This document shows positions 1 through 64,000 of a DNA stretch of 64,000 bases, piece by piece. Source of the stretch: an uncultured Bacteroidota bacterium. GTDB lineage: Bacteria > Bacteroidota > Bacteroidia > AKYH767-A > OLB10. Location of the stretch: the NCBI GenBank assembly GCA_903881665.1, contig CAIRUC010000057.1:34538-98537 (forward strand), in the 5' to 3' direction. The notes beneath the pieces were generated by a model that ran no database searches, was not told the DNA's origin, and saw only the letters and a list, made by a program, of their open reading frames with translations. How positions within the stretch are numbered: position 1 is the stretch's first letter; the number at the start of each line of letters is the position of its first letter. The translations under genes were made by a program, and so were the position numbers.

Positions 1-6
1 TAACCT

Positions 7-42
7 AAAAAACAAAAGAGGGTTGCCTCTCGACAACCCTCT
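7..42 (-). terminator. Rho-independent terminator downstream of 63..1322
   Basis: Minus strand reads AGAGGGTTG-tcgagagg-CAACCCTCT, a perfect 9-bp stem (17-25 pairs with 34-42). It is followed by TTTGTTTTTT (7-16). Confidence 0.8.
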
Positions 43-62
43 ACTAATCAACTAAGTGCGAT

Positions 63-1322
63 TTACTGCACAATTATTCTTGACACTTGTTGTTCATTAC
101 CCTGCAGAACAACTAATTGGTATAGGCCTGGAGACACTCCATTTAAGTCGAGATTAATGCTTTGAACACCATAATTTAGTGAGACACGAGTAATTAATGC
201 CACTCTACCACTAATATCTATTAGAGATACTTGAGCATCGCCAGCATTTTTAGCAGAAAGCATCATACGTGTAATTCCTTGCGCAGGATTAGGATAAACA
301 TCAAACGTTTGAAGGGCAGAATTTTCAATTAAGCCAGTATTCGTTGAGACCGTTTTATTGAAATAGAACTTTCCTGTTGTAGATCCACCAAAATTATTAA
401 ACACCATTTTCCAAGTAGTTCCTAAGCGATCTGTAACAAAATAAACAGTTGAATCAGCGAGGGTCCAAGTATTTGTACCAAAATCATACGCTTTCCAATC
501 GTAACCAATATTATTGATTGTATACGTAGGCGTTAATCCAGCAGGTGTTGCAGTAGTAACATCAACCGGATATGCTTTCGCTACTTTAACAGAATCATTA
601 CTTAAAACACCTGCAACTTTATAAATAATAGGGGTAACTGCCATGTACTGAGCGAAACTTAGATCCCAAGCATTATACATCGGTTCACGATCGATAGCTA
701 CATTATTAACAAGTGAATAATAAGCAAAGAACTTACCTGTATAACTTGTTTTATTTAAAGTACCAGTAGTTTCATTTGCGCCATCTAAATCGGCCCATTT
801 AAACGAATAGATACCGCTAGCTAAATCGACAATACATAATTTTTTATAGGTGCTGCCTAATTTAATAAAGTAGATTGAATCGCCCACAATTGTATGAGAA
901 AGGAAATCATAATTTCCCCAACCTAAGTCAAACTGATCGGCCGGATTATTCGTTACATTGAAAGCTCCATAATTCCATGATGTATCCGAATTGTATAATT
1001 CATTTGAAGAATTAGTTACGATACCGGTGGTATCAGAAGTTGTCATTGTAGCCCAATCAGCCACTTCCTTATTTGCTTTCCAAAGGTGAACATTGTTTTT
1101 TGAATTAATTAAAATAGATGCAGCATATCCGCGTAATTGAAATGCGATATCCCAATCTGTATTAATTACACTTACAACAGTACCATTGGTAAAACTGTAA
1201 AACGACTGATTTGTATAACCAGGATTAATAGAAACTGAATCAGCAGTTTGAGCGGTTGATTTAGCAGATGCAATTGCGATAAAAACTATCGCCAATAAGG
1301 AATTTCGTAAGATTGATTTCAT
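63..1322 (-). CDS. Secreted HmuY-like (hemophore-fold) protein with T9SS C-terminal sorting domain
   Basis: Signal peptide MKSILRNSLLAIVFIAIASAKSTAQ. HmuY-type motifs are WDIAFQLRG..ILINS and WDLSFAQY. C-terminus VYPNPAQG...GLYQLVVL..RIIVQ is a typical T9SS CTD. Last gene of a TonB-receptor operon. Confidence 0.7.
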   Translation of the reverse strand: MKSILRNSLLAIVFIAIASAKSTAQTADSVSINPGYTNQSFYSFTNGTVVSVINTDWDIAFQLRGYAASILINSKNNVHLWKANKEVADWATMTTSDTTGIVTNSSNELYNSDTSWNYGAFNVTNNPADQFDLGWGNYDFLSHTIVGDSIYFIKLGSTYKKLCIVDLASGIYSFKWADLDGANETTGTLNKTSYTGKFFAYYSLVNNVAIDREPMYNAWDLSFAQYMAVTPIIYKVAGVLSNDSVKVAKAYPVDVTTATPAGLTPTYTINNIGYDWKAYDFGTNTWTLADSTVYFVTDRLGTTWKMVFNNFGGSTTGKFYFNKTVSTNTGLIENSALQTFDVYPNPAQGITRMMLSAKNAGDAQVSLIDISGRVALITRVSLNYGVQSINLDLNGVSPGLYQLVVLQGNEQQVSRIIVQ

Positions 1323-1372
1323 TATAGTAAATATTTGATGTTAATGATTTGATATGTTTATTTTTATTTAAC

Positions 1373-2392
1373 TCACATTCTTTGCGACTCAAAAGTAACA
1401 GTTCCTTTATCGCCTTGTTGACTATAAAAATCTACCATTTTAACTTTATAGTAGTATCCTAGAGAAGACTTCACTACAAAATACAAATCGGAATAAACAT
1501 GATAATGAGCGTCGTTAAAGTCGTAGTATTTCCAGTTATAACCTACAATATCGGCGGCTTTACTGAAATTTGCATTTGCAATTGCATTGTAATTACACTG
1601 GTCCATCGGAATATAATTAACAACTGAATCTTTTTGCTGACGCAATCCTTGTGTACCTTTCCAAATATTACTTAATGATCCGCAAACAGGATAATATCTA
1701 AAAGGAGAGCCAACGGGTTCTTCAAAGAAAACGTGTGTGTATTTAGTAAACACCACATCCCAATCGGAAGAAGGTGGAGCTTGTTGAACTAATTGATGAG
1801 GTGTATCGAAATTAAAATACATCAAAGCATAATTCGGGTCTTTAGCAATTACTGCAGTATCATAAGCAGAGTTATCATATTTACTATAACAAATTTTATA
1901 TTCGGTACTAGAAACAGACAACACTTTAAACTTTCTCCATCGTGCAGAACCTGTATGCTCTGGTTTTCCTCTATCAATAATATAAACATTACTTCCATCG
2001 GAATTAAAAGAAGGCGTTTGCCAATAATATTTCATCGACAAGCTATCATCCAACAATTGTTCATCATCAATATTCCATTCTTTACCTGTAGAATCGGAAT
2101 TAGTTATAACCGTTGAATTTGAATTGCAAGCAAACATATATTTACCGCTATTCAAATAGATCCTCATTCCTTGGGCCGAAGCTTCGAAGGCGAGATCGTA
2201 AGCTTTATAAGGACGCGACACTGTTGCACCTGTTTCGAGATTTACAAAAATTTGAGTTTCGTAATTATTTCCCATTACAGCGGACATTTGTTTAACATTG
2301 CCGGGAAGAGGCAATGTAATTGCTTCGTCTTCTTTCATACAAGAAGACAACATCAGCATTACGATTACAGATTTAAATATCGAGTTCTTCAT
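1373..2392 (-). CDS. HmuY-like lipoprotein
   Basis: Lipoprotein signal ...MLMLSSC. Motifs YDLAFEASAQGMRIYLNS and WDVVFTKY. C-terminus YYKVKMVDFYSQQGDKGTVTFESQ resembles the P. gingivalis HmuY C-terminus (KVQFTDY..KGVITFTY). Its start shares one nucleotide with the receptor stop (2392). Confidence 0.7.
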   Translation of the reverse strand: MKNSIFKSVIVMLMLSSCMKEDEAITLPLPGNVKQMSAVMGNNYETQIFVNLETGATVSRPYKAYDLAFEASAQGMRIYLNSGKYMFACNSNSTVITNSDSTGKEWNIDDEQLLDDSLSMKYYWQTPSFNSDGSNVYIIDRGKPEHTGSARWRKFKVLSVSSTEYKICYSKYDNSAYDTAVIAKDPNYALMYFNFDTPHQLVQQAPPSSDWDVVFTKYTHVFFEEPVGSPFRYYPVCGSLSNIWKGTQGLRQQKDSVVNYIPMDQCNYNAIANANFSKAADIVGYNWKYYDFNDAHYHVYSDLYFVVKSSLGYYYKVKMVDFYSQQGDKGTVTFESQRM

Positions 2393-4665
2393 TACAAGCT
2401 AACTATTATTTTAACGAAATATGATCTTCCCATACCAATTGCAGTAGTGCCGTCATTTCCGCCAGAATGAGCACCACCTGTTGACGAAGCCCTTACATTA
2501 GTAACATCCAAAATATTTTTCACTCCACAACTAAGCGTAAAATGATCTTTAGCAAATGGTTTTCTTACAGAGAAATCTATTAATTGATAAGCTTGATTTA
2601 TCGTTCTTTCAAGCTCACTTTGACCTACTAATAAGTAAACAGGTTTTTCACTTATATATCTCCAATAAGTTGACAATATAAGATTCATTTTTGTGAACTT
2701 ATAATCTGCTGAACCATTAAATTCACTATACCAAGTTATTTCTGGTTGAGCTAAATCACCTTCGAATGTGGACCATGTTCCAGTATAAGCAGCGCCTCCT
2801 GAAATTTGAAATGGCTCCGTTGCTAAGCGCGCTTTCAATTCGCACCCTTTAGAAATAAACTCATCTAAATTAACATACGTATATAAGGCTGTATGGGCAT
2901 CCACCTCTACTAAAGAAATTTGATCTGTAATATTATTATAAAACAATGCGGGCTCAATGCTAAAAACTTTTTTCCCGAATGCTTTTTTAAACTCTGTAAA
3001 AAAATTAAAATTATCAGATCGTTCTGCTTTTAAATCGCTATTTCCTCTTACATTATGTGATATGTCTACAAAATACAAATATTGCTCTTTTATAGAGGGT
3101 GCTCTAAATCCTTTACTCCAACTAGCTCTTACCGAAATAGTACTACATGGTTTATAAAGCACATTTAATGAAGGAACGAAAGGCAATCCGAATCCGTAAT
3201 TACAAACGTGAGGTATTGAAATATTAACATCATAAACATTCGCATTAAATTGGGAATTATAAATACCACGAACAGAAGGTCGAAAAGTTAATTTTTGAAA
3301 CGGCTTATAATCAAGACTAGCGTACGCCGCTATATCTGTCATCGAATGCGTAGTATTGTCGATTTTCTTTCCAACAGCTGATTCACTATTTAAATCAAAG
3401 CCTGTGAGCAAAGCCAATTTTTCAGAGAAATTATGATTATAAACTGCACGTCCAAAAAATCCGTTCATTACAGTTGTATCATCATCTGCAGGATCAGCAG
3501 TTAATTGCTCTGAAAGAGTCACCATATTTTTGATATACGTATTTTTTACGTACCTATAATAAGAGTAGGCTAAATTCATCTGCCAAGAGCTCTTGTCATT
3601 TATTCTTTTATCAGTCGAAAAAGCATTTGTAATTCTACGTGTTAAATAATTTTGATCATTGGCATAAGCAAAATAAGGTGTAATAATTGGATTCCCTTTA
3701 TTGATTACTTTTTCATCATAAACAGAACTTTGCAAAATCATTTTGTAGCCATTGATAGTACCTGAATATTTAAAATTTCCATAATACTGTTCCTTTGGAT
3801 TCCATTGTTGACTACGAAGTGAATCATTTTCACTCCATCCTGCGAAAAAGTTACGACCGATATCAAGGGAAAGTGATCTCTTTTTAAAGCCCCAACCTAC
3901 GTTAGCATCCAAATTATAATGCCCAACATTTTCATAGTAGCTAGTAAGACTACCAGTCAACTTTTCATCTGACGAATTCTTCGTAATTAAATTTACAACA
4001 CCACCTAAAGCATCGCTTCCATACAAAACACTCATAGGGCCTTTAACAATCTCTACGCGCTCAATATTCGATAAATTCAACTGACTAATATCTATATTCC
4101 CATTCTGACGACCAATAACCGGAATGCCATCAATTAAAAACTTCACATTTTGTCCACCGGTACCTTGAATAGACATACTGCTACCTAAAACTCCATCATT
4201 CGCAATATTGACATTCATCTCTTGCGATAAAAGATCTTTTACATTATTAGCAGCACGCTGCTCGATGTCTTTACGATTAATAACATCAATATTGTAAACC
4301 GAATTGGATTGATATCCTGGCAAGTAACTTCCGGTAACGGTAATCTCATCAAATTTAATGTTAGCGGAATTCATTATGATAACTTTTATCCCATCGGAAG
4401 CTCTGTTAACGGTATCAATATGTTGCACATAGCCAATCAGATTCACCTTTCTTACCATTGGGTAAGGGAAAGCTGGAACATTGACTTCACCTTGATTATC
4501 TGTAAAACGAGCCTCTGCTTGTTGATGACCTGCAAGAGTAGCGAACAGCACGACAGCCCCTTCTAACGGTTTACCCTCAAAAGATCTTATTTTTAAGCTT
4601 TGCGCCTTAGTAAAGTGCAAGCCGAACAATAAAATCAAAACAATAAGAAGTAGTCCTCTTTTCAT
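2392..4665 (-). CDS. TonB-dependent outer-membrane receptor (HmuR-like by context)
   Basis: CarboxypepD_reg-like N-terminus (SLKIRSFEGKPLEGAVVLF), a plug region (VEIVKGPMSVLYGSDALGGVVNLITK) and a long beta-barrel. Start moved to the internal ATG at 4665 (MKRGLLLIVLILLFGLHFTKAQ is a signal peptide). The 40 upstream codons of the ORF track look like 5' UTR. Confidence 0.85.
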   Translation of the reverse strand: MKRGLLLIVLILLFGLHFTKAQSLKIRSFEGKPLEGAVVLFATLAGHQQAEARFTDNQGEVNVPAFPYPMVRKVNLIGYVQHIDTVNRASDGIKVIIMNSANIKFDEITVTGSYLPGYQSNSVYNIDVINRKDIEQRAANNVKDLLSQEMNVNIANDGVLGSSMSIQGTGGQNVKFLIDGIPVIGRQNGNIDISQLNLSNIERVEIVKGPMSVLYGSDALGGVVNLITKNSSDEKLTGSLTSYYENVGHYNLDANVGWGFKKRSLSLDIGRNFFAGWSENDSLRSQQWNPKEQYYGNFKYSGTINGYKMILQSSVYDEKVINKGNPIITPYFAYANDQNYLTRRITNAFSTDKRINDKSSWQMNLAYSYYRYVKNTYIKNMVTLSEQLTADPADDDTTVMNGFFGRAVYNHNFSEKLALLTGFDLNSESAVGKKIDNTTHSMTDIAAYASLDYKPFQKLTFRPSVRGIYNSQFNANVYDVNISIPHVCNYGFGLPFVPSLNVLYKPCSTISVRASWSKGFRAPSIKEQYLYFVDISHNVRGNSDLKAERSDNFNFFTEFKKAFGKKVFSIEPALFYNNITDQISLVEVDAHTALYTYVNLDEFISKGCELKARLATEPFQISGGAAYTGTWSTFEGDLAQPEITWYSEFNGSADYKFTKMNLILSTYWRYISEKPVYLLVGQSELERTINQAYQLIDFSVRKPFAKDHFTLSCGVKNILDVTNVRASSTGGAHSGGNDGTTAIGMGRSYFVKIIVSL

Positions 4666-4906
4666 CACGTTGCGAAAATACTGTCGGTTTTTGGGAGGAT
4701 AAGCAATAGAACGGCTGACCATTGTCATTTTTAAGATATTCTGACAAAGTACTGACATTGGAAGCCTAATCATAGAAAAGTACAATTAACCGACCTTTGT
4801 TAATAGTTGCTTAAGGCTTTCGGCAAATGAATCACCTTTTTCAATCATTTTTGTATTAGCCCGTCGAAATGCACAATAATGGGCAATCACATTAGTTTTT
4901 AACACT

Positions 4907-5860
4907 ATGAACATGAATCAACGCGAAATCATTATTCAATCCATCAACCATCAGATTGAAACATTCACCGAACAGTTTTTAATGGCTGCAGAGAACGGAG
5001 GACCCATTCCGTTAATTGAAATCGACTTGATGAAACATACAATCAGGACATTATACCAACAATTGCATGATCTGCAGGTTGCAAGCCAACGTCCGATGGA
5101 ACCAGAACTACTAACCAACCATCAACAGCCAATAGCGGCCACATCTGAAATTGAAAAACAATTAATAGAAGATGCCCCCTCCCCATTAATTATTATTGAA
5201 GCAAATGAGGAAGTTCAAGAAGTAGCGGCACAGATGCAGAAAATAAACATATTGAATGAATTTATTCAGGAAACCGATGAGGAGCTGATCATTACTTCTA
5301 TTATTGAAGAAACTAAAATTACTCCTATAGTTATAGTAGAAGGACCACATAAAATAGCAGAACAAGTTTCCGTTGCAGAAAAAATTGTTTCGCCTGAACC
5401 TATTTTAAATTCGCCATCTGAAAAAGTAGAAATATTAGCTGCTATTGCAACAGAATCTTCGCGTGGATATGAAGAACCTAAAAAAGTCGCAGTAAATGCA
5501 AGTCTTTTTGATGAATTTCCTACTACAGTTGCCAGCAAATATAAAGAACAAGAAACTTTATATGATAAAATTTCCAAAAATCAACATAGCGCCACCATTG
5601 CTGAAAAACTATCCACAAAACCTGTCATTGATTTAAGAAAATCGATTGGCATTAACGAACGTTTCGCCTTTATTAACGAATTATTTGAAGGAAATCAGCA
5701 GCTATTTATGGAAAGCATCGACAAGCTAAACAACATGCCCGTTTACGACGATGCGCGCAAAGTTTTATATGAAGAACTTGCAGGCAAAATGAAATGGAAT
5801 ACAAACGCTAAAACATTCAGTGATCTTGATGAACTTGTAAAGCGTCGCTTTAGCGCCTGA
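4907..5860 (+). CDS. Hypothetical acidic protein, function unknown
   Basis: 317-aa ORF with an E/I/P-rich middle and a conserved-looking C-terminus (IGINERFAFINELFEGNQ). Its TGA overlaps the ATG of the next gene (ATGA at 5860), suggesting translational coupling. Confidence 0.6.
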   Translation: MNMNQREIIIQSINHQIETFTEQFLMAAENGGPIPLIEIDLMKHTIRTLYQQLHDLQVASQRPMEPELLTNHQQPIAATSEIEKQLIEDAPSPLIIIEANEEVQEVAAQMQKINILNEFIQETDEELIITSIIEETKITPIVIVEGPHKIAEQVSVAEKIVSPEPILNSPSEKVEILAAIATESSRGYEEPKKVAVNASLFDEFPTTVASKYKEQETLYDKISKNQHSATIAEKLSTKPVIDLRKSIGINERFAFINELFEGNQQLFMESIDKLNNMPVYDDARKVLYEELAGKMKWNTNAKTFSDLDELVKRRFSA

Positions 5861-7137
5861 TGAAACATATAATTATTTCTCTTTCTTTCGTCTTTTTTAA
5901 TTTTCTAATTTCTTCTGCGCAAGATTCTGCATACGCTAGATCTATAGTTAATGTATTAGCCTCTGACCAATATAACGGCAGAGGATATGTGCATAATGGA
6001 TGCAAGCGTGCTGGAGAATTTATTGCCGGCGAATTCGAGAAACTACAATTATCAAAAGGAAATGGGGAGTCCTATTTTCAGCCATTTAATTTTCCCGTAA
6101 ACACATTTCCGGGTAAAATGTCGGTATCCATAAACAACCATTTATTAACTCCGGGTGCCGATTACATTGTTTCTGCATCGTGCGCATCTATTAAAGGAAA
6201 ATTTCCTATAGTAACCATCGACTCTAGTAATTTCCGCAAGCCCCCACCGGTATTTAACAAGATCGTTTTAATTGATACAACAGGAAGTTGGGGAGGCATG
6301 AACAAAGATTTTATTAAGCACTTTGTTAATGATAAAAATGGCGCAAAGGGATTTATTTTTATTGAAGAAAAGAAACTTACCTGGACCGTTGCAGATGTGC
6401 AAAGCGCTCCAATAATTCATGTTTTAAGAAATTCACTTCCCTCACTCCCCTTAAAAATAAGATTAAAAATCGAAGCAGAACTTATTAAGTACAATGCAAA
6501 TAATATTATAGGCTTTATTCCTGGCACACTTTATCCGGATTCATTTCTATTAATAACGGCCCATTATGACCACTTAGGAAGGATGGGTAAAAAAACTATT
6601 TTCCCGGGAGCAAACGACAATGCATCTGGAATAGCTATGCTTTTAAATATGGCAACGTATTTTACAAACATCAACCATTCGCTACCCTATTCAGTTGCCT
6701 TTATTGCCTTTGCAGGAGAAGAAATTGGACTACTAGGGTCTTATTACTATACTGAATCACCCACAATTCCATTAGCTAAAATAAAATTCTTATTAAATGT
6801 AGACTTAATGGGAACTGGAGATGATGGAATAATGGTTGTTAATGGAAGTGTTTACGAAAACGACTTTAATATGATGGATAGTATAAACAGCAAACTTCAT
6901 TTATTAGCCAAAGTTGAAAAGAGAGGGAAAGCACATAATAGCGATCACTATTACTTTACCGAAAAAAATGTTCCATCTTTTTTTTGCTACACGCTAGGTG
7001 GCAGAACTGCATACCACGATATTTACGATATCCCAAGTACTTTACCCCTCACAAAATTTAGTGAAGTATTTACCTTACTTAAGACTTTTATTCAATCAAA
7101 AGCGCTTCCGATTAATACTCTTCGCCCGATAAAGTAG
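5860..7137 (+). CDS. M28-family zinc aminopeptidase
   Basis: ITAHYDHLG, PGANDNASGIAMLL and FAGEEIGLLGS match the M28 metal-ligand and catalytic blocks. N-terminal signal peptide present. Confidence 0.8.
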   Translation: MKHIIISLSFVFFNFLISSAQDSAYARSIVNVLASDQYNGRGYVHNGCKRAGEFIAGEFEKLQLSKGNGESYFQPFNFPVNTFPGKMSVSINNHLLTPGADYIVSASCASIKGKFPIVTIDSSNFRKPPPVFNKIVLIDTTGSWGGMNKDFIKHFVNDKNGAKGFIFIEEKKLTWTVADVQSAPIIHVLRNSLPSLPLKIRLKIEAELIKYNANNIIGFIPGTLYPDSFLLITAHYDHLGRMGKKTIFPGANDNASGIAMLLNMATYFTNINHSLPYSVAFIAFAGEEIGLLGSYYYTESPTIPLAKIKFLLNVDLMGTGDDGIMVVNGSVYENDFNMMDSINSKLHLLAKVEKRGKAHNSDHYYFTEKNVPSFFCYTLGGRTAYHDIYDIPSTLPLTKFSEVFTLLKTFIQSKALPINTLRPIK

Positions 7138-7798
7138 CAGTGTACTTCTCATCATCGACCCATACACTTACATTATATGCGCATTCTGAAAGGTTATTTT
7201 CTACAATAGAAAAGGGAAACGTATATTGACCGGCTTGTTGCAATCCTTGGCTATATTGTTTAATTAGTTTTCCGGCCAAATCAGTTATTTCAATTGTTAT
7301 TAATGAAGGGCTACTTATTACATAATTTACGGATGTAACATTACTTGCTTTATCACGATGCGTTTCTAACAATGCTCTGCCTTTATCTTTTTTGATGGCA
7401 GCAATAGAATATGTATATGCTACATTTTTATCGTCTTTAATTACTTTTAAGCGATAATAATATTTCACGTTAGACGAAATATTATTATCGTCGAAATAAT
7501 ATTCTGCCGATAGCTTTCCTGGTTTAATGTACGTTAATTTATTAAAAGATGAAAAATCACCTGCTTCACTTCGTTGAAGCTCATATATACAATTAGCTTG
7601 TGGCCACCATTTACAAATTATCGAATTCGATTTTACCTCCACAATAAATTGCTCAGACTCCATGTCGGATAACAACTTCAATGCATTTGGAGGATTAACT
7701 TCAGAAGCAGACGAAGGAAGTGTATTCTGTGCACTTACCGTTTCAATATTGAACAAAAGTAAATATGTAAATCCTGCAAAATAAAAATATGTTTTCAT
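7112..7798 (-). CDS. Small secreted protein, Fn3-like plus probable T9SS CTD
   Basis: Signal peptide ...NIETVSAQ. C-terminal ~80 aa (LITIEITDLAGKLIKQY...) resembles a T9SS sorting domain but lacks the YPNP motif. 3' end overlaps the convergent M28 gene by 26 nt. Confidence 0.55.
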   Translation of the reverse strand: MKTYFYFAGFTYLLLFNIETVSAQNTLPSSASEVNPPNALKLLSDMESEQFIVEVKSNSIICKWWPQANCIYELQRSEAGDFSSFNKLTYIKPGKLSAEYYFDDNNISSNVKYYYRLKVIKDDKNVAYTYSIAAIKKDKGRALLETHRDKASNVTSVNYVISSPSLITIEITDLAGKLIKQYSQGLQQAGQYTFPFSIVENNLSECAYNVSVWVDDEKYTATLSGEEY

Positions 7799-7852
7799 GA
7801 TTAGCTACACGTTAGTAGTACTCTTACGTATAGCTTCAGAAAAAGTTACAGG

Positions 7853-10800
7853 CTATTTTTCCGCGACCATCACTTTCACATACTCGACCGTTTCTCCATG
7901 GTAAACTCTCAAAAGATAGAGTCCTGAATTCAATTTTAATTCTGACTTACTTATCATCAATTCCTGCTTTCCTTTACGGCAAATTTTATCGCAGAGCAGC
8001 AATAAAACTCTGCCTTCAAGGTCAGTAAGTTCAACTTTAAATCGGCTTTCTTGTTTCAAAACAACACTCAAAACAGAATACTCCGATAAAGGATTTGGGG
8101 ATAAGCTAATACCCGATAAATTAAAATTTACTGATGCTGAAACTATATCAGAATATTTCTCTTGACCATTAGACGAAACACTCTTCACTTTATAAAAATA
8201 AATAACGTTTTCTAAAACAGTATAATCGTTATCAAAAAAAGCTACCTCTCCATTTTGCTGAATGCCCTTTAATGCATCCATCCAATCTATTCGCTCATAA
8301 TCGACTCCATTAGTAGATCTCCATAGCTCAAAACCACTTAGGTCGTTGGATTCATAAATTCTCCAATTTAACTTAATTGATTTCTCAGCAGGTACCGCAT
8401 TCAAACTAACAAAATCAATTGCAAGAGGCGATGGCCCTTGAGCAGTACTAAAAGGCGCGACACCCGTAACACCCAAGCGCTGCACTGCAGTTACAGGCGA
8501 AATAACACATGTACCTGTTGCGGCTACCCAAGAACTACCATTTTGTGTTTGGATTGTCCATCGATTTGCTACATTGGAATAATTTGTATTGTAAAGCGTA
8601 ATATCAAATTGACCAGAGGCGGGAGTTGCAGAAGCTACAGGATTCCAATAACCATTATTCAATGCAGGACTACTATACGTTGCGCCACATTCAGTAATTC
8701 CCAAGGCAATTGGCAAAACTGGGTGTAATAAAAAGTTCGTTACAATATTATCAATTGCTGTTGGCAAAGTAGAATTATTAAAATTCAAATTCATCCTTTG
8801 ATATGCTTTTGTAACTTCACCAACCGGAAAATCATACGAACCTTGCGTTAACAAATACCTACGCAGATATCCTTGCACAAAACTTGTAGCATTACCGCTA
8901 GAAACCGCAATTGATGCTCTATTCTTGACAGAAACCTCGAATGCATTTGTAATAATTTTTCCTAATGTTAAATCTAAACTACCTGCTGAATTAATAGTCA
9001 TATTTGACAATAATGTTAGTCCAGTAGAACTGTGATTCATTTTCACTTTACTAACTTCTGCGCCTGCAAGTCCGGTATTCAAATACGTTTGTGCAGCAAA
9101 ACCATTAAACTCTAAAACACCTGTAGAAGGGACAAAGGTTCCTATATTCGAAAAGTTTCCTCCTACTTTCAAATTCTTTGTATTCATAGTGAAAGATGAA
9201 GTTGCATTTGTTAAGCTAAAAGAACCTTTTGAATCGGCATTTTGCAACATGGTTACGATGCCACCGGTTTTAGCAATTGATACATTTCCGAATGCATTTG
9301 GAACGGTTAAATTTCCATCCATATTTTGATTTACAGCTGCGTTACCAAACAAAACCGTTGAAGTAAGAGAAGCAGAAAAACCTCCATAGTTTATAAAATG
9401 CTCACAAACAGAAAGCGTTAAGCCCGCATTTAAGGTTAATGTTGCACCAGGGTTTATTGTAAGTGTTTTACATGTAGCTCCAGCGGAGAAAACGGTAGGC
9501 TGAATTACTATTCCTCCATTGATAATCGCATCACGATAGCAAGTAGGCACAGGACAACCTCCCCAATTTGCACTTTTAAACCAATCGGTATCGACACCTC
9601 CCGACCAAGTAGAACGTGTGCCTGTAGCGCTATAATTCAACGGTGAAGTATTTCCGAAAACAATATCAAAACCAGAAGTGCTATTTGTGAAATTACTTAC
9701 AACAAGCACATACGTTTCACCGGCAAGAACAGGTATAGAAGTATTAAAAGAAGTCCCGAAACCTGGATATGCAGCGGGAGGAGTTCCTATTGTATTTCCA
9801 AAGCACCCTGTTACACCAAGCGCACTATAATTACAAGATATAGGAGTGCCTCCAGCAGCAATTGCAGAGCAATTAACAGCTCCGGCACCCACTGTTTTCC
9901 AAACAGCGAAATCATAATCAGTTCCGGCTGTACTAGGAGATCCTGGCCAATCTTTAGGCACTACACTAAAAGAAAGATTCCCATTAGCATTTATTGGAAT
10001 TTCAAACCATACTGAACTTCTTTCACCCGACAACAAACAGTTATTTCCTCCTCCAGGGAAGTCGCAAATATTCCCAAAGGATTGAAAGCCTGGATCACCA
10101 AAGCTCATAGACGTATCGCAAACCGGCAAATAAACACCGCAATCTTGTCCATTATTCAAAGGAGTAAGCGCTTGTGTTCCATCCATTGCCAAAACAGAAA
10201 AGGTACCTGCTAAACCTGCATATCCATCTACCATTATATAATAATTTAAACCTGATAATAGTCCGGTTAAACTTAAATCACAGCTATAGTTAGTGGTAGT
10301 GCCGCAACTAACGGCATCATCATTACACCCTACTAACGACATCGCGTTACCGCAAGTCCCACTATAAACCGCCAATTGAGGATTCGTTAATGAATTAGGA
10401 ATGACTCGAACACGTAATTGTCCGCTAGCTGGCGCTTGCACTGAATACCAAACTGTATTCAACGCATTAGGCGTTATCCAACAGGATGGAACAGCTGGTT
10501 CTCCCGATCCACCTGAACAATTATTTGCTCCACTATATGGTATTCCTAAAATTAAAGGAGTCGCGTTACAAGGCAAGTCATTAGTAGCTCCTGCTCCGAA
10601 AGAAGTTAAAGCAATATTATATTGAGCATTGTTCGGGCTAGCCCACGTATCAATAATAATATAATAAGTACCAGCTGCAGGTAAAATTATACTACCCGTT
10701 AAAGTTCCAGAATTTGCGCCTCCGCCACCAGCAATACACGTAGTTCCTGTGCTCCCTGGACAACCTCTATATACTTGATATCCGATTGAATTTGTACTTG

Positions 10801-12274
10801 CTCCATTAATTGTTATTCCGATACACTCTGCACCTGCTGCTGTATAGGCATACACTTTATCCTCGCCCGATTCATACAACGTTCCGCATGAGCCTACACT
10901 AGCATTAGAATAATCATTCCCCATACATGCAGTTGTTTCATTACTTGCAGCATAAGGCAAACTAGAAATAGCTACTGGATTTCCGCAAGTTGCGCCGAGC
11001 AATAATGCAACTGGGGCTGAAATAGAAATATCATAAGGATTACAAGTTGGAGTAGACCAAGAATCAATAACCAAATAATATATATGACCTGCAATAACGT
11101 TTGCGCATAAAGATTTACTTCCAGTAGAACTTTGCTCAAAGGCAACGCAAGTCCCTGCAGTACCTGAGCAACTTGTATTTGACGGACAACCGTCGAATAA
11201 AGTAATGCCAGTATACGATCCTGAAGAGGATAATACACTAGAAATATTTCCTGTTACGGAAGGAGTAAACACAAAAACCTCATCTTCTCCAGTATAATAC
11301 AATGTACTTCCACAAGAGATAGCATTCAAACTAGTTATATCATCTATTTTTCCACAAGTAGTTCGACCCATTGAGGAATACGGCAATGTAATATTATTGA
11401 CTCCAGTACCTAAGGCACATCCGCCAACTGTTACTGGGGCAGAAATTGTAAGATTTGTAAACGGATTACAACTAGGTGCTGGAAAAACATCTAAAATTAA
11501 ATAGTACGTTTTACCTCCGGTTAGGCACGCAGTAATCGATTGATTCCCCAATGAACTTTGCGACACTTGAACACACGATCCTCCTTGCCCATTTAACGGA
11601 CAACCATCATATAGCATTAAACCATTATACGTTCCAGTAGAAGTAAGATTAATTGCAACTGTTCCTGTAGTTGAGGGCGTAAAAACCCACACCATATCTT
11701 CACCACCAAGATAAAAAGAGCTTCCGCACACCGTTACATTTGCAGAAGTTAGATCATTCCCTTTTCCGCAAGTAGTACCGACACCTGAAGCATACGGCAA
11801 AGAAGCCACTGCAATTGTTCCTGCACCTAATCCAGAAGGGCACGTTAATGAAGCCGACATTTTATAAACAAAAGTTCCAATATTAGTTTGGCTAGCACAA
11901 TTGTACATAGTAACTAAAACTCTATACGTTCCAGCTGTTACGCAAAGCCAATTTAAATACGACTGAAGGCCGCAATTATCATCATTATAGCCTCCTACAA
12001 CAGGATTCCCAGCATTATCTAAAATTGTTATTTGAGTATCGTATGTGGAAAGTCCACCATCTGCGGTACAAAAAGAAAAATAATAATTAAAACCGGCAGT
12101 AGCAGTAAATGTAAAATAATTATTTCCATTAATATTGGTTGTTCCAACCGATTGCCACGAAGCAGTAGGAGTAATTGCAGCACCCAAAGTACCACCAGTA
12201 CATTGCGCATTTAATTCTTTCGCTGAAACAATTAAGTAAATTGCCAAAAATAGACATCGGTAAAAATTATTCAT
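7853..12274 (-). CDS. Giant (1473 aa) cysteine-rich repeat protein with Fn3-like domain and T9SS CTD
   Basis: Signal peptide ...AKELNAQ, tandem ~135-aa Cys-rich modules and an Fn3-like segment (KLNWRIYESNDLSGFELWRSTNG). C-terminal CTD is LSPNPLSEY...GLYLLRVYHGE..VKVMV. Confidence 0.8.
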   Translation of the reverse strand: MNNFYRCLFLAIYLIVSAKELNAQCTGGTLGAAITPTASWQSVGTTNINGNNYFTFTATAGFNYYFSFCTADGGLSTYDTQITILDNAGNPVVGGYNDDNCGLQSYLNWLCVTAGTYRVLVTMYNCASQTNIGTFVYKMSASLTCPSGLGAGTIAVASLPYASGVGTTCGKGNDLTSANVTVCGSSFYLGGEDMVWVFTPSTTGTVAINLTSTGTYNGLMLYDGCPLNGQGGSCVQVSQSSLGNQSITACLTGGKTYYLILDVFPAPSCNPFTNLTISAPVTVGGCALGTGVNNITLPYSSMGRTTCGKIDDITSLNAISCGSTLYYTGEDEVFVFTPSVTGNISSVLSSSGSYTGITLFDGCPSNTSCSGTAGTCVAFEQSSTGSKSLCANVIAGHIYYLVIDSWSTPTCNPYDISISAPVALLLGATCGNPVAISSLPYAASNETTACMGNDYSNASVGSCGTLYESGEDKVYAYTAAGAECIGITINGASTNSIGYQVYRGCPGSTGTTCIAGGGGANSGTLTGSIILPAAGTYYIIIDTWASPNNAQYNIALTSFGAGATNDLPCNATPLILGIPYSGANNCSGGSGEPAVPSCWITPNALNTVWYSVQAPASGQLRVRVIPNSLTNPQLAVYSGTCGNAMSLVGCNDDAVSCGTTTNYSCDLSLTGLLSGLNYYIMVDGYAGLAGTFSVLAMDGTQALTPLNNGQDCGVYLPVCDTSMSFGDPGFQSFGNICDFPGGGNNCLLSGERSSVWFEIPINANGNLSFSVVPKDWPGSPSTAGTDYDFAVWKTVGAGAVNCSAIAAGGTPISCNYSALGVTGCFGNTIGTPPAAYPGFGTSFNTSIPVLAGETYVLVVSNFTNSTSGFDIVFGNTSPLNYSATGTRSTWSGGVDTDWFKSANWGGCPVPTCYRDAIINGGIVIQPTVFSAGATCKTLTINPGATLTLNAGLTLSVCEHFINYGGFSASLTSTVLFGNAAVNQNMDGNLTVPNAFGNVSIAKTGGIVTMLQNADSKGSFSLTNATSSFTMNTKNLKVGGNFSNIGTFVPSTGVLEFNGFAAQTYLNTGLAGAEVSKVKMNHSSTGLTLLSNMTINSAGSLDLTLGKIITNAFEVSVKNRASIAVSSGNATSFVQGYLRRYLLTQGSYDFPVGEVTKAYQRMNLNFNNSTLPTAIDNIVTNFLLHPVLPIALGITECGATYSSPALNNGYWNPVASATPASGQFDITLYNTNYSNVANRWTIQTQNGSSWVAATGTCVISPVTAVQRLGVTGVAPFSTAQGPSPLAIDFVSLNAVPAEKSIKLNWRIYESNDLSGFELWRSTNGVDYERIDWMDALKGIQQNGEVAFFDNDYTVLENVIYFYKVKSVSSNGQEKYSDIVSASVNFNLSGISLSPNPLSEYSVLSVVLKQESRFKVELTDLEGRVLLLLCDKICRKGKQELMISKSELKLNSGLYLLRVYHGETVEYVKVMVAEK
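10598..11842 (-). repeat. Three tandem protein-level repeats (~131-137 aa each) inside the giant T9SS protein
   Basis: Repeats span aa 145-281, 286-422 and 429-559. They share LPY-x(6-7)-TxCG, CG(S/T)xxYxxGED(x)V(x)(x)(F/Y)T, (Y/F/R)(D/G)GCP and YY(L/I)(I/V)(L/I)D. Diverged copies lie at aa 25-140 and 569-697. The repeats are diverged at DNA level. Confidence 0.7.
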
Positions 12275-12281
12275 CAGGGAA

Positions 12282-12650
12282 TTACTTTTTAATTAATGTG
12301 TAAGCGTGCAATCCTCCTTTGCAATTTGCCTCTACTTGTTCTTTTGATGCACCTACTTTCAATATCCCATCGATATGCAACTCCTTTAATAATAAAAGTG
12401 GATCCTGAATACTCGAAAAACTCTGCTCCAACACATCAAATACAATCCATCCTTGATCGGCACAATATTCCACTAGATTAACACCAGAAGTTGCCTCCAC
12501 CTGTTCAAATAAATAGGGCAATGTTTTCTCAACTGTAAATGTTGGTATTTCTACAATTATTTGATAGGACTTACTGCTTGTCTGCGAAAATGTTTGAATA
12601 ACATTAAAGCATACAAATATTAAAATAAAGAATTGTTTACGATAACTCAT
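12282..12650 (-). CDS. Small secreted hypothetical protein
   Basis: Start taken at ATG 12650 (MSYRKQFFILIFVCFNVIQTFSQ is a signal peptide). Lies 7 nt upstream of the giant T9SS gene, same strand. Confidence 0.5.
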   Translation of the reverse strand: MSYRKQFFILIFVCFNVIQTFSQTSSKSYQIIVEIPTFTVEKTLPYLFEQVEATSGVNLVEYCADQGWIVFDVLEQSFSSIQDPLLLLKELHIDGILKVGASKEQVEANCKGGLHAYTLIKK

Positions 12651-12831
12651 GCAACACAATTTGGTTGGGGTTGGGGCTATGCCAAAAGCCTATTTTAAGT
12701 ATAAAAATTAAAAGTACTTCTTTTTTTTAAAATATACAATTATTTTAGTCACACAGAATATATTATTGCTAATAAAAGGGGCATACATGGATAAAAGATG
12801 GCATTTAGAGAGATTTTCTCATCTTTGCTAA

Positions 12832-13446
12832 ATGAGAGGATTACCCATCATTACAATGCTCCTTTTTTGGGCTACTATTCAAACAGGAAGTGCTCAAAAT
12901 TTCAAGGGAGAACTATTTGCGGGAGCTGTAGGAAGTCAGGTTTCAGGTGATGAACTATCGGGATTTAACAAAGGCGGCATTGCCATTGGAGCAGGCGTAC
13001 GTTTAGATCTGAACGAAAAGTCAAGCATCGGTTTTCGCATTGGCTACCTTCAAAAGGGTAGTAGAAAGCCGAGTGCGGCGACAGATCTAGCTCCCACCTT
13101 TTATCTTATGCGTTTACATTACATTGAAATGCCAATTCTATACCGATATAGATTGGGAAATAAATTATATTTTGAAGCAGGGCCTTCGCTTGGATATCTA
13201 TTCGGTGCTTACGAAGAAGACCAAGATGGAGAAATGGCTTACATGAAACCATTTTTAAAATTCGATCTAAGTATGAACGGCGTATTAGGTTATCCGTTAG
13301 GCAAAAACTGGGATTTTCAATTTGGGGGCATCCAATCTATTCTTCCGATAAGGGAACATGGCGCGGGATCAACCTACAGACTAAACAAAGGACAATACAA
13401 TACTGTTATTACTTTTGAATTTCTGAAGACATTTGGAAGCAACTAA
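12832..13446 (+). CDS. Outer-membrane beta-barrel protein (PorT/OMP_b-brl-like)
   Basis: Signal peptide ...IQTGSAQ, alternating amphipathic beta-strand pattern, aromatic C-terminal region (ITFEFLKTF). Confidence 0.6.
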   Translation: MRGLPIITMLLFWATIQTGSAQNFKGELFAGAVGSQVSGDELSGFNKGGIAIGAGVRLDLNEKSSIGFRIGYLQKGSRKPSAATDLAPTFYLMRLHYIEMPILYRYRLGNKLYFEAGPSLGYLFGAYEEDQDGEMAYMKPFLKFDLSMNGVLGYPLGKNWDFQFGGIQSILPIREHGAGSTYRLNKGQYNTVITFEFLKTFGSN

Positions 13447-14020
13447 AAATATTGTGAAAAAGAAAAAAATCGTTGTTGCAGTAACCGGTGCTAGTGGTGC
13501 TATTTACGCTAAAGTTTTACTTGAAAAGCTACAATCTTTAAAAGATCAAATTGAAACCATAGGAATGGTTTTTAGTGATAATGCTAGGGCTGTTTGGGAG
13601 CATGAACTAGGCAACCGCGATTTCGAAAAAATTCCATTTAGCCTCTACGACAAAAACAATTTCATGGCCCCATTTGCGTCGGGCTCGGCTCAATATGATA
13701 CAATGATAATATGTCCTTGTTCAATGGGGACACTCGCTCGAATTGCTCACGGAATCAGTAATGATTTAACCACAAGGGCTGCAGATGTAATTTTAAAGGA
13801 AAGAAGAAAGTTGATTTTAGTGACTAGAGACACCCCCATTAGCCTAATTCACATCGAAAACATGAGAACGGTAACTTTAGCAGGTGGAATTATTGTACCG
13901 GCAAGTCCAAGTTTTTATAGCCGCCCTAAATCATTCGAGGATTTAGCCTCAACAGTTATCGATCGTGTACTGGATTTGGCCAACGTTGATAACGTAACAT
14001 ACAGATGGAGTGAGGATTAA
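13433..14020 (+). CDS. ubiX: Flavin prenyltransferase UbiX
   Basis: KKIVVAVTGASGAIYA, MIICPCSMGTLARIAHG and LTTRAADVILKERRKLILVTRDTP are characteristic UbiX/Pad1 blocks. Size is 195 aa. Confidence 0.85.
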   Translation: MEATKNIVKKKKIVVAVTGASGAIYAKVLLEKLQSLKDQIETIGMVFSDNARAVWEHELGNRDFEKIPFSLYDKNNFMAPFASGSAQYDTMIICPCSMGTLARIAHGISNDLTTRAADVILKERRKLILVTRDTPISLIHIENMRTVTLAGGIIVPASPSFYSRPKSFEDLASTVIDRVLDLANVDNVTYRWSED

Positions 14021-14120
14021 GTGTTTCACACCACCCGCTATGCAAGATTTTGAGGTTTTTTATGTTATTTCGTTTCTAGTTGTATTAATTTAGAGTTCCA
14101 TTCAGCAACAAAAAACGTTT

Positions 14121-14312
14121 ATGTTTGAATATTCAAAAGAAATCCTCACGAAAGTTAGTTTCGATAGAACATTATTTAACAAGGAATTAGTAAAAGCTAT
14201 TAAATGGCTAAAAGTAGATGAGCGTAAATTATTAATGATGTGGTGCCTAGCCACATTCGGAAATAAATATAGCGATGTTATTGCCCAGGCTTTTCGCCAT
14301 GTGGTAAAATAA
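14121..14312 (+). CDS. Small hypothetical protein (63 aa)
   Basis: ORF only, no recognisable motif. 3' end overlaps the convergent queG by 35 nt. Confidence 0.35.
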
Positions 14313-15219
14313 ATTTCAAATTCCTTTTGATTCCTTCTAATCCCGTTCTTAAAAGCGGAGATTCTTTGAATTTTTCTTTAAAAATTTCTGCTGTCATTTC
14401 CTCCCAATCGCTATAACTCATAGAAGAAAATTCATTTCTTTTTAAAAATGCATTTTCTGAAGTTGGTTTTGAAAATTTATTCCAAGGACAAACATCTTGA
14501 CAGGTATCACAACCGAAAGCCCAATTTTCGAATTGCCCTTTATAACTTAACGGAATTGCTTCTTTCAATTCGATAGTGAAATACGAAATACACTTACTTC
14601 CATCTACTACTTTTGGCGCAACGATTGCCTGCGTTGGACAAGCATCAATGCACTTTGTACATGTTCCACAGTAATCGCGTAAAGGACCATCGGGTTCTAA
14701 TTCTAAATCAATAATTAATTCGGCTATAAAAAAGAAAGAACCATGTTTTGGATGAATTAGATTTCCATTTTTACCGATCCAACCTAATCCACTTTTTTTA
14801 GCCCAAGCTCTATCGAGAACGGGAGCAGAATCAACGAATGCACGACCATTTACCTCTCCTATTTTTTCACGAATAAATTCAGTTAGCGATTTTAGCTTTT
14901 CTTTTATTACAAAATGATAATCTTTTCCGTAGGCGTATTTCGAAATTTTAGGCAATCCTTCAGACTGCATTTCTTCAGGAAAATAATTCAACAAAAGTGA
15001 TACAACTGTTTTTGCATCATCAACCAGTAATCGAGGATCGAGGCGTTTATCGAACCAGCGTTCCATATAGCTCATCTTTCCTTGATAATTATTAGAAAGC
15101 CATTGATCCAAACGAGGAGCTTCTTCCTCTAAAAATTCGGCACGCGAAAAACCCACATGATCGAAACCAAGACGAATTGCTTCTTCACGAATTAAATCAC
15201 GGTTTTTATTGGCCGACAT
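14278..15219 (-). CDS. queG: Epoxyqueuosine reductase QueG
   Basis: Two 4Fe-4S ferredoxin motifs ([12 protein letters not shown] and [11 protein letters not shown]), CISYFTIE and the N-terminal DUF1730-like region. Size is 313 aa. Confidence 0.85.
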
Positions 15220-15254
15220 ACTATCAAAAAAATTAACTGAGGTATAAAAAAGAA

Positions 15255-16292
15255 TTATTCGAGATCTTCAAACAAGGTCCCTTTCGCCTTCTTGAACGAC
15301 TTGCCTAAATGTCGGTAAGCCTTCTCTGTTACCTCTCTTCCTCGAGGAGTACGCACTAAAAACCCTTCCATAATCAAGAATGGTTCGTATACTTCTTCAA
15401 TCGTACCTCCTTCTTCACCTACCGCAGTTGCAATAGTTGTTAAACCTACAGGCCCGCCCTTGAACTTATCGATAATAGCAGATAAAATTCGATTATCCAT
15501 CTCATCTAATCCGAATTCATCAACATTTAAATTAGTAAGTGAGTATTGCGCAATTGACAAATCAATGTATCCATTTCCTTTAATCTGCGCAAAATCACGA
15601 ACACGTCGTAAGAGTGCGTTAGCGATACGCGGGGTTCCTCTACTTCTTCGTGCGATTTCGAAAGCTGCGTCTTCAGCGATTCCAATTTTCAATATTTCAG
15701 ATGCGCGTTGAACAATTAACGTTAATCTTTTTGCATCGTAATATTCGAGTCGCGAAGTAATACCAAAACGAGCACGCAAAGGAGCAGTAAGTAATCCTGA
15801 ACGTGTAGTTGCACCAACCAATGTAAAAGGATTTAATTGAATTTGCACTGACCTCGCATTTGGTCCGCTCTCAATCATAATATCGATTCGAAAATCTTCC
15901 ATTGCCGAATACAAATACTCTTCAACAACTGGACTTAAACGATGAATCTCGTCAATAAACAAAACATCATTTGCTTCAAGATTTGTAAGTAAACCAGCAA
16001 GATCTCCTGGCTTATCTAATACAGGACCTGAAGTGGTTTTTATATTTGTTCCTAACTCATTAGAAATAATATACGCTAACGTAGTTTTTCCTAATCCTGG
16101 AGGGCCATGAAGCAATACATGATCTAATGGTTCGCCACGTTGACCAGCGGCTTTTACGAATATTTTTAAGTTCTCAATAACCTTATCCTGACCAGTAAAG
16201 TCATTAAAATCACCAGGCCTCAGAACTTTTTCAATTTCCTTCTCTGCAGAGTTCAGACGATCTTTATCGGGATCAAGATTTTGGTTATTCAT
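15255..16292 (-). CDS. ruvB: Holliday-junction branch-migration ATPase RuvB
   Basis: Walker [12 protein letters not shown], Walker [10 protein letters not shown], plus [18 protein letters not shown]. Start set to ATG 16292, which lies 4 nt after a TATTTTTG -7 box; the longer ORF would translate the promoter. Confidence 0.95.
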
Positions 16293-16296
16293 AGTA

Positions 16297-16304
16297 CAAA
16301 AATA
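16297..16304 (-). promoter_or_regulatory. Bacteroidota-type -7 promoter box TATTTTTG, 4 nt upstream of the ruvB ATG
   Basis: Minus strand reads TATTTTTG-TACT-ATG. It matches the TAnnTTTG consensus. Confidence 0.5.
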
Positions 16305-16318
16305 AGGAAACCAATTAA

Positions 16319-17230
16319 TTAAACTGACATTTTCCACAAAGCAATGGAGCGATCGTCGCCGGCAGAAAGCAAATCAGTATTATTTAGCCACAAAAGCTTA
16401 TTTACTGAGTTTACATGCCCGTCGGCGTCTTCCTTCTCTAATCGCATTATAACTTCTAATGTATCTGGATTCCAAATTTTAACAGTTTTATCGCGACTTG
16501 CGGAAGCTAAAAATGAATTGCTTTCATTCATTACTAAATCATAAATCGCATAATTATGAGCAGGAACAGACTGAACAAGGGCGTAGCTCCTTAAATTATA
16601 TTTATTAATATGAGCATCTCTACCTCCTGATAACAAAAATTCTTTTCCAGGAGATAATGTTAACGAATTTACCGAAAAGCCCTGTTGATGTGCTTGCCAT
16701 CTCTTTCCGAATGAAAAACCATCCAAATTAATTTCTTGAATTGCTCCTTCACCACATCCGAAATAAGCTTTTGCCGTATTTTCATTAAACAGCATACAAC
16801 GCACTTTGCTAGTAGATATTTTAATATTTGCCACTTGATCTAACGATTTTCTTTCGAGCACATAGAAAGACCCATCGCCGGTAAGAATAAAAATTAAATT
16901 TCCATCGGGACTTAAATTCATAGAAAAAATAGAAGTATGAGAAATCTTCAAAAGTCTTTTTTCAATTCTTTCATTTAAATCAATTACATGAATACCTCCC
17001 GAAGCTTGACCAACCAATAGCACATTCTCTTCCTTAAGTAATAAAACTGCATATATTGCATCTGAAGCTCGTGCCACCACTTCACCTTCATCGGGCGCAT
17101 CCACATTCCACTTTACTACCAGCTTATCGCCAGAACCACTATAAAAAGCATTTGCTTCACCTTTCAAAAGCGAATAAACACTTCCTTGATGTCCGCTAAA
17201 GCGAGTATTCATTGAAAACAATTTTTCCAT
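16319..17230 (-). CDS. WD40-repeat beta-propeller protein
   Basis: Repeated WD-like units ([47 protein letters not shown]). Start set to ATG 17230, 4 nt after a TACTTTTG box. Confidence 0.75.
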
Positions 17231-17234
17231 GTCA

Positions 17235-17242
17235 CAAAAGTA
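17235..17242 (-). promoter_or_regulatory. -7 promoter box TACTTTTG, 4 nt upstream of the WD40 gene ATG
   Basis: Minus strand reads TACTTTTG-TGAC-ATG. Confidence 0.5.
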
Positions 17243-17323
17243 CCGTAAATGATGAAATTTAACATCAAATCTTGCCAAACAAAAAATATATTTACTTTCA
17301 CATAAAAATCAACCCACCACACT

Positions 17324-18853
17324 ATGAATAAATATTTACTTACGGCATTTATTTTCTTTTGCATTGGAGTTCAGGCCCAAACTACGTTTCAGGTAAAACT
17401 TAACGGAAATGGCTCGGAAGAAGCTGCGGGAGTAACAGAATTACCAAACGGACATTTTGTAGTTTTAAGTTCGAAATATATTAGTGGAATTAACTTAGAT
17501 TTAGTTATTACTGAAATTGATGCGAATGGAGCGCTTGTTAAAACAAAATCACTCGGAACCACAAACGGGGAACTCGCGAAAGGCATATGTAAAACGGCAG
17601 ATGGAAATTTCATTATAATTGGATCTTACTTTTCTACATCGAGTGATTATGATTTATTTGTAGCAAAAATTGACACTGGATTTAACGCTATTTGGGTAAA
17701 GCACCTTGGGGCCATAGGTGGCAACGATTATGCAAATAGTGTTTATGAAATTAGCGCAGGTAGATATGCAATTACTGGGACAACAGGAATTGGAGGAAGC
17801 GCAAGACCATCCTTTATGATTATGGATGATGCCGGAAACATTACAAAAGAATTTCATTTAAACACCAATCAATTTGCTAGTCCGAATTACAAAGCTGTTT
17901 ACCTAAACAATGGAACATTTGCTTTTTGCAATTTAACCAACTCGTTATGCATTGTTGACACCAACGGCACCATCCTTAAAAATAACAACACCAACTTCGG
18001 AACCTTTACAACGGATGCGGCATTGGGAAATGGCAGCAGACCAACCCTATTAGCTTATTCTGATTATGGCGGACCGCAAGGAGGTAGCACTTCATTTACA
18101 ACATTTGACTCAATAGGAAATACAATTGTTGCCTCAAAAAAATACAAAATAACGGGTAATGATTTTGCACCATTAAAAGTATTCCCAGCTAATAACGGAA
18201 GCTATATAATAGCATCTAATGCTTCGTCGCTTTCAAACGGAAATTATACGGGGGTTTTATTTAAAATAGATTCCGCAGGACTCGTGCAATGGGCTTACAA
18301 ATATACACCAACAGGTTCTTTAGGAAGTAAAATAAATGATATAAAACGAACTGCCGATGGAGGATTTATTGCTGTAGGATTAGAAGGCGGAGTATCAACA
18401 ACCGTACTTATTACTAAAATAGATTCAACGGGATTTGTGCAATGCAATACCACTGCAATAGTATTAACCACACAAAGTGCAACATCAATAAACACAACAC
18501 AACATAGCGTAAACCCAGGTGTTACGTCTATACTTGCAACAATTAACCCAACGCTAACCACACTCAGCAACGGAATAACAACATTATGCTCAACAGTTGG
18601 AATAAACGAATTTACAAATCAAAATGAAGCCGTTGTATATCCTAATCCTGCACACAATTTTATTTCGAGCACATTAACCATAAAAGACAACGTGTATACC
18701 ACTATCTATTCGATACAAGGAAAGGTAATGCTTCATTGTTATGGAAATGTAGACCAAAATAATATTTCACACCTACCAATGGGCCTATACATGTTTGAAG
18801 TAAAAAATAAAAATGGAAAAATAGTACAACAAAGCAAGTTTATTAAAGATTGA
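17324..18853 (+). CDS. Secreted protein with T9SS C-terminal sorting domain
   Basis: Signal peptide ...FCIGVQAQ, repetitive beta-rich body, CTD VVYPNPAHNF...GLYMFEVKNKNG. Confidence 0.7.
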   Translation: MNKYLLTAFIFFCIGVQAQTTFQVKLNGNGSEEAAGVTELPNGHFVVLSSKYISGINLDLVITEIDANGALVKTKSLGTTNGELAKGICKTADGNFIIIGSYFSTSSDYDLFVAKIDTGFNAIWVKHLGAIGGNDYANSVYEISAGRYAITGTTGIGGSARPSFMIMDDAGNITKEFHLNTNQFASPNYKAVYLNNGTFAFCNLTNSLCIVDTNGTILKNNNTNFGTFTTDAALGNGSRPTLLAYSDYGGPQGGSTSFTTFDSIGNTIVASKKYKITGNDFAPLKVFPANNGSYIIASNASSLSNGNYTGVLFKIDSAGLVQWAYKYTPTGSLGSKINDIKRTADGGFIAVGLEGGVSTTVLITKIDSTGFVQCNTTAIVLTTQSATSINTTQHSVNPGVTSILATINPTLTTLSNGITTLCSTVGINEFTNQNEAVVYPNPAHNFISSTLTIKDNVYTTIYSIQGKVMLHCYGNVDQNNISHLPMGLYMFEVKNKNGKIVQQSKFIKD

Positions 18854-18874
18854 TTAAAGTCTAAATATCATTTT

Positions 18875-18905
18875 CAGCGATCCTAAATAAGGATCGCTGT
18901 TTTTA
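18875..18905 (+). terminator. Rho-independent terminator
   Basis: CAGCGATCC-taaataa-GGATCGCTG, a perfect 9-bp stem, followed by TTTTTATTT. Confidence 0.85.
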
Positions 18906-18930
18906 TTTAATTTTACGTTATCAAAATGAA

Positions 18931-19698
18931 ATGAGAAAAGAAGAAAAAGTCCTTTTAAATAATTTTGTTCCTGCTATCCTATTCCTAGCAACAATTTGGT
19001 TAGTAAAAGGTATTGAAATTTATTACAACATCTCATTTGCGTCACATGGAATTTTTCCAAGAGCTACTGAACATTTAGACGGAATTTTGTTTATGCCCTT
19101 TTTGCACAACGACCTAAAGCATCTTTTTTCTAATTCCATTCCATTATTAATATTAGGCGGAGCAATGGCAACCTTTTACAAAGAAGTTTACCTACGCGTT
19201 TTCTTTTCCATATGGTTTTTACATGGCATTTGGCTATGGGTTGGAGGAAGGCCAGCTTATCATATTGGCGCAAGCGGAATAATTTACGGATTAGCATCCT
19301 TTATCTTTTTTGGCGGGGTATTTAGAAGGGAAAAAGGCATGATGGCATTATCGCTGCTGGTAGTATTTCTATATGGCAGTATGATATGGGGGTTATTGCC
19401 ATTGTTTGAAGGAATGAGCTGGGAGGCCCATTTATTTGGAGCATTATCAGGTGCGTTATTATCATGGCATTACCGAAAATCGGGCATACAACGACCCATC
19501 TACCATTGGGAGCTTGAAGAAGACGATGACCCTGAAATGATTTATATTGAAGGTGATGCTCCAATTGACAACGAACAATTATCTTCGCTTGAGCATAACG
19601 AGCCATCAGACGAAACTCAAGCAGGGCCTAAAAGCGAATTAAAAATTTATTACGATTTCAAACCTAAAGAAAGGAATAACGATGATGTTAAAAATTGA
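18931..19698 (+). CDS. Rhomboid-family intramembrane serine protease
   Basis: Multi-TM protein with the catalytic-Ser block HIGASGIIYGL and a downstream His (EAHLFGALSG). Acidic C-terminal tail. Confidence 0.75.
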   Translation: MRKEEKVLLNNFVPAILFLATIWLVKGIEIYYNISFASHGIFPRATEHLDGILFMPFLHNDLKHLFSNSIPLLILGGAMATFYKEVYLRVFFSIWFLHGIWLWVGGRPAYHIGASGIIYGLASFIFFGGVFRREKGMMALSLLVVFLYGSMIWGLLPLFEGMSWEAHLFGALSGALLSWHYRKSGIQRPIYHWELEEDDDPEMIYIEGDAPIDNEQLSSLEHNEPSDETQAGPKSELKIYYDFKPKERNNDDVKN

Positions 19699-20089
19699 AC
19701 ACATAGGAATTGCGGTTAAAAATATCGAAGCTTCGAATCAGCTTTTTGCAAAAATATTTAACGCTTCACATTACAAAACAGAAGTCATAGCATCTGAAGG
19801 GGTAAATACCTCATTTTTTCAAGTGGGTGAAAATAAAATTGAATTACTTGAAGCTACACATACTGATTCACCCATTGCAAAATTCATAGAGAAAAAGGGA
19901 GAAGGCATACATCATATAGCATTTGATGTAAAAGATATTTTATCGGAAATGAAACGACTAGAAAAAGAAGGATTTATTTTATTAAACAAAGAACCAAAGC
20001 TGGGTGCCGACAATAAACTAGTTTGTTTCCTTCACCCTAAAGAAACAAATGGTGTTTTAATTGAATTGTGTCAAGAAAGAAAAGAATAA
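19682..20089 (+). CDS. mce: Methylmalonyl-CoA epimerase (VOC family)
   Basis: 135 aa. IEHIGIAVKNIE, GEGIHHIAFDVKDI and NGVLIELCQ are typical of the epimerase/glyoxalase fold. Confidence 0.8.
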   Translation: MMLKIEHIGIAVKNIEASNQLFAKIFNASHYKTEVIASEGVNTSFFQVGENKIELLEATHTDSPIAKFIEKKGEGIHHIAFDVKDILSEMKRLEKEGFILLNKEPKLGADNKLVCFLHPKETNGVLIELCQERKE

Positions 20090-20170
20090 TTAACGAGACT
20101 ATTATTTAATTTTGTTTCTATTCATTGACCCAACTATACTTTTAGATTTAGAATGCTGCTATAGTGGAAA

Positions 20171-20563
20171 TTAACCATACTCTACAATTATTTCGTTCAG
20201 TCGTTCTATAGAGAATGTTTTACCAATAAACCCTTTAATAATCGAATACCCTGATGCTGTTTTTTTATCACGCTCATCTAAAGAAGAAGTGAGCATAAAA
20301 ATTTTAATATCTTTTATTTTATCACTAGTTAACTTAATTAATTCATTTAACAATTCAAACCCATTCATTTCGGGCATTCTGATATCTAAAAACAAAAAAT
20401 CAGGTAATGGTTCATTGTTTTCAACTAGCGCAATTAGATAATTCAGCCCCTCAACACTAGAAGTAAACGCATCAATAGAAGCAGAATTATCTGCCTTTCG
20501 AATAAGTTCAGCATGCAAGAAATTAAAGATTTCATCATCATCAATTAACAGGTAACGTTTCAT
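20171..20563 (-). CDS. Stand-alone response-regulator receiver (REC) protein
   Basis: LIDDDE acidic pocket, phospho-acceptor context FLDIRMPEMNGFE, MLTSS and K-containing GFIGKT. No output domain. Confidence 0.85.
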   Translation of the reverse strand: MKRYLLIDDDEIFNFLHAELIRKADNSASIDAFTSSVEGLNYLIALVENNEPLPDFLFLDIRMPEMNGFELLNELIKLTSDKIKDIKIFMLTSSLDERDKKTASGYSIIKGFIGKTFSIERLNEIIVEYG

Positions 20564-20577
20564 TTTAAGAGTCTAAA

Positions 20578-23505
20578 TTATTTTTTTAATATTGGTAATG
20601 TAATCGTCATTGTAGTACCCACTTTCACAATAGACTTAACAGTAACGGCGCCATTAAGTTTATTTAAAATTTCTTTGCAAATATAAAGACCTAGCCCGGT
20701 ACCAACACTTGAACTTGATCCACGATAATACATATCAAATATTTTATTAATATTTTTAGGCGCTATTCCTTCGCCATTATCAATTACTTTTATAACCAGA
20801 TAACTAGTTGCGCTACTAATTTCTACTCTAACAAATGAATCAGAAATATCAGTACGACTATATTTAACAGAATTTCCGATTAAATTTTTCAGAAGCGTAT
20901 TCATTCTAGATTTATCAGAAACTACAACAGCAGGACCAGTTAATTCCAAGATATAGTCCATGTGATTTTTAGAAGCATATTTCAAATCAGCAAAAATCAG
21001 ATCTACCATTTCCCGAATATCAAACTCGGTTGGCGTTATTTCCAATCTAGCATTTCGTGAATACTCTAAAATCTCTTGAATAGTACCATCTAACCTCAAC
21101 ACAGAACTTTCTGCCAATTTTAAATATTGAGCATTTTTCTCACCCAAATCTGGAGTACTTAAAACAAGCGAAATTACACCCTTTATCGACAACAAAGGAG
21201 AACGCAAATCATGGGAAACACTGTAAACAAAATTATCAAGCTCTGCATTTATCTTTTTCAATTCTTCATTCTTCTGTAAAACGTCGAATTGAACTTTTTT
21301 CAGATCCGTAATATCAACACCAGAAATTACAATATGCTCTAAATCTCCATCGGTATTGTAATGAGGAAGTATGTTTTCAAGCAAAAATCTTTCTTCTCCA
21401 TTCTTATCATACCTTAGCTCTTCCAATTGAATCATTCTATTCAAATCTACTGCTTGCTGTACTTTATCTACAATCTTATTATATCGTAAACGTTCTTGAG
21501 AACCCTCTTCTCCGATTTCACTAATTTTAGATCCCAACTTTTCTTCCATTCCAATTTCATTATCAAGAATCAAACTATTGGCATATGTAAGAAAAAGATC
21601 GGGATTAATTACTTTAATTTCAGCTGGAGAGTGATTTAATATACTCTCATAAAACAGTTTCATTGAATTAACAATTTGAATAAAGGAATCTCTTTCATGA
21701 AGAGCCTCCTCAAGATTTTTTTGCAACATTTTGAGCTGCGTTATATCAAGAAATATACTAATAAATCCGTCTATTCCACCTTGCTGATTCAGCAAAGGAG
21801 CAGCGCTTACTAGCAAATTAATTTTTTTATCGTCTTTACTAAAATAATCAATCTCAAAAACAGAATCTCCAATTATTCTATATCCTGAAATAAGTCCTTT
21901 ATTAATTTTATCTTTTAAACTTTGTTCATAATCAATCGACAATCCTAAAACACCTGGGTTGTCAAGCGAAGTAATTTCTTTTATCTTTTTATTGCTAAAT
22001 AATTCCTCTCCATTTTTCCCAATCTCCACTAATCCAAGATTCATATTCTCGATAATACTTCGATACTTTTCCTCGCTCGCTTTTAATTTTAATTCTGCTT
22101 GCCGAGATTCTGTAATATCAATTGACGACCCCACCAATCTAATTAATTCCCCTTCAGCATCCTTCTCGGCAATAATTGATCCTTTTATAATTCGTACTGA
22201 TTTATCATTAGCCCGTACAATTTCGAACTCCTGATCCAGCATTGTTTCTTTTCCTTCAAGAACATTCATCAGATCATTAACCATCCTGTCACGGTCAGCT
22301 AAAACAACAGCTTCTTTCCAGAATTCAAATAAATCTCCTTTAAAAGTAGCTTCAGAAATTCCATATTGAGCATATAACAAATCACTCCAGCTTAATTCAT
22401 TGGTTAGATGGTTAAAGTCCCAAATACCAATATTTGACTTTTGAGTAATAATTTCAAATCGAGAATTAACTTTCAATAATTCTTGCTGAGCAATTGTTTC
22501 TGCAGTAATATCCTTTTGAAGAGCGATAAAATTTACATGATTACCATTATCGTCGAAAACAGGAGTAATTTCTAACTGATTATAATAAGGCTTCCCGCGT
22601 TTGCTATAGTTTACAATTGTTACCTCAACATTTTCTTTATTACTTAAGGATGTAGATAATTTTTTTGTTGCCTCAGCATCTACACCTTCCCGCTGTAAAA
22701 AATCCTTTGGCTTCATGCCTACCACTTCTGAAAGTAAATAACCAGTAGTTTTAACAAACGAATCATTCACCCACTCTATCTTACCTTCTTTATCTGTAAT
22801 TATTACACCATTTTTTGTTCTGGTAGCAATTAACGACAACTTCCTTAACTCAAGCTCTGAAGCCGATATCTTACTTATTTGTGAATTTATTTTTTCACTC
22901 TTTTGTTTATTGGCAAATAAAGATTGTACTTGTTGATAGAACAAACCAAAAAAGGCTTCATGTCTTTCTTCTAACTTTTGGTAAAGTGGTGCATTTTCAA
23001 TTGAAACAAATCCTCCAATACAAAACTGATATCCCAGCTCATGATCAGTAAAACTATAAAAAAGTGCTTCTTTAAATTTACTAAACGCTTTTACGTTTTC
23101 TAGCAACTTTCTATCTATTGCTACGGTTTTTTTCTCAGAAGTGATTTCAGCTAAACAAGTAAGCGACACTATAATGTCATCTTCCGAAATTTCATTGAAA
23201 AGGGACCCTTCAATGCTCAAAACTCTATTGTTTTCAATTCCTTTATTCAAAAACAAAACTACAGACGTTTCTATTTCAAAAATATCAACAATAGCTTCTG
23301 CTATTAAACTTGAAAATTCAGCATTACTGCTTTCTTTAAGCGCATCCGAATTAAAAGCATGAAGTCTTTTATAAAGTTCAAGCTCATGATCAAGTCGATC
23401 GCGCGTATTGATTAATTGCTGTTCAACATTTACTAATTTAGTTGCACGCAATTGCAATTCGCGATATTCGTCTAATAATTTATCATACTCTTGAACAGTT
23501 GACAT
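20578..23505 (-). CDS. Cytoplasmic multi-PAS sensor histidine kinase
   Basis: N-terminal coiled coil, several PAS/PAC-like modules, H-box FVYSVSHDLRSPL, and HATPase N and G boxes (NLIGNSVKY, DNGEGI, GTGLGLYICK). No TM segments. Confidence 0.9.
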   Translation of the reverse strand: MSTVQEYDKLLDEYRELQLRATKLVNVEQQLINTRDRLDHELELYKRLHAFNSDALKESSNAEFSSLIAEAIVDIFEIETSVVLFLNKGIENNRVLSIEGSLFNEISEDDIIVSLTCLAEITSEKKTVAIDRKLLENVKAFSKFKEALFYSFTDHELGYQFCIGGFVSIENAPLYQKLEERHEAFFGLFYQQVQSLFANKQKSEKINSQISKISASELELRKLSLIATRTKNGVIITDKEGKIEWVNDSFVKTTGYLLSEVVGMKPKDFLQREGVDAEATKKLSTSLSNKENVEVTIVNYSKRGKPYYNQLEITPVFDDNGNHVNFIALQKDITAETIAQQELLKVNSRFEIITQKSNIGIWDFNHLTNELSWSDLLYAQYGISEATFKGDLFEFWKEAVVLADRDRMVNDLMNVLEGKETMLDQEFEIVRANDKSVRIIKGSIIAEKDAEGELIRLVGSSIDITESRQAELKLKASEEKYRSIIENMNLGLVEIGKNGEELFSNKKIKEITSLDNPGVLGLSIDYEQSLKDKINKGLISGYRIIGDSVFEIDYFSKDDKKINLLVSAAPLLNQQGGIDGFISIFLDITQLKMLQKNLEEALHERDSFIQIVNSMKLFYESILNHSPAEIKVINPDLFLTYANSLILDNEIGMEEKLGSKISEIGEEGSQERLRYNKIVDKVQQAVDLNRMIQLEELRYDKNGEERFLLENILPHYNTDGDLEHIVISGVDITDLKKVQFDVLQKNEELKKINAELDNFVYSVSHDLRSPLLSIKGVISLVLSTPDLGEKNAQYLKLAESSVLRLDGTIQEILEYSRNARLEITPTEFDIREMVDLIFADLKYASKNHMDYILELTGPAVVVSDKSRMNTLLKNLIGNSVKYSRTDISDSFVRVEISSATSYLVIKVIDNGEGIAPKNINKIFDMYYRGSSSSVGTGLGLYICKEILNKLNGAVTVKSIVKVGTTMTITLPILKK

Positions 23506-23533
23506 TTTCTATTAATTATTAATTAAAAAAATA

Positions 23534-24718
23534 TTATCTATACAACACATAAAGTGCGGTTGTATAATTATGGTAATTATTTTTTCCGCCTAAACGGGCG
23601 AATTCTCCAAATCCATACATTCCTAACCAAGGGGGGCAATTGCCTTCAGCATAAAAAGGAAATTGCATTGTATTTACTAGTTCTTCTTTAATAATTTTAT
23701 TAAATAAAAACCTTCCTCTTGCTAAACAATCGGCATGAAATACTGCAACAGGTTTACTTTCACCTAATCTCTTTTTCATGTCGCTAACCATTCGTTCCAT
23801 TTCACTAAAAATCAAATCTTCATTACGTGTTGTTAACCACAACTCAGTTCCAACAAGACACTTAGTAGCATAATACATATCGCTACCTACATGCTTGGTA
23901 ACAACACGAAGAATATGATTATTTCCGTATTCCTTTGCAAGTTCAGGAGACAATTTTTCGCCCAACGCACCAACGGGAATTGAATCACCACATGTTGAAT
24001 CTGTTGGCAAATCTAATCGGGTTAAATATTCTTCCCATGCCGGCTTATTATTAATTTCTTGAATAATATGACCTTCTGATTTTGTAACGATCATAGGCTC
24101 ACCAATAGCTACAAAGCCATGTGTTGCTTGCGTTTCTATTTTCAAAGTTGGATCCCAGAATCCAATAGCGAATGCAGCATGCTCGTACACTTTATTATCT
24201 ACAGCTTGGTAACTAATAAAACCTTTCATGTTATCGGATGATGTAGCTCCAAAAATGGTTACATCAGATCCCAATACTTTTTCAAATGCTGCGATACAAT
24301 CATCATTAGCTATATCAATTCCGGAACCTAAAAAATATACCATATTTATAGCACCTGAGCGAGCTTTCAAGTCGTTGGCCATTTCAAAACACTTTTCATA
24401 CGAATTATGTCCGAATATTCCATCAACTTGCGCAACGGTAAACTCTTTACCTTTTACGGTCATCAATGCAATATCCTTCATTGATTCACTAACGCCTTCT
24501 CTTCCAACAACACCACAACATGATGCTGCAAGAATTTTTGCATTAGGAGCCATCTCATGCGCCTGCGCAATCAATTCGCTAAAATTATGTCCGATAGATG
24601 CGTGAAAAATTGCCAAATCACAATCTTGATATTGATTGCCTAGGGCTACTTCCATACATTCAATTACACCTCTTTTGGTGTTTACTACTCTAGCACTTGC
24701 TGAATTAAATTGTAACAT
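23534..24718 (-). CDS. FIST-domain sensory protein
   Basis: 394 aa with FIST_N/FIST_C-like organisation (DLAIFHAS...GVVG; PVAVFHADCLARG; GEFAR). First gene of an operon with the kinase and REC genes. Confidence 0.65.
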   Translation of the reverse strand: MLQFNSASARVVNTKRGVIECMEVALGNQYQDCDLAIFHASIGHNFSELIAQAHEMAPNAKILAASCCGVVGREGVSESMKDIALMTVKGKEFTVAQVDGIFGHNSYEKCFEMANDLKARSGAINMVYFLGSGIDIANDDCIAAFEKVLGSDVTIFGATSSDNMKGFISYQAVDNKVYEHAAFAIGFWDPTLKIETQATHGFVAIGEPMIVTKSEGHIIQEINNKPAWEEYLTRLDLPTDSTCGDSIPVGALGEKLSPELAKEYGNNHILRVVTKHVGSDMYYATKCLVGTELWLTTRNEDLIFSEMERMVSDMKKRLGESKPVAVFHADCLARGRFLFNKIIKEELVNTMQFPFYAEGNCPPWLGMYGFGEFARLGGKNNYHNYTTALYVLYR

Positions 24719-25023
24719 AAATTTTTAAAATTATAGATGTAAGATCAAGAAGAAGTTGCATTCCTAATATTTGTATTGATAAACTTATAAAAACACAAGA
24801 TTTCAACTTTTGTGATTCTATAGTATACCCGCAACAACAATCACCAAAGTAACACTAAGAATTGGTGTTTTCATATGATCTTGGTCAAATAAAAAAATCT
24901 AGCTTATCCTATTTCAAGAATTGAGTATAAAAATAAGGAAAGGAGTGTTCACTTTCTGATTTTTTCGATAATACATTCATGCTACCTTATACTCTATGAC
25001 GGCTAACACTTTCCATTAAATCC

Positions 25024-25069
25024 TATTTATAAAAAGCAAAAGGAGAGATACTTTTCAGCATCTCTCCTT
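25024..25069 (-). terminator. Rho-independent terminator after the tRNA
   Basis: Minus strand reads AAGGAGAGAT-gctgaaaagt-ATCTCTCCTT, a perfect 10-bp stem, followed by TTGCTTTTTAT. Confidence 0.8.
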
Positions 25070-25076
25070 CGAAATG

Positions 25077-25153
25077 TGGTGGGCCCACCTGGATTCGAAC
25101 CAGGCACCCACAGATTATGAGTCTGTTGCTCTAACCGAATGAGCTATAGGCCC
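25077..25153 (-). tRNA. tRNA with CAT anticodon (elongator Met, or Ile2 if lysidinylated), CCA encoded
   Basis: Minus strand reads GGGCCTA-TAGCTCATTCGGTTAGAGCA-ACAGA-CTCATAA-TCTGT-GGGTG-CCTGG-TTCGAATCCAGG-TGGGCCC-ACCA. Cloverleaf has a 7-bp acceptor stem with one G-U pair and a GTTCGAATC T-loop. Confidence 0.9.
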
Positions 25154-25220
25154 CTTATTGGGATTGCAAAAATAATGAAATTGCCCAATCTCACAAGGAA
25201 TAGCTAATTGTTATGCTAAC

Positions 25221-26408
25221 TTATTTAATAACACCGAGCTCTTTACCTATTTTCGTAAATGCTGCTACGGCTTTTTCTAAATGGTGACGCTCGTGACCTG
25301 CAGAAATCTGAACCCGAATTCGCGCATTTCCCTTCGCAACAACAGGAAAGAAGAATCCAATCACGTAAATCCCTTCTTCTAACAACTTAGCTGCAAATTC
25401 TTGAGCTAACTTAGCCTCATACAGCATGATAGGAATAATAGGATGCTCTCCTAGTTTAATATCAAAGCCCGCTTTTGTCATCTCACTTCTGAAATAAGCG
25501 GTGTTTTCCCACAGTTTATCGCGAAGAGTTGATGTTTCGCTCAACATATCGATTACAGCAATCGATGCCCCAACGATTGAAGGCGCTAATGAATTAGAAA
25601 ATAAATAGGGACGAGATCGTTGGCGAAGAATTTCGATGATTTCCTTTTTTCCAGAAGTAAATCCGCCCATTGCTCCGCCAAGAGCCTTCCCTAAAGTGCC
25701 TGTAATAATATCAACTCTTCCCATTACATTCCTATATTCATGGGTTCCGCGACCAGTTTTACCCATAAATCCGCTGGAATGGCATTCGTCAATCATCACT
25801 AATGCATTGTATTTATCGGCCAAATCGCAAATTTTATCTAATTGAGCAATAGTACCATCCATCGAAAATACGCCATCACTCACTATCATACGATGACGTA
25901 AATGCTGAGTAGTTTTTAATTGCTCTTCCAAGTCATTCATGTCGTTATGTTTATAGCGATTTCGTTGCGCCTTACATAAACGAATACCATCAATAATGGA
26001 TGCATGATTTAATTCATCACTAATAATTGCATCTTGTTCATTTAACAATGGCTCAAAAACACCTCCATTGGCATCAAAGGCAGCAGCATACAATATTGCA
26101 TCTTCAGTGCCTAAAAATTCTGCTATTTTTTGCTCAAGAGCTTTATGAATATCCTGCGTTCCACATATAAAACGCACACTCGACATCCCAAAACCATGTG
26201 TATGAATAGCATCAATTGCCGCTTGAATTACTTTAGGATGTGAGGATAACCCAAGGTAATTGTTGGCGCAAAAGTTAATGACTTCTTTTCCATTTGCTTT
26301 GATATCGGCAGCTTGCGGCGTGCTAATAATTCGTTCCGCCTTATATAACCCCGCTTCGCGTATTTCGTTTAACTCCTGCACGAGTACAGGCTTCAGAGTA
26401 TTGTACAT
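25221..26408 (-). CDS. kbl: Glycine C-acetyltransferase (2-amino-3-ketobutyrate CoA ligase)
   Basis: Near-colinear with my recollection of E. coli Kbl: [61 protein letters not shown]-lysine block [11 protein letters not shown] and [11 protein letters not shown]. Confidence 0.9.
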
Positions 26409-26446
26409 CTTCTATTATTTAGTGCGTCAAAATTAATCATTATTCA

Positions 26447-27556
26447 TTACACCTGAACGAACTGCTTTCCTGGAAATGCTTTTATTACTCCTTTCATCTC
26501 GAGGGCAAATAATAACGAAGATACTTTACTCATCGGCATTGCAACCTCGATAGCAATACTGTCAATATCTCGTTTTTCATGGGTTATTACTTTCATGATT
26601 ATTTCTTCCTCCGCAGAAAGCTCAACGAATAATTGTTGCTGCTGATTTTTCTTTTTTCCATTTTTTTCTTCATCCCAACTCATCATCCTAAATAAATCAG
26701 CGTGCCCCGATATGAGTGCCGCACGGTTATCTCTGATAAATTTATTGCAACCCAAACTATAAGGATCATTTGCCCTTCCAGGAAAGGCAAATACATCTCT
26801 AGAATAACTATTTGCGATATCAGCCGTAATCAATGCGCCTCCTTTTTCAGCCGCTTCCACTACCACTATTGCATCACACAAGCCAGCAACAATTCTATTC
26901 CTTGAAGGAAAATTTTCGCGATCAGGCTGCGTCGTAAAGGGGTATTCTGTTAGCAAGCCTCCTTTATTAATCATTTCGTTTGCTACTTCGGTATGTTCGG
27001 GAGGATAAATTCTATCTAGGCCATGCGCCAAAACACCTACGGTAGGGATACCAGATTTTAGCGCGGATTTATGGGCACAAATATCAATACCATATGCTAA
27101 ACCACTGACCACAACGATATTCTTTTCTGCACATTCTTTCACTAACTTTTCAGTTAAATGTTTACCATATTCAGTAGCGTTGCGTGTGCCTACAATTCCT
27201 AGATAACGATGTGTATTAAAATCTATTTCTCCTTTAAAGTAAAGTAAGATGGGAGCATCAAAACATTGTTTCAAACGGAAAGGAAACGCTTCGTCGAGGT
27301 AAAAAAGAACTTTTATATTTTTTCTCAATACATTATTCAATTCCACTTCGGCAAGATGAAATATTTTCTGCCGTGCAATGCTACGTGCCGTTACGGGACC
27401 TATTTCCGGAATTTTTTCGAGTTGAGCTGCTTTTTGCTTGAAAATGGCTTCCAAACTACCGCAATAACTTAATAGAATTCGAGCCAAAACAGGACCCACA
27501 TTGGGTATCATTGTTAGGGCAATCTGATATAATATCTGATCTTCTTTATTCATCAC
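26447..27556 (-). CDS. dprA: DNA-processing protein DprA (Smf)
   Basis: Rossmann-like DprA core (IVGTRNATEYG, VVSGLAYGID..AH, VLAHGLD.IYP, SRNRIVAGL, VVVEAAEKGGALITA) and a winged-helix-like C-terminus. Confidence 0.85.
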   Translation of the reverse strand: MMNKEDQILYQIALTMIPNVGPVLARILLSYCGSLEAIFKQKAAQLEKIPEIGPVTARSIARQKIFHLAEVELNNVLRKNIKVLFYLDEAFPFRLKQCFDAPILLYFKGEIDFNTHRYLGIVGTRNATEYGKHLTEKLVKECAEKNIVVVSGLAYGIDICAHKSALKSGIPTVGVLAHGLDRIYPPEHTEVANEMINKGGLLTEYPFTTQPDRENFPSRNRIVAGLCDAIVVVEAAEKGGALITADIANSYSRDVFAFPGRANDPYSLGCNKFIRDNRAALISGHADLFRMMSWDEEKNGKKKNQQQQLFVELSAEEEIIMKVITHEKRDIDSIAIEVAMPMSKVSSLLFALEMKGVIKAFPGKQFVQV

Positions 27557-27683
27557 ATTAAAACCGCAAGCCAGGAGAATTAAAATTCACTTTTAGCGGA
27601 TGCTGCAAAAATACTTTTCTATGTCAAAAATTGGTTGCAATTTTAGGGCATCTTACTAACACATCCGCAGAATCTATTGCAAT

Positions 27684-29963
27684 ATGAATAAATCTATACT
27701 AAAATCTATTCTTTATCTAATCCCTGTTTTGTTATTATGTTCAGCAGGTGCCATCGCTCAAAAAGGATCTGTTAAAGGAAACGTTATTGACGGCACAGAT
27801 AAAAATTATTTAATAGGAGCGATTGTCGAAATCAAAAAACTCCATCAAGGCACTTCGACGAATGAAAACGGCGTCTACCAATTGAAATTAACAGCAGGAA
27901 ATTATGTTCTAGAAGTAAATTATGTTGGTTATGAAAAATACACCAAGTCTATTACCATTGAAGAAGAAAAAGAAATAAAACTAAATATCATTCTTCAGCG
28001 TTCACAAACTGAATTAAAAACAATAGTTATTTCAGCAGGAAAACATGAACAAAAATTGGAAGAGGTAGTAGTTTCTATGGAAGTTCTTAAACCTTCATTT
28101 ATTGAAAACACGAACCAAACCAGTATGGAAACTGCAGCCGAACAAATTCCTGGAGTAACGGTAATAGATGGACAAGCCAATATTCGTGGTGGATCTGGAT
28201 TTAGCTATGGTGCCGGCAGTCGCGTACTTATACTTGTTGACGATCTACCTTTACTTGCAGGCGATGCAGGCGATGCAAAATGGAGCTTCCTTCCTATCGA
28301 AAACCTAGAACAAGTAGAAGTTATTAAGGGTGCTTCATCGGCTCTATTTGGATCTTCCGCTCTTAACGGAGTCATTAATTTACGCACTGCCTTTCCTACC
28401 GATAGTGCTCAAACGAACTTATCCATTTACACAGGATTTTATGATACTCCCGCTGACAAGTCAATGAAATGGTGGGGCGATAAAACGCAAATGACAAGTG
28501 GTATTAATTTTTCACATCGCGAAAAAATCAAAAACCTTGACTTAACAATAGGAGGACATCATCTTACAGAGGATGGATATAGAATGGGAGACAATGAAGA
28601 AAGATGGAGAGGGAATATTAATCTAAGGTATCATTTCAAAAAAATTAGCGGTTTAAACGTTGGAGTAGCATTAAATACACAAAGAGCAGGAGGCTATAAC
28701 TATTTGATTTGGCAAAATGATTCTTCAGGAGCTTACCTCCCTCTAGGAGGAATCGATACGCTGGGTTCTACTGCAAGCAAATACAATACAACTAGAACTT
28801 ATGTAGACCCTTCTATAAATTATACTGGCAAACACATAAGTTACAAATTAAGATCTCGCTATTTTATTACTAATAATAAAAACAACACGAACCAAGGATC
28901 AAAAGCGGAAACATATTTTGTTGAATTCTTAACTCAATATAATTATAAAAACATGCTTACATTATCTGGTGGAATGTCATCGTTTTCTACGCATGTAACT
29001 GGAGATTTATTTAGCAGTCAATCTGGAAAAAATAATTCTATTTACTTACAAGGAGATTTGAAATATGGGAAATGGAATTTATCATCCGGAATCAGGTTTG
29101 AAAACGGAGAAATTAGTGGAAAATCTTTCGACACCGAAAAACTTTTACGAATAGGAGCTAACTATCAAGCATTCAAATACACGTATGTTCGTGCATCGTA
29201 TGGTCAAGGTTTTCGCTTCCCTACAATTGCAGAAAAATTTATACAAACAAGAGTTGGCGACATTGTCATCTATCCGAACGATTCTTTAACTATTGAAAAA
29301 GGATCCTCAATAGAAATCGGGATTCGGCAACTATTTAAAGTCGCTAAGATATCTGGTATTTTGGACATGAGTATATTCCGACAAGAATATCAAGATATGA
29401 TGGAATTTACTTTTGGCATGTGGGGAAATCCATTTACTGACCCTCTTTATGGGTTAGGATTCAAATCGAAGAATATTGGCAACACACGAATTGACGGTTT
29501 CGAAATAACACTTTCAGGCCAAGGCAATATTGGAAAAATTAAGGAAGAATGTATGGGAGGAATTACAATGATTGATCCCTATCAAACCGACTTTTTACTT
29601 AGCAGGGATAGCTCTACGAATTCTTCAAAAGCCAACATTCTAAAGTACAGGTTCAAAACGATGTTTAAATTTGATAGCGAAACTTCTTACAAGAATTTTG
29701 CTTTTGGAATTAGTGCACGATACTATAGTTTTATGGAAAACATCGATAAAGTTTTTGAAGGTGTTATTCCTGGAGTAAAAAATTATCGCGAAAACAACAA
29801 GAGCGGAGAATGGGTATTTGACACACGCATAAGTTATGCAATCGATAAGAATTTAAAATTTGCATTAATAGGCAAAAATATAGCGAACAATATTTATGTT
29901 ACTCGTCCTGCAGACATGCAAGCTCCAAGATCTTATGCTGCGCAGCTATCTTTTAAATTCTAA
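27684..29963 (+). CDS. TonB-dependent receptor
   Basis: Signal peptide, CarboxypepD_reg-like N-terminus (GSVKGNVIDG...YVLEVNYVGYE), plug (VEVIKGASSALFGSSALNGVINLRT) and terminal ...AAQLSFKF. Confidence 0.85.
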   Translation: MNKSILKSILYLIPVLLLCSAGAIAQKGSVKGNVIDGTDKNYLIGAIVEIKKLHQGTSTNENGVYQLKLTAGNYVLEVNYVGYEKYTKSITIEEEKEIKLNIILQRSQTELKTIVISAGKHEQKLEEVVVSMEVLKPSFIENTNQTSMETAAEQIPGVTVIDGQANIRGGSGFSYGAGSRVLILVDDLPLLAGDAGDAKWSFLPIENLEQVEVIKGASSALFGSSALNGVINLRTAFPTDSAQTNLSIYTGFYDTPADKSMKWWGDKTQMTSGINFSHREKIKNLDLTIGGHHLTEDGYRMGDNEERWRGNINLRYHFKKISGLNVGVALNTQRAGGYNYLIWQNDSSGAYLPLGGIDTLGSTASKYNTTRTYVDPSINYTGKHISYKLRSRYFITNNKNNTNQGSKAETYFVEFLTQYNYKNMLTLSGGMSSFSTHVTGDLFSSQSGKNNSIYLQGDLKYGKWNLSSGIRFENGEISGKSFDTEKLLRIGANYQAFKYTYVRASYGQGFRFPTIAEKFIQTRVGDIVIYPNDSLTIEKGSSIEIGIRQLFKVAKISGILDMSIFRQEYQDMMEFTFGMWGNPFTDPLYGLGFKSKNIGNTRIDGFEITLSGQGNIGKIKEECMGGITMIDPYQTDFLLSRDSSTNSSKANILKYRFKTMFKFDSETSYKNFAFGISARYYSFMENIDKVFEGVIPGVKNYRENNKSGEWVFDTRISYAIDKNLKFALIGKNIANNIYVTRPADMQAPRSYAAQLSFKF

Positions 29964-30241
29964 TATTAAAACTTAAGATGAGCTATCAGCAGCGTAGTAT
30001 ATTTACCTATCAACAAATACATTTCCTGCATTTATTACGCTACTATTAAAAATTCTCAAACTGCGCTTTAGTAGTATTAGGGGCGTGTTTGAAATAGAAG
30101 CCAATTGACAAATAATGCGCTTTTAGTGCGAAAGTTGAGATACGTCAGCTTTTAACTCTATACAGATCATATAAAGATGAAGTTTTACTTAACAATGTTG
30201 GTAAATGATTACAAATCGGAATTTACAAGAATATAATGCTA

Positions 30242-30249
30242 TACTTTTG
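30242..30249 (+). promoter_or_regulatory. -7 promoter box TACTTTTG, 4 nt upstream of GTG 30254
   Basis: TACTTTTG-CAAC-GTG. The box lies inside the first codons of the ATG-30236 ORF, which argues for the GTG start. Confidence 0.45.
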
Positions 30250-30253
30250 CAAC

Positions 30254-31018
30254 GTGCAAACAAAACCAATAATAACCGTTAAAGATTTACATAAGCACTA
30301 CGGAGACTTTCATGCTGTTCAAGGCATCTCTTTCGAAGTGTATAACGGTGAAATCTTTGGCCTACTAGGCCCCAACGGTGCAGGAAAAACAACTACGCTG
30401 GAAATTATCGAAACCCTTCGTGAAAAATCAAGTGGCGAAGTGATGGTAGATGGATTGAACATTGATTCGAAAGCCAACGATATTAAGCAGATAATTGGAG
30501 TTCAGTTACAAGCAGCGGGATATTATCCAAATCTATCTTTAACGGAATTACTCGAACTTTTTGCAGGCCTTTACAATATGCCAATTGACTCTCTTGAAAT
30601 GTTATCGCGTGTTGGATTGGTAGATAAAGCAAAGGCGAAGTTTAAGGAACTTTCTGGAGGACAAAAACAAAGATTTTCGATTGCTACCACATTAATAAAT
30701 AAGCCAAAAATCATCTTCCTCGATGAACCTACAACTGGGCTCGACCCTCAAGCCAGAAGAAATCTTTGGGATCTTATTCGTGAGGTAAAAGCAATGGGGA
30801 CAACGGTAGTCATTACTACCCACTACATGGATGAAGCTGAGCAATTGTGTAATCGCGTGGCGGTAATGGAAGGTGGGAAAGTAATTGCCCTCGACACTCC
30901 AGATGCCCTTATCGACAAATTAGTTGCTAGTGGATTTGAAAGAAAAAAAGAAGTTAAAAAAGCCAATCTCGAAGATGTGTTTCTGTCGCTTACCGGACAG
31001 GAATGGAGAGACGAATAA
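30254..31018 (+). CDS. ABC-2-type transporter ATP-binding protein
   Basis: Walker A GPNGAGKTT, signature LSGGQKQR, Walker B IIFLDEPTTGLD, H-loop TTHYM. Start is ambiguous: ATG 30236 (ORF track) or GTG 30254, preferred here on promoter geometry. Confidence 0.85.
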   Translation: MQTKPIITVKDLHKHYGDFHAVQGISFEVYNGEIFGLLGPNGAGKTTTLEIIETLREKSSGEVMVDGLNIDSKANDIKQIIGVQLQAAGYYPNLSLTELLELFAGLYNMPIDSLEMLSRVGLVDKAKAKFKELSGGQKQRFSIATTLINKPKIIFLDEPTTGLDPQARRNLWDLIREVKAMGTTVVITTHYMDEAEQLCNRVAVMEGGKVIALDTPDALIDKLVASGFERKKEVKKANLEDVFLSLTGQEWRDE

Positions 31019-31027
31019 TCAACTACG

Positions 31028-32122
31028 ATGAAATATAGTCAATTTAAAGCCATGATGGCCATTGCTAAAGCTAGCTTTAGGTCGATCACCCGCAGCCCTT
31101 CGGCAGTTGTATTTACGCTCGTTTTCCCTTTAATATTTATTACTGTCTTTGGCTTTTTAAAAGGTGGAAATGTTTCCCTTAATGTTGCATTAGCAGCCCA
31201 TAGTGACCAGCAAAATTCGGTTTACATGGGGCTTATTAGCAACCCTGCTTTCTCTGTTCATCACGATATGGATTCAGTTGAACAACACTCTTTGTTGTTG
31301 AAAGGAAAATTGGATGCAATTATTGATATCCAAAAAGTGCAACTCGATTCTTTAAGCACTTACGATATCAACTTATACACTACAATGGCTTCGGCCGAAA
31401 AGGGAATCATTGTGCGTTCTATGCTCGAACATCTTATCGACAAATCGAATTTATTGGCTGCAAAAATAATTTCTCCAATGGCTACTCTTAAACAACAAGA
31501 GTTGAAAGGAAGAACGTATTCAACAATTGACTTTATTCTTCCTGGACAGCTCGGATTCTCATTATTGAGCACAGGAGTATTCGGAACTGCATTTGTATTT
31601 TTTAACCTTAGACAAACTTTAGTGATCAAAAGATTTTTTGCAACTCCTATTCGCAAACCATTTATTGTGATGGGAGAAGCGTTGGCAAGAATGGTTTTTG
31701 CTTTATTAGGAGCAGCGTTTCTTATTACACTCGGACATTACGCATTTGGCTTTACGCTGATTAATGGTCTTTCAACGTTTGCCGAAATGTTATTCTTGAG
31801 CGCAATGGGACTCGTTGTGTTTATGGGATTCGGTTTCGTGGTTTCAGGAATTGCTAAAAGTGAAAGTACTATTCCTCCATTAGCAAATATTATAACACTT
31901 CCTCAGTTCTTATTGTCTGGAACCTTTTTCGGAGTTGAGAATTTCCCTACTTGGCTTCAGCCAATCTGCAAAATGCTACCTCTTACCTATTTGAATGATG
32001 CAATGCGTAAAGTAGCATTTGAAGGCGCAAGTTTGCTAGATTTAGGACCACAATTAGCAGTTATAGCTTTATGGGGTGTTATCATTTATGCAATAGCAGT
32101 GAAAGTTTTCCGTTGGGAATAA
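31028..32122 (+). CDS. ABC-2-type transporter permease
   Basis: 364 aa. One N-terminal TM, a large loop, then about five C-terminal TM helices. Immediately downstream of the ATPase. Confidence 0.8.
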   Translation: MKYSQFKAMMAIAKASFRSITRSPSAVVFTLVFPLIFITVFGFLKGGNVSLNVALAAHSDQQNSVYMGLISNPAFSVHHDMDSVEQHSLLLKGKLDAIIDIQKVQLDSLSTYDINLYTTMASAEKGIIVRSMLEHLIDKSNLLAAKIISPMATLKQQELKGRTYSTIDFILPGQLGFSLLSTGVFGTAFVFFNLRQTLVIKRFFATPIRKPFIVMGEALARMVFALLGAAFLITLGHYAFGFTLINGLSTFAEMLFLSAMGLVVFMGFGFVVSGIAKSESTIPPLANIITLPQFLLSGTFFGVENFPTWLQPICKMLPLTYLNDAMRKVAFEGASLLDLGPQLAVIALWGVIIYAIAVKVFRWE

Positions 32123-32255
32123 AAATATGACGGTTTGTCAGTTTATTTATCTTTGGCGATGTGTTTGACAATATGTTTGCACTTCGAAAGTATATATTTG
32201 TAGTACGTACATTCGCAAATTAACATTTCAATAATCATATAAAAAGTCAAAAAAC

Positions 32256-32936
32256 ATGTTAGGTATTTATTTTATTTCCATTCTATTTATGATCATCGGT
32301 TGGATGGTTCAAAATAAGCTGAAGAGAAAATTTGAAAAGTACTCACAAACACCAATTAGTTCAGGATTAACAGGTCAAGAAATCGCAATGCGTATGCTTC
32401 GCGATAATGGCATATCAGACGTGAAAGTAATTTCTGTAGATGGAAGGTTAACCGACCATTATAACCCTTTAGACAAAACAGTGAATTTAAGTCACGATGT
32501 ATTTTATGGACAAAATGCGGCGGCATCTGCAGTTGCTGCTCACGAGTGCGGACATGCTGTTCAGCATGCTAAAGCGTATTCAATGCTTCAGTTACGTTCA
32601 ACATTAGTGCCTATTGTAAATATTGCCTCTGGATGGATGCATTGGGTACTAATAGGCGGAATAATCATGATAAATACGTTTCCAGCGCTATTATTATTTG
32701 GCATAGGGCTTTTTGCAATCACCACCCTGTTTAGTTTGATAACTCTTCCTGTTGAATTTGACGCGAGTAACCGAGCATTGGCTTGGCTTGAATCTTCCGG
32801 CGTTTCTACTCCTCAAGAGCACGCCCAATCGAAAGATGCATTGTGGTGGGCGGCCATGACTTATGTAGTGGCAGCACTTTCAGCCATTGCGACACTTATG
32901 TATTATGTGATGATTTATATGGGTCGCCGCAACTAA
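32256..32936 (+). CDS. Membrane zinc metallopeptidase (YugP/Zn_peptidase_2-like)
   Basis: HExxH motif AAHECGHAVQH, flanked by TM helices. Size is 226 aa. Confidence 0.75.
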   Translation: MLGIYFISILFMIIGWMVQNKLKRKFEKYSQTPISSGLTGQEIAMRMLRDNGISDVKVISVDGRLTDHYNPLDKTVNLSHDVFYGQNAAASAVAAHECGHAVQHAKAYSMLQLRSTLVPIVNIASGWMHWVLIGGIIMINTFPALLLFGIGLFAITTLFSLITLPVEFDASNRALAWLESSGVSTPQEHAQSKDALWWAAMTYVVAALSAIATLMYYVMIYMGRRN

Positions 32937-32958
32937 TAAATGATCTATTATTAGAATC

Positions 32959-32985
32959 AGGTCGGGTATTTCCCGGCCTTTTTTG
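32959..32985 (+). terminator. Rho-independent terminator
   Basis: AGGTCGGG-tattt-CCCGGCCT (8 bp, one G-U pair) followed by TTTTTTG. Confidence 0.75.
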
Positions 32986-33028
32986 TTTCTGATATTAATA
33001 AAATAGTACGATTTTAAGTGGGATGTAC

Positions 33029-33036
33029 TATTTTTG
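33029..33036 (+). promoter_or_regulatory. -7 promoter box TATTTTTG, 4 nt upstream of ATG 33041
   Basis: TATTTTTG-GCAA-ATG. Confidence 0.5.
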
Positions 33037-33040
33037 GCAA

Positions 33041-33997
33041 ATGAGCCTACCCGAGAATATTGTTTCTAGAATAAAACAGCTGGAAGAAAAGTTCAATGCC
33101 ATGGGACAAGACCTTAGTTCTTATCTCGATGGATTACTCTATGCTGATTATTTAACGTACTGGGACTATATCCACTTAGATACCCTTTTAAGCCTTCAAT
33201 CGCCGAAAACGAAATTTCCAGATGAAGAAGTGTTTATTATGTATCATCAAATTACGGAGTTGTATTTTAAACTTTCGATACACGAGTTCAAACAGGTAGC
33301 TGCACAAGAAAAATTAACAGGAGAATTCCTTGCAAAACGACTTCAGCGTATCAATCGCTACTTTGTTGCACTTACCGATTCTTTCTCAATTATGGTTGAC
33401 GGCATGGAACCAGAGCAATTCCAAAAGTTCAGAATGAGCTTACTTCCAGCATCTGGATTTCAATCGGCACAATATCGCGCTATTGAAATTTACGCAACAG
33501 AATTTCAGAGATTGGTATCCAAAGATTTCAGAGAAAAAATGAATGCTTCGAATGCCACTATAAAAGAAATGTTTGATCATATTTACTGGAAAGCAGGCGC
33601 AACTGAACTTGCAACAGGAAAGAAAACATTAACGCTAAATCAGTTTGAAGAAAAATACTCGAAAGAGCTAATTGAACTTGCCGAGAACAAGGTTACTTCT
33701 AATGTGTGGACTCTCTACAAAACTTTATCGAAAGAAGAGCAACAAAACCCTGAATTGATCCTCGCTTTAAAACAACTCGACGCAAACGTTAACATCAATT
33801 GGCCGCTTTCTCACTATAAATCGGCTGTTCGATATTTACATAAAAACCCTGAAGACATTGCGGCTACTGGCGGAACTAATTGGCAGAAATACCTGCCTCC
33901 GCGTTTTCAAAAGCGTATTTTTTACCCTGAAATCTGGAACGAAACAGAAATCGAAGATTGGGGAAAAACGTGGGTTGAAGACTTATTCAAAAAATAA
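33041..33997 (+). CDS. kynA: Tryptophan 2,3-dioxygenase
   Basis: YIHLDTLLSLQSP...DEEVFIMYHQITELYFKL matches the TDO N-terminal helix and distal-His block. C-terminal H...ATGGTNWQKYL resembles the proximal-His/GTGGS block. Start moved to 33041 because of the promoter box. Confidence 0.7.
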   Translation: MSLPENIVSRIKQLEEKFNAMGQDLSSYLDGLLYADYLTYWDYIHLDTLLSLQSPKTKFPDEEVFIMYHQITELYFKLSIHEFKQVAAQEKLTGEFLAKRLQRINRYFVALTDSFSIMVDGMEPEQFQKFRMSLLPASGFQSAQYRAIEIYATEFQRLVSKDFREKMNASNATIKEMFDHIYWKAGATELATGKKTLTLNQFEEKYSKELIELAENKVTSNVWTLYKTLSKEEQQNPELILALKQLDANVNINWPLSHYKSAVRYLHKNPEDIAATGGTNWQKYLPPRFQKRIFYPEIWNETEIEDWGKTWVEDLFKK

Positions 33998-34113
33998 ACA
34001 AAAATTATTAGCTGTTTTAAAAAAACTAAAAAAACCAATTAATAGAGACTAAATCACATTAGCTTTTTAGTTTACTAAACAAGTTAATAGTTATTACTCG
34101 AATTTAAACCACT

Positions 34114-34815
34114 ATGAAAAAATACATCATTGCTTTACTGATTCTTATAGGCGCTGGCCAAGCAATAGCTCAAGACACTACCGCTGTGCGTAGGACTCCG
34201 ATTTCTAAACCGAAACCATTAACTGAACGCGAAAAAATTGATCGTTTCTTAAATCGATATCTTGCCACATGGGATACTTGCTCAAATCCTAAAATAAAAA
34301 GTCAACTTTATAGAGGATTCGAACAATTAGCAGTTAAAGACACTAATTATTGGACGACTCAATATTATGCTGGATATTATCTTGCTTTATCTACAGTACT
34401 GTATGTTGACTCAGCCTCTAACGAAAAATGGTTTGAACGTGCTTTAATGTTCGCTGATCGTGCTATCAAATTATATCCTAAAGAATCAGAATCTATTTTG
34501 CTAAAAGGAATAATTCTCCGAATGCAAAACCCATCTAATCTTGAATTGAGAAAAACACTTATTGCTCAATCTTCGCTCCTTTATACTGAAGCTAAGAAAC
34601 TAAATCCGGAAAATCCTCGCGTATATCTTGAAATTGGAGAAGCAGCAATGAATACAACTGAACAAGTTGGAGGAGGCAAAAAAGTAGCTCTTGAAAATTT
34701 AACAAAAGCAGTAGAGAAATTCAAAACATCAAAAAATAGCGATCCCTTATTTCCTCATTGGGGCGAAGCACGCGCCAAGAGTATGCTTGAAAAGGCGAAA
34801 AAAAATTCAAAGTAA
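34114..34815 (+). CDS. Secreted helical (TPR-like) hypothetical protein
   Basis: Signal peptide ...GAGQAIAQ. Helical-repeat-like composition, no catalytic motif. Confidence 0.5.
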   Translation: MKKYIIALLILIGAGQAIAQDTTAVRRTPISKPKPLTEREKIDRFLNRYLATWDTCSNPKIKSQLYRGFEQLAVKDTNYWTTQYYAGYYLALSTVLYVDSASNEKWFERALMFADRAIKLYPKESESILLKGIILRMQNPSNLELRKTLIAQSSLLYTEAKKLNPENPRVYLEIGEAAMNTTEQVGGGKKVALENLTKAVEKFKTSKNSDPLFPHWGEARAKSMLEKAKKNSK

Positions 34816-34930
34816 TTAGCCATTCAAAGTAGTCGATGGATATAATTATTTTGCAAATTAAAAATCTTTTAGCGCGCATTTTGATCCAAAAATATACAGC
34901 AAAATGACCATCTAAATTCATAATAAAAAA

Positions 34931-34957
34931 GCCCTGTAAAACGAACAGGGCTTTTTT
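34931..34957. terminator. Bidirectional rho-independent terminator between convergent genes
   Basis: AAAAAA-GCCCTGT-aaaacga-ACAGGGC-TTTTTT. The A-tract and T-tract flank a 7-bp stem. Confidence 0.8.
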
Positions 34958-34958
34958 A

Positions 34959-36254
34959 TTACTCAGCTTCTTTGAGTCCGTATTTTTTCATGTATTTTCT
35001 GTAAAGCTGCTTTTGAACATTATCCAAATTAATTTCTTTACCTCTAATAAAGGCCATTTGTATATCACTGCTTTTCATATCTAAGACATCTCCGCCTGAA
35101 ACTATCACGGTAGCGTCTTTCCCTTCTTCTAACGAACCTACTGTGGAATCTATTCCTAATATTCGTGCAGGCGTTAACGTTATTGCTTTTAAAGCATCTT
35201 CTTTATCTAAACCATAACCCACTGCTTCTCCGGCCTGAAACGGAACATTACGATCTTGCCAAAATCCGTCATCGGTAATCGCGATGTTAATCCCTTCTTT
35301 GCTCAAAAGATATGGCAACTTAAATGGTAAATCAATATCATCATCTTCACGTTCAGGCAATACATGTGTGCGCATGATAATTACAGGAATATTATTTTCT
35401 TTAATCTCCTTTGTAACCATCCATCCATCGCGCGCGCCCACTAAAACCATCTTCAATTTAAACTTATTACCAAAGGCAACTGCGGCTAAAATATCTTTCA
35501 CATAATTACATCTCACATAAAGAGTTTTCGATTTATTAAATAATCCTTTCATGGCTTCGAAATTGGGGTTAAACAATTTGTTATTCCCAGTGGCGTAGGC
35601 TTGACTTTCATAAAACAAATTATTCAATTCCATCATTTGTTTTTCATTTCTTTTTTTCTGTTCGTCTTCCGCCTCTGACCAACGCGCTTTCACTGTTTGC
35701 AATGAAGGGAAATTCAGCCAAATTCCTTCATCCAATTTATATGCAGCGTCTTCATAGTTCCATCCGTCGAGTTCAACCACAGATGATTGTCCTGAAACCG
35801 ATCCACCTCTCGGAGTAATTTGCGCCAACATAATTCCATTAGAACGAACCGTTGGTGTAACTTTAGAATCTGTATTGTATGCTATTATAGATCGGGCGCT
35901 CGCATTCAACGAACCTGTTTCATTATTGTCGTTAGTAGCTCTTACCGCTTCAATTTCACTTAAACCTAATGTGGTATTCATTGCAATTAAACCAGGATAA
36001 ACATGCTTTCCATATACATCAATTATGGTATCGAATGCCAAACGACTCGGCTTAAAATTTCTTCCATCCATTACAAATGTTAGTTTCCCATTTGCAATAC
36101 CAATAGCACTTTGCGGAATTACTTTTCCATTCCCCACATGCGCATATCCTCCTAACAAAAGTATTCTCTTTGTTGCCGTATCTGCCGGAGCAGGATTTTG
36201 TGCATATATCATCCCCGATATACAAACACAAAGTATGCTGATAATCGCTTTCAT
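34959..36254 (-). CDS. Secreted amidohydrolase-fold protein lacking the HxH metal motif
   Basis: Start set to ATG 36254 (MKAIISILCVCISGMIYAQ is a signal peptide), 1 nt after the upstream stop. Where the canonical PG(L/F)IDxHxHxG is expected it reads PGLIAMNTTLG. Confidence 0.7.
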   Translation of the reverse strand: MKAIISILCVCISGMIYAQNPAPADTATKRILLLGGYAHVGNGKVIPQSAIGIANGKLTFVMDGRNFKPSRLAFDTIIDVYGKHVYPGLIAMNTTLGLSEIEAVRATNDNNETGSLNASARSIIAYNTDSKVTPTVRSNGIMLAQITPRGGSVSGQSSVVELDGWNYEDAAYKLDEGIWLNFPSLQTVKARWSEAEDEQKKRNEKQMMELNNLFYESQAYATGNNKLFNPNFEAMKGLFNKSKTLYVRCNYVKDILAAVAFGNKFKLKMVLVGARDGWMVTKEIKENNIPVIIMRTHVLPEREDDDIDLPFKLPYLLSKEGINIAITDDGFWQDRNVPFQAGEAVGYGLDKEDALKAITLTPARILGIDSTVGSLEEGKDATVIVSGGDVLDMKSSDIQMAFIRGKEINLDNVQKQLYRKYMKKYGLKEAE

Positions 36255-36255
36255 A

Positions 36256-39200
36256 TTATCTCGGTGATTTTTCATTATCATTACAGTGATATAATTCATC
36301 GATCGCTAATGACGCTTTTTGTACCGAACCTCCCAATGTTTTTTCATCCATCATTTTCTTTATCAATCGCGATTTCTCCACTTTATTTCTTTCTCTTATT
36401 TGTTTATCTCGATCGATGTCATAGTAGCAAATCCCATCTACAAAAGTCTTGACTGATTTTGCATAAACGCTCAGCGGATTATCATTCCAGATTACCACAT
36501 CAGCATCTTTGCCCTCTTTGATACTCCCTACTCTATTATCAATATGTAAAAGTTTCGCAGGATTTAAGGTTACAAATTTTAAAGCCTCTTCTTCACTAAC
36601 ATGTCCGTATTTAACCGCCTTTGCTGCTTCTTGATTTAATCGACGTGCCATCTCTGCATCATCACTGTTGTATGCAGTTACTAAACCCATATCATGCATT
36701 ATTTTTCCGTTATACGGAATAGCTTCCATAACTTCATATTTGTATGCCCACCAATCACTAAAAGTTGATGCTCCCACTCCATGCGCCTTCATTTTATCGG
36801 CTACTTTATATCCTTCCAAAATATGTGTAAACGTATTTACTTTAAATCCGAAACTATCAGCAACATGCATCAACATATTGATTTCACTTTGCTCGTAACT
36901 ATGGCACGTAATAAATCTTTTGCTATTGATAATTTCTGCTAGCGCATCTAATTCAAGATCACGGCGAGGCATTACCGAACCTTTAGTTGATGAAGCATTT
37001 TTTCTTGCAATATCATAATTCTTTGCTCTTGTAAACGCATCCATATACACCTGCTCAACGCCCATTCTTGTTTGAGGATATCGTGTTGTATTATTATCAC
37101 CCCAATTACTTTGCTTCACATTTTCACCCAATGCAAACTTGATAAAACCATCTGCATTTTCGAACTTTAATTGTTCGGCACTTTTCCCCCATCTTAATTT
37201 AATCAATGCCGTTTGTCCGCCAATTGCATTCGCACTTCCGTGTAATAAATGTGATGTTGTAACTCCGCCTGCTAACTGACGATAAATATTGATATCATCA
37301 GGATTTATAACATCACCTATTCTTACTTCTGAAGTCACCGATTGTGTTCCTTCGTTGACTCCTTCGTTGATAGCAATATGCGAGTGCTCATCAATAATTC
37401 CCGCAGTAACATGCTTTCCTGTTCCATCAATAACTTCTAAATCACTAATTTTAAAAACAGCAAGATTGATTCCCTTTCCTACTTTGATTATTTTACCATT
37501 ACTGATTAGAACATCCGCTTCGGAGAGTATACCAGCTTCTTCATTCGTCCACACTGTTGCATTTTTAATTAAAACATTCTTAGCCTTCGGCAAAGAGTCA
37601 AATCCATATGCATTTAGCGGATACCAAATTTTTCCCGGCTCAGAAACTACATCATTCTTCTTCGATGCATCTTTCTTTTCATCCCAATTTTCTTTGAAAT
37701 CGGCCATCCAATTTACCCAAGTTCCATCAGGCGTTTGCGCATTCCCGAAGATCTTTTTAGTTTCATTATTATATTGTCCGTTTAACCGATAAGCTCCCTT
37801 TCCTTTTACCGGTTCAAACTTTAAAGTGAACTGCATTATATCTTTTTCGAAATCGACTTTGCTCTTTATCGTATCTTTTAAAATCGAACATTCAGGATTA
37901 TTTGCTTTCCCTCCAAATTGAATACTATATCCTTTTAATGTATCCAACGTTAGCGCATATTTCCCTCTCATATCGGCACTATCTTGCGCATTCACATCGA
38001 ACTGTTTTCCTGCAATCCATGTGTCCGTTATCATTGCTTCTTTTTCGAAAATATCGGTAGTGCTTACAAAAAAGTTAGCAAGCATTCCAGACATTAACTT
38101 TCCTGTTTGATCTGCAATATTCATCAATTGAGCTGGAGTTGTTGTAAGTGCTTTTAATGCATTTTCTTTTGACAATCCACAGGAAACTGCTTTTTGAAGA
38201 TTCTTTAAAAACATCTTCGGCTCTTTTAATCCAGCGGAGGTAAAACAAAACTGCACTCCTGCTTGGCTCATTAATGATGCATTGTAAGGAGCCAACTCCC
38301 AATTTTTCATTTCACTTAAACTGATGTTCATTGCATCAAAGGGATTTGAAACATCATACGCTTCAGGAAATGATAGAGGAATAATAAAAGCATCTCCAGT
38401 TTTCAAAATCTCATCGAGGCGCTTATATTCATCCCCTCCTCCCTTAATAATATATTTTACATTGAATTCATCTCCTAAACGATCTGCTCTCAATGCCGAT
38501 TTATAATTATCTACATCAAAAATCTGAGGAAGCTTGCTATTATTATTCCAACTTTCAAATGAGATATTATAATCTTTAGTTATAGCATTTCGATACCAAT
38601 CAACATCAATATAAGTCTGTCGCAATAAAGCTATAGTTCCCATCAATGAACTTGGATAGTCTTGAGTTGAACTTCCTTTTTTAAATGAATAAGCTGCAGC
38701 TGCGTTGGCCTTAATAATTGCTTCGTTTTCCGATTGATCAGTTAATAAAACTAAAGCTGCTGAACCTCGCGCTATTCCATCGCGCTGTATCGATAATACA
38801 GCACCAAAGCCGTTCTTACGGAATTCGTCTGCCTTTTTATCATCAACAACAAAATTAGCCGCCGCATTGTATTCAGGCTTCAAGGCCTGATTCCAACTAT
38901 AGGCTCCTTTGGTGTTGGTATTGAACTGTGGTCCGCGGTTGTCGATGCCCAATTTCTTGACCTCCGGCTGCCCGTAACCTGTGCATAAATCGATAAAAGC
39001 GGGATATATGTACTTCCCTTTGAGGTCAAAAATGATGGCTCCGGGCGGAATAGTTAACCCATTTCCAACGGCTACAATTTTGTTCTTTCTGACAACCAAA
39101 ATGGCATCATTAAGTCGAGTCGACGGATCCTGCCAGATTGTTGCATGGGTAAAAACAAAGGTGTTTCCCTTCTCATTGGAGAGTGCTTGCACAGGAGAAG

Positions 39201-39267
39201 TGCTCTGCGCATTTAACGAACTAACGGCTAGGTTAACCGTGAATAACAATGTTAGTATTTTCTTCAT
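36256..39267 (-). CDS. Large secreted two-module amidohydrolase-family protein
   Basis: Start set to ATG 39267 (MKKILTLLFTVNLAVSSLNAQ). The N-terminal module has a degenerate PAFIDLCTGYG. The C-terminal module has an intact AGIIDEHSHIA HxH motif. Confidence 0.75.
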   Translation of the reverse strand: MKKILTLLFTVNLAVSSLNAQSTSPVQALSNEKGNTFVFTHATIWQDPSTRLNDAILVVRKNKIVAVGNGLTIPPGAIIFDLKGKYIYPAFIDLCTGYGQPEVKKLGIDNRGPQFNTNTKGAYSWNQALKPEYNAAANFVVDDKKADEFRKNGFGAVLSIQRDGIARGSAALVLLTDQSENEAIIKANAAAAYSFKKGSSTQDYPSSLMGTIALLRQTYIDVDWYRNAITKDYNISFESWNNNSKLPQIFDVDNYKSALRADRLGDEFNVKYIIKGGGDEYKRLDEILKTGDAFIIPLSFPEAYDVSNPFDAMNISLSEMKNWELAPYNASLMSQAGVQFCFTSAGLKEPKMFLKNLQKAVSCGLSKENALKALTTTPAQLMNIADQTGKLMSGMLANFFVSTTDIFEKEAMITDTWIAGKQFDVNAQDSADMRGKYALTLDTLKGYSIQFGGKANNPECSILKDTIKSKVDFEKDIMQFTLKFEPVKGKGAYRLNGQYNNETKKIFGNAQTPDGTWVNWMADFKENWDEKKDASKKNDVVSEPGKIWYPLNAYGFDSLPKAKNVLIKNATVWTNEEAGILSEADVLISNGKIIKVGKGINLAVFKISDLEVIDGTGKHVTAGIIDEHSHIAINEGVNEGTQSVTSEVRIGDVINPDDINIYRQLAGGVTTSHLLHGSANAIGGQTALIKLRWGKSAEQLKFENADGFIKFALGENVKQSNWGDNNTTRYPQTRMGVEQVYMDAFTRAKNYDIARKNASSTKGSVMPRRDLELDALAEIINSKRFITCHSYEQSEINMLMHVADSFGFKVNTFTHILEGYKVADKMKAHGVGASTFSDWWAYKYEVMEAIPYNGKIMHDMGLVTAYNSDDAEMARRLNQEAAKAVKYGHVSEEEALKFVTLNPAKLLHIDNRVGSIKEGKDADVVIWNDNPLSVYAKSVKTFVDGICYYDIDRDKQIRERNKVEKSRLIKKMMDEKTLGGSVQKASLAIDELYHCNDNEKSPR

Positions 39268-39350
39268 AGGCTGTAAAAAGCTGCAACACGAAGGTAATAG
39301 TTTTATATCGTTGTTAGGATGTGTGTATTTATACATTATAACGGCATGTT

Positions 39351-40868
39351 GTGGGATTTATGCAGGAACTGAAAACAAACAAAGACACCCTTCACAATAT
39401 CCACCAGTTGCCTAAAAACAAGCTGGTGCTCGATTTTGTATTATCGCGTCTTAGCGAAAACGGATCACCAGAACGGTATGACCTTATCGTGTCCCTTTTC
39501 GATATGTACCGCACTTCCACCGGTTTTAATCCGTTAGCATTGTCGAAAGGTCGTTTCAGAAGAATTAAAGCCATCGAATACAAGGCGATGATTAGCGAGA
39601 TCGAAAAAGATCTTGATTTGGTTATTCATTCCGATCAATATAAGCAGTTGGTCGCTAAACAAATGAACTGCAAGCCTTTGTTCGACGAATTCACAACTTT
39701 ATCGGAATCATTAGCGATGCATCCACCCTATTCAATGACCAATGAGGTGGAAGATTTTGAGAAAAAATTAAATCGCAATGAGGCCTACGAACTACTTTTA
39801 CATTTCTATCGTACCAACCAGCCGTTCTTTAACGACACAAGAAATGGCGATAATTTAGACGAATACCTAAGTCAATACGATGTGGCTTATGCACGCACGC
39901 ATCAGCTATATCGCCAATCTAGAGGTTCACTTGTCCTTATTAAACATGAAAAAGATGCCTTATTAGGGAAATTTAATTACCCAGCCATTCATGAATTATT
40001 TAATGAATTTGGCCAATTACTAACGTTGGAGACTAACCGATTTACAAAAAGTGAATTGGTAAGTAAAATTATTCGCTTAGGACTAATATTTCCTAACCCC
40101 GCTGTTACGTTGGTAAATTATATTGATTACGCTGCTGAAAATATGGATGCCATCATTGCGCAGTATCCAGACGCAGAGCAGCTCATTTGTAGCTTTGTTG
40201 CTTTATATTATCAAAATTCGGATATTGATTACCGTTATGAGTTATTACAACGTGCCGAATCATTAACAAAAGATAGCGGAAAGGAATCGGAAAGGTCCTT
40301 CATTAAAATTTACAAAGCACTTATTGCACTCGATAACAGAGATTACACAACAGCATTAAAAGCATTAAACGAAGCCGAGCATTTGGTATTTCGGTCGTCG
40401 TGGAAACAAGCGCTTGGAAGAAATGCATGGATTCAAATTTGTGAATGGAGAAGTTTGATTTTTGCGATTTTGATTTTAAGAGGAGAAGAACATTATTCTT
40501 CATTACTTTTTAATGATCTAGAAAAAGTAGTTAACGACTCTTCCATGCATCGTCACGATAGTGCTATTATTTCTCTGGAATTAAATGCACTTCGCTATTA
40601 TATTGATGGACGTCGCGAGCAGGCACTATCAAATTTCACAAAGGCGAACAATTACAGATGCGACGCAACTGATCATCCAAGATATTTATTAAATTCATAC
40701 TTTATTTCACTTTTGAAAAAAGGAGATAAAAAAAGCAAAAACAAAAATTATCAGGAAGCAATCAATAACTGCAAAGCTCCATTTTACCGATCAGCTTGTT
40801 TTGACTTAATCGACTTAGCTGAAAAACACTTTAAAAATAATGAAGAAGCTATTCTTAAAGAAGAATAG
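39351..40868 (+). CDS. Cytoplasmic all-helical hypothetical protein (505 aa), function unknown
   Basis: Long ORF with a GTG start at 39351 (alternative ATG 39360). TPR-like segment ERSFIKIYKALIALDNRDYTTALKALNEAEHL. No signal peptide, TM segment or catalytic motif recognised. Confidence 0.55.
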   Translation: MGFMQELKTNKDTLHNIHQLPKNKLVLDFVLSRLSENGSPERYDLIVSLFDMYRTSTGFNPLALSKGRFRRIKAIEYKAMISEIEKDLDLVIHSDQYKQLVAKQMNCKPLFDEFTTLSESLAMHPPYSMTNEVEDFEKKLNRNEAYELLLHFYRTNQPFFNDTRNGDNLDEYLSQYDVAYARTHQLYRQSRGSLVLIKHEKDALLGKFNYPAIHELFNEFGQLLTLETNRFTKSELVSKIIRLGLIFPNPAVTLVNYIDYAAENMDAIIAQYPDAEQLICSFVALYYQNSDIDYRYELLQRAESLTKDSGKESERSFIKIYKALIALDNRDYTTALKALNEAEHLVFRSSWKQALGRNAWIQICEWRSLIFAILILRGEEHYSSLLFNDLEKVVNDSSMHRHDSAIISLELNALRYYIDGRREQALSNFTKANNYRCDATDHPRYLLNSYFISLLKKGDKKSKNKNYQEAINNCKAPFYRSACFDLIDLAEKHFKNNEEAILKEE

Positions 40869-40930
40869 TCACAATTACTGATTCTATAAACTATAGAACA
40901 TTTCAACTGTTACATTTTAAAATCCTAACC

Positions 40931-41896
40931 ATGAAAGTCATTTATAATACGTTGTTCATTTTTGCGCTATTTCTATTCGGCGCATGCAGTTCGAATTCGG
41001 ATAAAAAAGAAATTCCTTCTATCGGCTTTATCGATTTTGTTGAAGATGCTACTCTAGCACAAGCAAAAAAAGGCTTTATTGATGCATTGGCTGCAAACGG
41101 TTTTTCAGATCAGAAAAGTACACTGAAAATAAATTATAAAAACGCACAAGGCGATCAGCCGACCTTATTACAAGCCATCGACTTAATGGTTTCTAAAAAA
41201 CCTGATTTGATTGCCAGCAATACTACATTAGCCACTATTAATGCCGTACAGCGTTCCAAAGGAATTCCTGTTTTTATGATGGTTGCTCCTCGACCTGATA
41301 TCGCTGGATTAACAGATAAATCAGGCAATGCTCCTGCTAATCTATTTGGAACTTTTGAAACGCTAGACTATATCGATACATCGGCAGCATTGGTAAACGC
41401 ATTATTCCCCTCTGCAAAAACAGTAGGAACTATTTATAGTCAGTCGGAATTACAATCAGTTGATGCATTAAATCGTTTAAAAAAAGTTTGCGCGCTTAAA
41501 GGAATTGAAGTAATTGCTATTCCTGTTACCAACTCATCTGAAACACAACTTATCACTCAATCACTTCTGAATAAAAATATTGATGTGTTTTTTGCGTTAC
41601 CAGACAATGTTATTTTCTCAAGCTTTGAAACAATAGTTAAAAGTTGTAATGATAAACATATTCCTATTTTAACATCTGAAGCAGGACTTGTTTCAAGAGG
41701 TGCTTTGGCAAGTTTCGGTGCCGACATGTATCAATGGGGATATCAATCGGGATTGCAAGCTGCAACTTACTTAAAAGACAAAAACAATAAAACCCTTAAA
41801 CCCGAAATTGTAAATGTCAGATTGAAAGTAATGAATACAAGCGTGGCGCATAATTTCAATATTCAACCTGATTCGTCTTTCACAACCGTTCAATAA
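40931..41896 (+). CDS. ABC transporter substrate-binding lipoprotein (ABC_sub_bind / COG2984-like)
   Basis: Lipoprotein signal ...LFLFGAC. Periplasmic-binding-fold pattern. First gene of a three-gene ABC operon with overlapping stop/start junctions. Confidence 0.7.
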   Translation: MKVIYNTLFIFALFLFGACSSNSDKKEIPSIGFIDFVEDATLAQAKKGFIDALAANGFSDQKSTLKINYKNAQGDQPTLLQAIDLMVSKKPDLIASNTTLATINAVQRSKGIPVFMMVAPRPDIAGLTDKSGNAPANLFGTFETLDYIDTSAALVNALFPSAKTVGTIYSQSELQSVDALNRLKKVCALKGIEVIAIPVTNSSETQLITQSLLNKNIDVFFALPDNVIFSSFETIVKSCNDKHIPILTSEAGLVSRGALASFGADMYQWGYQSGLQAATYLKDKNNKTLKPEIVNVRLKVMNTSVAHNFNIQPDSSFTTVQ

Positions 41897-42756
41897 TGGA
41901 ATTTTATCTCACAGCAATTCATCAAGGACTTGCATTTGCTGCATTGGGCTTGGGAATTTTTTTGAGTCTTCGAATTTTAAATATTCCTGATATAACTACC
42001 GACGGAAGTTATACATCGGGAGGAATTATTACCGCTTGGATGTTGGTGAATGGATGGTCTCCTATGATAGCAGTTTTTTCTTCTATGTTAGTAGGAGCAA
42101 CAGCAGGAATTATTACAGGAACAATTCATACTCAATTGAAAATTCATCCTTTGCTCGCAGGTATAATCGTAATGACCGGATTATACTCTGTTAATCTAGC
42201 AATATTGGGGAAACCTAATCAACCACTCATCAACATCGATAATTTATTGATGAGTTCTAGTGATAATTCAGACCATAGCACATTTATTCTAATCGCATTT
42301 TCAATTGCACTTATTTTGTTAATAAATTTATTTCTGAAAAGTGATATGGGCATTGCACTAAGAGCAACAGGCAACAGTGAGGCCATGGTGAAAGCAATGG
42401 GAGTAAATCCAGATCGAATGAAAATTATCGGATTAGGAATTTCAAATTCGTTAACTGCATTAAGCGGATCGCTTATTGTTCAATACCAAGGATTCGGCGA
42501 TATCAATATGGGTATTGGAATTGTAATATCAGGTTTAGGTGCCGTAATGATTGGAGATGTTGTATTAAGGAATGCTTCCTCCCGTAAAATTTATTTACAG
42601 CTTATTGCAGTTGTCGTAGGATGTATTTTATTCCGAATAATTTTAGCCACAGCCTTAAATATCGGCATGGATCCTAATTATTTAAAATTGATTACAGCCT
42701 TATTGGTTTTATCAATTATTGCATTCGGAAAAATTAAATTATCGTCGAAGGTATGA
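41896..42756 (+). CDS. ABC transporter permease (COG4120-like)
   Basis: 286 aa with about 8 TM segments. Start overlaps the upstream stop (ATGA-type junction). Confidence 0.75.
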   Translation: MEFYLTAIHQGLAFAALGLGIFLSLRILNIPDITTDGSYTSGGIITAWMLVNGWSPMIAVFSSMLVGATAGIITGTIHTQLKIHPLLAGIIVMTGLYSVNLAILGKPNQPLINIDNLLMSSSDNSDHSTFILIAFSIALILLINLFLKSDMGIALRATGNSEAMVKAMGVNPDRMKIIGLGISNSLTALSGSLIVQYQGFGDINMGIGIVISGLGAVMIGDVVLRNASSRKIYLQLIAVVVGCILFRIILATALNIGMDPNYLKLITALLVLSIIAFGKIKLSSKV

Positions 42757-43505
42757 TTGAATTAAAAAACATATCGAAGACCTTCAACAAAGGCTCAGTT
42801 GATGAAATGTTTGCGTTGAAAAACATCAACCTTACGATTCGTGAAGGAGAATTTATTACGGTGGTTGGATTTAACGGTTCAGGTAAATCTACTTTACTGA
42901 ATATAATAGCAGGAAATTTAATTCCTGATAGCGGAGAAGTTTTTATTGATCAATTTGATGTTACTATACTTCAAGAATATAAACGCAGTAAATATATTAG
43001 TCGTATTTTTCAAAATCCATTAGCAGGCACTGCATCTGAATTATCGATTCTCGAAAACTTCAGACTTGCATCATTGAGAACGCAATCAAAATTACTTTCA
43101 ATTGGTAATAATAGTTCGTTTAGAAAAATTGTTTGCGATAAATTAAAAACACTAAACATGGGCCTCGAAAACAAACCTGATTCGTTGATGGGTAGTTTAT
43201 CGGGAGGGCAACGCCAAGCACTTACATTATTAATGGCGGTGATGGATAACTCCAAAATTCTTTTAATGGACGAACCAAGTGCCGCACTCGATCCTAAAGC
43301 GGCGCTGCTTATTATGGAATTAGCAGAAAAAATTGTGCGTGAAGAAAAACTTACTGCATTAATGGTTACGCACCGAATGAAAGATGCTTTAAACTATGGG
43401 AACCGATTACTTATGATGAAAGAAGGGACTATTGAAAATGATTATACAGGTGCTGAAAAAGGCAAAATAAATAGTGAAGATTTAATAAGCTGGTTTAACA
43501 GCTAG
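42753..43505 (+). CDS. ABC transporter ATP-binding protein (COG1101-like)
   Basis: Walker A GFNGSGKST, signature LSGGQRQ, Walker B LLMDEPSAALD, H-loop VTHRM. 4-nt overlap with the permease gene. Confidence 0.85.
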   Translation: MIELKNISKTFNKGSVDEMFALKNINLTIREGEFITVVGFNGSGKSTLLNIIAGNLIPDSGEVFIDQFDVTILQEYKRSKYISRIFQNPLAGTASELSILENFRLASLRTQSKLLSIGNNSSFRKIVCDKLKTLNMGLENKPDSLMGSLSGGQRQALTLLMAVMDNSKILLMDEPSAALDPKAALLIMELAEKIVREEKLTALMVTHRMKDALNYGNRLLMMKEGTIENDYTGAEKGKINSEDLISWFNS

Positions 43506-43604
43506 ATCTATATAATCAAAAATTATTCTGATTATTCTAATTCAAAAAGGCTATATCCCTTTATTTAATTTTACGTATTTTAATGCTAATAAAATCCTAT
43601 TGCC

Positions 43605-45302
43605 GTGTACTCTAAAAATTTATCATTCCTCTTTTTAATACTCTTTTTCACTATTCGGGGAAATGCTCAGCGATTCCCTGATGCTAGCGTTGAAGCGCCA
43701 AAGGAATGGAGTGGAAAAGTATTTGAACTAAGTCAAGATTATCCTGTTTCCGTTGTTCCCGAAAAAAATGTACCCTGGTTAAAATATGATTTCAAAACAC
43801 AGCCCACCGAATATCTTATGGCGGTGTACAACTATATATTAGAAGGAAATATTGAAGCAGAGTGGATTGTACAAAACAACAAAGTTCGTAAATGGTATCA
43901 TGCACCGTGGATGCATTATCGCTTATCGGGTGGCGTTGATATGGGCCGCGAACCATTAAACGGAATTACACGTGAAAGAGACTCACACCCTTATGAATTA
44001 AGTTCAACACAAGAGACGGTTTACCAAAATTGGGCAGTTGGTTTTTATAACCCTGAAGGAGGATATACAGTAGGAAAAGTTTGGAAAGATCACAACAAAC
44101 CAGATCCAAGCAAAGCTATTTTTCCTGAAGGAACTATTTCCGCTAAAATAATTTATACCGAAGCTGATTCTAACGAAGTACCTTATCTCGCAGGTGCTCC
44201 TTCAACTACAGCATACGTTTATCGCAAGCCATGGGATAGCAGCAAACGAGAATTAAAAACTTTGCATCTACTTCAAATTGATTTTTCTGTAAAAGATTCA
44301 AGAGCAAAATCAACCACAGGTTGGATAATGGGAAACTTGGTTTATCATGCCGATGTTATAAATGAAAATCCGTGGTTGCGCGTTATGCCAGTAGGATTAT
44401 CATGGGGAAATGATATTGGCATTACACCTGAAAATGTAAAAGGCCATCCATTAACTCAAACGTATATCAATCCGAAAATTCGGCCGATTGCACATTTAGG
44501 CTGGGCAGGACGATTAAATGGAATGATTGACAATCCCCAATCGTCGTGTATTTCTTGTCATGGCACAGCTACTTTCCCTGCCATTATGGAAGGAGCCCCG
44601 CCCGACAATAAGACATCAAAAGAAAGATTAAGCTGGTTTAATGTAAATGCTAATGTAAATTCAGCATATTTACCTGGAACCACTTCTCTTGATTACTCAT
44701 TACAATTGGCCATTGGCATTGAAAATTTTTATAGTTGGAAAATCTTTAATGAGAAAAGAACTGTAACACAAAAAATTATTGATCGATTAGCATCATGGAA
44801 ATATCCTGATGTGTTTTTCTCAACGTTACTAATAATTCTAGTGTTTTTAATATTACTTTGGAAAAAACCAAAATGGTTATTTTCATTTAAAGAAACGACA
44901 GAAAACAAAGCACTATTGTTTATCAGAATTCTTTTTGGAATTATAATGATCGTACATGGGATTCCCGAAATAATAGGTGGATTATCTAGTTGGTTATCGC
45001 TAGGACAAACATTAGCAAACTTTGGGATTTATTCACACCCAATTGCCTGGGGCTACTTTGCAGCTGCTACAGAGACATTAGGCGGATTACTATTGCTAAT
45101 GGGCTTATTATCGCGTCCAGTTGCATGTATGCTCTGTTTTAATATGCTAGTGGCAACTTCTAAGCACTTATTTTTAGGTCAAGGCATCGATTCGGCTATA
45201 CATCCACTATCTTTGTTGGCTATATTTATTTTTTTAGCGATTAGTGGTCCAGGAAAATATAGTGTAGATTATAAATTATCGTTAAAAAACAACAACAGTT
45301 AA
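43605..45302 (+). CDS. Fusion protein: signal peptide + ~380-aa exported domain with a single CxxCH heme-c motif + TM + DoxX-family membrane domain
   Basis: GTG start. Signal peptide MYSKNLSFLFLILFFTIRGNAQ. CISCH at aa 315-319 (nt 44547-44561). TM at aa ~403-419. DoxX-like four-helix region at aa ~433-556 (LLFIRILFGIIMIVHG..., ETLGGLLLLMGLLSRP). Confidence 0.7.
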   Translation: MYSKNLSFLFLILFFTIRGNAQRFPDASVEAPKEWSGKVFELSQDYPVSVVPEKNVPWLKYDFKTQPTEYLMAVYNYILEGNIEAEWIVQNNKVRKWYHAPWMHYRLSGGVDMGREPLNGITRERDSHPYELSSTQETVYQNWAVGFYNPEGGYTVGKVWKDHNKPDPSKAIFPEGTISAKIIYTEADSNEVPYLAGAPSTTAYVYRKPWDSSKRELKTLHLLQIDFSVKDSRAKSTTGWIMGNLVYHADVINENPWLRVMPVGLSWGNDIGITPENVKGHPLTQTYINPKIRPIAHLGWAGRLNGMIDNPQSSCISCHGTATFPAIMEGAPPDNKTSKERLSWFNVNANVNSAYLPGTTSLDYSLQLAIGIENFYSWKIFNEKRTVTQKIIDRLASWKYPDVFFSTLLIILVFLILLWKKPKWLFSFKETTENKALLFIRILFGIIMIVHGIPEIIGGLSSWLSLGQTLANFGIYSHPIAWGYFAAATETLGGLLLLMGLLSRPVACMLCFNMLVATSKHLFLGQGIDSAIHPLSLLAIFIFLAISGPGKYSVDYKLSLKNNNS

Positions 45303-45308
45303 TTATAT

Positions 45309-46631
45309 ATGCAGGACTTACTTTTAGCAGTATCAATACTTAAAGCATTTAGAGAACGTGATTCTTATATGATAGAATCACCATCGGATCTTGAAGTATT
45401 ATACTATAGTAGCCCAACATTTCTTGAACAATTAGAAGAATCTTTCGAAAATGGTTCTTACAAAACAAAGCCTTCTTACTTAATTGAAGTTCCCAAAGAA
45501 AAAGGAATGTTTCGTTATTTTTCGGCACTGCATATTGAAGATCAACTTTATTATTGCTGGTTAACTATCAAATGTTTTCCTTACATTATAAAAAAGATTA
45601 AACCAGAAGTTGTTTCACCAAAGTCGTTATTAGAAGAATACCCCGTTGAAGTTAATTGGAAGGTAAAATTGTTCCGAAATAATTTAGAGGAACAGCGTTT
45701 TATTTACCAAAATTTAAAACCAGAACATCAATATATTTTTCGTTCAGACATTACCAACTTCTATACTAGTATAGATCATTCTATATTAGAGAAAGAATTG
45801 ATAGCTTCTGGTGTCCCTTTTTTGCATGCCACATCACTTTGCACCGCAATGTCGTCGTGGTCAGCATTAATTGGAAGAGGATTACCTCAGATCTTCTGGG
45901 CTAGTGATATCTTGGCCGAATTTTATTTATTTCCATTCGATAATTTTTTAAGACATGGCAATTATTCTTTCTCTCGCTACATCGACAATATTGAAATCTT
46001 TTGTCATTCTAAAACAGAAGCTCGTCAAGCATACTTCGATGTTGTTGGGTTCATTTCTAAAAGAGGAATGTATCTAAAGGAAGAAAAAACAAAATTTCTT
46101 TCTGCTCAGCCTATTAAAAATGAATTAGCGGGAAAGAAATCTTTAAAGGATAAAATTAAAACTACAATCAAGGAACTACCGAAAGGTATATCTAAATATT
46201 ACTATTCTATTGAGGAGGCTTTAGGAATGGTAAATTGCGAAGAGCGCTTGCTGTCTCGTCCTGATGCTACTACTGGCTTCTTAATGCATTATAGGAATAA
46301 CGAAATAAATATCGACAAATCGTTAGCTAATTTTCTTATTTCCCCTAACATTGAATTTAGTTATCAATTGTATTGTGTGCTTCAGTTTATGATTGACTAC
46401 CCAATGCCGTCTTCAAAAACAATAACCGATTCAATAAAAACTTTATTCAACAACCAAACGCAACCGCTTTTTATCCGTTGTTGTGCTGCTCGAATATTGT
46501 TACGCGAAAACAAAAGCAATTCAGAATTGCTAAAAGGTGTAATGTACGCGAGCAATGATGTCGAATTTAAAAATGAAATGCGAGTAATCCTCGAAAGAGA
46601 ACTACCCGCATCACGTATCTTTAATCCTTAA
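45309..46631 (+). CDS. Stand-alone reverse-transcriptase-like protein (UG/Abi-like) with YIDN in place of YxDD and a helical-repeat C-terminal domain
   Basis: RT motifs occur in canonical order. Motif 1/2 is LIEVPKEKGMFRYFSALHIEDQLYYCW. Motif A is YIFRSDITNFYTSIDH (D147). Motif B is RGLPQIFWASDILAEFYLFPFD. Motif C is FSRYIDNIEIF (Y224-I-D-N227, nt 45978-45989). Motif D is RGMYLKEEKTKF. The C-terminal ~150 aa look helical and HEAT-like. Confidence 0.8.
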   Translation: MQDLLLAVSILKAFRERDSYMIESPSDLEVLYYSSPTFLEQLEESFENGSYKTKPSYLIEVPKEKGMFRYFSALHIEDQLYYCWLTIKCFPYIIKKIKPEVVSPKSLLEEYPVEVNWKVKLFRNNLEEQRFIYQNLKPEHQYIFRSDITNFYTSIDHSILEKELIASGVPFLHATSLCTAMSSWSALIGRGLPQIFWASDILAEFYLFPFDNFLRHGNYSFSRYIDNIEIFCHSKTEARQAYFDVVGFISKRGMYLKEEKTKFLSAQPIKNELAGKKSLKDKIKTTIKELPKGISKYYYSIEEALGMVNCEERLLSRPDATTGFLMHYRNNEINIDKSLANFLISPNIEFSYQLYCVLQFMIDYPMPSSKTITDSIKTLFNNQTQPLFIRCCAARILLRENKSNSELLKGVMYASNDVEFKNEMRVILERELPASRIFNP

Positions 46632-47056
46632 TCCCCTATCGTAGCAATTACTTTTAATTCAATTGCAATAGGAGTCGGTAAACAATTTATTTCAATAGTA
46701 GTTCTGCAAGGTTGATTATCTTTAAAATATTCGGCGTACAAACGATTATAAGTTTTGAAATCGTCTTTCATATTGGTTAAAAACACCGTTACATCAACAA
46801 TTTTACCCCAACTACTACCGGCATCTTCTAGAATATAGCGGATGTTTCTGAAAACAGAGTGGCATTGCATTTCAATATCGTACGATACAATATTTCCATT
46901 CTCATCTAATTCAACTCCTGGGATTTTTTTGCTTCCTTTTTCTCTCGGACCAACACCTGATAAGAACAATAAATTTCCTACTCTTCGCGCATGCGGATAT
47001 AAGCCTACCGGCTCAGGCGCTTTCGATGAATTGATTAACTCGTTTGAATCAGCCAT
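46628..47056 (-). CDS. ridA: RidA/YjgF-family reactive-intermediate deaminase
   Basis: 142 aa. APEPVGLYPHARRVGNLLFLSG and the C-terminal RTTIE...LP..IAIE...IA block are typical RidA. Its stop codon overlaps the RT stop codon. Confidence 0.8.
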   Translation of the reverse strand: MADSNELINSSKAPEPVGLYPHARRVGNLLFLSGVGPREKGSKKIPGVELDENGNIVSYDIEMQCHSVFRNIRYILEDAGSSWGKIVDVTVFLTNMKDDFKTYNRLYAEYFKDNQPCRTTIEINCLPTPIAIELKVIATIGD

Positions 47057-47060
47057 ATGT

Positions 47061-48665
47061 TTATTCTATTGTTATTTCAGTTTCTAGTTCCCAATTTGCT
47101 CTAACTTGAAGTCGATCAGACACGACTACTCTTTCGGGTTGTTTCTTGCTGCGAAAATCACCTAAAGTCCATTTTTTATTATTGTCATCATCTTCCACTA
47201 ACCTAATTTTATAGGCATCAGGATTCAAAAATTCAAACTTTACTTCACCATCATTCCTAACTTCTAATTGTTTCATTACATCCAATTTTTCGGAAGTCAA
47301 TTGTAATAAATAATTTTTTTCTGCTTTCAATCCTTTCATTTTAACAATCAGAACTCCCGATAGTCGATCGTTTGCCATTCCAAATGATTTATTTAATGTA
47401 TCATTCATTAAACCATAAATATCAGTTATTGCGCCAGGAAGTATCATTACTCTATATTTTTCTCCTCGACGCCAATTATAATTTACATTACATTCTCGCT
47501 GAATATCTCCTGGCTTTAGTTTTATTATAACTGAATCCTCCAAAATTGTATCGTGATAAATGTAAGCATATTTATTACATACTTTAATAGGATGTTCACT
47601 CTTAAACATTAAACTTAATGTAGTATCGGATGACTGCGGAATTTGGTACACAAACAAACTCAACTTTTCTTGTTCTTTCTTTTTTGTTATACCCGAGCCT
47701 AACTTTATTTCTACCGTATCATTTAACATTTTATCATCGTAAAATCTCAACTTTATTGAATCTTGTAAGGTGTCTTTTGCATAAACCATTAAAGTATCAC
47801 GATTGACACTCCATTCAACTAAGCTCTTTCTTTTTGTTGCATAATTAAGTTCTTCAACCAAAGCAACCGTATTCGGTTTATTCAACCCTATTGCTGCGTA
47901 ATATTTATCCTTCTTCGACACTTTCAAGATTTTTAAAACCGGAAACTCTTGAGGTGAAACATTAAAATCAACAACTGATTGTCCTGGAATTTTTATTTCG
48001 CTTTCAATAAAGCCCATTTGTTCCTCTTCATCACATTTGTAATTGCTGTTCTTATCATCTACTACAAAAACAAAATATTTCCCTTCTGCGATATTTGAAA
48101 TAGTATATGCTCCTTTCTCATCAGTTTTAGAAAAATAATCAGGCCGTTTTGTGAAAATTAAGGAGTCTGGCGACATCAAACCTTCTTTCCTATACATTAA
48201 AACAGAAAGCCCTTTTAATACTTGATTGCTCTTCGCTTCTCTTACAGTACCATGCAACATCAACGTATCAATTATTAAACCAGTAGAAAAAATAAATCTA
48301 TAATTTTCTAACGCATTACCTTCGTTGATGTCGGCAATCGCTTTTCCGAAATTAATGGTATACGTTGTATTTTCGCGTAATGAATCAGGTAGCTTAATTA
48401 AAATTTCCTTTTTTGCAGCTTTTATTTCAGGGGCAAAAGGCATTAAAGGAGATATTAGTAACTGTCCATTTAAATCTGTTAACTGAACAAATTCATCAAA
48501 TTTCAATTTTATTATTTTTTCATGAAAATCGATAGCCGCATTAATTGGATCTGTTTCTTTGACAACCGGTGGTTTAATATCTTTTTCGCCTCCTGTGGGA
48601 GATACTTTATTGGCACAAGATGCCATAAACAACGAACCGACAATGAACAATATTATTTTTTTCAT
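47061..48665 (-). CDS. Ig-like-domain lipoprotein (SbsA_Ig/Big_5-like), function unknown
   Basis: Lipoprotein signal ...LFMASC, then KPPVVKETDPINAAIDF...IKLKFDEFV, typical of Bacteroidota Ig-like lipoproteins. Confidence 0.6.
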   Translation of the reverse strand: MKKIILFIVGSLFMASCANKVSPTGGEKDIKPPVVKETDPINAAIDFHEKIIKLKFDEFVQLTDLNGQLLISPLMPFAPEIKAAKKEILIKLPDSLRENTTYTINFGKAIADINEGNALENYRFIFSTGLIIDTLMLHGTVREAKSNQVLKGLSVLMYRKEGLMSPDSLIFTKRPDYFSKTDEKGAYTISNIAEGKYFVFVVDDKNSNYKCDEEEQMGFIESEIKIPGQSVVDFNVSPQEFPVLKILKVSKKDKYYAAIGLNKPNTVALVEELNYATKRKSLVEWSVNRDTLMVYAKDTLQDSIKLRFYDDKMLNDTVEIKLGSGITKKKEQEKLSLFVYQIPQSSDTTLSLMFKSEHPIKVCNKYAYIYHDTILEDSVIIKLKPGDIQRECNVNYNWRRGEKYRVMILPGAITDIYGLMNDTLNKSFGMANDRLSGVLIVKMKGLKAEKNYLLQLTSEKLDVMKQLEVRNDGEVKFEFLNPDAYKIRLVEDDDNNKKWTLGDFRSKKQPERVVVSDRLQVRANWELETEITIE

Positions 48666-49162
48666 ATCAGTGTTGCTTTAAAAAGATCGCTAATAATAGT
48701 TGATACTTCAGTAAGATATTTTACATCAACAGCGTCAAAATCATTTAACTGATCACTATCCACATCTAATATCATACGTACTCTGTCATTAATCATTACA
48801 GGCAGTACAATCTCTGATTTAGATAATGAACTGCAAGCTATATGTCCGGGAAATTGCTCCACATTAGGTACAATAATTACTCTTCCCTCTTGCCAAGCTT
48901 TACCACAAACTCCTTTACCATAGCCTATCCTAGTACAAGCCAACGGGCCTTGAAATGGCCCCAACACTAGTTCTTCTGCTTTCACAAAATAAACGCCTAC
49001 CCAAAAAAAGTTCATCGACTCTTTTAATACGGCCATTATATTGGCAATATTGGCAATTAAGTCGCTTTCGCCATCCACCAATGCCTTAATTTGGGGCAAC
49101 ATCACTTTATATAGATCTTCCTTGCCTGCATTTGCAGCTGCTTTAATGAGGTCTTCTGTCAT
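48662..49162 (-). CDS. GAF-domain protein (free methionine-R-sulfoxide reductase-like)
   Basis: WVGVYF...LGPFQG..ACTRI.YGKGVCG and HIACSS.SKSEIV.P are typical of the YebR/MsrC GAF family. Start set to ATG 49162, 11 nt after a TATCTTTG box. Confidence 0.7.
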   Translation of the reverse strand: MTEDLIKAAANAGKEDLYKVMLPQIKALVDGESDLIANIANIMAVLKESMNFFWVGVYFVKAEELVLGPFQGPLACTRIGYGKGVCGKAWQEGRVIIVPNVEQFPGHIACSSLSKSEIVLPVMINDRVRMILDVDSDQLNDFDAVDVKYLTEVSTIISDLFKATLI

Positions 49163-49192
49163 AATAATTAGCACAAAGATAACTATCAATTT

Positions 49193-49900
49193 TTACTCTG
49201 CATAGGCAATTGCAGCCACCATCACTTTTGCACCCTCTATCTTGTTAAATAACTGAATGCAGGAAGCCAAAGTAGAACCTGTGGTTAGTACATCATCAAC
49301 AATGAGCACCCTCTTTCCTATAAAAAGATGAGGCTTCGACACCCTAAATACAGTTTTAACGTTTTTGTGACGATCAAATCTGTTTTTACGAGTTTGAGTA
49401 TCTGTAAACTTTACCCGCTGAAGGCCATCTTTCAATACCACTTTCCCATAAATATCGGCCATCCCTTTAGCAAAGCAATAGGCCTGATTATATCCTCTTA
49501 TTTTCTGCTTTTTTTTATGTAGAGGTATCGGAATAATAAAATCGACGGTAGCGTAAGGATTAGACTTTATTATTTCGCGAGCACATACCGCACCTAATTT
49601 ATTCCCAATCTCCGGACGATTATTGTATTTTAATCGATGCATCAACGTTTGCACTTTTTCTCCTTTGTGAAAATGAAATAATGCTGTAGCTCCTTCCAAT
49701 TGAACCTTCCCCCAAAACTGCTTAGCAACAGGGTTTTCAGCAATTGCATGAAAACCAGTGCGGGGCAAATTCACCATACAGCTGGTACAAATTACATCCT
49801 CTCCTTGCAATAACAACTCATCACATGCCGCACATAGGGAAGGATACAAAATTGAGATGGTATCATTTAAAACTTGTCGTATAAAATAAAATGCTTTCAT
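49193..49900 (-). CDS. comF: ComF-family phosphoribosyltransferase-domain protein
   Basis: N-terminal Cys pairs (CAAC...CTSC) and the C-terminal PRPP-binding loop VLIVDDVLTTGSTL. Confidence 0.75.
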   Translation of the reverse strand: MKAFYFIRQVLNDTISILYPSLCAACDELLLQGEDVICTSCMVNLPRTGFHAIAENPVAKQFWGKVQLEGATALFHFHKGEKVQTLMHRLKYNNRPEIGNKLGAVCAREIIKSNPYATVDFIIPIPLHKKKQKIRGYNQAYCFAKGMADIYGKVVLKDGLQRVKFTDTQTRKNRFDRHKNVKTVFRVSKPHLFIGKRVLIVDDVLTTGSTLASCIQLFNKIEGAKVMVAAIAYAE

Positions 49901-49969
49901 AATTAGATTTTTTGCAAACCTATATCACTTAACGGCATTTAAACAACCATAAGTATTTACAATCGTTTA

Positions 49970-51190
49970 TTATACTTCAAAGTCGTTCGTATCTTGAATA
50001 TAATTCTGATTATTTGGATAACGCACAAAATAAATTTGCTTAACTAAGCCCGATAAAGCAGCACGTAATTCATTAATGTTTTTCTTATTAATGGCGGATA
50101 TAAAAACAGAGGTGTAATTATTCTTAGCAATCCAATGCGTTTTCATTTCTTCTAGAGAAATATTCTCGCGAGTAGATGGAGTCAAATCATCCTCTTCTTT
50201 CTCTACATATTTATAGGCATCAATTTTATTGAACACCATCAAAATAGGTTTATCGATTGCTCCTATCTCAGCTAGCGTTTCATTGACTACACGTATATGC
50301 TCTTCGAAATTTTTATGTGAAATATCCACAATATGCACTAAAATATCGGCTTCGCGCACTTCATCGAGTGTAGACTTAAAAGACTCCACCAAATCATGTG
50401 GAAGTTTACGTATAAATCCTACTGTATCAGAAAGTAAAAAAGGAACATTTTCCCATACAATTTTCCTTACCGTTGTATCTAATGTTGCAAACAACTTATT
50501 CTCTGCAAAAACATCACTCTTACTCAGTAAATTCATAATTGTACTTTTGCCAACGTTAGTATATCCTACCAAAGCTACGCGGATCATTTCTCCACGCTTC
50601 TTTCGTTGCGTTGAATTTTGCTTGTCGATTTCTTGTAATCGAATACGTAATCTACTCAGCTTATCACGAATTACACGACGGTCGGTTTCGATTTCTGACT
50701 CACCCGGACCCCTCATACCAATACCTCCTCGCTGCTTTTCAAGGTGTGTCCACATTTTAGTAAGGCGAGGCAATAAATATTTGTACTGCGCTAGCTCCAC
50801 TTGCGTTTTCGCTTGTGCTGAACGTGCGCGCTTCGCGAAAATATCGAGTATCAAGTTCGTTCTATCGAGTACTCGACATCCCATTATTTTTTCAAGATTT
50901 CGTAGCTGCGAAGGCGTTAGCTCATCATCAAAGATGGCTATTTGAATTTCATTTGCTTTATTAAATTCAATAATCTCATTGAGCTTACCTTTTCCAACAA
51001 AAGTTTTTGAATCGGCGTGATCCAATTTTTGCGTAAAAATGCGAACCGTTTCAGCTCCCGCAGTTTCTGATAAAAAAGCTAATTCATCGAGATATTCCTG
51101 AACCTGATCGGAACTCTGCGTACGAGTGATTAATCCAATTAACACTACTCGTTCGGGAGCTTGTCCTACAGTTAGTGAAGTATGAGGCAA
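49970..51190 (-). CDS. hflX: GTPase HflX
   Basis: HflX N-domain (LDELAFLSETAGA, ELTPSQLRNLE), G1 GYTNVGKST, G3 DTVGF, G4 NKID. The ORF-track start is a TTG codon (51188-51190). Confidence 0.9.
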   Translation of the reverse strand: MPHTSLTVGQAPERVVLIGLITRTQSSDQVQEYLDELAFLSETAGAETVRIFTQKLDHADSKTFVGKGKLNEIIEFNKANEIQIAIFDDELTPSQLRNLEKIMGCRVLDRTNLILDIFAKRARSAQAKTQVELAQYKYLLPRLTKMWTHLEKQRGGIGMRGPGESEIETDRRVIRDKLSRLRIRLQEIDKQNSTQRKKRGEMIRVALVGYTNVGKSTIMNLLSKSDVFAENKLFATLDTTVRKIVWENVPFLLSDTVGFIRKLPHDLVESFKSTLDEVREADILVHIVDISHKNFEEHIRVVNETLAEIGAIDKPILMVFNKIDAYKYVEKEEDDLTPSTRENISLEEMKTHWIAKNNYTSVFISAINKKNINELRAALSGLVKQIYFVRYPNNQNYIQDTNDFEV

Positions 51191-51210
51191 ATTATTTTTT
51201 GATTTTTAGA

Positions 51211-51247
51211 AACACGGGAACGAACTTAACAGTATCGTTCCCGTGTT
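51211..51247 (-). terminator. Perfect 13-bp hairpin between the 51263 gene stop and the hflX start (terminator or attenuator; no U-tract)
   Basis: AACACGGGAACGA (51211-51223) pairs with TCGTTCCCGTGTT (51235-51247) across an 11-nt loop. On the minus strand it is followed by TCTAAAAATCAAAAAA, so it is not a classical intrinsic terminator. Confidence 0.4.
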
Positions 51248-51262
51248 CTTTATTGTTAAAAA

Positions 51263-51721
51263 TTAAAACCAACCGCGACCTGCTCCTATCGCTCTAAATG
51301 GCCAAGGAATAGAAACTAATACTACTACTAAAGCTATTCCGTACCAAACGGCTACCGCTTTAAATTTCGTAGCATCGGTTGATGCTTTCTTTGATTTAAT
51401 ATTTCCGATCGTTAAAAGCACAATTGCTATAACCATCATTAGTACATGCTCTACAGCCCAATAACGAAGTACAGAATCTTTCATAGCCGAAGCCATGTTT
51501 GCAGTGGCCGTTTGTACAGCAGGACTAACCATATACAATACAAGTCCCATTACTAACTGAATATGTCCAAAGATCATAGTAAACATTGTTCTCTTGCGGT
51601 CGCCATCGGCATATGCTATACCGCTTTTTTTTCCGCCAAATGCTTTAATTACTGATACGATCATCAGTAATAACAGAATCCATCTCACTAAGGAGTGAAA
51701 GTGAAGTAAACCTATATACAT
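51263..51721 (-). CDS. Four-TM membrane protein, function unknown
   Basis: 152 aa with four hydrophobic helices and His residues in helix 1 (LLHFHSLVRW). TAACTTTG box 20 nt upstream. Confidence 0.55.
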   Translation of the reverse strand: MYIGLLHFHSLVRWILLLLMIVSVIKAFGGKKSGIAYADGDRKRTMFTMIFGHIQLVMGLVLYMVSPAVQTATANMASAMKDSVLRYWAVEHVLMMVIAIVLLTIGNIKSKKASTDATKFKAVAVWYGIALVVVLVSIPWPFRAIGAGRGWF

Positions 51722-51894
51722 GTTTTTTTATTTGATGGCCAAAGTTAAGAAAACAAATGAGGAAGAGAACTATAGTCGATTCCCCTTTTTGCATAGGATT
51801 ACGCAAAAAGCTTTTATGACATAATACTGACTCCATTATGGAATATTTAAGCCCCTTGTATCGTTGAGCAATTATAACCTATACCATAACCGAT

Positions 51895-52701
51895 ATGAGA
51901 ACATCATTTGAAAACTGGGAAAACCCCGTATCACAGCAACGCCTGGAACTCGTTTTTGCTACCCGAAACCGCCAATACGGTGCTTATAAACTCAGAATAG
52001 ATTACGAAAAAACAATCCTTAAAGCCTTTTTTATTACCTGCGTAGCAGGCTTCACGTTAGCAATTTCCCCTAAAGTAAAAGAAGTACTTTTTCCATCGTC
52101 GATAGCACTAAACAAACCCGAAAACATCATCATTGTTGACTTAATAGAGCCAGACAAAATAATTAAACCGGAAGAAATAAAAAAAGAGGACCCGCTTATT
52201 AAAGATCCGAACAAACCTACTCAACGTGATGTAACCCCTGTCGTTGTAAACCATCAAACCACAGATACAACATTAACGCAAGAGGAGTTAGAAAAGTTAA
52301 ACACTGGGACCAAAACCAAAAAAGGCGATTCTACAGTTGTTGTGACGCATTTAGATCCTGAGCCTAAACCCGAACCCGATAATACTATTCACACCGGCTG
52401 GCTAGAAGTGATGCCGGCATTTCCAGGAGGAGAAGCGGCTATGATGCAATTTATCAGCTCCCATATCCATTACCCCAAATTAGCAAAAGAATCAAATGTT
52501 CAAGGCACAGTTTACATCACGTTTGTAGTTAACAAAAACGGTGAGATTGCCGACGTTGAAACGAAAAGAGGAATTGGCTCTGGATGCGAAGAAGAAGCAA
52601 TGCGGGTGGTAAAATCCATGCCACATTGGTCGCCAGGCTTGATGAATGGAAATACTGTTCGGGTGCAGTATATCTTACCCGTTAAATTCAGCCTTCGATA
52701 G
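51895..52701 (+). CDS. Energy-transducer TonB-family protein
   Basis: N-terminal TM anchor, Pro/Lys/Glu-rich linker (PEEIKKEDP, DPEPKPEPD) and a TonB_C domain (PAFPGGEAAMMQFISSHIHYP..A.E..VQGTVYITFVVNKNGEI). Confidence 0.85.
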   Translation: MRTSFENWENPVSQQRLELVFATRNRQYGAYKLRIDYEKTILKAFFITCVAGFTLAISPKVKEVLFPSSIALNKPENIIIVDLIEPDKIIKPEEIKKEDPLIKDPNKPTQRDVTPVVVNHQTTDTTLTQEELEKLNTGTKTKKGDSTVVVTHLDPEPKPEPDNTIHTGWLEVMPAFPGGEAAMMQFISSHIHYPKLAKESNVQGTVYITFVVNKNGEIADVETKRGIGSGCEEEAMRVVKSMPHWSPGLMNGNTVRVQYILPVKFSLR

Positions 52702-52723
52702 TTGAGATAATATTTTTATAGAA

Positions 52724-52756
52724 AGGACCTTCTCGTTAAGGAGGGTCCTTTTTAAT
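52724..52756 (+). terminator. Rho-independent terminator
   Basis: AAGGACCTTCT-cgttaa-GGAGGGTCCTT (11 bp including two G-U pairs) followed by a T-run. Confidence 0.7.
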
Positions 52757-52850
52757 TGAATGCATATTGCGTGTGAATTAATTTTCAGCAATTATTAAAT
52801 AAATGGCAAATGCTGATTAATAAATTTTATTTTTGAAAAAAAAATATTAG

Positions 52851-55460
52851 ATGTCCGGAATTCGCTATCTCACTGCATTAATTTTTGCATCGGCATGCAT
52901 GTCATCCTGCAAATCAACTAAACCAACGGCGACCTCAACAAAATTACAGGCGCTACCCGAAATAGAAGTAACCGATACTAAAAAAGTAAATTTAACATAC
53001 CAAGGAAGTGCGGCAAAGAAATCTGATTTGGTCCATACTAAATTAGACGTAAGCTTCGATTGGAACAAAAAATTTCTATACGGGAAAGCTACTATCAAAC
53101 TAAAACCTCACTTCTATCCTGTGGATGCAGTTTGGCTTAATGCACGAGGGATGGAAATTAAAGAAGTAAAATTAATTTCAGGAAAAGACAGTGTTAACGC
53201 TGCCTACAGCTATAACGATGACAGCTTAAATATTAAATTAGGACGAGAATACAAAAATAATGAAGAGTACACTCTTTTCATTAACTATATTTCTAAACCT
53301 GATGAATTAAAAGATTTGGGAGGTAGTGAAGCCATTACTAGCGACAAAGGGTTATACTTTATCAATCCTGATGGCAAGATCCCTGACAAACCTAAAGAAA
53401 TATGGACTCAAGGAGAAACCCAGAGCAATTCAGTATGGTTTCCAACAATTGATGTCCCAAATCAAAAAACAACAGAAGAAATCAATATTACCGTTGCCAA
53501 TAATTACAAAACATTATCGAATGGTTTATTGGTGAAAAGTGAAAATCACCCTGACGGAACGCGCACTGATTCTTGGAAACTCGACAAACCGCATGCTCCG
53601 TATTTATTCATGATGGCCATTGGTGAATACTCAATTGTAAAAGACACTTGGAAAGGCAAAGAAGTAAGCTATTATGTAGAACCTGAATTCGAGAAATCGG
53701 CCCGAAAAATATTTAGCAATACACCAGAAATGATAGACTTTTTTTCAAAATCACTTGGCGTTGACTACGCATGGCCAAAATATAGTCAAGTAGTAGCGCG
53801 TGATTATGTGAGTGGAGCTATGGAAAATACGTCGGCTACGCTGCACGGAAGTTTCCTTCAGCGCGATGAAAGGGAATTAATTGACGAAACCAATGAAGAT
53901 GTGATTTCTCACGAATTATTTCACCAATGGTTCGGAGATCTTGTTACATGCGAATCATGGTCGAACATTCCTCTCAATGAATCATTTGCTACTTATGGTG
54001 AATACTTATGGAATGAGCATAAATATGGGCGCGAGGAAGCAGATATTGGTCTAAACAGCGACCTAAACGGATACTTAAGAGAAGCAAAGACAAAGCAAGT
54101 AGATTTAATTCGCTTCAATTATGACTCGCGTGAAGATATGTTCGACCGACATTCCTATGCAAAAGGAGGAACTATATTAAACATGCTAAGACGCGCAGTT
54201 GGCGATGACGCCTTTTTCGCTTCATTGAAAAAATACCTCGAAACAAATGCTTACAAAGCAGTAGAAGTACATCAATTACGACTTGCATTTGAAGAGGTAA
54301 CTGGCGAAGACATGAATTGGTTTTTTAATCAGTGGTTCTTAAGCAAAGGACATCCTGAACTAAAAATATCTTACAATTGGAATGATTCAAATATGTTGCA
54401 AAAAGTGGTAATTGAACAGACCCAGGATTTAGCAACAACTCCCCTCTATCGAATTCCTCTCGATATAGATATTTATTTTTCCGACTCTAAAAGAAGGGAA
54501 CGAGTTGTACTAACCGATAAAAACCAAACTTTTGAATTCAGATGCGAAAGAAAACCCGCTGTTGTAAATGTTGATGCAGAAAAAATGTTAACGGGTACTA
54601 AGGAAGACAACCATACAGAAGCCGAATGGATTACACTTTATGAAAAAGGGCCATTATTTCTCGACCGATTTGAATCATTAAAAGCAATTGCAAAATATAA
54701 GAATGAAACCAATGCTGCAAATGTAATAATGAGTGCTTTAAATGATCGGAATAGAAAAATTAGAGAATTTGCAATTACTAATTGCAACACGTTATTATTA
54801 GGAAGCGATTCGTTAAGAGTAAAAAACAAAATAATTGAAATTGCAAAATCGGACACCAATACAAACGTTCGCTCAATGGCCATCAAAAAGTTGTCGGAAA
54901 ACTACAATGACAAAGCGATCCTTGACTTAGCAATTACATTATCGAGCGACAGTTCATTTGAGGTAATGAGTAATGCAATAGACTTAATTGGGAATAAAAA
55001 TCCTAAAATGGCCCTTGACATCTGTAAAAAACTAGAAACGGAAAGTCACCGAAGAATTTGCGCTATAGTAGCCGCCACTTACAGCAAATTTGGAAGCGAC
55101 AATCAGTTCAATTACATGCTTGCTACTTTAAACAATTCAACAAACTATCAGTTGGTGCAATCGATGGGTAAATTCCTTTCAAATTGCAAATCTGCATCGA
55201 ATATAAAAACGGGCGCCTTCGCCATTGTCAACAAATATCCAATGTTTAATGAATGGTATTTAAGACTAGCCATTGTACAATCGCTAGTAATGATAACTAA
55301 CTCACTAGAAAATTCCATTAAGAGCTATTCAGACGCAGGAGACGCAATACATGCGGCAGAATTGTTGCCAATTAAAAATGAAATTACCAATAAAATTAAT
55401 GAGCTAAAATTGAGTGAAAAAGACGAAACACTGTTAAAGTATTATAAATACAAAAATTAG
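52851..55460 (+). CDS. pepN: M1-family aminopeptidase (aminopeptidase N-like) with HEAT-like C-terminus
   Basis: GAMEN exopeptidase motif and the HELFHQWFGDLVT...x18...E zinc site (NESFATYGE). Lipoprotein-like signal ...ACMSSC. Confidence 0.85.
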   Translation: MSGIRYLTALIFASACMSSCKSTKPTATSTKLQALPEIEVTDTKKVNLTYQGSAAKKSDLVHTKLDVSFDWNKKFLYGKATIKLKPHFYPVDAVWLNARGMEIKEVKLISGKDSVNAAYSYNDDSLNIKLGREYKNNEEYTLFINYISKPDELKDLGGSEAITSDKGLYFINPDGKIPDKPKEIWTQGETQSNSVWFPTIDVPNQKTTEEINITVANNYKTLSNGLLVKSENHPDGTRTDSWKLDKPHAPYLFMMAIGEYSIVKDTWKGKEVSYYVEPEFEKSARKIFSNTPEMIDFFSKSLGVDYAWPKYSQVVARDYVSGAMENTSATLHGSFLQRDERELIDETNEDVISHELFHQWFGDLVTCESWSNIPLNESFATYGEYLWNEHKYGREEADIGLNSDLNGYLREAKTKQVDLIRFNYDSREDMFDRHSYAKGGTILNMLRRAVGDDAFFASLKKYLETNAYKAVEVHQLRLAFEEVTGEDMNWFFNQWFLSKGHPELKISYNWNDSNMLQKVVIEQTQDLATTPLYRIPLDIDIYFSDSKRRERVVLTDKNQTFEFRCERKPAVVNVDAEKMLTGTKEDNHTEAEWITLYEKGPLFLDRFESLKAIAKYKNETNAANVIMSALNDRNRKIREFAITNCNTLLLGSDSLRVKNKIIEIAKSDTNTNVRSMAIKKLSENYNDKAILDLAITLSSDSSFEVMSNAIDLIGNKNPKMALDICKKLETESHRRICAIVAATYSKFGSDNQFNYMLATLNNSTNYQLVQSMGKFLSNCKSASNIKTGAFAIVNKYPMFNEWYLRLAIVQSLVMITNSLENSIKSYSDAGDAIHAAELLPIKNEITNKINELKLSEKDETLLKYYKYKN

Positions 55461-55465
55461 AATTT

Positions 55466-55493
55466 AAAAGCCGCTTATATCAGCGCCTTTTTT
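55466..55493 (+). terminator. Rho-independent terminator (T-tract overlaps the stop of the convergent gene)
   Basis: AAAAGCCGCT-tatatc-AGCGCCTTTT (9 of 10 bp paired) followed by a T-run. Confidence 0.6.
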
Positions 55494-56496
55494 ATGCAAA
55501 AAAATAATTATACACCCATCCCCCAACTAAAACTAACAACATCAACTCTAACAACCACATCTTTTTTCCTGAAAGAAAATAGTATGAAACATATGCTGAA
55601 AAAGGAACTGCAAGAATACTAAATCGATATAAACTATCTTCTCTCGAAACTAAAACCATAGCAACACCTACAGGAATAAGCACCAATAAAATTTGTTGAG
55701 TCAATCTAGATTTAGTTACATTTTTAAAGTAGTTTTTTTGTAATCGAAATAACGCAAAAACAAATAACACCGCAATCCAAAATAAACTAAACGTATATTG
55801 ATAGGTGATTAAATGCTGAATGGCAATTGTTTTATTGATACCAGTAATGAATACTTTATCGTAAAAGTTATTTAATTTATCAGTTAAGAAATAGTATAGA
55901 AATGCAAAAAAGAAAGGAAGAACAAATCCCATGATCCCTACAAGCCAATCACGCCATGAAAACGGGCGAAGAATTAAAATACTTATGATGTAAACGAATA
56001 GAAAAACAATTGCCGGTAAATAAAACAAAGCCGACATTGACAATAAAAAGGCGCTGTCGAATGCTATGGCTAAAGCGCCAGTATTCTTATAAAGCCCAAA
56101 AATCTTATCAAGTGCTAGAATTAAGATTGAATTCACAAACAATAGCGGCGAAAACCAAACAAACTGAGGAATGATGGAGGCAATAAATAGATAAATAAGG
56201 GAAGGCAGCCAGGATTGATTAAAGAAAACTTCGTGCTTATTAAGCACAAAATTGAGATGAAGTGCCTGAGAAGTAAGGAGCAAAAAGACCAATACAGCAC
56301 TCCAAACCGAGGATTGAGCATTCGTAACACCTCCTATTTTCATAAAAAAATCTGCAACCATATTATACAGAGGCATACCGTTTGGTGGCACTATACTATA
56401 ATGCAAGCTCCACGATATCAACGATATAGCTACAGAAACAAGAATTAATAGCACTACAGGGAATATCTGTGTTGAACGAAATAAACGAATCAGCAT
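55492..56496 (-). CDS. Polytopic membrane protein, function unknown
   Basis: 334 aa with about 9-10 hydrophobic helices. No catalytic motif recognised. Confidence 0.55.
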   Translation of the reverse strand: MLIRLFRSTQIFPVVLLILVSVAISLISWSLHYSIVPPNGMPLYNMVADFFMKIGGVTNAQSSVWSAVLVFLLLTSQALHLNFVLNKHEVFFNQSWLPSLIYLFIASIIPQFVWFSPLLFVNSILILALDKIFGLYKNTGALAIAFDSAFLLSMSALFYLPAIVFLFVYIISILILRPFSWRDWLVGIMGFVLPFFFAFLYYFLTDKLNNFYDKVFITGINKTIAIQHLITYQYTFSLFWIAVLFVFALFRLQKNYFKNVTKSRLTQQILLVLIPVGVAMVLVSREDSLYRFSILAVPFSAYVSYYFLSGKKMWLLELMLLVLVGGWVYNYFFA

Positions 56497-56566
56497 AATT
56501 TTATCTGTTAGAAGAATAGTATTGTTTTCAAGAAAACATTAAATTCGCCACCAAATTACACTAAAA

Positions 56567-56752
56567 ATGGACGCTATATTTTACGGAATCGCTCATGCTG
56601 CAGAATCAGCATTCAAACTTCTTCCTCCAATCGGAGCATTAGTAAATTGGGTATTCGGATTAACAATTACGGTTGGAGTAATTTTTTGGTTGAAATACGA
56701 CTCATCTGTCCGCAAAGGCGGTGACAATTATATCGCAAATAAAGGAAAGTAA
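56567..56752 (+). CDS. Small two-TM membrane protein (61 aa)
   Basis: ORF with two hydrophobic segments. Followed by a strong terminator. Confidence 0.4.
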   Translation: MDAIFYGIAHAAESAFKLLPPIGALVNWVFGLTITVGVIFWLKYDSSVRKGGDNYIANKGK

Positions 56753-56789
56753 TATCTCCTGAAGTAATTACCTGTTAATTTAGTAAAAA

Positions 56790-56823
56790 AACGCGATTAG
56801 CCATTCGGTTCATCGCGTTTTTA
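56790..56823. terminator. Bidirectional terminator between convergent genes
   Basis: AAAAAA-AACGCGAT-(14-nt loop)-ATCGCGTT-TTTAT. Confidence 0.7.
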
Positions 56824-56827
56824 TTTA

Positions 56828-59146
56828 TCAATAAACCATCACCTTTGTAGTGCATTTTTGCTGTCCAGCTGCATCAGCAGAATAGATGATATAAACTCCG
56901 GTTTTTACTTTTTGCCCCGACAAGTTTCTTCCATCCCAAATAACTTGCGCACCAATTGATTTACCCTCAAAAACAAGTCCTCCACAAATATCGGTTATTT
57001 TAAAAGTACCGTTCGGGATTACTCCTTTTACAGCAATAGACCCTTCATAATCTCTCTTCACAGGATTTGGATACACCAACAAATCTCCACATGATTCTCC
57101 GCCAATAATGGCATCCCCTTGATAACTGATTATTCCTTTTTCTGTTCCTATAAAAACCTCTCCGGTTTCATCATTAATTGCCAAAGCGGAAATATTATCA
57201 GAAAACAACGGACTATTTTCAGTAGTGAAATGCTTAATCTGATCTTGGCCATCGGCACTCAATAAATAAACTCCAGAACTTTCCGTTCCTATCCATTTAC
57301 GATTTGCTCCATCAATTGCAATTACTGTAACCACATCGGTGGCTAATAAATATTGATAGGTGTTATCTTGTTTTATAAGAATCTGCTGAGGAGTAATACT
57401 AGGAGGATAAAAAACATAAACCCCTTGATCGGTTCCTGCCCAAATTGTTCCATCTAGATCCATTTTTATAATCCTTACTCTATTCGAGCCAAAGTCAACA
57501 ATTTCAAACTGATCGTCAGATGTATTATCAAGGGTTTGATTATCGTTAAATACTAAAATCCCTTCTTTACCTCCTATATTTTCAAATACACTTAGCCACT
57601 TATAACCATTTTGATCAGCTATTAATTGTCCGCAAATACTACTACTGCTAATCTGCCCTGGAAAACTATACGCCTTCCACTGACCGTTATTCTTTAATAC
57701 GTTAATAACAGAAGCCGTACCTGCATTCGACACCCAAAGATTTCTATTATCATCTAACATCATACCGTGCACTTTTACTTGTCCAGGATTACCTAACTGT
57801 TGAAGTAAGGTACTATTCGTATCACGATAGAATTTCAGAGGCGAACCTGTTTTAGTTACTTCATCATATTGAAACTCTAACAATCCAGGGCCTGTTGCCC
57901 CAACAAAAACATGATTGGCATCGGCAGGATCAATAACCAATGAAACATTATCATAGAAACTTAATTGATAAAACAATGGTGTTTCAGCAGAGTAACCATC
58001 GAAGGATGTCCAATCAGCATTCGAAAATCGAGAGAATCCTTGTGGCGAATATATATTTTTCCACCCTCTATTTTTCGGACCGTGCGAAACCCAAAGGACA
58101 TTATTCTGAATCTGAATATCATTAGAAGAAGAGCTAAAAGGACCATCAGGATTATAATATCCAATTCCACTATTATCGACTTTTATTAATCCTTTATTAT
58201 GATCGGCCACCCATACATTTTGCGACGCATCAATAATACCATCTCTCACTGCGGCACCACCTATAATAGAACCATCTACATATTTAATTCTGTTAAATAC
58301 ATTATCGAAAACCGAAACAGCAAACGACTCTGAGACAACAAAATCATTATTAACCTCTGCGATATTATACTTTTGCGAAACAGATTGCAAGGATAACGGC
58401 AATGGATATCCCCAATTACCATCATACGCCATAATACTATCGCCTGCCGATTTTGAATAGCTAACCAAAAGAATATTATTATGTACAACGGCATTTTTAA
58501 AATATCCTAAATCACCAGTGTCGTCGAGAATTTTTGTCCATGCACTAAAATTAGCTGGATTTGTATTTAGTTTTTCAATTCTGTACACTCCATCTTCGGC
58601 AGCAGCATAAAGATAAGTTGCATCAAAAGCCATCTCATATACTTCACTTAACCCTGAAGGGCCAACGTAATAGGTATCTTTAATTTCATTTCTCTGTAAA
58701 TCAATTATCACAATACCGAAACCACAAGCCAGGTAAGCATATCGTCCATCTACAGTTACATTATTTATGCGTTTATTACCTGGAATATTTTTACGCTTAA
58801 TATCAGAAATATTAATCACCGACATATCATCACTCAACAAATCGACATTCGTATTGCTATATGCAATTACCAATTTATGATAGCCTGCGCTATACGAAAT
58901 ATCGGAAATGCCAAAATCACTTAACCCATTTAGCTTCGACAAACGAACAATTTCATTTTCATCGGAAGAATATGAATAAAACCCATCATCCGTAGAGCAA
59001 TAAATTTTTCTACCCGCATCAGCCAAAAAACGAGCGTGAATATATGGCAAATGATCGCGCCAATGTCCAAGTTCGAACGGTTGAGAAAAACCGTTAATAG
59101 AAGTGAGAACCGAAAAAATAATTATTGCAAGGAGGAGTCGTTTCAT
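56828..59146 (-). CDS. Double beta-propeller (two-component-regulator-propeller type) protein with T9SS CTD; PorZ-like
   Basis: Start set to ATG 59146 (MKRLLLAIIIFSVLTSINGFSQ). Repeated Reg_prop-like blades (WVGT/WIGT/FIGTE.G). CTD is LLVYPNPVKRDYEG...GVYIIY. Architecture and size resemble the T9SS component PorZ. Confidence 0.6.
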   Translation of the reverse strand: MKRLLLAIIIFSVLTSINGFSQPFELGHWRDHLPYIHARFLADAGRKIYCSTDDGFYSYSSDENEIVRLSKLNGLSDFGISDISYSAGYHKLVIAYSNTNVDLLSDDMSVINISDIKRKNIPGNKRINNVTVDGRYAYLACGFGIVIIDLQRNEIKDTYYVGPSGLSEVYEMAFDATYLYAAAEDGVYRIEKLNTNPANFSAWTKILDDTGDLGYFKNAVVHNNILLVSYSKSAGDSIMAYDGNWGYPLPLSLQSVSQKYNIAEVNNDFVVSESFAVSVFDNVFNRIKYVDGSIIGGAAVRDGIIDASQNVWVADHNKGLIKVDNSGIGYYNPDGPFSSSSNDIQIQNNVLWVSHGPKNRGWKNIYSPQGFSRFSNADWTSFDGYSAETPLFYQLSFYDNVSLVIDPADANHVFVGATGPGLLEFQYDEVTKTGSPLKFYRDTNSTLLQQLGNPGQVKVHGMMLDDNRNLWVSNAGTASVINVLKNNGQWKAYSFPGQISSSSICGQLIADQNGYKWLSVFENIGGKEGILVFNDNQTLDNTSDDQFEIVDFGSNRVRIIKMDLDGTIWAGTDQGVYVFYPPSITPQQILIKQDNTYQYLLATDVVTVIAIDGANRKWIGTESSGVYLLSADGQDQIKHFTTENSPLFSDNISALAINDETGEVFIGTEKGIISYQGDAIIGGESCGDLLVYPNPVKRDYEGSIAVKGVIPNGTFKITDICGGLVFEGKSIGAQVIWDGRNLSGQKVKTGVYIIYSADAAGQQKCTTKVMVY

Positions 59147-59313
59147 TGTAGATGTCAATGGGGTGTAATAACTATTAGGAGCCCAATTTTATTGTAAGTG
59201 CACTAAAATAATAATAAACAAGCACCCTTGCCATACAAACCAATCAATTTCACCTTTAGCTAGCCCTGAATTGCGTATTATACCTTATTTTTGCACCTTC
59301 AAATAAATAAGCC

Positions 59314-61059
59314 ATGTTAAGATCACATACTTGCGGGGAGTTAACCATAGCGAATATCGGAGAAAAAGTAACCCTTTGCGGGTGGGTTCAGAAATCGAGA
59401 GATTTAGGTGGACTTACCTTCATCGATTTAAGGGATCGTTATGGAATTACCCAATTGGCTTTCAATATGGATGTTCATTCGACACTTTGCCTTGAGGCTC
59501 GTAAGATAGGACGTGAATTTGTAATTAAAGCAATAGGATCGGTAAAAGAGCGTGAAAGTAAAAACTTGAAAATGGCCACAGGCGAGATTGAAATTGTTGT
59601 TGATCACTTAGAAGTATTAAATGCAGCCATCACTCCTCCTTTCACCATTGAAGAACAAACCGATGGCGGCGACGATCTGCGTATGAAATATCGCTATCTT
59701 GATTTACGTCGCGCAAATGTTAGAGCGAACCTCGAATTGCGCCACAGAATAGCAATAGAAAGTAGAAACTATCTCGACAAACTAAAGTTCCTAGAAGTAG
59801 AAACGCCTGTGTTAATTAAATCTACACCAGAAGGCGCCCGTGACTTTGTTGTTCCATCACGCATGAATCAAGGGCAATTTTATGCTTTACCACAATCACC
59901 GCAAACGTTTAAGCAGTTATTAATGGTAGCAGGATTCGATCGTTACTATCAAATTGTAAAATGCTTCCGCGACGAAGATTTGAGAGCTGACCGTCAGCCT
60001 GAATTTACACAGATCGACTGTGAAATGAGCTTTATTGAAAGAGAAGATATTTTAAATACGTTTGAAGGATTAGTTCGTCATCTTTTCGAATCTGTAAAAG
60101 GAATTAAAATTGATTCCTTACCTCGAATGAGCTATGCGGATGCGATGAAGTACTATGGTTGTGACAAACCAGACACAAGATTCGACATGCAATTTGTTGA
60201 ATTAAATGAACGCGTAAAAAACAAAGGCTTTAAAGTATTTGATGATGCTGAATTAGTAATCGGGATAAACGCAAAAGGATGTTCAGAGTATACGCGTAAG
60301 CAACTAGATGAATTAACCAACTTTGTTAAGCGGCCTCAAATTGGAGCCACAGGATTAGTATATGCACGAGTAAATTCTGATGGAACGGTTAAGTCAAGCG
60401 TAGATAAATTTTACGATGCTGAACAATTAAATGCGTGGGCTGAAAAAATGAATGCTCAACCTGGCGACCTTATTTTAATTCTTGCTGGCGGAATCAATAA
60501 AACACGAAAGGCGATGAGTGAGCTGCGCCTTGAAATGGGTACTCGCTTAGGGCTTCGCGACAAAAACACCTTTAGTTGTTTATGGGTTATCGATTTCCCT
60601 TTACTAGAATACAGTGAAGAAGTAAATCGTTACTTTGCGATGCACCACCCTTTCACTTCTCCTTTGCCAGAAGACTTAACATTAATAAAAGAAAATCCAG
60701 GTGCGGTAAGAGCAAATGCATATGACATGGTAATAAATGGTGTCGAAGTAGGCGGAGGATCGATTCGTATTCATGATCGCAATTTACAATCTCAAATGTT
60801 TTCCTTGTTAGGTTTTACCACTGAAGAAGCGCAAGACCAATTCGGGTTTCTGATGAATGCCTTTGAATTTGGAGCACCTCCACATGGAGGAATTGCATTT
60901 GGATTCGACCGTTTATGCTCTCTATTCGGAGGATCAGAAAGTATTCGCGACTTCATTGCATTCCCTAAAAATAATAGTGGACGCGATGTCATGATTGATG
61001 CCCCATCAGTAATTCATAATGATCAATTAAAAGAATTAGGAATCGACGTAAAAGAATAA
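59314..61059 (+). CDS. aspS: Aspartyl-tRNA synthetase
   Basis: OB-fold N-terminus ([24 protein letters not shown]). Class II motifs [33 protein letters not shown] and GGGSIRIH / GFDRL. TATTTTTG box 20 nt upstream. Confidence 0.95.
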
Positions 61060-61174
61060 AATCAACGTTGATGAAGAAGGATATATTCAAATCGAGTATA
61101 CCCCTTTGTTTTTTATTCCATAGAATAACTTGCAAACGATTAATGTGTATTTTTGAACTAGAACACAAATCAGA

Positions 61175-62584
61175 ATGTTATTTAACTCATTACAGTTTCT
61201 TATTTACTTTTTATTTGTAACCACATGCTATTTTGCCATACCGCATAAATATAGAGTGCTTTTGCTGCTTATTGCTAGCTGCTTTTTTTACATGTCGTTT
61301 ATTCCGGTTTATTTATTTATTCTCGGAGGCTCTATCGTAGTTGATTATATTGCAGGAATTGCTATCGAAAAATCGTCGGGAGCAAAACGAAAGTCGTTTT
61401 TGATTTTAAGTTTAGCAGCTAACATCGGAGTGTTAACAGTGTTTAAATACTACAATTTTATAGCAGAGAATATCAACTTAATTTCAATCGCTGCTTTTAA
61501 CTCGAGAGCATTAGAAACATTGAAGATACTATTACCCATCGGATTGTCCTTCCATACATTTCAAGCAATGAGTTACACAATAGAAGTGTATAGAAGCAAT
61601 CAAAAAGCAGAAAAAAACTTTGGCGTATATGCATTGTATGTGCTTTTTTATCCTCAATTAGTTGCCGGGCCAATTGAGCGACCGCAAAATTTAATTCATC
61701 AATTTTACGATGAACACACCTTCAATATTGAACGCTTTAAAAGTGGGTTGACATTAATGCTAATCGGACTTTTTAAGAAAGTAGTTATTGCCGATCGACT
61801 ATCAATAGCTGTTGATTATTCATACAGTAATTTAAATCAGCAAAGCGGACTATCATTAGCTGTTGCGACATTTTTCTATTGCTTTCAAATCTATTGCGAT
61901 TTTTCAGGCTATTCAGATATGGCAATTGGCGCGGCAAGAATTATGGGATTCGACTTAATGAAAAACTTCAATGCCCCATATTTCTCAAAAAATTTATCAG
62001 AATTCTGGAAAAGGTGGCATATCTCATTATCAACATGGTTTAAAGACTATTTGTACATTCCATTGGGAGGAAACCGAGTGAGCTCCTTCCGTAAATTTTT
62101 CAATTTGTTTATTGTATTTGCCTTAAGCGGCCTATGGCACGGAGCAAATTATACTTTTATTGTTTGGGGAGTTATGCATGCACTTCTATTAGGGTATTCG
62201 CAACTAAAGAGCTACGCCATGAAGAAAAGTGGAATCCTTTTTCCTGTAAATAAATTTACGCGATTAGCCTCCACTACAACTACATTTATTGCAGTTTGGC
62301 TAACGTGGATATTATTTCGATCTCCTTCAATTACAGAAGCAAGAATTATTTTTAGTACGCTTTTTAGATTAGAATTGAGCGACACGATAGATTTAATGCT
62401 TAATAAAACTGAATTGATATTTTGTTTTCTGTTAATCGCAATGCTTGTCGCCTATGATCATTACATTAAAGAATTAAAAACCACAAATACGAAATTATTT
62501 ATTGCAAGCACGATACTATTAATTGCATTTTGCTACTTTTTGGGAGTCTTTAATCACAAACAATTTATCTACTTCCAATTCTGA
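61175..62584 (+). CDS. MBOAT-family membrane O-acyltransferase (AlgI/DltB-like)
   Basis: Starts MLFNSLQFLIYF. Contains FWKRWHISLSTWFKDYLYIPLGGNR and the conserved His in LSGLWHGANYTF. TATTTTTG box 19 nt upstream. Confidence 0.85.
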   Translation: MLFNSLQFLIYFLFVTTCYFAIPHKYRVLLLLIASCFFYMSFIPVYLFILGGSIVVDYIAGIAIEKSSGAKRKSFLILSLAANIGVLTVFKYYNFIAENINLISIAAFNSRALETLKILLPIGLSFHTFQAMSYTIEVYRSNQKAEKNFGVYALYVLFYPQLVAGPIERPQNLIHQFYDEHTFNIERFKSGLTLMLIGLFKKVVIADRLSIAVDYSYSNLNQQSGLSLAVATFFYCFQIYCDFSGYSDMAIGAARIMGFDLMKNFNAPYFSKNLSEFWKRWHISLSTWFKDYLYIPLGGNRVSSFRKFFNLFIVFALSGLWHGANYTFIVWGVMHALLLGYSQLKSYAMKKSGILFPVNKFTRLASTTTTFIAVWLTWILFRSPSITEARIIFSTLFRLELSDTIDLMLNKTELIFCFLLIAMLVAYDHYIKELKTTNTKLFIASTILLIAFCYFLGVFNHKQFIYFQF

Positions 62585-63627
62585 TGAAAAAGGTTTGCTC
62601 CTATTTATTTTTAATATTAACTGTAGCGATTTACTATTGCAGCAACAATTCATCTATTATAGAATACTACTCTGAATACAGAATCGGAAAACCATTTATT
62701 TCGCCAGGGCATCGTGGATTAGGAGACCTTTATAACATGTGTTTTATTTCGGAATTTAACACCTCCATTGAATATGCATTACCTGAAATTAAATCAAAAA
62801 AAAGCGACATTGATTTATATGTAATTTGTGATAGTTACTTAATGAGTCATTTGAAAAAAGAAAATGTAGCAAATATTGATTCATTCTTTAAAATGAAGTG
62901 GTGGGATGAATCAACTTACAAGACAATTAAAGGACTGAATAAAAATAAGCACAATATTTTAGTCATAGAAATGTCGGAACGATTTGTGCGTGGCAACTGC
63001 AACAACTATTCAACACTAACAAATCCCATACTATTTGACAGTACCTTCCAAGAGGGCAAAACGAAAATATCATTAGATGGAGAAGAGAAGTCGTTTTTAG
63101 AAAAGCATTTTTTCAATCCAAACATAAACAGTAATCTTGAAATGAACTTGTTTGATTACACGCTTTTTTATCCACTTAAAGAAATCAAAGGCAATTTAAA
63201 CTACCATTGGTTTAACAGAATTCCAGAAGATGTTTATATTGACAAGGAAAATTACTTTCTCTACTACAAGCCAACATTACTGGGAGAACAAAACATGAAC
63301 TCATTCTTTCCTATCGACAGCAGCGAAATCGATAACATTACATGTACATTAAATCGGGCATTTTCATATTACCGCAACCATGGATTTAATGAAATTTACT
63401 TTTCAATTATTCCAAATCCTGTAAGTGTTATTAATCCGGGGTTGGGCGTTTACAATAAATTAATACCGCAACTAATGCGAGAAGGCCAATTGCACTGTAA
63501 AAAAATTGATGCGTATTTATTATTTATAAAGAATGCAAAATCCTATTATATCAACAGCGATACTCATTGGAATAGTAGCGGATTAAACAAATGGGTGCGA
63601 ACATTAAACGACTCACTAACTAAATAA
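62584..63627 (+). CDS. AlgJ/AlgX-like DHHW-motif protein, partner of the MBOAT
   Basis: N-terminal anchor and a SDTHWNSSG motif near the C-terminus (the D-x-H-W hallmark of AlgJ-type acyl-transfer partners). Start overlaps the MBOAT stop (ATGA). Confidence 0.55.
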   Translation: MKKVCSYLFLILTVAIYYCSNNSSIIEYYSEYRIGKPFISPGHRGLGDLYNMCFISEFNTSIEYALPEIKSKKSDIDLYVICDSYLMSHLKKENVANIDSFFKMKWWDESTYKTIKGLNKNKHNILVIEMSERFVRGNCNNYSTLTNPILFDSTFQEGKTKISLDGEEKSFLEKHFFNPNINSNLEMNLFDYTLFYPLKEIKGNLNYHWFNRIPEDVYIDKENYFLYYKPTLLGEQNMNSFFPIDSSEIDNITCTLNRAFSYYRNHGFNEIYFSIIPNPVSVINPGLGVYNKLIPQLMREGQLHCKKIDAYLLFIKNAKSYYINSDTHWNSSGLNKWVRTLNDSLTK

Positions 63628-63652
63628 AAAAGGCAGCCTCATCGACTGCCTT
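63621..63652 (-). terminator. Rho-independent terminator of the minus-strand gene at the window end
   Basis: Minus strand reads AAGGCAG-tcgatgagg-CTGCCTT followed by TTTTATTTA. Confidence 0.65.
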
Positions 63653-63672
63653 AAAAATTAAATTAAATTTTA

Positions 63673-64000
63673 TTACTGACGAATTGTTACTCTTCTAGAA
63701 TAAGAAGAATCATCCGTTTGAATTTTAACAAAGTAATATCCTGGTTTTTTATCGAGTAAATTAATAGAAAAGGTATTCCCATTTTGGCGATCCATTTCAA
63801 CTTTGTCGACCACATTACCCAATAAATCGTAAACCACGGCTTTGGGGCTATTTGTTAAAGAATTAGGGAATGAGAAATTTACCAGACCGGTACTAGGTTG
63901 AGGGAAAACCGAAACGAAATCTTTTATTAAGAAAGGTCTTGCGTTATCATCTGATTGGGCAATAAGATTAAGCTGAAAGAAAAACAGAATTGCTATTAGG
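63673..64000 (-). CDS. Partial (5' end outside the window) mini-protein: signal-peptide-like segment followed almost directly by a T9SS CTD
   Basis: My translation of the minus strand, in frame with the stop at 63673-63675, is ..LIAILFFFQLNLIAQSDDNARPFLIKDFVSVFPQPSTGLVNFSF...LLDKKPGYYFVKIQTDDSSYSRRVTIRQ*. It is not in the ORF track because the start lies beyond 64000. Confidence 0.55.
   Translation of the reverse strand, partial: LIAILFFFQLNLIAQSDDNARPFLIKDFVSVFPQPSTGLVNFSFPNSLTNSPKAVVYDLLGNVVDKVEMDRQNGNTFSINLLDKKPGYYFVKIQTDDSSYSRRVTIRQ

Follow-up and report, generated by a model that had tools for sequence, protein, structure and literature searches.

The reverse transcriptase (RT) gene at 45309..46631 (+ strand) of the window, that is, the whole 64,000-nucleotide stretch of DNA analysed here, occupies the downstream position in an undescribed two-gene operon that is conserved and stably kept on the chromosome. 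Its 440-aa product is a real reverse transcriptase of Class 1 UG/Abi type that ends in a helical-repeat tail, and it belongs to a distinct, previously unnamed clade that is nearest to UG21 (ORF map, Pfam, PADLOC, AF2, Foldseek and tree). Judging from the alignments, a single replacement put Asn in place of the second motif C Asp, and it became fixed in this clade, which we refer to as the D-N clade. Because the gene is always found in an operon with a membrane protein, the RT is half of a two-gene system and not a lone gene. We hold the family placement, the fold, the conservation of D-N, the operon linkage, the co-divergence of the two genes, the purifying selection, the gain or loss of the pair as a unit and the lack of an RNA partner with high confidence.

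The assignment to the RTs is borne out at several levels. Pfam RVT_1 (PF00078) matches the translated ORF with 47.2 bits against a cutoff of 29.6 (E 2.8e-12), and motifs A–D come in the canonical order and can be aligned with those of solved RTs. In PADLOC, the best match is RT_UG21 (180.8 bits, 1.1e-53, profile positions 16-292 of 503), with a score below member level; next in rank are UG22, Drt8/UG7, UG23, UG20, UG32 and UG19, all of which are Class 1 UG groups. The AF2 model (mean pLDDT 86.5, pTM 0.83) has helices over residues 310-431, and its top Foldseek matches are DRT4/UG15, AbiK, DRT6, Abi-P2 and AbiA, aligned at full length over ~420-500 columns. The best chain of each Class 1 enzyme gives E-values of 5.5e-10 to 6.1e-08, TM of 0.35-0.55 and identities of 13-17%, and the right-hand fingers/palm fold is matched to many RT structures with a Foldseek probability of 1.00. 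Thus, the HMM and structure comparisons proposed in a preliminary description of this DNA uphold its call of a UG/Abi RT with alpha-repeats in the class of AbiK and Abi-P2, but not its inclusion of DRT2-type enzymes, which are Class 2 and ncRNA-dependent (NCBIfam Drt2, 25 against a cutoff of 390).

The fingers/palm domain spans ~aa 30-270 (45396..46118, +; RT_UG21 aligned over aa 15-298, RVT_1 over aa 128-269, and the residue census below). It is followed by a low-confidence linker of ~aa 271-309 (46119..46235, +), where the mean pLDDT per 10-residue block is 67-49 over residues 271-310, and then by a C-terminal alphaRep/HEAT-like domain of ~aa 310-431 (46236..46601, +), modelled by AF2 as eight helices with pLDDT of ~88-96. 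By sequence, this tail weakly matches the designed alphaRep protein 6ft5.

The active site departs from the usual composition at motif C. Of the catalytic Asp triad (the motif A Asp plus YxDD), D147 (codon GAC, 45747..45749, +; residue census) and D226 are present, and residue 227 is Asn. The motif reads Y224-I-D226-N227-I-E229 (45978..45995, +; codon reading and clade alignments), and the YIDN noted earlier is genuinely encoded, with GAC AAT at 45984-45989 specifying D226-N227. Nor is it the recent mutant, or error, that had been suspected. An orthologue survey found Asn at position 227 in all 26 clade members, which come from independent assemblies and share 27-80% identity, so the residue is not strain-specific; D-D is found in 144 of the 146 other relatives aligned. 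D-N is likewise carried by the close homologues (8/8) and by every sequence of clade alignment A4 (15/15, or 26/26 once locus-derived genes are included). Among 157 aligned sequences, made up of the best 150 of 13,449 representative-library matches plus earlier homologues, D-N occurs in 12, of which 11 belong to the clade and the remaining one, P0155, is unrelated. In an NJ analysis of 71 sequences, 49 of 50 bootstraps recover the clade as monophyletic, and UG21 is its nearest neighbour in the distance tree.

A residue census comparing the 26 clade members with 144 D-D relatives shows what else is kept or altered. The dNTP-site and catalytic residues K63, R69, D147, F151, Q194, D226 and K260 are kept in the clade, with D147 being Asp in 26/26 clade members and in 143/144 D-D relatives. 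Position 224, aromatic in 144/144 D-D relatives, is E (19), Y (5) or L (2) in the clade, and the D+5 position, again aromatic in 144/144, is G, S or C in 22/26. Thus, the Tyr of YxDD, which contacts the primer, and the aromatic residue at D+5 both appear, from these alignments, to have decayed in most of the clade; the preliminary description overlooked this loss. Conversely, E229, Y111 and Y298 are invariant in the clade only. Position 298 is Tyr in 26/26 members, compared with L, gap, G, A, F and R as the commonest residues listed for the D-D relatives, and the pair Y298-Y299 (46200-46205, +), which lies in the linker and is a candidate protein-priming site, is invariant in clade alignment A3. 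The clade motifs are PQ[IVL] for motif B and [YLE]xDNxE for motif C.

What these changes mean for catalysis can be read in two ways. The second Asp of DRT4 (Asp241) takes part in metal coordination (PMC12783706), and for that reason the Asn may cripple catalysis; the same is suggested by most clade members having apparently lost the YxDD Tyr and the aromatic residue at D+5. On the other side, the Mononegavirales have palm-domain polymerases with a D-N motif C (GDN/GDNE) that are fully catalytic (PMC11633731).

The gene is tightly packed, as described earlier. The upstream partner gene ends at 45302, leaving a 6-nt junction (45303..45308, +; junction table and gene calls), and the RT stop codon (46629-46631) overlaps that of the convergent ridA (46628-46630) by two bases. 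The only non-coding DNA of the module is the 99-nt intergenic region 5' of the two genes (43506..43604, +; ORF map), its presumed promoter; a sigma-70 promoter and terminator scan, of a kind unsuited to Bacteroidota promoters, gave counts equal to the shuffled expectation. The G+C content of the gene is 33.3%, compared with 36.0% in the window, and the sliding profile shows a shallow dip only. The dip remarked on previously does not hold up as an anomaly, since GC3 is 0.279 and the neighbouring genes range from 0.250 to 0.335, and horizontal transfer was rejected on the same grounds. A search for mobile-element boundaries, DGR (TR/VR-like) repeats or flanking repeats around the RT returned short A+T-rich chance matches only. 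The dN/dS of the RT is 0.048, with 0.022-0.058 for the neighbouring genes.

The partner gene (43605..45302, +) encodes 565 aa and was defined by Pfam, AF2, Foldseek and its position 5' of every clade RT. It comprises an N-terminal signal/anchor helix, a ~340-aa beta-rich periplasmic domain that carries CxxCH, and, at the C-terminus, a DoxX membrane domain of several helices. The CxxCH (C315-I-S-C318-H319; 44547..44561, +) is a c-type haem-binding signature within the periplasmic domain, and C315, C318 and H319 are invariant in 32 partner homologues, including single-domain proteins of other phyla. Pfam recognizes DoxX at aa 436-518 (1.7e-12) and, below threshold, Cytochrome_P460; PF16694 is precomputed on many partner homologues that have the N-terminal domain alone. 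In the AF2 model (pLDDT 86.6), the C-terminal part resembles the DoxX-fold protein NACHO/TMEM35A (Foldseek E 0.013) and the N-terminal domain weakly resembles cytochrome P460 (E 0.2). Sequence searches of the PDB gave nothing significant, and NCBIfam only a sub-threshold match to HvfX (DoxX-like). The partner was rejected as a known defence protein, as it has no PADLOC match.

The two genes travel together. Clade-wide, the RT starts 0-8 nt after the partner (a ~565-aa gene), abuts it, or overlaps it, the junctions of the other family members running from +6 to -8 nt. A DoxX fusion lies directly upstream of the RT in the window, in L001-L005, L108, L109, L110 and L111, and on the P0160 contig, and searches from the DoxX side found the RT in L112, L113, L115-L117 and L199-L207, some of these contigs being truncated. 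The pair sits in at least five different genomic flanks; the linkage statistics stand for about 15 non-redundant pairs, possibly of shared ancestry. Furthermore, the identities of the two proteins co-vary (78/77, 59/44, 62/49, 64/59 and 48/31%). The gene first described as an "orphan" has in the upstream P460-like/DoxX gene a co-diverging operon partner in all clade loci. None of 71 loci from other phyla with the periplasmic domain alone has an RT. Comparison of the DoxX-ridA interval, another check that had been proposed, turned up locus L121 of a related genome, where a spacer of 176 nt separates an ABC ATPase (57% identical to that of the window) from the ridA-Big5 that comes after it, and RT and partner are both absent. 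Thus, RT and partner are gained or lost as a unit. The clade occurs in 5 of 185,579 GTDB species representatives, in a handful of uncultured Bacteroidota MAGs, and metagenome and second GTDB scans gave few further loci, which is why we call it rare. The RT-DoxX module is, in sum, rare and apparently vertically kept. A literature search for DoxX with reverse transcriptase returned no relevant paper and no report of such a partner for any RT.

The missing RNA partner was at first regarded as an oddity. Class 1 UG/Abi RTs characterised so far, however, synthesize DNA without a nucleic-acid template, primed from a protein tyrosine (10.64898/2026.05.04.722794; PMC12783706), and the absence of an ncRNA is therefore what would be expected of a template-independent, protein-primed enzyme. 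Consistent with this, Rfam returned nothing relevant, either at E ≤ 1 over 40-52 kb or at the gathering threshold over the whole window, and RNAalifold on the upstream regions of 7 family loci gave 0 predicted pairs, with no shared sequence or consensus structure. The RT is flanked by 0-6 nt in the window, and the downstream spacers at other clade loci measure 9 to 124 nt.

As for the genomic context, the genes within ±8 kb (ABC transporter, RidA, Big_5, GAF, PRTase, HflX, TonB and peptidase M1) form a housekeeping neighbourhood, in which no defence island was found. Together with the lack of a PADLOC match for the partner, this weakens a defence reading. A phage origin of the RT was rejected, the PHROGs matches being to generic RTs only, and no clade members were found in IMG/VR viral contigs.

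Based on these data, we propose the following mechanism, in which the catalysis, the priming residue, the physical coupling and the biological role are inferred. The cytoplasmic RT would need no RNA template, like its structural relatives DRT4, AbiK and AbiA. It would bind dNTPs and then nucleotidylate a tyrosine of its own, the candidates being Y298/Y299 in the flexible linker, or Y111. The former are suggested by analogy with AbiA, where synthesis is primed from Tyr298/Tyr303 of the linker between RT and alphaRep; priming tyrosines lie at variable sites among Class 1 enzymes (PMC12783706). With the metal-A/primer site remodelled, synthesis would probably be short, slow or dependent on a different metal. 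The output or activation of the RT may be coupled to the co-translated membrane partner, and the gene order suggests that this coupling could be physical. Taken as a whole, this explanation, a two-gene operon with a template-free, self-priming mechanism, stands in our judgement an even chance of being right. The pair may act in defence against phage or stress, as an RT with a membrane effector in the manner of retron-2TM or UG-SLATT systems, or in envelope/redox physiology; we lean slightly towards conflict or stress. The physiological alternative, by which the pair is a domesticated RT-derived enzyme plus a periplasmic haem/DoxX protein serving normal physiology and not phage defence, is a tentative reading, to which we give perhaps half the weight of the whole explanation above. 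One possibility within it is that a protein-linked nucleotide or short DNA signal is made on an envelope or redox cue from outside the cytoplasm; if it were true, the clade would be a new functional class of prokaryotic RTs with a D-N active site.

The strongest competitor to the proposed mechanism is that domestication has turned the RT fold into a subunit without catalysis, which binds nucleotides or acts as a scaffold and regulates the haem/DoxX membrane protein or assembles with it; the role would be housekeeping, in redox or envelope function, and no DNA would be made. We consider this a real possibility, although a clearly less probable one than self-priming synthesis. The D to N change of a metal ligand speaks for it, given that the second Asp of DRT4 helps bind metals (PMC12783706), as does the fact that most clade members lack the YxDD Tyr and an aromatic residue at D+5. 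So do the apparently vertical inheritance, the housekeeping-like dN/dS, the lack of defence neighbours, the viral contigs without copies, and a partner drawn from a widespread periplasmic family without defence annotation. Yet a dead enzyme would not usually keep K63, R69, D147, F151, Q194, D226 and K260 invariant at 27-80% identity. Moreover, no residue other than Asn, which is still able to ligate metal, takes the place of the Asp; other palm polymerases catalyse with D-N sites (PMC11633731); and the clade-specific invariant tyrosines resemble priming sites.

Other explanations fare considerably worse. If this were a common UG21-type defence RT acting alone ("DRT other") and adjoining a DoxX gene by chance, the PADLOC best match to RT_UG21 would follow naturally. 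Genuine UG21 members, however, score 498-543 bits over the whole profile, as opposed to 181-227 bits over the RT domain only for the clade, and the DoxX fusion adjoins the RT at all loci examined, in at least five flanks and with overlapping stop/start codons, and co-diverges with it; we regard chance adjacency as improbable. Lower still do we rate an RNA-templated retroelement RT (Class 2 DRT, retron, DGR or group II intron) with its RNA concealed in neighbouring genes. It can draw on a weak RT-domain similarity to those families and nothing more, and the NCBIfam scores fall far short of their cutoffs (group II 58 against 300, retron 28 against 235, other pairs 50/200 and 39/450). Both the alpha-repeat tail and the closest structures are of Class 1, and no Rfam match, TR/VR-like repeat or conserved non-coding region was found at family loci, which supports the earlier reading against a group II intron, DGR or retron RT. 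The idea that the gene is decaying, or that codon 227 was misread in sequencing or assembly, has in its favour that N is one G-to-A transition away from D; against 26 of 26 independent assemblies with Asn, intact ORFs and a dN/dS of ~0.05, it is refuted by the orthologue survey and hardly deserves further consideration.

[quoted passage not shown] The D-N clade adds an RT catalytic centre that has been remodelled in nature and kept so by selection: Asp has become Asn, the Tyr has been lost, and a Glu and tyrosines have newly become invariant. Its partner, in which a DoxX membrane anchor carries a periplasmic domain of haem type, is in addition of a kind not reported for any RT. The module thus offers a clonable two-gene test case for two questions: whether an RT active site can work with a D-N pair, and how a cytoplasmic RT might communicate with the cell envelope. 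Annotation pipelines would call the gene "DRT/UG21", and miss both the D-N site and the partner.

Among known systems, UG21 (Mestre et al. 2022, PMC9226505) is the closest, providing the best RT-domain HMM match and sharing a HEAT-like alpha-repeat C-terminal tail. The differences are nevertheless substantial. Genuine members cover profile positions 2-502 of 503, and the clade tail is unmatched by the profile; they are ~500-550 aa long, compared with ~440 aa in the clade; their motif C is YVDD (YVDDIR) and their motif B PQG, as opposed to D-N and PQ[IVL]; and the P460-like/DoxX partner gene is obligate in the clade. DRT4/UG15, AbiK, Abi-P2, AbiA and DRT6 share the RT plus alphaRep fold and the lack of an ncRNA, and the linker Tyr298/303 of AbiA and Tyr125 of DRT4 (PMC12783706) are plausible counterparts of the clade's invariant tyrosines. 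Unlike the clade, however, these enzymes keep YxDD, the mutation of which abolishes activity and defence (PMC12783706), and they are single-gene or defence-island systems, the clade being known here from sequence.

Further afield, the Mononegavirales L polymerase has a palm domain whose Asp-Asn motif C (GDN/GDNE) is active and coordinates two Mg2+ (PMC11633731); it is an unrelated RNA-dependent RNA polymerase, and the analogy extends to one motif only. G2L4 (PMC12337344) and rvt (discussed in PMC9226505) are domesticated bacterial RTs that are likewise single-copy, chromosomally stable and under purifying selection, with a host function; they belong to other RT lineages, retain both aspartates of motif C and lack a membrane partner. 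The two-gene arrangement itself is paralleled by UG17, UG23 or AbiA with SLATT and by retrons with 2TM, where an RT and a multi-pass membrane protein form an operon (PMC9226505). In the D-N clade, by contrast, the partner gene comes first, the pair lies outside a defence-island context, and the partner is neither SLATT nor 2TM but a DoxX fold joined to a large periplasmic haem-type domain.

The reading best supported by our data is of a conserved two-gene module, in which an envelope-spanning haem/DoxX protein has as its companion a cytoplasmic enzyme of Class 1 UG/Abi type, with an active site remodelled under selection. The ORF map places the reverse transcriptase (RT) gene at 45309-46631 (+), encoding 440 aa, with D226-N227 read from GAC AAT at 45984-45989, as the preliminary description had it. 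The tight packing reported there was likewise found: the preceding ORF stops at 45302, leaving a 6-nt gap, and the RT stop codon (46629-46631) shares two bases with that of the convergent ridA (46628-46630). Its impression of low G+C did not survive, the gene having 33.3% against 36.0% for the window and a GC3 of 0.279, within the 0.250-0.335 of nine neighbouring genes. On the minus strand, a terminator-like hairpin (46577-46612; 16 pairs, 6 of them G-C, then a T-run) lies just downstream of the ridA stop and within the final ~55 nt of the RT coding sequence; thus, the likely terminator of ridA is embedded in the RT gene. The sole Rfam gathering-level match in the 64-kb window is a single tRNA gene, 25080-25153 (-).

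Profiles and structure bear out both the RT assignment and the RT/helical-repeat architecture suggested previously. Pfam RVT_1 is significant (47.2 bits; cutoff 29.6), and the top PADLOC match, RT_UG21 (1.1e-53, 180.8 bits), is followed by runners-up that are all Class 1 UG groups (UG22, Drt8/UG7, UG23, UG20, UG32 and UG19); with the NCBIfam models of group II intron, Drt2-5 and retron RTs, the protein scores far under the cutoffs. The AF2 model, for which 17 sequences were aligned, is confident (pLDDT 86.5, pTM 0.83); in it, the fingers/palm domain is followed by a linker of low confidence (residues 271-310) and then by eight helices at the C-terminus. Compared with the PDB, the model is matched best, along ~420-500 aligned columns, by DRT4/UG15, AbiK, DRT6, Abi-P2 and AbiA, the Class 1 UG/Abi enzymes with characterised structures. 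The earlier grouping with DRT2 was mistaken, since DRT2 is a Class 2 enzyme. Regular UG21 membership is also ruled out: the UG21 profile gives 181-227 bits on the window RT and its clade, over the RT domain only, versus 498-543 bits over all 503 positions for the true UG21 proteins P0014, P0016 and P0165; on the UG13a model, UG13a proteins reach 575-615 bits. Neighbour-joining of 71 RT-domain sequences recovered the clade as monophyletic in 49 of 50 bootstraps, with UG21-like sequences (YVDDIR/PQG) as its nearest neighbours. Automatic tools would simply label the window RT DRT/UG21. The clade, near UG21, is distinct in its motif C, non-canonical and fixed, and in having a partner not described before, within a UG/Abi family whose great diversity of partners is already known.

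The motif C asparagine is fixed in this clade. It occurs in all eight close homologues (43-81% identity) and, in an alignment of 157 sequences (the best 150 of 13,449 matches in a 1.84-billion-protein representative library, plus earlier homologues), D-N is found in 12, D-D in 144 and A-D in one. Eleven of these 12 fall within the clade which, grown by further searching and by genes taken from the loci, has D-N in 26/26 members, down to ~27% identity. The twelfth, P0155, is an unrelated UG21-like RT of 542 aa from the representative library (motif C RYSDNLRV), showing at least one further, independent origin of the substitution.

A residue census of the 26 members against the 144 D-D relatives shows what else has changed. 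K63 and R69 (fingers), D147 and F151 (motif A), Q194 (motif B), D226 and K260 (motif D) are as conserved as in the relatives. Position 224, the Tyr of YxDD, is E in 19, Y in five and L in two, and position 152 (D+5) is G/S/C in 22 and Y in four, whereas both are aromatic in 144/144 relatives. Invariant in the clade are E229, where the relatives have R or D, and Y111 and Y298, where they lack Tyr. The window's subgroup is the most canonical-looking part (YIDN, with F-Y after the motif A Asp), which is why the change had looked like a single transition. In DRT4, the metal ligands are Asp149, Asp240 and Asp241, with Tyr238 stacked against the 3' end of the DNA (PMC12783706). By this comparison, it is the metal-A/primer side of the active site that the clade has altered, the dNTP/triphosphate side being retained. 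Asparagine can still ligate a metal. Moreover, mononegavirus polymerases with GDN/GDNE are catalytic with a D-N motif C (PMC11633731) and, on this analogy, Asn in motif C alone is no proof of inactivity.

The gene had been called an orphan; instead, a homologue of the DoxX fusion (43605-45302, +; 565 aa) lies directly upstream of the RT in every clade locus examined. Close-homologue genomes all share the window's order (ABC transporter, DoxX-containing gene, RT, convergent ridA-Big_5-GAF-PRTase-HflX), while more distant members occupy wholly different neighbourhoods: enolase and citrate synthase upstream and a Cu-oxidase downstream (locus L108); an amino-acid permease upstream and Mrp/NifU downstream (L109, L110, L115, L116); the permease with an 800-aa ORF and an HMGL-like gene downstream (L112, L113 and the contig of P0160); and yet another in L111. 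In these distant loci the partner is 564-601 aa long, and the RT start falls anywhere from 6 nt past the partner's stop to 8 nt short of it. Conversely, three independently found DoxX-fusion proteins were each followed by a D-N RT (3/3), and in two truncated metagenome contigs the fusion's C-terminal end is still present, immediately ahead of the RT; for homologues of the periplasmic domain only, from other phyla, an RT was nearby in 0/71 loci. The identities of the two proteins co-vary (78/77, 59/44, 62/49, 64/59 and 48/31%). Near the pair in the permease contexts there is also a second DoxX gene, small (148 aa) and stand-alone, which immediately precedes the permease and is encoded on the opposite strand (L112 3979-4425; L113 3967-4413; L116 1216-1662).

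The partner has a signal/anchor helix, a beta-rich domain of ~340 aa with C315-x-x-C318-H319 invariant in 32 homologues, and a C-terminal DoxX region (Pfam 1.7e-12) that, in the AF2 model, is similar to NACHO/TMEM35A, a protein of DoxX fold. Cytochrome_P460 is sub-threshold on the window's protein and precomputed (PF16694) on many homologues. Defence models gave no match to the partner, and our literature search found no paper joining DoxX proteins to reverse transcriptases. The CxxCH domain belongs to a large uncharacterised family (~380-490 aa; P0186-P0285) in Acidobacteriota, Verrucomicrobiota, Planctomycetota, Lysobacter, Dyella and Chryseobacterium, of which Pfam recognises only some as Cytochrome_P460; a few members are fused to SH3 (PF08239) or secreted-nuclease domains (P0250: PF00565 and PF01223).

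Is the pair a defence or stress system, or has it been domesticated for a physiological function? Kinship of the RT and its pairing with a membrane protein point to the former, as do a patchy distribution and gain or loss as a unit. Among 185,579 GTDB species representatives only five carry a clade RT, all uncultured Bacteroidota MAGs, and one metagenome copy is from activated sludge. The two genes are gained or lost together, since the related MAG locus L121 has the same ABC ATPase (sharing 57% identity with that of the window), a 176-nt spacer, ridA and Big_5, with neither DoxX fusion nor RT between ATPase and ridA; no flanking repeats were found. A domesticated role is favoured by the housekeeping gene context, by the partner's membership of a widespread periplasmic family, and by long vertical co-divergence, RT divergence keeping pace with that of its neighbours (window versus L005: RT 43%, Big_5 45%, ATPase 55%, DoxX 58%, HflX 78% identity). 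It is favoured too by low dN/dS (L001 versus L007: RT 0.048, neighbours 0.022-0.058) and by absence from phages, no clade member being found in IMG/VR. As to the flanking genes, RidA (Ribonuc_L-PSP; 46628-47056, -) matches the C-terminal part of PADLOC PD-T4-2_B (2.4e-18), probably through a shared RidA-like domain and not as a defence gene, and it is not kept beside the RT outside the window's lineage. The Big_5 lipoprotein (47061-48665, -) has homologues across Bacteroidota (Flavobacteriales, Saprospiraceae and others); among L118-L197, it adjoins ridA in the RT-carrying L118 and L119 and otherwise only in L120-L122 and L127, and this adjacency is a marker for the host lineage.

The case for the pair is built from sequence, in rare uncultured organisms; it is nonetheless a clean oddity, and a testable one, in a field that is very active. 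The preliminary description was right that an RNA partner is missing, in that the Rfam search found none and the upstream regions of seven clade loci share no sequence or structure; downstream spacers range from overlap to 124 nt. The absence is no oddity, being what Class 1 predicts, since AbiK, Abi-P2, AbiA, DRT4 and DRT3b synthesise DNA without a nucleic-acid template (PMC12783706; 10.64898/2026.05.04.722794). Most likely, the clade RT would still bind dNTPs and carry out some protein-primed nucleotidyl transfer, given that residues of the dNTP site do not vary, that the Asp is always replaced by a residue that could serve as a metal ligand, and that new invariant tyrosines have been acquired. 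A non-catalytic protein, with a nucleotide-sensing or scaffolding role, is a serious though less likely rival. For protein-primed transfer, the position of the priming Tyr varies by Class 1 group: Y44 in AbiK, Y61 in Abi-P2, Y125 in DRT4, Y666 in DRT3b and Y298/Y303, in the RT-alphaRep linker, in AbiA (PMC12783706; 10.64898/2026.05.04.722794). The candidate priming tyrosines of the clade are Y111, upstream of motif A, and the clade-specific invariant pair Y298-Y299 which, like the priming tyrosines of AbiA, is placed by the AF2 model in the flexible linker.
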